DNA from: a virus
Taxonomy: Duplodnaviria; Caudoviricetes
Strand: one strand, 5' to 3'
Length of the DNA: 34,323 nucleotides
Virus record (IMG/VR): IMGVR_UViG_3300038530_000222
Coordinates: 1 to 34,323 of that record
Part shown: positions 1 to 34,323 of the stretch, piece after piece
Position numbering within the stretch: position 1 is the stretch's first letter
How the letters are laid out: each line of letters begins with the position of its first letter
Notes under the pieces: model-generated
The model's database searches: none
What the model was told of the DNA's origin: nothing
Seen by the model: the letters and a program-made list of their open reading frames with translations, nothing else
Translations under genes and position numbers: made by a program

Positions 1-2
1 AG

Positions 3-296
3 TTCCGTACAGGATATTCTCTAAGCGTATCAGGCACGAACATAGAAAGTGCAGATGTTGATGGGTATATTAACTCTATTCCTACGGCAGAAGCTGAACA
101 AACAATTAATGGAATTAACTTTTCATATACAAGTCCTACTTTGGAAGGTGTGCCTAGATGGAAAATAGTAAACGAAGGTCAGCCTTTCAGTTTAGTCGAA
201 TCAATAATTTCTCCCGGACTAGACACAATAACCACAATCAACAGGGTAATAAACACAACAACTACAACCACCGTAGAAACCACGTTTGGGCAGTAG
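3..296 (+). CDS. 5'-truncated conserved cyanophage-type protein, Thr-rich beta-strand C-terminus (putative envelope/outer-membrane-associated)
   Basis: Not in the ORF track. Frame 3 is open from base 3 to TAG at 294-296 and reads FRTGYSLSVSGTNI...PRWKIVNEGQPFSLVESIISPGLDTITTINRVINTTTTTTVETTFGQ. It resembles, from memory, a family in cyanophage 'OMP' clusters. Confidence 0.75.
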   Translation, partial: FRTGYSLSVSGTNIESADVDGYINSIPTAEAEQTINGINFSYTSPTLEGVPRWKIVNEGQPFSLVESIISPGLDTITTINRVINTTTTTTVETTFGQ

Positions 297-871
297 TTTT
301 ACTTTGTCTATGTCCAACTAAGGTTTTAGCTAATACGACCGTTGCAAGCCCTTCTAGTAACGCACAGGGAACGGTAAATAACAATGCCACCATGATAGCA
401 CCGCAATCTAATCCGCAGTTTAGGATGTCGCAGGGTATTGTTTGTAGTTCACCTAGCCTTACCATTACACCATTTTTAACAGACTCATGGTCATTTAACA
501 GACCTATAGAAACAGAAACAGTACAACCAATTTATGACGAAGACACAGGTGAAATAAAATATTATCAACGTACACCAAGGTTTGAAAAGGATAACTACAA
601 TTTAAACTACGGTATCTCAGCACAATTTAGTATTCCGTTAGGCAAAGCACCTGCACTATGTCATAAGGCAACAGAAATAAATATAAAAAATCAGGAATTA
701 TTGTATAAAAAAACTGAGCTTGAGGTCGCTCTTTTTAGGCTTAAGGTATGTGGTGAACAAGCTAAACTTGGTGTTCAATTTACAGGTAAGTTTGCAACAA
801 TATGCGAAGGCATTGCAGTTACTGTTCCTCCCGGTCAAGTGATCCCTCACTCTCATTCTTTAAAGCCTTAG
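158..871 (+). CDS. Secreted/outer-membrane protein, cyanophage-type; true start uncertain
   Basis: Signal-peptide-like RRNHVWAVVLLCLCPTKVLA, amphipathic strand YGISAQFSIPL, then a Cys-flanked helix. The first ~40 codons overlap the upstream ORF and are low complexity. Confidence 0.7.
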   Translation: MENSKRRSAFQFSRINNFSRTRHNNHNQQGNKHNNYNHRRNHVWAVVLLCLCPTKVLANTTVASPSSNAQGTVNNNATMIAPQSNPQFRMSQGIVCSSPSLTITPFLTDSWSFNRPIETETVQPIYDEDTGEIKYYQRTPRFEKDNYNLNYGISAQFSIPLGKAPALCHKATEINIKNQELLYKKTELEVALFRLKVCGEQAKLGVQFTGKFATICEGIAVTVPPGQVIPHSHSLKP

Positions 872-1472
872 ATTTACTTAGACGTTTACCTAATTGTTTT
901 ATAGCTGATTTCGCTGCCCCTTGTATTAAGGGTACAAGAGCAGCAGAACCACCGGCAACCAAGCCAATAACAGTAGTGCTAATAAGTACTTCGGGAGTTC
1001 CGATAATACTTTCTCTGAATGGTACGTCTTGCCAGATCGGGTCACAAGAGCCATCTATACCTCTTTCATATTTTACCAATCTTTCAATTTTTTTATCATT
1101 TCTGTAATCTCCTTCCCTAAATGGTGCGTTCTCTGGAGGGCAAGGTTTGTATTCTTCTTCTTTTTTTTCATTGTTTGTTGTCTCAGGTTTAGGTGGTTCA
1201 CTAGTTGGCATCTCACTATCGTTAGCAAGATTGGGTATCTCTTCTGTAATTGTTAATTGATCTGGTACATAGTTTAATGGATTAAAACTAGGGTACGGAC
1301 AATTTGTCACAACCCCATTTGGATCTTCTATTATTAAATTTCTATTGCCTGTATTCTTTGTATCTCTGTGATAGTAAGTGCAACCTATAACTTGTACATT
1401 TGAATGCCCATAATCAGGCACATAGGTATATGGAATATAAACATCAGGTATATGTATCTCAGGTATTTCCAA
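819..1472 (-). CDS. Conserved hypothetical membrane-anchored protein (cyanophage-like), TTG start
   Basis: 217 aa; IPEIHIPDV N-terminus, paired Cys, hydrophobic segment VLISTTVIGLVAGGSAALVPLI followed by a basic tail; abuts the upstream ORF. Confidence 0.75.
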   Translation of the reverse strand: MEIPEIHIPDVYIPYTYVPDYGHSNVQVIGCTYYHRDTKNTGNRNLIIEDPNGVVTNCPYPSFNPLNYVPDQLTITEEIPNLANDSEMPTSEPPKPETTNNEKKEEEYKPCPPENAPFREGDYRNDKKIERLVKYERGIDGSCDPIWQDVPFRESIIGTPEVLISTTVIGLVAGGSAALVPLIQGAAKSAIKQLGKRLSKSKALKNESEGSLDREEQ

Positions 1473-1709
1473 TTAAAATTTTAATTCTTTTTGTAATGGT
1501 GGTGTAGGTATGGATGGCCCTGTCATGTCAGGCAATCCTTTATCTAATACGTTAGGCAATAGCCCCTTTACTTCGCCAAGTATAGAGTTCATAATTTTAG
1601 CCTTAAACTGTTCGCTGCTTACATATTTGTATGTAAAAAAACCACCGCCTAGTATTCCCAAAACTAAGACCGTGGTTAAAATTGTTAAAGCATCAAGAAT
1701 TTTTCGCAT
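1473..1709 (-). CDS. Small single-pass membrane protein (cyanophage-like)
   Basis: 78 aa; N-terminal TM (ILTTVLVLGILGGGFF), Pro-rich C-terminus LPDMTGPSIP. Confidence 0.8.
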   Translation of the reverse strand: MRKILDALTILTTVLVLGILGGGFFTYKYVSSEQFKAKIMNSILGEVKGLLPNVLDKGLPDMTGPSIPTPPLQKELKF

Positions 1710-1839
1710 GATTAAGTACCAGATAATACGAGCTTGCTCATTAATGAGTCTAGTCGTTCTGCTTCTTATAGTAGCAATCAGCCCTCTCTACGTCACCATG
1801 TCAATAATGACAAGGCAATTATCAGAAAAAGTAAAATAA
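1708..1839 (+). CDS. 43-aa hydrophobic membrane peptide
   Basis: MIKYQIIRACSLMSLVVLLLIVAISPLYVTMSIMTRQLSEKVK fills the gap between two minus-strand genes. It is the C-terminal part of track ORF 1510..1839. Confidence 0.5.
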   Translation: MIKYQIIRACSLMSLVVLLLIVAISPLYVTMSIMTRQLSEKVK

Positions 1840-1842
1840 AAT

Positions 1843-2061
1843 TTAGCCTAGAAGTGCTGCAATTTGGTCATCTGTAAGACCAAGTTCTTTTAGTTTTGCT
1901 TTACCGGCAGCAGCGTCACTTGCTTTTTTTGTAGCTGCATCATCAGCAGCTTTTCTAAAAGCTACAAAAGATTCTTTTGCTGCTGTTAAACTTGCTTCTT
2001 CTTCAGAGGTCATGTCTCTTTGTGTCCAAGACCCATCTGCATTTAGTGTTGATGTTTTCAT
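1843..2061 (-). CDS. Small tail-fibre assembly/chaperone-like protein
   Basis: 72 aa with RDMTSEE motif and C-terminal AKLKELGLTDDQIAALLG; directly follows a fibre gene. Confidence 0.65.
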   Translation of the reverse strand: MKTSTLNADGSWTQRDMTSEEEASLTAAKESFVAFRKAADDAATKKASDAAAGKAKLKELGLTDDQIAALLG

Positions 2062-2879
2062 TATGAAAAAGTAGCTCCATAAACTAAGTATTTAAAGTTA
2101 GTGTCCGATAAAGAATCACTATTTTGTCCGTAAATTTGTAAGCCTCTATGTGATTCAGCAGTTTGACATTGGTTTGATCCTACATGATGATAAATTGTAG
2201 CTGAACCATTAAAGCAAGTAGCTTGATACATATCACCAGTTCTTTTACTTGAATCGTAAGGTTGAACAAATATAATTTCGTTCATTGACCAAGCTGCATC
2301 TGCTCCATCCCAGTACATATAAACAGCATGAGTATCATTGTAATTAGTATATCTACCATCGTTGTCTGCATTTACTTTTGCATAATATCCCGCCCAACAA
2401 TAATTACTATTTGATTGTATAGAGCCATCCGCTTTTATATAACGACAGTTTATCCAATCATCTTGAGCCCAAGCAATAATTACTTTATAGATTTGGTAAG
2501 TATCGGAAAATATATTATCAAGATTGATTGATGTATTACCCGAAGTCGAAGGTCCATTACCGCCTGCTATTTTTTTCCATAGCCCTGCTTCATCAAAGGA
2601 TAAAGCTGAACCATTAGTTTTTAAAAATTTACCTGCTTGACCAGATTGACTTGGAATAGGATCTGCTATACCTTTTGCTACAAATGCCCAATAACTGCTG
2701 TTAACTGTACCGCTTGTTGATGGTGCTTGATTACTAAAACTAGAACTTGCAACAGCTATATATGTAGATGTAACTCCATTGTCTGTGTATTCAACAAGGT
2801 CATCAGCAGTATATGTATTAGAACTGCTGTATGTTCCTCGCCAAACCTGTTTAATTTTGCCTAAATCAATAGTTGCCAT
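2061..2879 (-). CDS. Tail fibre / receptor-binding protein
   Basis: N-terminal IDLGKIK-W-GTY...Y..DDLV.Y (CBM5/12-like), GKFLKTNGSALSF fibre junction, aromatic-rich beta C-terminal domain ending VYG. Confidence 0.75.
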   Translation of the reverse strand: MATIDLGKIKQVWRGTYSSSNTYTADDLVEYTDNGVTSTYIAVASSSFSNQAPSTSGTVNSSYWAFVAKGIADPIPSQSGQAGKFLKTNGSALSFDEAGLWKKIAGGNGPSTSGNTSINLDNIFSDTYQIYKVIIAWAQDDWINCRYIKADGSIQSNSNYCWAGYYAKVNADNDGRYTNYNDTHAVYMYWDGADAAWSMNEIIFVQPYDSSKRTGDMYQATCFNGSATIYHHVGSNQCQTAESHRGLQIYGQNSDSLSDTNFKYLVYGATFS

Positions 2880-2881
2880 GA

Positions 2882-3202
2882 TTAAATAGTTGCGATTAGT
2901 TTACCATTTGCATTTACAGTAAACGTAAAACCTGTAGCTGCAAAAATAACATCTTCAAACGCATCATAATCTGAACCAGAAATATTGTCCACACCACCGT
3001 TTGTTGTTATAACTTCAAGATGACCAGATGCATTTGTTTTAAAACCATATATCTCAGGAGAAGACGCTGCTTCAAAAGTTGGATCTGCACCATTATTTGC
3101 TCTTAAAAATTTACCGTCATTGTTTGCGTCACCATGAGGTAGTTTTGTTAAATCTATATTTTGATCTTTAACACTATTAGTAGAAATTTTAGTAAGTGCC
3201 AT
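2882..3202 (-). CDS. Tail fibre adaptor/connector protein
   Basis: MALTKI start; NDGKFLRANNGADPTFE motif shared with the 881-aa fibre. Confidence 0.65.
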   Translation of the reverse strand: MALTKISTNSVKDQNIDLTKLPHGDANNDGKFLRANNGADPTFEAASSPEIYGFKTNASGHLEVITTNGGVDNISGSDYDAFEDVIFAATGFTFTVNANGKLIATI

Positions 3203-3417
3203 TAGTCAGGTTCCTCCGCTGTATTAGTTTTAGCCCATTCCAAATATTCTTGGTAGTCGGTGTTATCGTTACATAAAGGTATATCTATGTAATGACCTTC
3301 AATACCTAAGTATTTTGAAATTCCAATTATTTGTGGTTCTATAATTTTTCCGTCAGGATTTTTACCTCCTACACGTTCTTTATAAAATTTGTAAATTGGA
3401 TCAGTAGGAAATGACAT
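3202..3417 (-). CDS. Small tail-fibre assembly/chaperone-like protein
   Basis: IP...NTDYQEYLEW..TNT motif, typical of small genes following marine phage fibres. Confidence 0.7.
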   Translation of the reverse strand: MSFPTDPIYKFYKERVGGKNPDGKIIEPQIIGISKYLGIEGHYIDIPLCNDNTDYQEYLEWAKTNTAEEPD

Positions 3418-3419
3418 AA

Positions 3420-4598
3420 TTAAAGCTCCGCAGAAAAACCAACTCTAGCAGCAGTATTATATGTTCTAAGCATACCTCCATCATTTTGACCCCATGAAGC
3501 ACCGTCATAAAAATATAATTCTGCAACTTGGTTTGATACTCTATTAGCTGCAATATTATTTGGGTAAGCATTATTGTTGCTATATGCAAAGTTAAAATAA
3601 TCAGTACCAACAACTTTATACAATGATGGATTTGTTCTCATTTGAACTGGATAAGTTATTATTACATATCCGTCTGTTGAAGTGTAACCATAGCCATGTC
3701 CTATAGGACAACGATCAGTATTTGATAAAGGAAAAGCACCACTAGCGTGCATATAAAAATACCTTTGACATAAAGCAAGAGTTTGTGCGTAGGATTGTAA
3801 TTCGTGGTCAGTACTATGCGACCCTACTTCTAATTGAACTCCTGTAATTTCAAAAGTTGCATTATCTGTGTCATACCATGATGATGCCATATCTGGAACG
3901 TATGCAGCAGTATTAACAGTATTCCATTGATCTGGTGTCATGCTGCCTGTATAATCTGAACCATAGCCCAATATAATATCCCAGAAAAACCCCATATCAT
4001 TATTACTTTTAGGGTTAAGACCAGAAGCACCGCTAATTGTTTTTGTTATTTTTTGCCATGAAGTAGTAGCAGCTACGGCAAATACATATTCTTTATTAGC
4101 ACTTGCTTCTGTTATACGAAATCTAGAATAAAAAGTTTGTGCAACACTTGATTTAATCCAAAAAGAAACTGTTATTTTACTAGAAGTACTTGTAAAATCC
4201 CAACCGCTAGAATGTATATCTTGTCCTTCAAGTCTTTGACCAAAAGAAAGATAATCAGTTGCACCAAGACCGTTTGTTTGATTACCGTTAGTTATTTTAG
4301 TTGCATATCTAAAACCAGAACTATATGGAGTATCAGAAGATGTTAAAGCAGATTGTGCAACTGTAACTGCTTCATCTAATCCACCTGCACCTATTCTCCA
4401 TCTATCACACGCAGGGTATCCAGAACTGCTTGCTGTAGCTGATACGCCTTTTTGTGCCACAATCATACTACCATTTATAAACAAATTTTTATTGTTTCTG
4501 TTTGTAAGTTTGGCAATACAAGTTCCATCATTAGCAATATCAATAACATCTGTATTGCTTGCTGTGTGCCTAATTTTTTGTACTCGTAAAATTGACAT
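3420..4598 (-). CDS. Tail fibre tip with carbohydrate-binding-like domain
   Basis: NKNLFINGSMIVAQKG...DRW...TVSFWIKS...ITGVQLEVGS...LALCQRYF motif series of phage fibre/CBM-like proteins. Confidence 0.8.
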   Translation of the reverse strand: MSILRVQKIRHTASNTDVIDIANDGTCIAKLTNRNNKNLFINGSMIVAQKGVSATASSSGYPACDRWRIGAGGLDEAVTVAQSALTSSDTPYSSGFRYATKITNGNQTNGLGATDYLSFGQRLEGQDIHSSGWDFTSTSSKITVSFWIKSSVAQTFYSRFRITEASANKEYVFAVAATTSWQKITKTISGASGLNPKSNNDMGFFWDIILGYGSDYTGSMTPDQWNTVNTAAYVPDMASSWYDTDNATFEITGVQLEVGSHSTDHELQSYAQTLALCQRYFYMHASGAFPLSNTDRCPIGHGYGYTSTDGYVIITYPVQMRTNPSLYKVVGTDYFNFAYSNNNAYPNNIAANRVSNQVAELYFYDGASWGQNDGGMLRTYNTAARVGFSAEL

Positions 4599-4600
4599 AA

Positions 4601-4933
4601 TTAACTAGGTTTTGGATACTTGTCTTTAATTGCTTTAATAGACGTTTTCCAAGCATCTATTCCTTCATTATATATTTGATCAAACTGATCTTCAAATTTA
4701 GGATATTCTGCTCTACGTTTTGACTTATATGAATCATTTTCTAAATCCCAAGCTGTTTGTAATGCAGCAAGTCCATCTGTACACTCTTGTTCTGTAGGTT
4801 TAGAACCTTTATCATGCACTATTAAGTTTGCATAAATTTTATTTGAGGAATCACTCCAACCAAACCATTGGCCACCTCTATATCTTATAAGATAATCCTC
4901 TATATGATTTGGTCTGCCTGTTATAAAATCCAT
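4601..4933 (-). CDS. Tail-fibre assembly/chaperone-like protein
   Basis: KPTEQE...YKSKRRAEYP..EDQFD.IY...W...IKAIKDKYPKP motif. Confidence 0.7.
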   Translation of the reverse strand: MDFITGRPNHIEDYLIRYRGGQWFGWSDSSNKIYANLIVHDKGSKPTEQECTDGLAALQTAWDLENDSYKSKRRAEYPKFEDQFDQIYNEGIDAWKTSIKAIKDKYPKPS

Positions 4934-5571
4934 TATGTGTCTCCTAATCTAGTAAAATGGGCAAAAGTTGTATTCAATGAACCATCTCCATAAACATAGG
5001 GATTAGTATTTGACGCACCTACAAAGAATTTTACTTTACAGTTTGATACGTCAGTTACATCAAAAATAAATTCTGTTGCCATAGCCCAATGACGATTTGA
5101 TGCGTCAACACTTTCATAAGTTGATGCAGATTGTGTATAACTACTATTATTAATAGTGGTGTAAATAGAACACGCAACATAATTAAATCCACCTGAATCT
5201 GCATTACCAGTTAGATTTATTCCAACTAAATAAATTCCTGTTGCAGGAAATGTAAATACTCCACTAGATTCTGACATCCCAGTACCAATTTTTGAATATC
5301 CAGTAGTATCATTTCTTTCCCAGTTAGTAGTAATGTATGTATTACTGGAAACTTGAAAAGTGCTTGTAATTCTCCATTGATCTGCCATTGTTATCCCGGC
5401 AGCTATAGCAGGGGATAATTTAGTAGAATCTAAAGAACTTTGATTTGTTAAAAGCGTTCCATCAGCAATATCAGGTAAAGTTATAACTCTATTATTACTA
5501 CATGAAGAGGGTGCTTCTAAAGCAACTGAACCTCCACCTGATGCTGCGTTTAGTTTAATCTTTGCTGTCAT
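4933..5571 (-). CDS. Tail fibre tip protein (C1q/TNF-like beta domain)
   Basis: N-terminal IKL.AASGGGSVAL.AP...ITLPD; GVFTFPATGIYLV is the C1q-like F..P..G.Y motif. Confidence 0.75.
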   Translation of the reverse strand: MTAKIKLNAASGGGSVALEAPSSCSNNRVITLPDIADGTLLTNQSSLDSTKLSPAIAAGITMADQWRITSTFQVSSNTYITTNWERNDTTGYSKIGTGMSESSGVFTFPATGIYLVGINLTGNADSGGFNYVACSIYTTINNSSYTQSASTYESVDASNRHWAMATEFIFDVTDVSNCKVKFFVGASNTNPYVYGDGSLNTTFAHFTRLGDT

Positions 5572-5573
5572 AA

Positions 5574-5888
5574 TTAGTTAGGCTTTGGATTGTCAGTTTT
5601 TACCTTTTCACAGGCAGCATAATATGCTTCTAGTTTAGTCGAATCTCCTTTACTATTCCAGTACATAGCGTCAGCAAAATCTCCTAAAGATGGATATAAA
5701 GGCCGTCTTGTAGATTGATAAGCTATTGCAGCAGCTTCAGCATCTAGTGTTGCTCTGGCAACATCTATCTTGCTTTGATCTAATTCAATCTTTTTATTGT
5801 CTATGTCATAAGCTGCATTTTCATCATCACAAATACGTCTGACTATTCCGGCATATGCTTTGTATATTGCAAAGTGATCTAGGCTCAT
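5574..5888 (-). CDS. Tail-fibre assembly/chaperone-like protein
   Basis: YQSTRRPLYPSLGDFADAMYW...VKTDNPKP; paralogous in motif to 4601..4933. Confidence 0.7.
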   Translation of the reverse strand: MSLDHFAIYKAYAGIVRRICDDENAAYDIDNKKIELDQSKIDVARATLDAEAAAIAYQSTRRPLYPSLGDFADAMYWNSKGDSTKLEAYYAACEKVKTDNPKPN

Positions 5889-6499
5889 GCTTTTATCTCC
5901 GTTAATGTTATAGAAGAAACTGTTCTAGTGTATCCGTTGTTGTTTGCGTCATCATAAGCTCTATTAAGAACAGCAATTTGACTACTATAACTTCTCCACT
6001 TAACTATGTATTGGTTAACTGAATCTGCCGGTGTATCTAAATAATTGATAACAACATTTGCAAGTTCTAAATCCCAGTTACTAATATAACCACCTTTTGT
6101 ACATTGTTCTCTACTACCACCACTTGTTCCTATAGCTCCTGATATTTGTCCATTATTTGTGTGCAGTTGAAATGTACAGCCATAACCATATCTTACTCCA
6201 ACAACTAAATTAGCTTGAACTAAAATTTTATTCCCAGAAGTAAATGAAAATGTAGGGCTTGCTAAACAATTTACATAACTTGAACTGTTGTCTGTAGAAG
6301 TTACACCATTGCTACAATTTTGCACAACTTGAACTACTGATCCATTAGATCTTTTATCTGCTGTTACTTGGTCATTTCCTATTTTTGGAGTTGTTATAGC
6401 GTTTGCTGCAATCATATCAGCATCAACTATTCCGTCAGGCAAGCCACCTACTGCTAAACCTGCGATTGTATTGTTGCTGCCGTCAAAAGATAAAGCCAT
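5885..6499 (-). CDS. Tail fibre tip protein
   Basis: GLAVGGLPDGIVDADMIA..AIT..KI shaft; GSVVQVVQ...NKILV...YLDTP...SSITLTEI head domain. Confidence 0.75.
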   Translation of the reverse strand: MALSFDGSNNTIAGLAVGGLPDGIVDADMIAANAITTPKIGNDQVTADKRSNGSVVQVVQNCSNGVTSTDNSSSYVNCLASPTFSFTSGNKILVQANLVVGVRYGYGCTFQLHTNNGQISGAIGTSGGSREQCTKGGYISNWDLELANVVINYLDTPADSVNQYIVKWRSYSSQIAVLNRAYDDANNNGYTRTVSSITLTEIKA

Positions 6500-6501
6500 A
6501 A

Positions 6502-9147
6502 TTATACAATAGTTAAGACAGAAGTAGCAGGGATGTTAAGGGTTGCATTAAGAGTTAATGGTCCAAATACACCTGCGTTTATATTAGATGCACCATTACC
6601 AATTGTATAGTCATTGTCCATAGAATTTTCATTTTCGTGAAATACATTTTCTGAATTACCGGCGGCTCCTGATTGTATACCTGTAAGAGCAGATCCATCT
6701 ATTGAAGGTAATGCAGAAGGAAATCTTGCAGCAGGGATAGTGCCAGATGTTAAATTAGATGCATTTAAATTAGTTAAATCTATTGTTTCAAAACTTGGTG
6801 CAGCATTATTATTAGCTCTTAAGAATTTTCCATCATTACTAGATGTACCATTTGCAAAACTAGCAGGTGTTACCGTACCTGCACTAGGTGTACCAATACT
6901 AACTGTTGCTCCAATAGTAACTATAAAATAATCAGCCCCAGTAGGAGGTGGTGCAGCAAATACAATTTCACTACCGTCTAATGCAAAACCTTCTGACGGT
7001 TGTCCTGTACCAGAATTAGGTTTTTGTACAACGCCATTAATGCTGACCAACATTTGTTGTGCAAATTGACCTGCGTTGCTTAACGTAAATTTATAGGCAG
7101 AATTATTAAACGTTGCACTATTACCACCAGTACCACTAAAACTGCTAATAGTATTTATAAAGAAACTACCAATAGTTTGTGTTTCTTCCCATGCAGAAGT
7201 GCTTGAGTTATATACAAGTAATTTTCCTAAATTTGTATTGAAAAATAAATCACCATTATTTAAATCAGTTGTTGGGTTTAATGCTCCAACTCTGTATCTT
7301 GCTGCAAAATCATTAACAGAATTCATATTATTGGCAACTGTATTTACATTTGCAATGCTGCCACCTACGTTGTTGACGTTTGTAATGCCACCTGCAACAG
7401 TATTAACGTCAGTAATATTACTAGCGACTACACCAATATTGTCATCTCCTACAGCAATAGTATTACCCATGCTGTTACCATGCTGTGTGCAGTAATAACG
7501 TAATGAGCTAGGTGCATTTGAAGGTACAACAAAAGTTACATTTGCATTTGCCTGACCTGCTTGTCCGTTAGTTGTTACGCCAGTTGTATATGCATTACCA
7601 CTTGCATCTTTAAAAGCTAATGGGTGGTTGTTGTTTGTACTATCTGCTTGATTAAATATATATGTATATCCTCTAATCAAACTTAATGTTGGATTTGCTG
7701 TACCATCAATGTAAAAAACACCATTAGCTACAGTAACCGTATACGTTGTTTGACCTGCTAATACCTGACCTAAAGCATTAATATCGCTAATACTATTACC
7801 AACAAGATTTACGTTTGTAATGTTATCTGCAACTGTTTCTATTTCAGAACCATTTGATTCTAATAAATCTTCTGCTGTTGTAATTACTTTTTGGATATCG
7901 CTTGCTACTGTATTTACAGTTGATATATTATTTGCAACTGTATTAACATTATTAATATTTGTTCCTACTGTATTGACATTAGAAATATCTCCACCTACAG
8001 CATTAACATTACCTATTGCACCTGCAACTGTATTTGTATTAGCTAAATCAGTTCCAGTAATATTTACAACTAACCAAGATGTTGTGCCTAAGTCATAAAC
8101 TTTAGTTATGTTATCTGTTGTGTTGTAATATAACGCTCCGTCTATTAATGCATTACCGTCATTATCTGTAGCCGGGTCACTAGTTTTTGCTCCTAAATAC
8201 CTGTCATCAAAAGTATCAAGTGCTAATTCTGCTGCTGTTTGTGCGGTTTCCGCAGCCGTTTTAGCTGTTTCTGCTGCTGTTTTAGCTGTATCTGCTTGTG
8301 TAGCTTTATTTGTTGCAGTTGTTGCAGATGCTGCTGCGTTAGTTTCAGATGTAGCTGCTGCTGATGCACTATTAGCTGCGTTAGTTTCACTAGTAGCTGC
8401 TGCCGTAGCAGATGCTGCTGCTGCGTTTTGTGCAGTAGTTGCTGACGCTGCATCTACAATAAGATCCCAATTTGCAGAGTTAGTATTAGTTGTTAGTGGT
8501 TGTGATCCTTGAGATGTATGTGCTGTATTACAAAAGAAAATATTATTTGTAGATGTATCTTTCACAAGATCTCTTACAGCATAATCACGACCTGCTACCC
8601 AATCACCTCTGTATGTACCTAATTCTTTTAATACTTGAAACTCACCTAAATTATCAAAACCTAAAACTTTATTAGCACGATTAGCAGCATTTTGTGTAAT
8701 TTCTAAACTACCAATAGTATTAGTTAATGAAAATTTAATTGATCTATTAATTTCATCTTGTTGTTGTTGATGTAAAATTACTGCTTTATCTAGTGCGTCA
8801 TTAATAACTTCTGGATAAAAACCACCTTGGTTTGTAAGATCTGTACCTTGTAACGGTTCAAGTGCAGATGTGATAACAAGTTGAAAACCAGAAGGTAAAT
8901 TAAAATCATTACCGCCTTGTTTAAGTGTTATGCTTCCACCGGGATTTCCGTTTTGATCCTCGTTTAATGTGACTATGTAATCATTACTTGCTCCAAGAGT
9001 TAATGTAGTTTCTATACTTGTACTTACTTCTAATTTTTTTACAACTACATCTGCGTCTGTAAAAACTTTAAATGCAAAAGGAAACTGAGCAGTATTTCCA
9101 TTCCCGACTAAGTTACTCGTCTTTCTTGTAGTCGAATTTATCGTCAT
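6502..9147 (-). CDS. Main tail fibre (virion-anchoring N-terminus, repeats, cupredoxin-like domain, C-terminal docking domain)
   Basis: GNGNTAQFPFAFKVF...DLTNQGGFYPEVINDALDK anchor typical of podovirus fibres; Ala-rich and VNTVA repeats; position after the ejection proteins. Confidence 0.9.
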   Translation of the reverse strand: MTINSTTRKTSNLVGNGNTAQFPFAFKVFTDADVVVKKLEVSTSIETTLTLGASNDYIVTLNEDQNGNPGGSITLKQGGNDFNLPSGFQLVITSALEPLQGTDLTNQGGFYPEVINDALDKAVILHQQQQDEINRSIKFSLTNTIGSLEITQNAANRANKVLGFDNLGEFQVLKELGTYRGDWVAGRDYAVRDLVKDTSTNNIFFCNTAHTSQGSQPLTTNTNSANWDLIVDAASATTAQNAAAASATAAATSETNAANSASAAATSETNAAASATTATNKATQADTAKTAAETAKTAAETAQTAAELALDTFDDRYLGAKTSDPATDNDGNALIDGALYYNTTDNITKVYDLGTTSWLVVNITGTDLANTNTVAGAIGNVNAVGGDISNVNTVGTNINNVNTVANNISTVNTVASDIQKVITTAEDLLESNGSEIETVADNITNVNLVGNSISDINALGQVLAGQTTYTVTVANGVFYIDGTANPTLSLIRGYTYIFNQADSTNNNHPLAFKDASGNAYTTGVTTNGQAGQANANVTFVVPSNAPSSLRYYCTQHGNSMGNTIAVGDDNIGVVASNITDVNTVAGGITNVNNVGGSIANVNTVANNMNSVNDFAARYRVGALNPTTDLNNGDLFFNTNLGKLLVYNSSTSAWEETQTIGSFFINTISSFSGTGGNSATFNNSAYKFTLSNAGQFAQQMLVSINGVVQKPNSGTGQPSEGFALDGSEIVFAAPPPTGADYFIVTIGATVSIGTPSAGTVTPASFANGTSSNDGKFLRANNNAAPSFETIDLTNLNASNLTSGTIPAARFPSALPSIDGSALTGIQSGAAGNSENVFHENENSMDNDYTIGNGASNINAGVFGPLTLNATLNIPATSVLTIV
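8230..8450 (-). repeat. Ala/Thr-rich coding tandem repeats in tail fibre
   Basis: AAATSETNAA occurs twice (gctgcgttagtttca at 8333 and 8375, 42-bp period), followed by 7-aa AKTAAET repeats. Confidence 0.85.
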
Positions 9148-9174
9148 TAACTAGACATTTTCACTATCTTATTT

Positions 9175-9208
9175 AGCTTACCAATTACTTATTGCTTTAC
9201 GGTCACAC
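9175..9208 (-). promoter_or_regulatory. Putative late promoter copy 1 (GTGTGACCGTAA-N16-TAAGCT)
   Basis: Exact 12-mer at 9197-9208, 16-bp spacer, TAnnnT; intergenic, upstream of the tail fibre. Confidence 0.75.
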
Positions 9209-9210
9209 CT

Positions 9211-12200
9211 TTATTTTCTTTGTCTACGTCCAGATTTACCTGTAACTACACCTCTAATAAAGTCTATTGGTCCTTCCGGTTCTACTCTACCAGTACTAAC
9301 ATCTTGTAAATAACCAAGTGGTCTACCTAATATTGTTAATGGATAGTTGCTTAATAACGACAAAAGAGTAAATACATCTTTAACATTTTTACCAGTTACA
9401 TCTTTTTTAGGATCTAATACAGCTTGCAACGCACGAACTGAACCTGTAGTACTACTTTCTAATGTAGATATAGATGGACTTGTGGATATACGGTCATCAT
9501 ATGGCTTGTCATTTAATACATTAAAAGGAACAGGCAATATGTTTCCACCGGGAATAAATGCAAGGCCAAATCTTAATGGTTCAAAAAATAACAACTCAAA
9601 TATTTCATCAAGATATCCATCTTCATCTGCATCATTTAAATTACCTCCAAAGAAATTAACAATAACGCCAGATACAACTGCCGGTAAATACAACCCAAAC
9701 ATAAATGTATATATTAATCTACCACTACCTTTACCAGTAATTTTATATCCCATATCGTTTACCATTTTTTTATAGTTTGTGTCGTTTAAATTTGCCATCA
9801 TGTTGAAATAACTAGTAAATTGCAACAATGATTGCACTAATGGTGTATCAGTTTGAAATGCTGCTCTGTCTTCTGGTTGTAAACTATCTTGTGTCATACG
9901 CACATTTGCATCAGCTTGTGCTATAGCTTCTTTTTGTGCCACAGCATCTGGCATAGACATAGGTTTGTTAGCTAAAAATTGATTGTAAGAACCTATCCAT
10001 ACAACACTATCAACTTGGTTTTGAAATGCTTGTTGTATAAAATATGCGTGTTTGTTTGTCCATGCGTTTATTTTTTGAAATTTATCTGGATTAATAATTA
10101 AATCATTTAATGTATCTTGTATATCAAACATTTGATTATTTTGACGTTGATCCATAAAAGGTGATAACTCTGCAATAATTTCTTGTGTTTTTGCAGGGTT
10201 CAAATAATATTGTTTTAAACCACTTCTCATATATTTGCCTTCAACTTTTATAAGTGATGGAAAATTACCAGTAAATTGTTGTACAGCATTTTGAAAATTA
10301 GCAAACATTATACTATGTCCAGTACGTTTTCTTAATCCTTTAAAAAATGCGTCTGCTAAATCGTTATTACCACGCAACATTGTTGTTTGCCGTGCTGCGT
10401 TATTAAGCCAAGGTAACAACATATAATTAATTGCAGATGGTTTAACGGCATCAAGTGCAGCAGCAAATTCTTTATTTTTAATTATTTTCAATACATCTGT
10501 TACGGCAGGTTGTACATATGCAAAACGCAAAGCGTCATCTATGTGTTTTACCATTGCATTTAAATGTAAAGATAATGGTCGGTTATATTCAACACGAGTC
10601 TTAGTAAAACCTTTTTGTACAGCAGGTAATGACAATCTAAAATCAGTTTTTAAATCTTCTAATGCTGCATTTCTTTTTGCATCATCAACCGCATCTATAT
10701 CAACTTTTGCAGGTACATAACCACCTCTGTATGTACCATATTTATTTATAGTAGGACTTGCTTCAACAACTTTAAAATAATAACCAAAAACATTTCTATG
10801 GGTTTTTTGCATAAGAGGTAGCATTTCTTCGTTTAAATCCCATACAGCTTGTAAAAAATCAAAATCTTTTTTAGTTAAAATATTTGAATCAATCATGCGT
10901 TTAACAAACGTATCCCATTGTCTAGTATCTAACGATCCATCTTCTTTTAATTTGCCCCATCCTCTACCTAATAATAATTTTCTTAAATTACTTTTATTAC
11001 CTGTGTGCAACATAGCTCCAAGCAATTCGACTTTACCTCTACCACTATGTATTTTGCCAAATTTATATGGGTCATCAAATTCGTTAGCAACAATAATAGT
11101 TTCTCCAAAATCTACGTCTTCCAACATTTCAGCATATCTTTTTGTGTATTTAATTTGTGCTGTTCTATATTCTGTAAGACTATTTTTAATTGGACGCCAT
11201 ATATATTTTGTAAATGGCCCTGCTTCTAATCCTTCACGTTGCAATACAGCACCACTCATTTGTCTTGTTGCACCATCAAATTCATCTGCCCAAGGCTCTA
11301 CTCTTCTCATTCGTGCTTTCTGATCCTCAATCATAGAACCTAATTTTTCTAATCTTGATACAGCTTCTGTCATGCCTTTTATTTTTGCTTTAGGCATTTT
11401 TTGCATTGGTTCTACTAATTCTGGAATAATTGCATCTAATTCTAATTTTTTTCCTTCTATTTCTATCTGTCTTTCTCTTCTTGATTGATACCATAAAGAT
11501 TGTATAACTTCATCTAGTGAATCAAAATCTTCTACTGTTAAATCTTTTATATCTTTAAGTTTAGTAATTTCATTAACTTCTTTAAAAATATTTGTAGTAT
11601 TTCTAAGGTTTGATTGTTCTCTTATAATTGGTTCTAATTCTACATATAAATCCTCATTATTTTTTTTTAAATTTTCTATATATACGTTTGGTGATTCTAC
11701 AGCAGGGCCAAAACCATAACTAGCTAATATAGTTTTTGCAACATTTACTAAATCTACATTTCTTGTATCTTTCATATCTTTGTCTGATTTCTTAAATAAT
11801 TTTTTAAAATTATCTGTTGCTTTGTCATAGCGTTTATGTATTTCTATAGCTTCTTTTGCTAATTGGTTGTTTAGCAATTGTGCTTTTTTGGCTTGTATTG
11901 TTGCTTGATTATCGCCTTCACGCATTGCTTTTTCTGCTGCTTTAGTTGCTTTTGCTTCTTGTCGTGAAAATAATGTAGGTCTTACTTCTCTTAATGTTTT
12001 TTTAGCTAATATATCTTTTGCTACTTGTTTTGCTGCTGCTACTTGTAATCTTTGTGGCTGCATTACAGTAGCTAAAAATCTTAATTCAGTTGCAATAAAT
12101 CTTGCTCTAGCTTCGTTATGAAGTGCTTCCTGTACTTCTAATTCTTGTTGTCGTGGATCTGTTAAATTACTAAACTCGTCAACCATACGTTGATCTGTTC

Positions 12201-15200
12201 TTTCTTTAATAACATTTTTTATTGGTTCTAAATCAACAAGTGCATTTATCATATTTATTGGATCTTCGTACCCAAACATTTCTGCAATTGTTTGTACTGG
12301 CATACCTTTTTTAGAAACCATGCCGTATTTACCTGTACCAAGTTCTTTAATTAATGCATTTGCTGCTGCATCGTCATAAAATGGCAAAATATTTTTTATA
12401 CTATCTGGATGTATTTTATTACCTTCTTTTACTACAACTTTTTCACCTTTATCATTAATAGTTTCACCACGTTTTAAATATTTTTCTAATCTATATATTG
12501 TTTCATTTTCTGCTTTTGCTGTTTCTTCTGCAATAACTTGTTTGCGTGTAGCGTTAACTTGCTTTTGTAAATCTTTTAAAACTTTGCTTCTAGCATTTGA
12601 CAACCATTTTACCTGTCTCATACTAGATTTACTTAATTGATCAATAGCAACTTCTTGTGCTTCTTGTATAGCAGCACTATATTTTTGCCATGTCTCGTTA
12701 TCCATGCCACTTTCTTCCTGTGTAGTAAACATAGCTTTCATGCCATACACACGTTGTGATTCTATTATTTGTTCTTCACTTGCTATCATGCGATCCATTA
12801 CACCTCTTACTTCATCTGTCAAAACTGGTAAATCTATTCCATTTTCTTGTCGATATATAACATTTAATTCATCTCTAATAGACTTATATATTTTGCGTAA
12901 AAATTGACCAAATCTATTAAATATATCTTGTAGGTTTTTATTAGGTGCTGCTTTTTTCTCAGTTATATATATTTCATAATTGTACGCAAAAGCTTCGTGA
13001 TATTTTCTTTTTTGATTTATATCTAATTTGCTCCATGCATCTACACTTTCTACTCCCCAAAATTTTAACAATACATCAAAATCATTTTGTATTTCAGGAG
13101 TTGCCGTACCAGATACGGCTAAATCTTCCATAACAGTTAACATATAATGAGCAGTTTCATGTAAAAAGGTTGAAAGATCTGCTTCTTTTGTAAGTATTGC
13201 TGTTAATGTTTTTGGATCAAATCCACCTCTTGCACCTTTAGATTCTTGTTGTTTATAAAATTCTCCTACTTTTACTCGAATAGATCCTCTAGGCTTTCCA
13301 ACTGAGAGTCTGTAATCTTTTCGTCCGTTAGGGAATTCATCATCGAGACTAAGTCTAGAAGGTTCGACCCGGATGGCAACTGCTGTATCGCCATAGCCAG
13401 TATCTGTGATAGCTCTGGTGGTAACGTAGACATCAGGTTCAGCAGCACTTCTGAGTTCACCTGTAGCCCTAATTCGTTCTGCGTTTCTTCTACTGGTGTG
13501 ATGGTAGACGGTAACTGTTCCGTCTGGGTTAAGGGGGAGTTCTGTGGTTTCGTCAATGTTTGTGTCTCCTCTTCCTTGTTGTTGGAAAGTATCAACCTCT
13601 CGTATCTGTCCAGATCTTCCAACATCTCGTTGTGTGTCTCTTGATTGCTCCTCGGATTGTACTGATAACTCATTGTCTACCTCCTGTAATGTAGATTGTA
13701 TGTCAGCTTCTGATATACCCATTCTAGCAACTAAAGTTGCAGCAGCATTGGCATAATCAGGTGCTGCGTTATCTTCGTAACCTGTTTCTATTACATCTTC
13801 CTTAAGTTTTGCAGTATCATATAATTTTTTTTCTGGATACCACATTAATGCTTGTAAATCAGCCATCGTTAAATTTGGATTTTGTTGTTGTAATACTGGC
13901 AACACTTGTCCAAAAACTTTTTCTATAAATCTTCTTTCTGGTGGTCCTTTAGGCTGTTCTTTTTGACCATCTAAATACCCTGCTAATGAATTACCTGCTT
14001 TTCTTATTTCATCTCCAATACTTATTCTTTTTTCACCTTTTATAGGTTTACCTTTAATGTTTGTTATTGTGTCTGCAACATCATTGTCGGGTTTGATTAA
14101 AGATATTTCTGCCATTAAATCACGATTTGCAGGTACAGTAGTTCTAGTTTCAATTCTTTTTGCAACTTCATCTAAATCACCTAAAGTTAGTTTTCTTCCA
14201 AGAATTGTTTCAAATGCCTTTTTTTGTTCTTTAGTTAATGCTTTTATATATTGTTTTAATTGCTCACGTTTATTTTTAGCTTGCTTTGTATAGTCAGTAA
14301 CTAGCGTACCTGTCATTCGACCCCATGTACGCATAGCCCATCTATCTAAAGTTAATTGTTCATAGTTGCCATATAAATTTGCAAAAAATCCATTACCAAT
14401 TTTTGGTCCTATAACAGCAGCACCATATACTATTTCAGTTTTACCAAACTCTTTAATTAAAACACCTGTGTATGTTTCTACTTCTTTTACTGTATGTGTT
14501 GTACTCATAAATTTTTCTACATCTTCTACACCATTTTTTTCAATTAATTCATTTATTAATTTAAAACTTTTTGTCATTGCACGACCTGCTTTACCTTGTC
14601 CAAAAGGTACTGGAAACTTACCATTTTCTTTCCAGTAGTTGTACACTTCTTGCGTAAGTTGAAAGTTTGTATTTACGTCTATGCCATTAGATGTAGTTGC
14701 TAAAGCCCAAGTAAAAGCAAAATTTGATGCTGTATCAATAAGTAATTCTGGATAAACTTTTGCTAATAATGCTTTGGCTTTTGTAACTTTTTCGTTGTAC
14801 CAACCTATTGCGTTTGGGTTTTCTACTAATGCGTATTGTGCATCTGCTAATAATGTTCGTACTAAATATTTTTCTGTCTCAACACTAAAATCTGATAAAT
14901 TAGCACCTGCCCTTTTAGCAGCAGCTAGAATACGTTTTTGTATTTCAACTTTAAAATCTTTAATAGTTCCAAAAGGCTTGCTACTTGCAAAATCAAAATT
15001 TTCTACAATTTTTGCTAATTGAAATACTTCTTCTGATACTGGTTTGCCTTGCTCTTGTGGTTTTGCCTGTTGTGCAAACAATTCTTGTTGTTTTAATATG
15101 TCTGCTGTTTCTCTAGACCATGTACCGCTGTTAAATGTTGACTTAACTGCTGTATTATCAAAAACTACAACTTCGTCTGTACCGTTTTCACCTCTAAGTA

Positions 15201-17565
15201 TTGCACCATCATGGCCTTCGTCAATTAATCTTTGCTTAAATCCTTCCGCAGCTTGTTCGCCACCCATCCGTATATCTGCTTTTTCTTTAAATGTTGCGTA
15301 ATATGGATTTTCTAATCGTGCATACAATGGCATTATATTGCGACCTGCATCACCTCTTTTGTTTATTGTGTATACATTTGCACCTGCTGCTGCATCCTTA
15401 CCTCGATACATATATACACCTTTACCTAGCCAACCAAAATCTTTTTTATTTGGATGATCTAAATTAAATTCGTTAACACTATCTCGTGTACCGTGATACA
15501 ACACTTCTGGTTTACCATTTTTCTTTAAAACTGATTTTCCAAAAAAGTTTTTAAATTGTGGCGTATTTAATCGTACTGAACCATCTTGATTAAACAATTG
15601 TTGTTCTGGTGATATTTGTATTTGATCCTGTCTAACAACTGTATATGGAAATCTAGCTGCAAATTCTTTAGGTGTTATACCTAATTTATTTGCTTGTATA
15701 ACAACAAAATCACGAAAAAATGTTGACGCAGCATTTACGTTAATAGGTGAATATAAACCAGTAGCTTTTAATTGATTAGCTAAATCTTTTTTTACTTGTG
15801 CTGCACTAGCTTCAAATTCTTTAGATATTTTGTTTTGTTTTTCAAGAACTTCAATAGCTTCTTTTCTTAATGCATCTTGGTTTTGTTTAAAATTTGCAGC
15901 TTCAGCACGGCTAAAACCATCTTGATCGACACGCAAATGATCTTGTAAAAAACCATCAAACTGTGTACCTGCTAATTTTGCTGCATATTCACTAGTGCTA
16001 ACTACCACATCACCCTGCCCACCTGATTTATTAATTTCTATTAATTGTTTTGCAATGCTAGGTGATACTGCATCTATGTCTTCTAGTGTTATTCCATTGT
16101 CTATTATTGCTTGATTTAATATTTCTGCATCAATGTACAATTCTTTAACATTTTTATCTTCAGCTAAATTTTCTACAAACTTTTGAAATTCATTTGGATT
16201 TCTTATTCTTGTTTTATTGTTAACAGATTTTTCTGATAAATTTTCTATAAATGCAGTATCTGTTTTTGCCTTGTTAGCTTTGGTAATATCTGAAATAAAT
16301 GTTGGTCCACTTCCTACTAAACCTACAAGAGTCATCCCTTTCATAGTTTGTATAAAAGTTTGACCTAGCCTTTGGCCTACTTCTTGTAATCCTTCTGCAT
16401 TAGTAAGTTTATAATTTAAATCTTCCTTATCACTAAATGCTACTGCTATATCACGACCTACAATATTAGACAATTCTTGCAATACTTCTGTACCTGCTTC
16501 TGTTATATTTCCACCTATATAATTTTTAACAAATTGTGTAATTGCTTGGCGTCCAGTAGGTTTTGCTAATTCTTTTACAATTGATTTTGTAGCGTATTTA
16601 GATAATTGTTTTCTTATAGGAGCAGTAACAACACTAGCTCCATACCATTCCAATAACATATTAGTAAGACCAACACCAGTTGCTATGTGTTTTACTGTTT
16701 GATCATTAACACCTTCAGTTAATTTTAATTCTTCTACAAGATCAAGATATGTAGAACCTGCTTCTATTTGGTAAGTTTCATATCCTAACGTTCCTAAAAA
16801 CCCTACAATAAATCCACCTTTAGCTGTAAATATAGATCCCGGTCCTGTAACTGAACCTAATCCAAATCCTAATGCTGCACCAACAGAACCACCTTCTAAA
16901 GCTGTAGGTAAAGTTTTAGAATATTGACCAAAAATAGCAAAACCTTCTTCTAATATTCCTGACCCATCACTATTTAATTCTTCTAACCTTTGATTAATTT
17001 CTGCTAATTCTGTATTTAATTCTTCATTCCCTTTACCAGATTTTTTTAAATTACCAATTTTTCCTCTTCGTACATTTAATCTACCTTTTTCCCAACCTTG
17101 CAATATGTTGTCTGGTGCTCTTTTAATAGCGTCAAATGCATATTCTAATCCTTCTAAATCATTTATATTGTCATACGCTAAAGCTGCAAATGTTGGATCA
17201 GTAAGTTGACGCATTAATACTGGACTTTTTTCTGCTAACGCAAAACTTAATATTTTTTCCTTTTTGTTTTTTTCAGCTAATAGTCTAATTGCTTCTTCGC
17301 TATCTAATGCAAAATCTTTTGGTAAATTTAATTCTTCTGCAAGTTTTAATCCTTCTCCAACCATGTCAGGATCTTTTTCTAAAACAGAAGTTAATGTTTG
17401 TTTTAATTCTGCTCTAATTTGATTTTGTCTATCTTCTTCTCTTTTTTTTAAAGTGTCTAAAAAAGGGTTTTCTGTATTTAAAGTATTTAAATTTTCAGCA
17501 TAATTTTGACTAGGTGCTAATTCTTGTCTTTTATTTAAAGTGTCTAAAAAAGAATTTTCGCTCAT
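9211..17565 (-). CDS. Giant internal virion (ejection) protein, polyvalent: ART, HhH-glycosylase-like, second ART, zincin metallopeptidase
   Basis: 2784 aa; third ejection-protein position; SD AAGGAGG. Motifs: YHGT..GVY..GHDG..EVVVF; GWY..GPKIG.FFANL..TLDRW..LQALMW; YHHT..VYVTT..YG; TFLHETAH..HEAFA. Confidence 0.85.
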   Translation of the reverse strand: MSENSFLDTLNKRQELAPSQNYAENLNTLNTENPFLDTLKKREEDRQNQIRAELKQTLTSVLEKDPDMVGEGLKLAEELNLPKDFALDSEEAIRLLAEKNKKEKILSFALAEKSPVLMRQLTDPTFAALAYDNINDLEGLEYAFDAIKRAPDNILQGWEKGRLNVRRGKIGNLKKSGKGNEELNTELAEINQRLEELNSDGSGILEEGFAIFGQYSKTLPTALEGGSVGAALGFGLGSVTGPGSIFTAKGGFIVGFLGTLGYETYQIEAGSTYLDLVEELKLTEGVNDQTVKHIATGVGLTNMLLEWYGASVVTAPIRKQLSKYATKSIVKELAKPTGRQAITQFVKNYIGGNITEAGTEVLQELSNIVGRDIAVAFSDKEDLNYKLTNAEGLQEVGQRLGQTFIQTMKGMTLVGLVGSGPTFISDITKANKAKTDTAFIENLSEKSVNNKTRIRNPNEFQKFVENLAEDKNVKELYIDAEILNQAIIDNGITLEDIDAVSPSIAKQLIEINKSGGQGDVVVSTSEYAAKLAGTQFDGFLQDHLRVDQDGFSRAEAANFKQNQDALRKEAIEVLEKQNKISKEFEASAAQVKKDLANQLKATGLYSPINVNAASTFFRDFVVIQANKLGITPKEFAARFPYTVVRQDQIQISPEQQLFNQDGSVRLNTPQFKNFFGKSVLKKNGKPEVLYHGTRDSVNEFNLDHPNKKDFGWLGKGVYMYRGKDAAAGANVYTINKRGDAGRNIMPLYARLENPYYATFKEKADIRMGGEQAAEGFKQRLIDEGHDGAILRGENGTDEVVVFDNTAVKSTFNSGTWSRETADILKQQELFAQQAKPQEQGKPVSEEVFQLAKIVENFDFASSKPFGTIKDFKVEIQKRILAAAKRAGANLSDFSVETEKYLVRTLLADAQYALVENPNAIGWYNEKVTKAKALLAKVYPELLIDTASNFAFTWALATTSNGIDVNTNFQLTQEVYNYWKENGKFPVPFGQGKAGRAMTKSFKLINELIEKNGVEDVEKFMSTTHTVKEVETYTGVLIKEFGKTEIVYGAAVIGPKIGNGFFANLYGNYEQLTLDRWAMRTWGRMTGTLVTDYTKQAKNKREQLKQYIKALTKEQKKAFETILGRKLTLGDLDEVAKRIETRTTVPANRDLMAEISLIKPDNDVADTITNIKGKPIKGEKRISIGDEIRKAGNSLAGYLDGQKEQPKGPPERRFIEKVFGQVLPVLQQQNPNLTMADLQALMWYPEKKLYDTAKLKEDVIETGYEDNAAPDYANAAATLVARMGISEADIQSTLQEVDNELSVQSEEQSRDTQRDVGRSGQIREVDTFQQQGRGDTNIDETTELPLNPDGTVTVYHHTSRRNAERIRATGELRSAAEPDVYVTTRAITDTGYGDTAVAIRVEPSRLSLDDEFPNGRKDYRLSVGKPRGSIRVKVGEFYKQQESKGARGGFDPKTLTAILTKEADLSTFLHETAHYMLTVMEDLAVSGTATPEIQNDFDVLLKFWGVESVDAWSKLDINQKRKYHEAFAYNYEIYITEKKAAPNKNLQDIFNRFGQFLRKIYKSIRDELNVIYRQENGIDLPVLTDEVRGVMDRMIASEEQIIESQRVYGMKAMFTTQEESGMDNETWQKYSAAIQEAQEVAIDQLSKSSMRQVKWLSNARSKVLKDLQKQVNATRKQVIAEETAKAENETIYRLEKYLKRGETINDKGEKVVVKEGNKIHPDSIKNILPFYDDAAANALIKELGTGKYGMVSKKGMPVQTIAEMFGYEDPINMINALVDLEPIKNVIKERTDQRMVDEFSNLTDPRQQELEVQEALHNEARARFIATELRFLATVMQPQRLQVAAAKQVAKDILAKKTLREVRPTLFSRQEAKATKAAEKAMREGDNQATIQAKKAQLLNNQLAKEAIEIHKRYDKATDNFKKLFKKSDKDMKDTRNVDLVNVAKTILASYGFGPAVESPNVYIENLKKNNEDLYVELEPIIREQSNLRNTTNIFKEVNEITKLKDIKDLTVEDFDSLDEVIQSLWYQSRRERQIEIEGKKLELDAIIPELVEPMQKMPKAKIKGMTEAVSRLEKLGSMIEDQKARMRRVEPWADEFDGATRQMSGAVLQREGLEAGPFTKYIWRPIKNSLTEYRTAQIKYTKRYAEMLEDVDFGETIIVANEFDDPYKFGKIHSGRGKVELLGAMLHTGNKSNLRKLLLGRGWGKLKEDGSLDTRQWDTFVKRMIDSNILTKKDFDFLQAVWDLNEEMLPLMQKTHRNVFGYYFKVVEASPTINKYGTYRGGYVPAKVDIDAVDDAKRNAALEDLKTDFRLSLPAVQKGFTKTRVEYNRPLSLHLNAMVKHIDDALRFAYVQPAVTDVLKIIKNKEFAAALDAVKPSAINYMLLPWLNNAARQTTMLRGNNDLADAFFKGLRKRTGHSIMFANFQNAVQQFTGNFPSLIKVEGKYMRSGLKQYYLNPAKTQEIIAELSPFMDQRQNNQMFDIQDTLNDLIINPDKFQKINAWTNKHAYFIQQAFQNQVDSVVWIGSYNQFLANKPMSMPDAVAQKEAIAQADANVRMTQDSLQPEDRAAFQTDTPLVQSLLQFTSYFNMMANLNDTNYKKMVNDMGYKITGKGSGRLIYTFMFGLYLPAVVSGVIVNFFGGNLNDADEDGYLDEIFELLFFEPLRFGLAFIPGGNILPVPFNVLNDKPYDDRISTSPSISTLESSTTGSVRALQAVLDPKKDVTGKNVKDVFTLLSLLSNYPLTILGRPLGYLQDVSTGRVEPEGPIDFIRGVVTGKSGRRQRK
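13272..13673 (-). CDS. Nested overprinted gene (+1 frame), acidic 133-aa protein, candidate immunity/antitoxin
   Basis: AGGAGGT-AGACA-ATG start; the only same-strand alternative-frame ORF the track lists within the 8.3-kb gene; local GC rise. Confidence 0.65.
   Translation of the reverse strand: MSYQYNPRSNQETHNEMLEDLDRYERLILSNNKEEETQTLTKPQNSPLTQTEQLPSTITPVEETQNELGLQVNSEVLLNLMSTLPPELSQILAMAIQQLPSGSNLLDLVSMMNSLTDEKITDSQLESLEDLFE
13679..13685 (-). promoter_or_regulatory. Internal Shine-Dalgarno AGGAGGT
   Basis: Plus strand acctcct at 13679-13685, 5 nt from the ATG at 13673. Confidence 0.65.
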
Positions 17566-19988
17566 AAATTGTTTTCCTCCTTAAATTTTATTATTTCTTT
17601 TTCAGATTTTTTCTTGCCATGCAACACCCATTCATTTGCAATCATTTGTTCTGTATACGGTATATTTGCTGCTTCATAACCTTTTATAAAATATTGTCTA
17701 ACATCATTAGGTATACGTTTAACAAATATTTTTTCATTATCAACAAAAACAAACGCATCTTCAAATTGATCTGCTTCTAATGCAACTGAAGGTATGGTAA
17801 TATCAAATTTTCTTAATAATCCATATCTTTTAGTTATTACACCATCTGCTAATATTTCGTTTAAAAGGTTTTGTTTTTCTGTTCTAGTTAATTTTCTGCC
17901 TTTGTTTGTTTGTTCTGAATCTATTCTAGTTAACCAAGCATCTTTAATTTGTTTGTAATCAAATTTAAAATTATATTGATCTTTTGCTTTTGGATCACTT
18001 GTTACTTTGTTTACTATATCTGTATAGCCATATCTAATTAAACTAGCGTCAAACATATCAGAATTACCAGTTGCTTCCAAAATTTTGGCATCACTATTTA
18101 GAGACTCGGCATATCTTTCAAATTCTAAATAATCTGATTGAGACAATTGATGGCTGTACGCTAATAAATTATTTTTAACTTCTAATGGATTTCTTTCTAA
18201 ATCAATAACAACATCTTTATTTGATTCTATTGGTTGTCCTTTTTTTAATATTTCTTGATCTTCTTTGCTAAAATTTTCTATTTCTATACCATTAGCTGCA
18301 AGATCTTTCCATCCATTTGGCGTTGCAAATGCTATGCGTTTTGCATTGTCTAAATTTTGATTATAAATTTCTGTTTTTTCATTGTATATTTTTGTGTATT
18401 TAGTTTCTAAATCTTTTAATGCGTGTTTTTGCGTATCTTTATCAATAATAGTTTTTTTTATTTCTTCTTTAAGATCATTTAATGGACGCAATCCTGTTAT
18501 AAAATTAACTTCTACTTCTTGGTTGGTATTTTTATAATTATAATCAACACCGTTTTTTATAATTTCTAAATCATTAGCAATATCAACCATGTATGCATTT
18601 GGTTGCCCCATTTCACCTGTGTATCTAGAACCAAAAAGACGGTCAGAACTTCCGTAAATTTTATCTGCTTCTTGAATAATTAATTTATTGTAGTTATCTA
18701 AAATTTTTTCATTTATTTTATTTGCATAAACAGAATCTTCTTTGTATTTTGTTTTATCAATATCTATTTCTGATTTTGCTTTTGTATATAATAAATCTGC
18801 TTTTTTAACGCCTAATCTTTGTATTGCATACAAATGGGTTGTTTGATGCTCTGGTATAAGAGTACCTGCCTGTGCAGAATCTACTGAATAAAATTTAGAT
18901 GTATCTCTTAGTTGTTGTAATGTTTCTATGTTTTCTGTGTTTGTCTTTTCTGTTGTATCAACTTGATCTGAATGAAATCCATCTGTAACAACTGCACCTT
19001 TGCCATCGTCATATGCATGATTGGTTTTTAAACACATTAATTTATTTGTTTGTGTTAAAAAATCACCATTGTTTTGATTGCCATTATGGGTTAATACTGC
19101 ATTTACACAATTTTCTCCTTTAAAATTTTCATGTTTTTGTTCTATGCCAGATGATATTTCATTGTAAGTTTTTTCATTTGTAAAAGGTTTTAAACTTTCT
19201 TTAAATTCTTTTACACCTACAGTATCTTTATCTTCATTTAATTTTTTTATTACATCTTTTGCTATTTCTAAATCAAGTTCACTTCTCATTTTTAGATATT
19301 GTTTGCTTATTCCAATTTTTTCTCCATTAGCGTTAACAGCATTAGGGTCGAGATTCCAACCTTTTAATACTGCATATTTTTTTAATTCTTCATGTGCTGC
19401 GTAACGATTTTTATTAAATTCACCTGTAGGATCTCTCCAATCTTTGTAATTATTCATAGCTTTGCTTTTGAAAATTTCTATACTTTCATTCGTTTCATTT
19501 TCTAAATAATTACGTTGTTGTTTTAAAGAATGCGTAATCATTTTATTTTGTGCAGATTTTATAGACGTTGCCGTCATTTGTTCATACATATATTTCACAA
19601 CGCCATTACTTGCTTTAGACGATCCATTTTCAAGAATTGCTTTTAATTTGTTGTTGTTGTAATCATCTAATACTGTTATTTGTTCTTCACCTTCACTTTC
19701 TGTTTGTAATGTTTTTACTGCTTCAACACCTTGCAATTGTGTGTATTCGTTTGCAACACGTTCTATTTCATAATGAGATTCGTTGTATAAACGTTTAGCT
19801 TCAGCATCATTTAATTCATCATCTAACTTTTGTATTGTTTGCCCTGCTTGTGTTAAAGCACGGCTTTGTCGTTCTATATCGTCTGTAACAACATCTCTCA
19901 TTGGTTCTACAGAAGTTGCACCAAATTGCACCTCAGAACCTGCTGCTACTTCTTGATTCAAGTTTTGCTGAAAAGGTACTCTTGCCAT
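17562..19988 (-). CDS. Internal virion (ejection) protein, T7 gp15-position
   Basis: 808 aa helical, MARVP start, located between the small and giant ejection proteins; ATGA overlap with the next gene. Confidence 0.7.
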   Translation of the reverse strand: MARVPFQQNLNQEVAAGSEVQFGATSVEPMRDVVTDDIERQSRALTQAGQTIQKLDDELNDAEAKRLYNESHYEIERVANEYTQLQGVEAVKTLQTESEGEEQITVLDDYNNNKLKAILENGSSKASNGVVKYMYEQMTATSIKSAQNKMITHSLKQQRNYLENETNESIEIFKSKAMNNYKDWRDPTGEFNKNRYAAHEELKKYAVLKGWNLDPNAVNANGEKIGISKQYLKMRSELDLEIAKDVIKKLNEDKDTVGVKEFKESLKPFTNEKTYNEISSGIEQKHENFKGENCVNAVLTHNGNQNNGDFLTQTNKLMCLKTNHAYDDGKGAVVTDGFHSDQVDTTEKTNTENIETLQQLRDTSKFYSVDSAQAGTLIPEHQTTHLYAIQRLGVKKADLLYTKAKSEIDIDKTKYKEDSVYANKINEKILDNYNKLIIQEADKIYGSSDRLFGSRYTGEMGQPNAYMVDIANDLEIIKNGVDYNYKNTNQEVEVNFITGLRPLNDLKEEIKKTIIDKDTQKHALKDLETKYTKIYNEKTEIYNQNLDNAKRIAFATPNGWKDLAANGIEIENFSKEDQEILKKGQPIESNKDVVIDLERNPLEVKNNLLAYSHQLSQSDYLEFERYAESLNSDAKILEATGNSDMFDASLIRYGYTDIVNKVTSDPKAKDQYNFKFDYKQIKDAWLTRIDSEQTNKGRKLTRTEKQNLLNEILADGVITKRYGLLRKFDITIPSVALEADQFEDAFVFVDNEKIFVKRIPNDVRQYFIKGYEAANIPYTEQMIANEWVLHGKKKSEKEIIKFKEENNL

Positions 19989-19990
19989 AA

Positions 19991-20599
19991 TTAGCTAGAA
20001 GCAGTAGTTGTTGGTGCTTTTCTTAACATACCGGGTGGAAGACTACTAATAAAGCTAGAACCACCTGTTAACAAACTACTAGTCATATTCATCCAAGGAC
20101 TTATTTGTGATGCAGTAGCAAACATATTACTTGCACTAACTCCATATTGATTTGCTTGTATACCTACACCTACAGCTTCTAATCGTTTGTTTTCTCTTGC
20201 TCTTACTTTATTTGAATTCATAGTCATCTTATCTATCTCTGCCAATATTTCAGAACTAACCATTGCATTTAAATTACTACCTACACCTCTTACACCACCT
20301 CTAGATGCTATTGATACTACACCTTTAGATTTTTGTGCTCCTTGTTTTAAAGTCATTATTTGATATCGCTTATTAAATACTCTATTTATATGCTGTGCCT
20401 GACTTTCTTTCATCTTTTGATTAAACAAAGCCATATCTTTTTTATGTTCTAAACTTAAAGCTAAACTTTTTGTTTTATATTTTTCTGCACTTGCAGCAGA
20501 CATTGCTCCTATAATTCCACTTATTGCACCAAAACCTTGTGATATTACACCAAATTTACCTAAACCACTAAGATCACTCCACCCATAACTACTAGACAT
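19991..20599 (-). CDS. Internal virion (ejection) protein, T7 gp14-position
   Basis: Gly/Ala/Ser-rich hydrophobic ends, central helix and ASRGG..GVGS motif; follows the nozzle. Confidence 0.7.
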   Translation of the reverse strand: MSSSYGWSDLSGLGKFGVISQGFGAISGIIGAMSAASAEKYKTKSLALSLEHKKDMALFNQKMKESQAQHINRVFNKRYQIMTLKQGAQKSKGVVSIASRGGVRGVGSNLNAMVSSEILAEIDKMTMNSNKVRARENKRLEAVGVGIQANQYGVSASNMFATASQISPWMNMTSSLLTGGSSFISSLPPGMLRKAPTTTASS

Positions 20600-20631
20600 T
20601 GTTGTGCTTACCTCAACGCTTCTTTATTTTT

Positions 20632-20665
20632 AGTATAACTACATGATATCTGCTTACGGTCACAC
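20632..20665 (-). promoter_or_regulatory. Putative late promoter copy 2 (GTGTGACCGTAA-N16-TATACT)
   Basis: Exact 12-mer at 20654-20665, 16-bp spacer, near-consensus -10. Confidence 0.8.
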
Positions 20666-23130
20666 TATCCACCCATAGCTACTTCTAATGTTAGACCCAC
20701 AATTGTAAGTGGTAATGGGTCTGTTTGTCGCACAAATAATTGTCCATTATCTTGCCATTGAGGAGTAAGCATAATTTTTATATCTTGTGTTTTTAAATCT
20801 GGTGGCGATCCATATGGTTCAGTTGTACGTTGTTTTGCTTCTACTAATTTATCTGCACTAGGACCTGCAAAAATACCAGACGATTCTAATACTCGTAACC
20901 ATACATGATTTAAATTTTTGACTCTACCTTGCCCAAATGCTTCTACTTGTAATGCCATAGGTAAAGTCTGCAAGTCAGCTTCTATAGGCAATCCAAGATG
21001 CACAATACTAGACGCACGGTCTAATGTAATAGAACCACTTGATACAACTTTTTGTGGATGCACAGCACCATCTGCCAATATGTTTATTGTTTTACCTTCT
21101 AAAAAATTAAGACCTGATATAACATTTCTTGCGACTTCATAAGTTGTTATTGCTGTATTTTGTAAATTAACAGGTAAATCTCTATCTAATTTTACCGTTG
21201 CTACTGTTTGACTTGTAGTAGATACAATATTACAACGATAATAATTTGTACCATCTACTAAAACAATTGCATCGCCAACATCATCAAGGCTAGGTGGTGC
21301 ATTAAATAAATTATAATTAGCAGTTATAGTAACGCTTTCTCCTTTTGTGTAGTTTGTACCGGCAGAAATAGTTACGTTTTGGCCTGTGTTTGTGTTTGTG
21401 CCGTTATATGTTGCCCCTGCATCTACAAAAAAATTATCACGTTGAGTTGCAAATAATCTTGTACCCATGCGTTCTACATAACGTTTGCTTGCACCATTTA
21501 TAGTTCTTTTTATTATGCAATATGTAACGTCATCGTTTCCTTCAGACACGCAAGCTACACTTTCAAAAGTGCCATCTGTATCGTGTTGATGCCATGCACC
21601 TATCTGTTGTTCTGGAACATATGTAAGACCTAATAATTTACCACTACTACTTACTTGCCATACAATAGGTATTGGTGACTTTGATAAAGCCATATCTATT
21701 ATTGTAAAATTATCAAACAAATGTGGAGCACGAAGAGATAAATCACCTGTAATAAAACCATTTGCTTGCCAGTTATAACCAAGTTCTCTTATATGACCAC
21801 CACGAGCAGCAGCATATACCAAGCTGTTATTAACAATTACTGGTTGTGCATTGTTTGCACCAACATATGATTGTGGTTTTACAGATATAGAAGTAGGAGT
21901 TATAGCATCACTATTAACAGAAGTTACACGCCATTCTGCCGATCCAGTAAGCATAAGTAAATTTGTTAATGGAACAATGTGTCTTATAGTATTTGCTTCA
22001 CGAGCAGCAACTCTAAATTCAATACGATCATCATCTCGTATAGGAATACCAAAAGACATATTACTTTCAGTACCTGATTTGGTCATCCATATATTTTGTG
22101 GTGCATTATTTGTACCTGCAAATACTCTGCGTTGTTCAAAATAAGATACAGCACCCGGATAGTTACCAGAACCAACAAAATCATTTTCATGTATTGGTGG
22201 TGTCTTAGAAAAATCTGGAGCAATGTTATCGTCTACTAATGATGTTCCAGTAGTTTCTCCTAAAAACCCATAAATACCACCTTGTTGTTTATATACTCTA
22301 TATCGACTAGCACCAGTAACTGCGTTCCAAGAAATAGTATTTTTAGCTCCAGTAACAAATATATTATTGTTTACATTTGTAGCTGATGATTGATTGCTTT
22401 CATCTACTAAATTAGCTTTTACAGCCGTTACAACATATTCGTGTGCTACATAAGTATCTGTACTTGTTGAAGTACTTGAAGGTATATACATAGAAGAACT
22501 TACATTAGTAGGTGGTGATAACGGACTACCAAAATCAATTACACGCAATTCCCATTGCGTTGCCCCAAGTCTTCTTAATTCTCTTGGTGCGTGATTAGGA
22601 TGCACTAATGTTATAACGTCAGCAGATTGCACATAATTTACATCAAACAATTCTGCTTCTAAATATGGATGCGGTATTTCATACACATTAGGATTTGTTG
22701 GCATTGCGTACCAACTAGAGTGAGGAGGTGTGCTGTTTGTATGTGCTACAACACAATAATAATTTACACCGTTATATAAAGCTATATCGCCAACTGCGTA
22801 AGTTGTAGAACCGCTCCATGCTGCACCATTGGTATAAAATAAAGTTTGTCCTTGTGTATGAAACCTAAAATATTGATCACCAAACTCAAGCACCATAGTT
22901 TGAGTTGTATTAAATGTAAAAGATAATAATCTTGTAGATTTTGTACTATCTTTAACTTCTCTTACAAATGCAAATCCCGGCCTATTTTGTGCAGGTCCTT
23001 GTGGTTTGGCAACAAAATTACGCATTGTTGCTGCACCTTGTTGAAATTTATTATCAGCAATACGGCCAAACATTTCTGGTGATATTTCACCTCCAGAAAA
23101 TGCTTGTTTAAAATTGCGTGTTACTGGCAT
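20665..23130 (-). CDS. Tail tubular protein B / nozzle (P22 gp10 / T7 gp12-like)
   Basis: FSGGEISP..GR.D...NF...PQG..NRPG start; YPGAVSYFEQRRVFAG; AWHQH; PLPLTI end. Confidence 0.9.
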   Translation of the reverse strand: MPVTRNFKQAFSGGEISPEMFGRIADNKFQQGAATMRNFVAKPQGPAQNRPGFAFVREVKDSTKSTRLLSFTFNTTQTMVLEFGDQYFRFHTQGQTLFYTNGAAWSGSTTYAVGDIALYNGVNYYCVVAHTNSTPPHSSWYAMPTNPNVYEIPHPYLEAELFDVNYVQSADVITLVHPNHAPRELRRLGATQWELRVIDFGSPLSPPTNVSSSMYIPSSTSTSTDTYVAHEYVVTAVKANLVDESNQSSATNVNNNIFVTGAKNTISWNAVTGASRYRVYKQQGGIYGFLGETTGTSLVDDNIAPDFSKTPPIHENDFVGSGNYPGAVSYFEQRRVFAGTNNAPQNIWMTKSGTESNMSFGIPIRDDDRIEFRVAAREANTIRHIVPLTNLLMLTGSAEWRVTSVNSDAITPTSISVKPQSYVGANNAQPVIVNNSLVYAAARGGHIRELGYNWQANGFITGDLSLRAPHLFDNFTIIDMALSKSPIPIVWQVSSSGKLLGLTYVPEQQIGAWHQHDTDGTFESVACVSEGNDDVTYCIIKRTINGASKRYVERMGTRLFATQRDNFFVDAGATYNGTNTNTGQNVTISAGTNYTKGESVTITANYNLFNAPPSLDDVGDAIVLVDGTNYYRCNIVSTTSQTVATVKLDRDLPVNLQNTAITTYEVARNVISGLNFLEGKTINILADGAVHPQKVVSSGSITLDRASSIVHLGLPIEADLQTLPMALQVEAFGQGRVKNLNHVWLRVLESSGIFAGPSADKLVEAKQRTTEPYGSPPDLKTQDIKIMLTPQWQDNGQLFVRQTDPLPLTIVGLTLEVAMGG

Positions 23131-23133
23131 AAA

Positions 23134-23802
23134 TTACCTCCCAGATGTCCAAGGAACTATATGCTCTACTGTTATGTCTCTGTGTAAATTGTCAGATTGC
23201 TTTGCACTAGTTAAATAATTAGTCATCATTTGCGTACTACGTTTTGCTTCTGCTGCTCCTTGATCACCTTTAATTACAGGACCTGCAAGCATTGATGCTA
23301 AATGCCATGACAATGTAATAACAAATAAATCAGAAAATAACGATGGATCAGTAATAAACGCTTGATATCGCAACATTGCATTTTCTTGATTTGTATATAT
23401 TAAATCGCCTTCTAATGAAAATTGTTGTGGTGTATATTGCCCTGCCACAATAGTTGGTGCATAGTTAGATGTTATACCACCGGGTGTATCACCGGCAGAC
23501 ATTCTTGTAGCGTAATCGTTTTGTGCTGTAGGAGATATTATTGCGACAGGTGACATCATGTCCGCAGGGGCTACATATGCATAATCCCATTGATCAAGAG
23601 TATTTGTAGTTAATGCCAAATTTCCACGCCTTGATGCAAAATTCCATGTATGCATTTCTAGCAAAGTATTTCTTGCAATAGGATAAAACCGTGCAGCTTT
23701 TTCTGCTTGTGCCGATCCCTCTGGTGGATTAAGCGAAGCTATTGTTGCATCATCACCCAAATGAGCTAGGGCAAGGTTGCAAATATCTACTTCAGTTGCC
23801 AT
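23134..23802 (-). CDS. Tail tubular protein A / head-tail adaptor (T7 gp11-like)
   Basis: VDICNLALAHLG...LLEMHTWNFA...W.YAY..P.D motifs. Confidence 0.88.
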   Translation of the reverse strand: MATEVDICNLALAHLGDDATIASLNPPEGSAQAEKAARFYPIARNTLLEMHTWNFASRRGNLALTTNTLDQWDYAYVAPADMMSPVAIISPTAQNDYATRMSAGDTPGGITSNYAPTIVAGQYTPQQFSLEGDLIYTNQENAMLRYQAFITDPSLFSDLFVITLSWHLASMLAGPVIKGDQGAAEAKRSTQMMTNYLTSAKQSDNLHRDITVEHIVPWTSGR

Positions 23803-23812
23803 AACATCTCCT

Positions 23813-23847
23813 AAAAAAAGAGGAGGTTAGCAGTATTACTAGCCCCC
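23813..23847 (-). terminator. Rho-independent terminator after the capsid genes
   Basis: Minus strand GGGGGCTAGTA-ATAC-TGCTAACCTCC, then TCTTTTTTT. Confidence 0.75.
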
Positions 23848-23872
23848 AGTAAGAAAAATAAGAAAATAATGC

Positions 23873-24181
23873 CTACTTACTTGCTGCTTCAAGTTGACTA
23901 ATAAGAGTTTCTTTAGTTTGTCTTCTATCTAGTTCAATACCAATAGTGCGACCATACACTTCGAGTTCTGCTTTAGTCATTGATAAATAATCAATAGATT
24001 GAGTAGTTGGCTGAACATCTCCTGACGGTACGGTTGTGTTTGACGCCACAGGTAGATCAGGTTCAGTTCCACCAACTAATTCAATATTACTATTAAACTC
24101 TCCGTTGTATTCAAACTCTTCGTTAGCTTCTCTCATAGATTGACCAACAAAGCACTTGATTTTAGCTCTGTAAATAGGCAT
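23873..24181 (-). CDS. Hypothetical virion-associated protein with C-terminal Rho-N/HeH-like motif
   Basis: YLSMTKAELEVYGRTIGIELDRRQTKETLISQL; SD AAGGAG. Confidence 0.7.
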   Translation of the reverse strand: MPIYRAKIKCFVGQSMREANEEFEYNGEFNSNIELVGGTEPDLPVASNTTVPSGDVQPTTQSIDYLSMTKAELEVYGRTIGIELDRRQTKETLISQLEAASK

Positions 24182-24193
24182 AGATTCTCCTTA

Positions 24194-24625
24194 TTAAGCT
24201 ACGGTAAAGCCAGAAGCATAGTACTTTTGACCATCACCGATTGTTTCTACTACATCAGCAGTAACTTTACCTGCATTCATAGTACCTACAACAGTATATC
24301 TAGCACCAAGATATCTCTGACCTTTGCCGGCAATATCTGGATTTAAACGTACAACAATGTTCTTACCTAATGTAAGTGCTGCTGTAGCTAATACTGCACT
24401 ACTACCAATAACAGTTGGTGTACCTAAGTTTGCACTTGCACTAGTAATAACTTCAAAAGTTACGCTAGTACCGTTAGCAAATGCTTCGGTTAGTGCAAAG
24501 TTCATGTACAAAGCAGTACCTTCACCTATGTCTCTAGCAACGCCTAAATCAATAGTGTTAGTAGATACAGCAGTTGTTGTTACCGCTTGATCTTCGCTCA
24601 CTCTGAGCAGTTTGTCTGTAATCAT
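24194..24625 (-). CDS. Capsid cement/decoration protein (BPP-1 Bbp16-like)
   Basis: MITDKLL..SEDQAVT.TAVSTNTIDLG..RDIGEG...QRYLGARYTV; follows the MCP. Confidence 0.85.
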   Translation of the reverse strand: MITDKLLRVSEDQAVTTTAVSTNTIDLGVARDIGEGTALYMNFALTEAFANGTSVTFEVITSASANLGTPTVIGSSAVLATAALTLGKNIVVRLNPDIAGKGQRYLGARYTVVGTMNAGKVTADVVETIGDGQKYYASGFTVA

Positions 24626-24651
24626 TTTAGATCTCCTTTAATAAAATAAAA

Positions 24652-25671
24652 TTAAACTACACGAGCTTCGTTGTTAATTAACGAATCAACCTGTCTGATT
24701 GGAGTACCCAAGAATGATAAGTAGCTCTTAGCTGTTCCAAACTGTGATAAACCTTTTTGTATTTCAAGAACATTTTGTGATTTATCCATTGCAGCAATTG
24801 ATAAACCAGAATGAACTGTTCTATTCATATAAAATGCTGCTCTACCCATAGCCATGTTTGGTATTCTGTAGCACGCTCTTGCCATTAGTTTAGTAAGTGC
24901 AGTTGCAGCAGTAGTAGCCTGAGTACCAGTAACGCCAATTAGATCAGAAATATCTATGTTGCAAATACGAACAACGTATCTCCAATCTTTTACAACTAAA
25001 CCGTTTTTCCATTGGTAACGTGTAGCAAAAGCTTGTAGCCTTGTTCCGTCACTATTGTAAACAGTTTGCTCACCAAGATCTTCATGGGTTAAACCTGCTT
25101 TAGATCCTTTAGGAAATGGACAATAAACAGTTTGATCACCCCAAACAACTAGATATACAGAAGCGTTATCAGAACCTGTTCCACCTGCATCAAGAATGTT
25201 TACAGCATTATCTGCGGAAAGATCACCGTATCTTGGTGCTAAACCTAAAAACTTTTTAGGATCTGTTCCGGGATTACCGTAAAACATTGTCTCAGCTTGA
25301 GTCTGGTTCATTGCTTCTAAGAACGCAGTATCTTCAGATAAACGGAACTGTGCGGTGTTACCATTTAACATTGCTAAGTCTTTGTCCACTTCAGAACGTG
25401 CTTCTAAGATTGCACAGGCTTCATCAACTTGAGCAGTTGTTGATTTGCTGCCGGGAATACCTTGGTTTAGTGCACGGAAATAAACTGATGGTAAACCAGT
25501 TCTAATAATTACACGTTCACCAGTAGGTAAATTACCTTCTTTAAAAACGCAATCATCTAGTATTTCGTTGGTTTGTGAAAGTAATTCTGCAACGATGGGA
25601 ACTCTACCGTCTGGGTCAGATCTTTTTGCCCAATCCGCTAGTGTTAAATTTGAGTTTGAGAGTGTAGCCAT
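24652..25671 (-). CDS. Major capsid protein (BPP-1 Bbp17-like)
   Basis: TLADWAKR.DPDG...ELLSQTNEIL.D...EGN...RTGLP...DWRYVVRICNID...NEARVV. Confidence 0.93.
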   Translation of the reverse strand: MATLSNSNLTLADWAKRSDPDGRVPIVAELLSQTNEILDDCVFKEGNLPTGERVIIRTGLPSVYFRALNQGIPGSKSTTAQVDEACAILEARSEVDKDLAMLNGNTAQFRLSEDTAFLEAMNQTQAETMFYGNPGTDPKKFLGLAPRYGDLSADNAVNILDAGGTGSDNASVYLVVWGDQTVYCPFPKGSKAGLTHEDLGEQTVYNSDGTRLQAFATRYQWKNGLVVKDWRYVVRICNIDISDLIGVTGTQATTAATALTKLMARACYRIPNMAMGRAAFYMNRTVHSGLSIAAMDKSQNVLEIQKGLSQFGTAKSYLSFLGTPIRQVDSLINNEARVV

Positions 25672-25682
25672 TTAATAACTCC

Positions 25683-26381
25683 TTACTTGTTTTGCTGATT
25701 TGAATAAAGTGCGTTAGCTTTGCCGTCAAAATCTTGAGGAACACTACTGCCTTGTGCATTAGCTCCTTGTGAATTGCCAACATAACTGTCTTCACTTATT
25801 GCCTTACCTGCTCGGTACATAAACCGAATTACTTCGGGATGATTTCCCAAGCCTGATTCTGACAGCAACTGTTTAAAAGGTTCAGTACCAAAAGCATTAA
25901 GGGCTGTTTTTGCAGTTTCAAGATTAGTTTCAAAAGTTTCTCCACCAAATTCATCATCTGATTTTGATTCTTCTGCCCACTCTACTCTTGCTTTTTCTAC
26001 CTGTTCTGCTTGTCTTGCCTGTATTACAGGTGCGACTTTGTCTAATACCTTTTGTGCAGCTTCCTGTGGCAGGTCAAGTTCTTTAGCGACTTCACCGAAT
26101 GCAGTTAAGACTTCGGGGTCGAGTACTTCCGGTGCGTCAGCCACCTTATCGTTAAACTCGTATTTGTCAGGAGCACCTTCTTTACTGGTTTCCTGTTCGC
26201 TAGTTTCACTCTCAGTAGAGGATTCATCCAAATCTTGCTGATCTGCTACATTTTCAGCTTGTTGCTGTGTTTCTTCAGTATTTGTTGCTTCTGCCGATTG
26301 CTCGGTTTGTGCTTCTCCTACTGGTTGCTGTGTGCTGCCTTCATTGGTTTGGTCGGCTTCCGTCATCAGCGTTTCTGACAT
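25683..26381 (-). CDS. Capsid scaffolding protein
   Basis: Acidic low-complexity N-terminus, GAPDKYEF, SGLGNHPEVIRFMYRAGKAISED; immediately upstream of the MCP. Confidence 0.85.
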   Translation of the reverse strand: MSETLMTEADQTNEGSTQQPVGEAQTEQSAEATNTEETQQQAENVADQQDLDESSTESETSEQETSKEGAPDKYEFNDKVADAPEVLDPEVLTAFGEVAKELDLPQEAAQKVLDKVAPVIQARQAEQVEKARVEWAEESKSDDEFGGETFETNLETAKTALNAFGTEPFKQLLSESGLGNHPEVIRFMYRAGKAISEDSYVGNSQGANAQGSSVPQDFDGKANALYSNQQNK

Positions 26382-26685
26382 TTTTTTGCTCCTTAATCAT
26401 TGTCGGGTATAACTCTGGGCAGAGAGTGTGAATTTGGTTGAGGAGTTGCAAACCATAGTTCCTGTTACCTTCGCTAAATGACATTGCCATTGCGTTAGTG
26501 TTAAACGATGATCGAAATACACCTGCCAATTCCAGAAGTCTCCAGATAAATCTGCGACCCCTCTTGCTGCTCATCAGCCATTTGATGTCCGACTCTTCAT
26601 TTTGGCGGTCAATTCTTTCCTCAGACTTTTTATTGTCTTTGGTTTTTTGTTGACTCTTGAGGTCGAGAGGATTGTATTCACTCAT
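26341..26685 (-). CDS. Conserved protein between portal and scaffold (Bbp19-like)
   Basis: DIKWLMSSKRGRRFIWRLL..AGVFRSSF...MSFSEGNRNYGL. Confidence 0.8.
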   Translation of the reverse strand: MSEYNPLDLKSQQKTKDNKKSEERIDRQNEESDIKWLMSSKRGRRFIWRLLELAGVFRSSFNTNAMAMSFSEGNRNYGLQLLNQIHTLCPELYPTMIKEQKNVRNADDGSRPNQ

Positions 26686-26690
26686 ACATC

Positions 26691-26724
26691 AATATATCTA
26701 GTCATAACTGGGTTACGGTCACAC
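26691..26724 (-). promoter_or_regulatory. Putative late promoter copy 3 (GTGTGACCGTAA-N16-TATATT)
   Basis: Exact 12-mer at 26713-26724; the -10 lies 5 nt from the ATG at 26685. Confidence 0.8.
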
Positions 26725-26725
26725 C

Positions 26726-26869
26726 TTATGCCTTTTTACTTTGACTATCTCTTAATGCTTTAGCTGTTGGTGCTCCTTTAGAACCCGGCTTACGCATTTT
26801 TTCACCAGAACCTGCTTTAATTCTTTTACGCTTTGCGTGAATGTTTGCCCATAATCCTTGGTTTTTCAT
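26726..26869 (-). CDS. 47-aa basic microprotein
   Basis: Below track cut-off. MKNQGLWANIHAKRKRIKAGSGEKMRKPGSKGAPTAKALRDSQSKKA, recalled as a family common in marine podoviruses. Confidence 0.85.
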   Translation of the reverse strand: MKNQGLWANIHAKRKRIKAGSGEKMRKPGSKGAPTAKALRDSQSKKA

Positions 26870-26871
26870 AA

Positions 26872-27027
26872 TTAAAACATTGAAGGGTAAAGTTTTTTTA
26901 ATTTTTCTAGATCTTTAAGATCTTTTGGAGTAGCCATATCACCTTCTATTTTTGCTTGTATTAACCTAATTTTGTTTTTTTGAAAATTAGGAATAATTTG
27001 TTCTGCACCTTGTTTTTTAGTAGTCAT
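26872..27027 (-). CDS. 51-aa microprotein
   Basis: MTTKKQGAEQIIPNFQKNKIRLIQAKIEGDMATPKDLKDLEKLKKLYPSMF; tightly packed in the operon. Confidence 0.75.
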   Translation of the reverse strand: MTTKKQGAEQIIPNFQKNKIRLIQAKIEGDMATPKDLKDLEKLKKLYPSMF

Positions 27028-27035
27028 AATACAAA

Positions 27036-27188
27036 TTACATATTTGATTTGTTATACAACAATTTTAATTTTCTATTCTCTTCTTTCTTTCTTGCTTCTT
27101 CTTGCATTTTTAAAATTTTCATTCGTGTTTCTGCCGGCAAATCACCAAATCTGATGTTATCTGGCGTTGTAATGTTTTTTCTACCCAT
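27036..27188 (-). CDS. 50-aa microprotein
   Basis: MGRKNITTPDNIRFGDLPAETRMKILKMQEEARKKEENRKLKLLYNKSNM; GGAGGT upstream, abuts the portal stop. Confidence 0.8.
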   Translation of the reverse strand: MGRKNITTPDNIRFGDLPAETRMKILKMQEEARKKEENRKLKLLYNKSNM

Positions 27189-28868
27189 TTATACCTCCAA
27201 TGGTGATGGTGAATTGTAACCACTAAACTGGTTCATCATATCCATCATAGATGGATCACCAGTTTTTGAATCATTTAATTTAACTGCATTATCTACAGCA
27301 CGTTGTTCTGCTTCTGCTTTTGCTATTGCTTGTTGCTGTGCTGCTCTTTCTTGACGTATTTTTGCTACTTGTTTACCTCCGACAATTAACTTAGGATCTA
27401 CGCCTAGCATATCTGCATATCCATCTGCCCATGCATCTGAATCAAATTTATCTAAAACATCAGGTTTCATCTGTGCAATCATACCCATACTGTTTACATA
27501 CCTATCAACACTATTTGTACCAATAGCACGTTGTGCTTGTGCCAACATAGATACAAATTCTACGTTTAATTCCATGCCTTGCATTTCTTCTGGAGCAGGT
27601 GGCACTAGTCCGGCTTCTACCATTCTGTTAAATGTATTGTCTATCAACGGATCAAGCAATTCATTATGCAATCTTTCCAATACTGGACCTAACATAAGCA
27701 GTTTTTCTTCGTGACGTTCTGCTACTTCTGTCGCTGTCATCCTTGTATCGGTAGCATTTGCCAACATTAAAAACAAATCAGCATAAAAACTACCGTTAAT
27801 ACGCTGCCTTACGTCCTGTATGTCTGCTAATAAATGATTTAAATTAAGATTTACATTAAAAGCTGTCTCAATTTTGCCCTGTGCCCCATCAATAAACGTA
27901 ACTCCACCCGGTAAACTGTCTACATCTCTGTTTTTCATGTAGCTAGGTACTTGCAACGGTGGCTTTGTTTGGTAATCAATGCCTTGTGCCTTGCGTAATT
28001 GCTCATGTTGCAACTGTTTTATGTCACCTAATGCTTCCATTCCCGGTGAATTACCATAAATATCGCCACCTGCTATGCCCCATCTAGGTATTACAGCCGG
28101 AAATTCTTTATATCCACTTTCTCGTAACACATCTTCGCCATCACCACCCATTTCAAAGTAACAAGACTTGTATGCCATGTTCATATTGTCTTTCTTTTTA
28201 AAGTCACGCTCTCTATCATCTCTTGGTTCTATCGCATGAACTAACGTAATCCATTGATCTAATGAACCTCTGTCGTACAAGTTTTTAACAGACGTTGAAC
28301 ATTTCTTATATCCAAATTCTCTGACTACTTCTCCTACTGTTTTTTGAAATTCTCTGTACAAAGTATTAACTCTGCCCTGATAATCCGTAGCTATTGCGTA
28401 TTCTCCAATAGTTACCGGGTAATGATGTATAGCTGTTTTGGGATCAGGAAGGACAATAGAACCTGCTGTACCAAATGCTCCTAATTCTTCATAAATACTG
28501 TGTAATGTTCGGTATGTATTAGACTTTTGAAACACTAATTGCATACGTTCTGTAACGTCATTTAGCCATAACTTTACAGGTGTATATCTATTTAACTCTG
28601 GATCAGCCGTTCCAAGTCTAAACCAAGGTCTTGCAGGGGATGTTGCACCTGCCATCATACCTGCACCTAGTGTTCTTAATGCTCTTGTACCAGTATTGTC
28701 GTATATCGAGTTATGTCTTCTATGACCTTTGTTTCTATCTTGCTGAAAATAACGTCCATTTCTTGGTAACAAGTATGTTGTCACTTCTTGCCAATGTGAC
28801 CACCATGTAGCTCTTTCTGATCTAAGATGACCCCACCTTGTTAACAAGTCAGCACGTTTTGTTTTCAT
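27189..28868 (-). CDS. Portal protein (head-to-tail connector)
   Basis: TSPARPWF, YGNSPGMEALGDIKQLQ, MTATEVAERHEEKLLMLGPVLERL. Confidence 0.95.
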   Translation of the reverse strand: MKTKRADLLTRWGHLRSERATWWSHWQEVTTYLLPRNGRYFQQDRNKGHRRHNSIYDNTGTRALRTLGAGMMAGATSPARPWFRLGTADPELNRYTPVKLWLNDVTERMQLVFQKSNTYRTLHSIYEELGAFGTAGSIVLPDPKTAIHHYPVTIGEYAIATDYQGRVNTLYREFQKTVGEVVREFGYKKCSTSVKNLYDRGSLDQWITLVHAIEPRDDRERDFKKKDNMNMAYKSCYFEMGGDGEDVLRESGYKEFPAVIPRWGIAGGDIYGNSPGMEALGDIKQLQHEQLRKAQGIDYQTKPPLQVPSYMKNRDVDSLPGGVTFIDGAQGKIETAFNVNLNLNHLLADIQDVRQRINGSFYADLFLMLANATDTRMTATEVAERHEEKLLMLGPVLERLHNELLDPLIDNTFNRMVEAGLVPPAPEEMQGMELNVEFVSMLAQAQRAIGTNSVDRYVNSMGMIAQMKPDVLDKFDSDAWADGYADMLGVDPKLIVGGKQVAKIRQERAAQQQAIAKAEAEQRAVDNAVKLNDSKTGDPSMMDMMNQFSGYNSPSPLEV

Positions 28869-28871
28869 TGA

Positions 28872-29195
28872 TTATCCACCAAGTAAAGTGTTGCCACCTA
28901 GATTTAATTGACTACTATCTACACCTTGTACACCAGTAAGTAATGTTCCGGCAGGTCCGGCCATAGCTGCCTGTTCTTCTTTCTTTGTAATAGCACTAAC
29001 GTCAGCCCTTCTTCTATTAGCCTTGTTAAATTCAATATCAGCACGATCAGACGCTTCTTTTGCTCTTTGTCTTGCGTCTTCATTTGCTTGTCGTTGCAAT
29101 GCTAACTGTTTCTGTTGTTGTTTTTTCTGTTGATGCGATGCATATAACTGCGATCCAACAGTAGCTGCTCCTACAATAACCGCTGATACTACCAT
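28872..29195 (-). CDS. Small virion protein preceding portal
   Basis: Hydrophobic N-terminus, Gln-rich helix, GTLLTG..GV...TLLG C-terminus typical of pre-portal genes. Confidence 0.7.
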   Translation of the reverse strand: MVVSAVIVGAATVGSQLYASHQQKKQQQKQLALQRQANEDARQRAKEASDRADIEFNKANRRRADVSAITKKEEQAAMAGPAGTLLTGVQGVDSSQLNLGGNTLLGG

Positions 29196-29198
29196 CGT

Positions 29199-29708
29199 TT
29201 AAATCTCCTTAGAATACATAATTTCTTGTACACCATATTTTAGCTTTGGTAGTAGCTTTGCTAAAGCGGTGTTTTCTTTAGCGTGCCATAGCATCAGTTT
29301 ACAGCCTTCAGATCTTGCATGATCTTCTGTGACCTTTAACAAACGCAATCCTAATCGCCCACCTCTGAATTCTTTTTTGACAAACAAAACGTCATTCTGG
29401 GTAACTCTTAGATCAGCATAATGAAAATGATGCATGATGATATTCATAGAATAACCAATACAGACATCGCCTTGCATTGCTAGATAAATAAACAAGAATC
29501 CGTTCTTGTCTACTGACTCATACATTGGCCAGTTTGGTTTTAGCTTCATTACCTGTTTGTTGCGAGCAATCTCTTCGTAATGCTCTTCAAACAATGGTTC
29601 TGCTAATACCTTAAATTCATCTAACGTGCAGAGTCTAATTTCTGTTTTAGGTACTCTACTTTCGTTTACAGTAGCGGTACTATCAGGAGTTACGGTCACA
29701 CTCGTCAT
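29199..29708 (-). CDS. GNAT-family acetyltransferase
   Basis: DVLFVKKEFRGGRLGLRLLK (acetyl-CoA motif A) ...ARSEGCK...LKY. Confidence 0.85.
   Translation of the reverse strand: MTSVTVTPDSTATVNESRVPKTEIRLCTLDEFKVLAEPLFEEHYEEIARNKQVMKLKPNWPMYESVDKNGFLFIYLAMQGDVCIGYSMNIIMHHFHYADLRVTQNDVLFVKKEFRGGRLGLRLLKVTEDHARSEGCKLMLWHAKENTALAKLLPKLKYGVQEIMYSKEI
29668..29701 (-). promoter_or_regulatory. Putative late promoter copy 4 (GTGTGACCGTAA-N16-TACTGT)
   Basis: Exact 12-mer at 29690-29701, inside the first codons of the GNAT ORF. Confidence 0.7.
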
Positions 29709-30271
29709 AGTGGATATTTAGTTACACAATCAAATATTATATGCACTCTGTCTGTCATGCCAACATTGTGTGCTGTGTGTAGTTCTTTATGGTTAAACCA
29801 CCAAACCTCACCAACCTCAAATTTTTGCTCTTGATCACCGCAAGTTTGGCTACACCATTTGTTAGATTTAAGTACAAGATGAAATCTGCTGTAGTGATCC
29901 GCATATGTGCCCTGATCATTGTGTTTTGTTACATGGCCACTAGGTTTTAAGTTAACAATAAGCAACCTACCCATGTCTTCAACTTCTAACTTTTCTAGTA
30001 TTGGTCGCATTAATGGCACAAGTGCAGGTTTTAAATATTCCATACACGGATAATCGTATGATCCTGTATCCCATAAGACGTAATATGCACTCATTTTTAG
30101 TGGTCCTCTAACGTATATCGACTCTGTGTCTTTATGTGGTGAGCCTGTAAACTTTTGGCGTGTCTCTATCTCCTTCCATAACTCTGGTTTATTGTCTAAC
30201 AATTGGAGCAATGGTTTTACATCTAAACCTTTTGCTATACGAACAAAATTAGATAACTTTGTATGGGTCAT
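29705..30271 (-). CDS. Aspartyl/asparaginyl beta-hydroxylase-family 2OG-Fe(II) oxygenase
   Basis: LKPSGHVTKHND (HxD), RFHLVL, GEVWWFNHKELHTAHN...RVHIIFD. Confidence 0.88.
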   Translation of the reverse strand: MTHTKLSNFVRIAKGLDVKPLLQLLDNKPELWKEIETRQKFTGSPHKDTESIYVRGPLKMSAYYVLWDTGSYDYPCMEYLKPALVPLMRPILEKLEVEDMGRLLIVNLKPSGHVTKHNDQGTYADHYSRFHLVLKSNKWCSQTCGDQEQKFEVGEVWWFNHKELHTAHNVGMTDRVHIIFDCVTKYPL

Positions 30272-31583
30272 AATCCGTCTTTTGTGTGGCTGCTTTACGT
30301 CTTTTAATGTATATATCCTCTGGCACTTTCTTGGCTACTGGGAGGGCAAAGGTTAGGGCTAGTGCATCAGCTAAATCTGGTGACCCTGCACCTTGCAATC
30401 TCTTCTTAATTTGATCTTTACTTTCTAATACACGCCTACCTACATTGTCGTACCAATATATCGGTGTAGCTAACTCTTGTTTGAGGGCTACATCGTTAGG
30501 TATTGCACCACCTTCTTCTATCCATTGCTTCATTAACCACCACATCTCACTTCTACGGTTAATGTATTGCTCTGGTTTTGTTGCTTTGCCACCAAACGGT
30601 ATTTCGATGACGTCATAATCTAACTGCCTTAGTCTGTCAATTACACCACTACCTGCACCTGCGTCACAAAACACAGCATCTGGGTCATGCTCCTCTATCA
30701 GGTTGGCTACTCTGGCTGCTAGTTCCATGTTGTCTATACCTCGATATACAACAGGCTTAAATGCTTGCCTACCTTGCCTACGGAACACTACAGATCGGTC
30801 ATCACCAAACCTTGCAGGGTCGATACCAAGCACTACTGGTGACAGCCTGACATGGTCACGTTGGTATACACGTTTAGCTGCATCCTCGGTATCTGCTAAT
30901 GCGATCAACTGGTCATCACCCTGTGCAGAAAAGTCACATAAATATTCCCTAGCAAATGATGTCTCACTCATATCACGTTTAAGACGAGTCACCTCATCTG
31001 GATGCAAGCTATCTGTGTCAAATACTGTGTACCTTGATGCTGTCCATCCGTCCTCGTCTATGGCCTTGTAATACAACTCAGAGAACAAGTTAATGCCACT
31101 AGGTGTACCGATAAAGATTGACCAACCAAGACGGTCAGAAAGAGCCGGCTGCACTATGTCTGTCCATAGCTCGTTCTTTAACTGTGCGACCTCGTCCATG
31201 ACTATGCCGTCCAGACGTAATCCACGCATAGCATCAGGATTATCTCCACCAAACAATCTGATGATCGCTCCATTGTGTTTAAACCTTACCGACAGTTCAC
31301 CCTCGTTGATGTCGATTACAGATGTCCTACGCAATGGTTCTATCTTTTGTTTTAGTCTTGCCCATGCAATCGCTTTTGCCTGTCTCAGGAACGGTGCAAC
31401 ATAGACAAACATGGCTAATTCCTTGTCTGTCTTCATGGCCTTATCAATTAGCTCCATAATGGCCAGTTCTGTCTTGCCTGATCGCCTGTGTAATGCGTAA
31501 ACACTAAACCTTTGTTTCTTTAGATGGCATTCTCTTTGCCAAGTCCGAGGTGTGTAATCAAGCTTTATTAACGGTTGTTTCAC
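30249..31583 (-). CDS. terL: Terminase large subunit
   Basis: Walker A HRRSGKT, Walker B GIVMDE, IGTP coupling motif, nuclease LGIDPARFGDD and SPDLADALAL; GTG start. Confidence 0.96.
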   Translation of the reverse strand: MKQPLIKLDYTPRTWQRECHLKKQRFSVYALHRRSGKTELAIMELIDKAMKTDKELAMFVYVAPFLRQAKAIAWARLKQKIEPLRRTSVIDINEGELSVRFKHNGAIIRLFGGDNPDAMRGLRLDGIVMDEVAQLKNELWTDIVQPALSDRLGWSIFIGTPSGINLFSELYYKAIDEDGWTASRYTVFDTDSLHPDEVTRLKRDMSETSFAREYLCDFSAQGDDQLIALADTEDAAKRVYQRDHVRLSPVVLGIDPARFGDDRSVVFRRQGRQAFKPVVYRGIDNMELAARVANLIEEHDPDAVFCDAGAGSGVIDRLRQLDYDVIEIPFGGKATKPEQYINRRSEMWWLMKQWIEEGGAIPNDVALKQELATPIYWYDNVGRRVLESKDQIKKRLQGAGSPDLADALALTFALPVAKKVPEDIYIKRRKAATQKTDYDPYKVI

Positions 31584-32068
31584 GTTTGTGGAACGCCTGT
31601 TGAAATGTTCAGAGATATAGATCCACCTGCTTCAACTCCTACTTTCTCTCCATACTTCTTAGGATTCCATTTTGCCAACAACTTTAACCTTGCTTCTACC
31701 CTGTTCTTCTGCATTTGTACTGCTGCCGGATCAAGCCTTGTATTACCCTCAGAACCGCACAAAGGAGGAGGAGCATCTATTATCTCCAAGCACTCCTCCG
31801 CTATTGCGTCTGCACCCATGTCTCGTGCGTGTGCGAAGCGTGCGATAAAGTCTCCATCATCTTTTTCCAACCAGTTATAAATAGTTCTCCAATTTGGTTT
31901 ATTTTTCAAGCGACAGTAAGACCTCAAAGTATTACCATGAGCAATCCAATCTATAATTTCATTTACAATTACAGGATCAGGTTTCTCTGTAGGCCGTCCT
32001 AGTTTTGTAGATTGTTTTCCAACGGTCTGGAGTTTGCCCCCTGATTTGGTATTTACAGATTTTTGCAA
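31580..32068 (-). CDS. terS: Terminase small subunit (start re-placed at TTG 32068)
   Basis: LGRP...I..WIAHG.TLRSYC...TIYNW...F...ARDMGADAIAEE.LEIID...KLLAKWNPKKYGEK (Sf6-like). AGGGGG precedes the in-frame TTG; start uncertain. Confidence 0.88.
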   Translation of the reverse strand: MQKSVNTKSGGKLQTVGKQSTKLGRPTEKPDPVIVNEIIDWIAHGNTLRSYCRLKNKPNWRTIYNWLEKDDGDFIARFAHARDMGADAIAEECLEIIDAPPPLCGSEGNTRLDPAAVQMQKNRVEARLKLLAKWNPKKYGEKVGVEAGGSISLNISTGVPQT

Positions 32069-32255
32069 TTGTCCCCCTTGGTAAAGAAAAGATAGTGCTA
32101 AGAGTTCCATAGCCAAGATCAAAGTCTTCTCTCAACTCCCTAATTGCGTCTACAACAATATCTGGAATTGTATTTTGATGATGGCTTTCACCAATTCTGT
32201 AACCTTGATCATTTACAGCAATATAAGATCGAGTAACCTGAGTAATTGCTGTCAT
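31977..32255 (-). CDS. Stand-alone HTH DNA-binding protein, candidate late-gene activator
   Basis: GESH..NTI.D..V.AIRELR....GYGTLSTIFSLPRGTIAKIC HTH pattern; first gene of the late strand. Confidence 0.7.
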   Translation of the reverse strand: MTAITQVTRSYIAVNDQGYRIGESHHQNTIPDIVVDAIRELREDFDLGYGTLSTIFSLPRGTIAKICKYQIRGQTPDRWKTIYKTRTAYRET

Positions 32256-32324
32256 TTAGGAACTATAAATTAAACAAAATATATATAAATATAACTAAAA
32301 AAGCAATGTTCTGAAATTATTTAC

Positions 32325-32353
32325 TTGACATATGTTGCATTAACTGCCACACT
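32325..32353 (+). promoter_or_regulatory. Sigma70 early promoter with overlapping operator
   Basis: TTGACA-17 bp-CACACT; TGTTGCA-TTAAC-TGCCACA at 32333-32351. Confidence 0.8.
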
Positions 32354-32364
32354 AAGAGAGTACA

Positions 32365-32384
32365 TTACTAATTTCTATTAACAA
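32365..32384 (+). repeat. 20-bp conserved leader, copy 1
   Basis: TTACTAATTTCTATTAACAA, identical to 34256-34275. Confidence 0.9.
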
Positions 32385-32686
32385 TGACTACTGAAACTTT
32401 CACACCTAGCGAAATTCATGAACAGGCTAGTACATGGTTTATGACACACGCAGGTACTTATGCAAGATTGCTCAAGCGTACTAAAGCAGAAGCAAAAAGA
32501 GCATTTGTTGTATTTAGCGATTTAATGCTTGGCGTTGATTACAGAGATGTCAAAGGCAAAGCTAACAAAGATGCATTTATCAATGCTTTCATGTCTAGCT
32601 CAACTGTATCTGCAATTACTGCACAGCAACTAGTCGAAGGTTCTGTTGAATACAAAGAATTAGTTGACGCATACTTGGGTGAATAA
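32384..32686 (+). CDS. Hypothetical early protein
   Basis: 100 aa with its own promoter and terminator. Confidence 0.8.
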   Translation: MTTETFTPSEIHEQASTWFMTHAGTYARLLKRTKAEAKRAFVVFSDLMLGVDYRDVKGKANKDAFINAFMSSSTVSAITAQQLVEGSVEYKELVDAYLGE

Positions 32687-32704
32687 TTTCACCCATTTTT
32701 TTTA
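32676..32704 (+). terminator. Rho-independent terminator
   Basis: TGGGTGAA-TAAT-TTCACCCA followed by T9. Confidence 0.88.
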
Positions 32705-32728
32705 TCCAATTTTTTATTAACCAGACCA

Positions 32729-33181
32729 ATGACAACAATTACAGAACAAAAATTCACTTGCAACGTCAACTATCAATTTGACATTAGTTTAGATGACCTC
32801 AAATGTTTATTTTGCACTATGGGTCAAGGATCTTACTATTGGGCTAACTACGTCACAATAGGAGACATTGAGGAAGATGAAGATGGCTACTATCTACCAG
32901 ACCAAAACTATGAGCATGAGGGCTGTTGTGCATGGGTTAAAGACTTGACCTTAGACACTCCAATAAAAATAGAAGATTGTGAGGATGAAAAGCACCAATT
33001 CAAAGTACAAGATGTTTTAACCGCTATAGAAAAAATTATTTGCGGAAAAACTAATTTAAATAAACATGATTGTGGTGAAATATTCCAAGCTTTCTTGACA
33101 AGCAATTTAGGGCATATTGATGCTTCAGTAGCTGACTCAATATTGCAGATTATGACCTTTAACTCACTTGTATATGGATAG
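32729..33181 (+). CDS. Conserved hypothetical acidic early protein
   Basis: 150 aa; G..YWA and C-terminal IDA..AD.ILQ...F..LVYG motif recalled from phage/ICE hypotheticals. Confidence 0.8.
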   Translation: MTTITEQKFTCNVNYQFDISLDDLKCLFCTMGQGSYYWANYVTIGDIEEDEDGYYLPDQNYEHEGCCAWVKDLTLDTPIKIEDCEDEKHQFKVQDVLTAIEKIICGKTNLNKHDCGEIFQAFLTSNLGHIDASVADSILQIMTFNSLVYG

Positions 33182-33236
33182 ACCTATGGCTTTTGCACTA
33201 TTTCCTTATTTACTTTTATTCCTAATCCTTATTTGA
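33174..33236 (+). CDS. Possible 20-aa (or 16-aa from 33186) hydrophobic peptide
   Basis: MDRPMAFALFPYLLLFLILI fills the gap; overlaps the previous stop and ends 1 nt before the next ATG. Confidence 0.4.
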   Translation: MDRPMAFALFPYLLLFLILI

Positions 33237-33237
33237 T

Positions 33238-33480
33238 ATGCAAAGAATCAACAACAACATTGATCAATACATTAACTGGAATGATCCAGACTCAATTGAA
33301 AACTATTGTCCAGAAGATCAATTTGAGTATGTACCTGATGATCCAACATTTAAAGATCATGTAGTTTATTTTTTACAAGATTATTTAATTGATCCAATCA
33401 GAATGTTTTGCATAAAGCATTTCAACATTTTTCATTACAAAAAACCATACGGTGCAGATTGGTTACAGGAGGACAACTAA
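33238..33480 (+). CDS. Hypothetical early protein
   Basis: 80 aa acidic; TAATG overlap with the next gene. Confidence 0.7.
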   Translation: MQRINNNIDQYINWNDPDSIENYCPEDQFEYVPDDPTFKDHVVYFLQDYLIDPIRMFCIKHFNIFHYKKPYGADWLQEDN

Positions 33481-33749
33481 TGACTTTTCAATTTGGAACA
33501 CCACCAGACCCAGACAAAGAGGGCATCATGGAATTACATCACTACCGCCAAGCGGTTGATGACTATGACAAAGACGGTGGATTATTTACTGGTGAGCCAA
33601 TGCTCAAACATTGGTTTGTTATAAACGTATGTGACGTTCTACTTGGCGAAAACGCAATGTACAAGTACTCACCTCGTGAGCTATACGAAAAGCTGCAAGA
33701 GATGAGCGAAACACACAGACTAAAGTTGGAAGAAGAAGAGAGGGTGTAA
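33480..33749 (+). CDS. Hypothetical early protein (89 aa; start re-placed)
   Basis: ATG at 33480 overlaps the previous TAA; ends inside the terminator hairpin. Confidence 0.7.
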   Translation: MTFQFGTPPDPDKEGIMELHHYRQAVDDYDKDGGLFTGEPMLKHWFVINVCDVLLGENAMYKYSPRELYEKLQEMSETHRLKLEEEERV

Positions 33750-33766
33750 CAACCCTCTTTTTTTTT
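33739..33766 (+). terminator. Rho-independent terminator
   Basis: AGAGGGT-GTAACA-ACCCTCT followed by a T tract. Confidence 0.88.
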
Positions 33767-33776
33767 GCCTAATTAC

Positions 33777-33805
33777 TTGTATTAATGTTGCATTTATGGC
33801 AATAT
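33777..33805 (+). promoter_or_regulatory. Putative promoter/operator of the Cro-like gene
   Basis: TTGTAT-17 bp-CAATAT; TGTTGCA-TTTAT-GGCAATA at 33786-33804. Confidence 0.6.
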
Positions 33806-33811
33806 ATAGAT

Positions 33812-34027
33812 ATGGAAACAACTATTAAAACCCCATACGAACTATGCATTGAAGAATTTGGCGGTGTCCGTGAATTGGCACGCCAGATAGGCAGGGATGC
33901 AGGTTCTGTATCTAAATGGAAAAGGCAGGGAACAATTCCTACCTCTATACAAAAAAAATTACTTGTAAAGGCATGGGAACTAAATTTAAATATTTCTGCC
34001 CATGAATTAATTTTTGGAAAAGAATGA
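33812..34027 (+). CDS. Cro-like HTH transcriptional regulator (71 aa; start re-placed)
   Basis: IEEFGGVRELARQIGRDAGSVSKWKRQGTIP is a Cro/YdaS-like HTH; the track's upstream TTG lies inside the operator. Confidence 0.85.
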   Translation: METTIKTPYELCIEEFGGVRELARQIGRDAGSVSKWKRQGTIPTSIQKKLLVKAWELNLNISAHELIFGKE

Positions 34028-34185
34028 ACTGTTACTGGTGCGATAGCGATTTAATTATTGGCGGTGATGTGGACATAGAAGAAGGCATGGGAGGATATCC
34101 TGAGTTTTCTGTAATGACCAATCTATCTTGCCCCAGATGCGAATCTCAGGTGGAAGTTTTGAAGAAACGAGATGCCTTCGATTAA
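34024..34185 (+). CDS. 53-aa zinc-ribbon protein
   Basis: MNCYWCDSDLIIGGD...TNLSCPRCESQVEV: two CxxC; ATGA overlap with the Cro-like gene. Confidence 0.8.
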   Translation: MNCYWCDSDLIIGGDVDIEEGMGGYPEFSVMTNLSCPRCESQVEVLKKRDAFD

Positions 34186-34193
34186 TTAATTAT

Positions 34194-34222
34194 TTGACAG
34201 GTGTTGCACTTTGTGATACACT
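34194..34222 (+). promoter_or_regulatory. Sigma70 early promoter with overlapping operator
   Basis: TTGACA-17 bp-TACACT with extended TG; TGTTGCA-CTTTG-TGATACA at 34202-34220. Confidence 0.85.
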
Positions 34223-34255
34223 AGTTTACGAAGGTGTTATACCTTCAATTGTTGT

Positions 34256-34275
34256 TTACTAATTTCTATTAACAA
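34256..34275 (+). repeat. 20-bp conserved leader, copy 2
   Basis: Identical to 32365-32384; preceded by hairpin GAAGGT-GTTAT-ACCTTC (34230-34246). Confidence 0.9.
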
Positions 34276-34279
34276 ACAC

Positions 34280-34323
34280 ATGGAACAAACTAAGTTTACA
34301 AATCTCGAAGTAGAGATTATTAC
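34280..34323 (+). CDS. 3'-truncated hypothetical early protein
   Basis: MEQTKFTNLEVEII... follows promoter and conserved leader. Confidence 0.6.
   Translation, partial: MEQTKFTNLEVEII

Follow-up and report, generated by a model that had tools for sequence, protein, structure and literature searches.

A conserved gene overprinted in the +1 frame of a phage polyvalent protein gene, probably encoding an inhibitor of the adjacent predicted DNA glycosylase

The giant gene of a phage virion module contains, in its +1 frame, a second open reading frame (ORF) which, judged from its conservation, is a real overprinted protein-coding gene. Its product is probably a gene-within-gene inhibitor that shields the producing cell and the phage DNA from a virion-delivered predicted DNA glycosylase. 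The window, i.e., the whole stretch of 34,323 nucleotides that was analyzed (IMG/VR record IMGVR_UViG_3300038530_000222), comes from a BPP-1-like podovirus and covers its virion module, with portal, GP7 capsid, Bbp16, tail tube and internal virion protein. Its capsid is 83–85% like those of Limnohabitans phage DC33 and two spring-water phages. The giant gene (Table 1) is placed between the internal virion protein gene and the tail fibre gene. Its 2784-aa product is a homologue of BPP-1 Bbp10, and we infer that it is an ejection protein. It is composed of LPD22, ART, glycosylase, ART2 and peptidase parts and a conserved C-terminus, with PF18834 and PF18760 as the Pfam domains above cut-off. The combination of an LPD, ART-PolyVal and an HExxH motif in a virion-module protein identifies it as a large polyvalent protein. 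F/Y-x-Q(-Q) repeats lie at its module borders (15597-15586, 15081-15067, 13590-13576 and 13260-13246) and are candidate cleavage sites of the HExxH peptidase or candidate recombination points. In some loci (L009, giant frame of 1542 codons; L019, 1479 codons; and L551 of phage zth2-2), the giant gene appears to be interrupted, by a stop or a frameshift, close to the peptidase region or beyond it. Elsewhere in the window, a CBM_5_12 carbohydrate-binding module (E 2.6e-07) is inserted in a tail 'stabilization' protein (20665-23130), and a GNAT acetyltransferase gene and an Asp/Asn beta-hydroxylase-like gene are found between terminase and portal (29199-30271).

Table 1. Features of the giant gene and of the ORF nested within it (positions in the window).
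Feature	Position	Strand	Basis
Giant gene (2784-aa polyvalent protein, marine phage)	9211..17565	-	domain, homologue and gene-context searches
ART-PolyVal domain (giant-protein residues 682-813)	15127..15522	-	PF18760, E 8.6e-14
Predicted HhH-GPD DNA glycosylase-fold domain (residues 845-1300), DUF7178-related	13666..15033	-	model, fold match, weak DUF7178
Helix-hairpin-helix GPKIG (Lys1055) and LTLDRW (Asp1074), 19 residues apart	14338..14409	-	alignment
Shine-Dalgarno sequence AGGAGGT	13679..13685	-	sequence
Nested ORF; 133-aa acidic product, predicted to inhibit the glycosylase domain encoded upstream	13272..13673	-	ORF scan, conservation
Core of the nested protein (codons 1-33), conserved, over the linker, inside the glycosylase module	13575..13673	-	alignment, pN/pS
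C-terminal extension of the nested protein over ART2, specific to the clade	13272..13574	-	fixed codons
ART2, small ADP-ribosyltransferase/Tpt1-like domain (residues about 1334-1437)	13255..13566	-	model, Foldseek, Pfam
HExxH (HETAH) motif, likely zincin metallopeptidase domain	13147..13161	-	sequence; family context in the main text of PMC5512222

The 133-codon ORF given in the preliminary description was re-found by an ORF scan (13272-13673). It runs +1 relative to the giant gene over giant-protein residues 1298-1432 and has the start region AGGAGGT-AGACA-ATG (13685-13671). It is, as had been stated, the sole same-strand alternative-frame ORF listed in the giant gene, the other listed one (78 aa, 8223-8453) belonging to the next gene. 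Its Shine-Dalgarno (SD) sequence is written in the giant-gene codons for Q-E-V (CAG GAG GTA), GAG being rare in the giant gene (17 of 213 Glu codons), and a +1 stop (TAG) stands one codon ahead of the ATG. The longest stop-free +1 run in the 8.3-kb giant gene spans 134 codons and the next 42, with a +2 maximum of 47. When synonymous codons of the giant gene were resampled with the gene's own usage, one of 3000 trials produced a +1 run of at least 133 codons anywhere in the gene, and none of them left the +1 frame open at the nested ORF's own place. All 14 possible +1 stop sites are avoided in the nested ORF (product probability 4e-7); elsewhere, 265 of 405 are realised. This avoidance and the selection on the +1 frame in relatives bear out the dual-coding constraint on giant-gene codons that had been proposed. 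Earlier hand counts of G+C (59/120, 13/60 and 22/60) and of charged residues in the acidic product (23 D/E vs 6 K/R) were exact. Promoter and terminator signals near the internal start occurred at chance level only, and the RNA fold around it was ordinary (z -0.06). Metatranscriptome matches consisted of five short contigs from two runs, without strand or translation information.

Conservation was followed in relatives collected with the ART2 region (80 loci, 63 in the window's clade and 17 distant ART2 relatives). The nested frame was open in 63/63 clade loci, four of which end at a contig edge. Among 109 unique clade loci, the start codon was ATG in 78, TTG in 24 and GTG in 7, at a fixed place; GGAG or GAGG preceded it in all 109, and a +1 stop stood one codon upstream in 83. 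The core of the nested protein carries the motif Y-x-P-x-S-x-Q-E-x-x-N-E, with the Gln invariant in 40 alignment rows. Pairwise pN/pS values among relatives from five clusters, which are neither independent events nor tree-corrected, amounted over the linker to 0.82-12 in the giant-gene frame and 0.10-0.57 in the +1 frame, over the glycosylase core upstream of the linker to 0.14-0.35 and 0.88-1.24, and over ART2 to 0.42-1.05 and 0.48-0.88, respectively. The first 30 nested codons of one cluster were uninformative alone (1.08 and 1.06). In the first ~35 codons of the nested ORF, selection acts on the +1 frame, not on the giant-gene frame. Of 45 conserved giant-protein columns over ART2, 24 have a fixed codon, which ends in C in 7 cases; in the flanking domains, the figures are 22 of 116 and 10 of 52, with no fixed codon ending in C. 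The part of the nested frame that extends over ART2 for 100 codons, open in each of the 109 clade loci and in locus L376, is constrained, and the inhibitor model offers no explanation for it. Frame, start and +1 selection are kept across relatives and, together with the fixed codons, mean that import alone is not enough; the nested ORF is not an import artefact.

The domain encoded upstream of the linker was modelled (residues 845-1300, ~450 aa) from 79 sequences with a pLDDT of 91. In a full structural alignment against 48,161 chains, the top 23 rows were all HhH-GPD-fold enzymes, the best being 3n0u (Tm1821; Z 10.8, rmsd 4.1, 197 aligned), with NTHL1 (Z 8.9) and phage PUGT (Z 7.6) as further matches. 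Foldseek with this model returned nothing at E<=0.001. Single Z values are moderate for a helical protein, and it is the agreement of the rows that argues for an HhH-GPD fold. A Lys and an Asp (K211 and D230 in the alignment; GPKIG and LTxDxW) are invariant in the 79 sequences. In EndoIII and OGG1, the hairpin Lys and the downstream Asp are 18-19 residues apart, and the aligned pair of the giant protein falls at this catalytic spacing, as in HhH-GPD glycosylases. Pfam DUF7178 matched weakly in 21 of the 79 members, and a literature search by that name found no paper. The domain is predicted to be an HhH-GPD DNA glycosylase.

The preliminary description had favoured the overlaid ART2 as the partner of the nested protein and named the adjacent glycosylase-like domain as a second option. 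Testing the +1 frame in ART2 homologues gave a divided answer: it was open throughout the clade (63/63 loci), but of the 17 distant ART2 loci, which lack the glycosylase, 16 had it interrupted. Five of these 16 are stand-alone ART2 genes, and the only distant locus with an intact frame is L075. ART2 as the defining partner was therefore abandoned, and the evidence picked the second option, since the nested gene is kept without ART2: glycosylase relatives lacking ART2 retain it, and most nested genes have no ART2 beneath.

Loci gathered with the end of the glycosylase domain (386 sequences, 357 anchored, 181 unique with enough downstream DNA) were grouped into 42 clusters at 75% identity and scored for a +1 ORF of at least 35 codons starting 30-75 codons after the anchor. 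Such an ORF was found in 179/181 loci and 40/42 clusters, and in none in the +2 frame. Same-gene control windows (40 clusters) predict 12.6 clusters vs the 40 seen; when a ribosome site was included, 33 clusters were seen vs 2.3 predicted. In 200,000 simulations, 24 clusters (+1 ORF) and 11 clusters (with ribosome site) were never exceeded. A more distant set comprised 85 loci, of which 81 were anchored and 68 were both unique and long enough downstream, forming 26 clusters. It had the +1 ORF in 68/68 loci and 26/26 clusters (8.4 expected; +2 frame 0), with a ribosome site in 23/26 clusters (52 loci; 1.3 expected). Pooled, the ORF occurred at the glycosylase end in 66/68 clusters, with about 21 expected, over a GC3 range of 0.13-0.95. 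Exceptions were L297, with no nested ORF, and L384, with only 24 codons that include the motif; L374, scored positive, looks chimeric. Among the four unanchored loci, L469 has the nested ORF and L461 plausibly does, L470 being ambiguous. The ORF was present whatever downstream domain follows the glycosylase. Limnohabitans phage DC33 (PQ492659) has the glycosylase together with the nested ORF. The ORF also lies under the acidic tail of glycosylase genes that stand alone on megaplasmids of the alphaproteobacteria Methylorubrum, Bosea and Rhizobium. The stand-alone plasmid loci L466-L469 correspond to NC_012811, NZ_AP022849, NZ_CP140867 and NZ_CP016463, and the two Bosea plasmids each have a crotonase-family gene upstream.

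Co-variation was analyzed in 1200 sampled pairs of 105 clade loci. The identity of the nested N-terminus was 0.91 when glycosylases were >80% alike and ART2 <75% (29 pairs), and 0.43 in the reverse case, with ART2 alike and glycosylases diverged (59 pairs). Its partial rank correlation was 0.59 with the glycosylase vs 0.22 with ART2. By these identities, the sequence type of the nested N-terminus changes over together with the type of the glycosylase. The nested core ends at the giant-protein motif TFQQQ. Four linkers of this F/Y-x-Q kind flank the modules, so the core lies within the glycosylase module. The earlier idea of a cassette moving with its effector module held up, as the nested gene is present with varied downstream domains and co-swaps with the glycosylase type. 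Nested-peptide profiles gave nothing above 6.8 bits in 18 glycosylase-less loci, phage zth2-2 (L551) being one such control, compared with 39-75 bits in five positive controls. Linkage to the effector and cognate co-variation with it are what sequences of an immunity or antitoxin gene would be expected to display; the linkage would also follow from physical adjacency alone.

For ART2 itself, the model reached a pLDDT of 92.8. Foldseek rows for Tpt1/KptA, RhsP2 and TreTu had probabilities up to 0.98 with E values of 0.07-0.2, none <=0.001, and the Pfam matches PTS_2-RNA and Tox-ART-HYD1 were below cut-off. The overlaid domain resembles these proteins only weakly, and the earlier label 'ART-like' is weakly supported. 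A protein search with ART2 gave no match. In other phages, ART2 occurs as a stand-alone gene of 112-121 codons (L070, L071, L073, L074 and L080), 63-70% identical to the embedded copy. A reading-frame scan of the giant gene found no nested ORF over the ART-PolyVal domain (15127..15522).

The nested peptides form three groups. Group A, the window's type, has the motif Y-x-P-x-S-x-Q-E-x-x-N-E; group D has Q-E-x-H-D/N followed by an amphipathic helix, and group B mainly that helix. Identity in the +1 frame vs the giant-gene frame was 0.48 vs 0.32 in group B, with the +1 third position most variable, 0.27-0.28 vs 0.21-0.23 in group D, and 0.33 vs 0.23 in group A, the last value being biased because the compared stretch was anchored on the +1 motif. 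The D profile scored above the 99th decoy percentile in 12/16 B, 9/26 A and 3/3 plasmid peptides, and profile-profile probabilities were 83% for B-D, 6% for A-D and none for A-B. Common descent of the B, D and plasmid peptides is likely from these profiles, and its extension to group A is suggestive. The extension over ART2 was also compared with the second helix of groups B and D; this candidate was rejected (profile <=6.5 bits, within the decoy range, max 10.2). Seven loci (L153, L208, L294, L296, L377, L380 and L383) share a different conserved nested C-terminal part of ~25 aa ending in F-G-F/A, which overlaps another shared downstream domain. The nested peptide is not strongly acidic in every lineage (12 D/E vs 14 K/R in L294), which makes DNA mimicry less supported.

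A different HhH-like domain lies ahead of the nested ORF in L075 (3702-4940) and does not match the first glycosylase profile; Ogg-HhH was found in 1/5 members of its type (E 0.0025). Polyvalent proteins of this type, with an SD-ATG +1 ORF at the end of the domain, are L075 and L471-L550. Their survey covered 80 loci, 75 of them anchored in 15 clusters, and one cluster, of 17, was excluded because its anchor was misplaced. Among 14 representatives, 9 had GGAG-ATG at one fixed place and 5 a slightly later SD-like start. The +1 frame has its own motif, roughly E-L-F-x-x-L-A-K-V-K-x-x-P, and its identity vs the giant-gene frame was 0.275 vs 0.196 when aligned on the +1 frame and 0.222 vs 0.204 when aligned on the giant-gene frame. 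As a lead, a nested gene of its own appears to be present in this second HhH-like family, which is unrelated to the first.

Under the inhibitor model, the giant protein would be made late, packaged and ejected, as for the homologous BPP-1 Bbp10, and its HhH-GPD domain would be an active glycosylase/AP-lyase damaging DNA in whatever cell holds it. The internal ribosome site would let the same mRNA give rise to the small protein as well, and synthesis of the inhibitor would then coincide in place and time with that of the effector. The nested product is small, acidic and likely helical, and it likely binds and inhibits the glycosylase domain. Since the inhibitor would be left behind at packaging or ejection, the domain would be active only in the newly infected cell, where it might be released by the HExxH peptidase at the F/Y-x-Q-Q linkers. 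The inhibitor core would sit between the last helix of the glycosylase and the module-ending linker, so that module swaps would move the effector and its cognate inhibitor together.

Other readings were weighed against the same data. The nested protein may be another kind of partner of the glycosylase, such as a folding chaperone, an activator or an adaptor for packaging or DNA targeting. This would account for the same co-occurrence and co-swapping, and nested Rz/Rz1 genes do encode cooperating subunits, but we consider it rather unlikely: virion-less stand-alone plasmid glycosylases keep the nested gene, so a packaging role is not general, and in effector-immunity systems the effector usually precedes a small acidic cognate protein, an arrangement that favours immunity. 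It is improbable that the nested protein instead targets the host cell, for example its repair glycosylases or AP-site enzymes, and complements the injected glycosylase. Phage DNA-mimic inhibitors of host repair exist, such as Ugi, and gp119 is reported as another in PMC13091555; however, the nested sequence tracks the phage glycosylase type rather than the host clade, and the protein would appear late, not at entry. Neutralisation of ART2, the main idea of the preliminary description, is very improbable given the broken +1 frame in 16/17 glycosylase-less ART2 loci, stand-alone genes included, and the lack of ART2 under most nested genes, although the open extension with its fixed codons in all 109 clade loci and L376 speaks for it; that extension may have a secondary role.

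Internal SD sequences can stimulate +1 shifts, as in prfB, and a frameshift could produce a giant protein that is cut short and carries a different tail; alternatively, the internal start could only tune translation. Either is very unlikely here, as 83/109 loci have a +1 stop one codon ahead of the start, the start, at fixed spacing, is always ATG, TTG or GTG, and the +1 frame is selected at the amino-acid level. That there is no gene at all, the open frame being a by-product of imported GC-richer DNA or of giant-protein constraint, is hardly credible. G+C is locally raised, and the nested protein has no named homologue and no Pfam or PHROG family above cut-off, but the ORF is conserved in 66/68 clusters over GC3 values of 0.13-0.95, and the giant-gene-frame pN/pS is near or >1 where the +1 pN/pS is 0.1-0.6. 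As for families and homologues, Pfam SieB (E 0.00086, 19.4 bits, below the cut-off of 26) was rejected for the nested protein, and a homologue search found 60 relatives, all of the window clade's type and none of them a named homologue. No match was obtained in annotated phages with the DNA of the nested-ORF region, and a 3-kb DNA search gave 9 matches of 37 bases each, i.e., chance. A sequence search of solved structures returned no useful match, and the best ESM Atlas match (0.79) is a lead only.

Inhibition of the glycosylase by the nested protein stays the reading that we prefer. With slightly less than even confidence, it can be widened: ejected polyvalent proteins may deliver glycosylase weapons, with self-protection by an out-of-frame inhibitor overprinted in the post-domain linker, of at least two origins (two HhH families, unrelated peptides) and missed by all annotation. 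Three GenBank phage records with the glycosylase-nested pair annotate the giant gene only, and the open-access literature, judged from listings and abstract starts, gave no report of such a nested glycosylase partner gene. If true, this would be a hidden class of effector-immunity pairs, with the first HhH-GPD glycosylase genes to contain the coding sequence of a protein inhibitor of their own product. It bears on the open question of how a toxic injected enzyme can be made and packaged without harm to the producing cell or the phage DNA, in polyvalent and ejection proteins without neighbouring immunity genes, and the question can be tested directly at this locus with two genes. The locus further suggests a glycosylase activity so far undescribed in polyvalent or ejection proteins, as well as small proteins that inhibit enzymes of the EndoIII/OGG1 superfamily fold, and toxic domains might be flagged by +1 genes in Arg/Gly/Asp-rich linkers of giant virion proteins.

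The giant-protein domain shares its fold and the Lys/Asp pair with known HhH-GPD glycosylases (Tm1821/Ogg, NTHL1/EndoIII) and phage PUGT gp46, but only 5-11% identity, with ~200/456 residues aligned and a large helical insertion. Ugi-type proteins are acidic glycosylase inhibitors, as is proposed for the nested protein, but Ugi blocks the host's uracil glycosylase, which has another fold, and not the phage's own HhH enzyme. In lambda Rz/Rz1, a phage gene is also fully embedded in the +1 frame and its product works with that of the enclosing gene, but these are spanin subunits for lysis, with no enzyme-inhibitor relation and no polyvalent protein. Polymorphic toxin effector-immunity pairs similarly have a small acidic cognate protein right after the toxic domain and swapped with it, whereas their immunity genes are normally separate downstream genes. 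The polyvalent proteins described in PMC5512222 have the same LPD22, ART-PolyVal, HExxH peptidase and swappable effector modules in a giant virion-associated protein; its main text contains neither 'glycosylase' nor 'overlap', and neither the domain nor a nested partner, and its supplements may name the domain otherwise. The Rpn (RpnL/RpnS) intragenic antitoxins of bacterial defence (PMC10400984; also treated in PMC10327210) resemble the present case, as proposed, in that an inhibitor of a DNA-attacking enzyme with cognate specificity arises from an internal start inside the enzyme's gene; inhibition has been demonstrated for Rpn, whereas for the nested protein it is a prediction. RpnS is in frame and constitutes the toxin's own C-terminus. 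The nested product is out of frame, unrelated to the giant protein and on the phage/plasmid side, and with its +1 frame and an HhH-GPD domain instead of a PD-(D/E)XK nuclease, the nested gene does not belong to the Rpn family.
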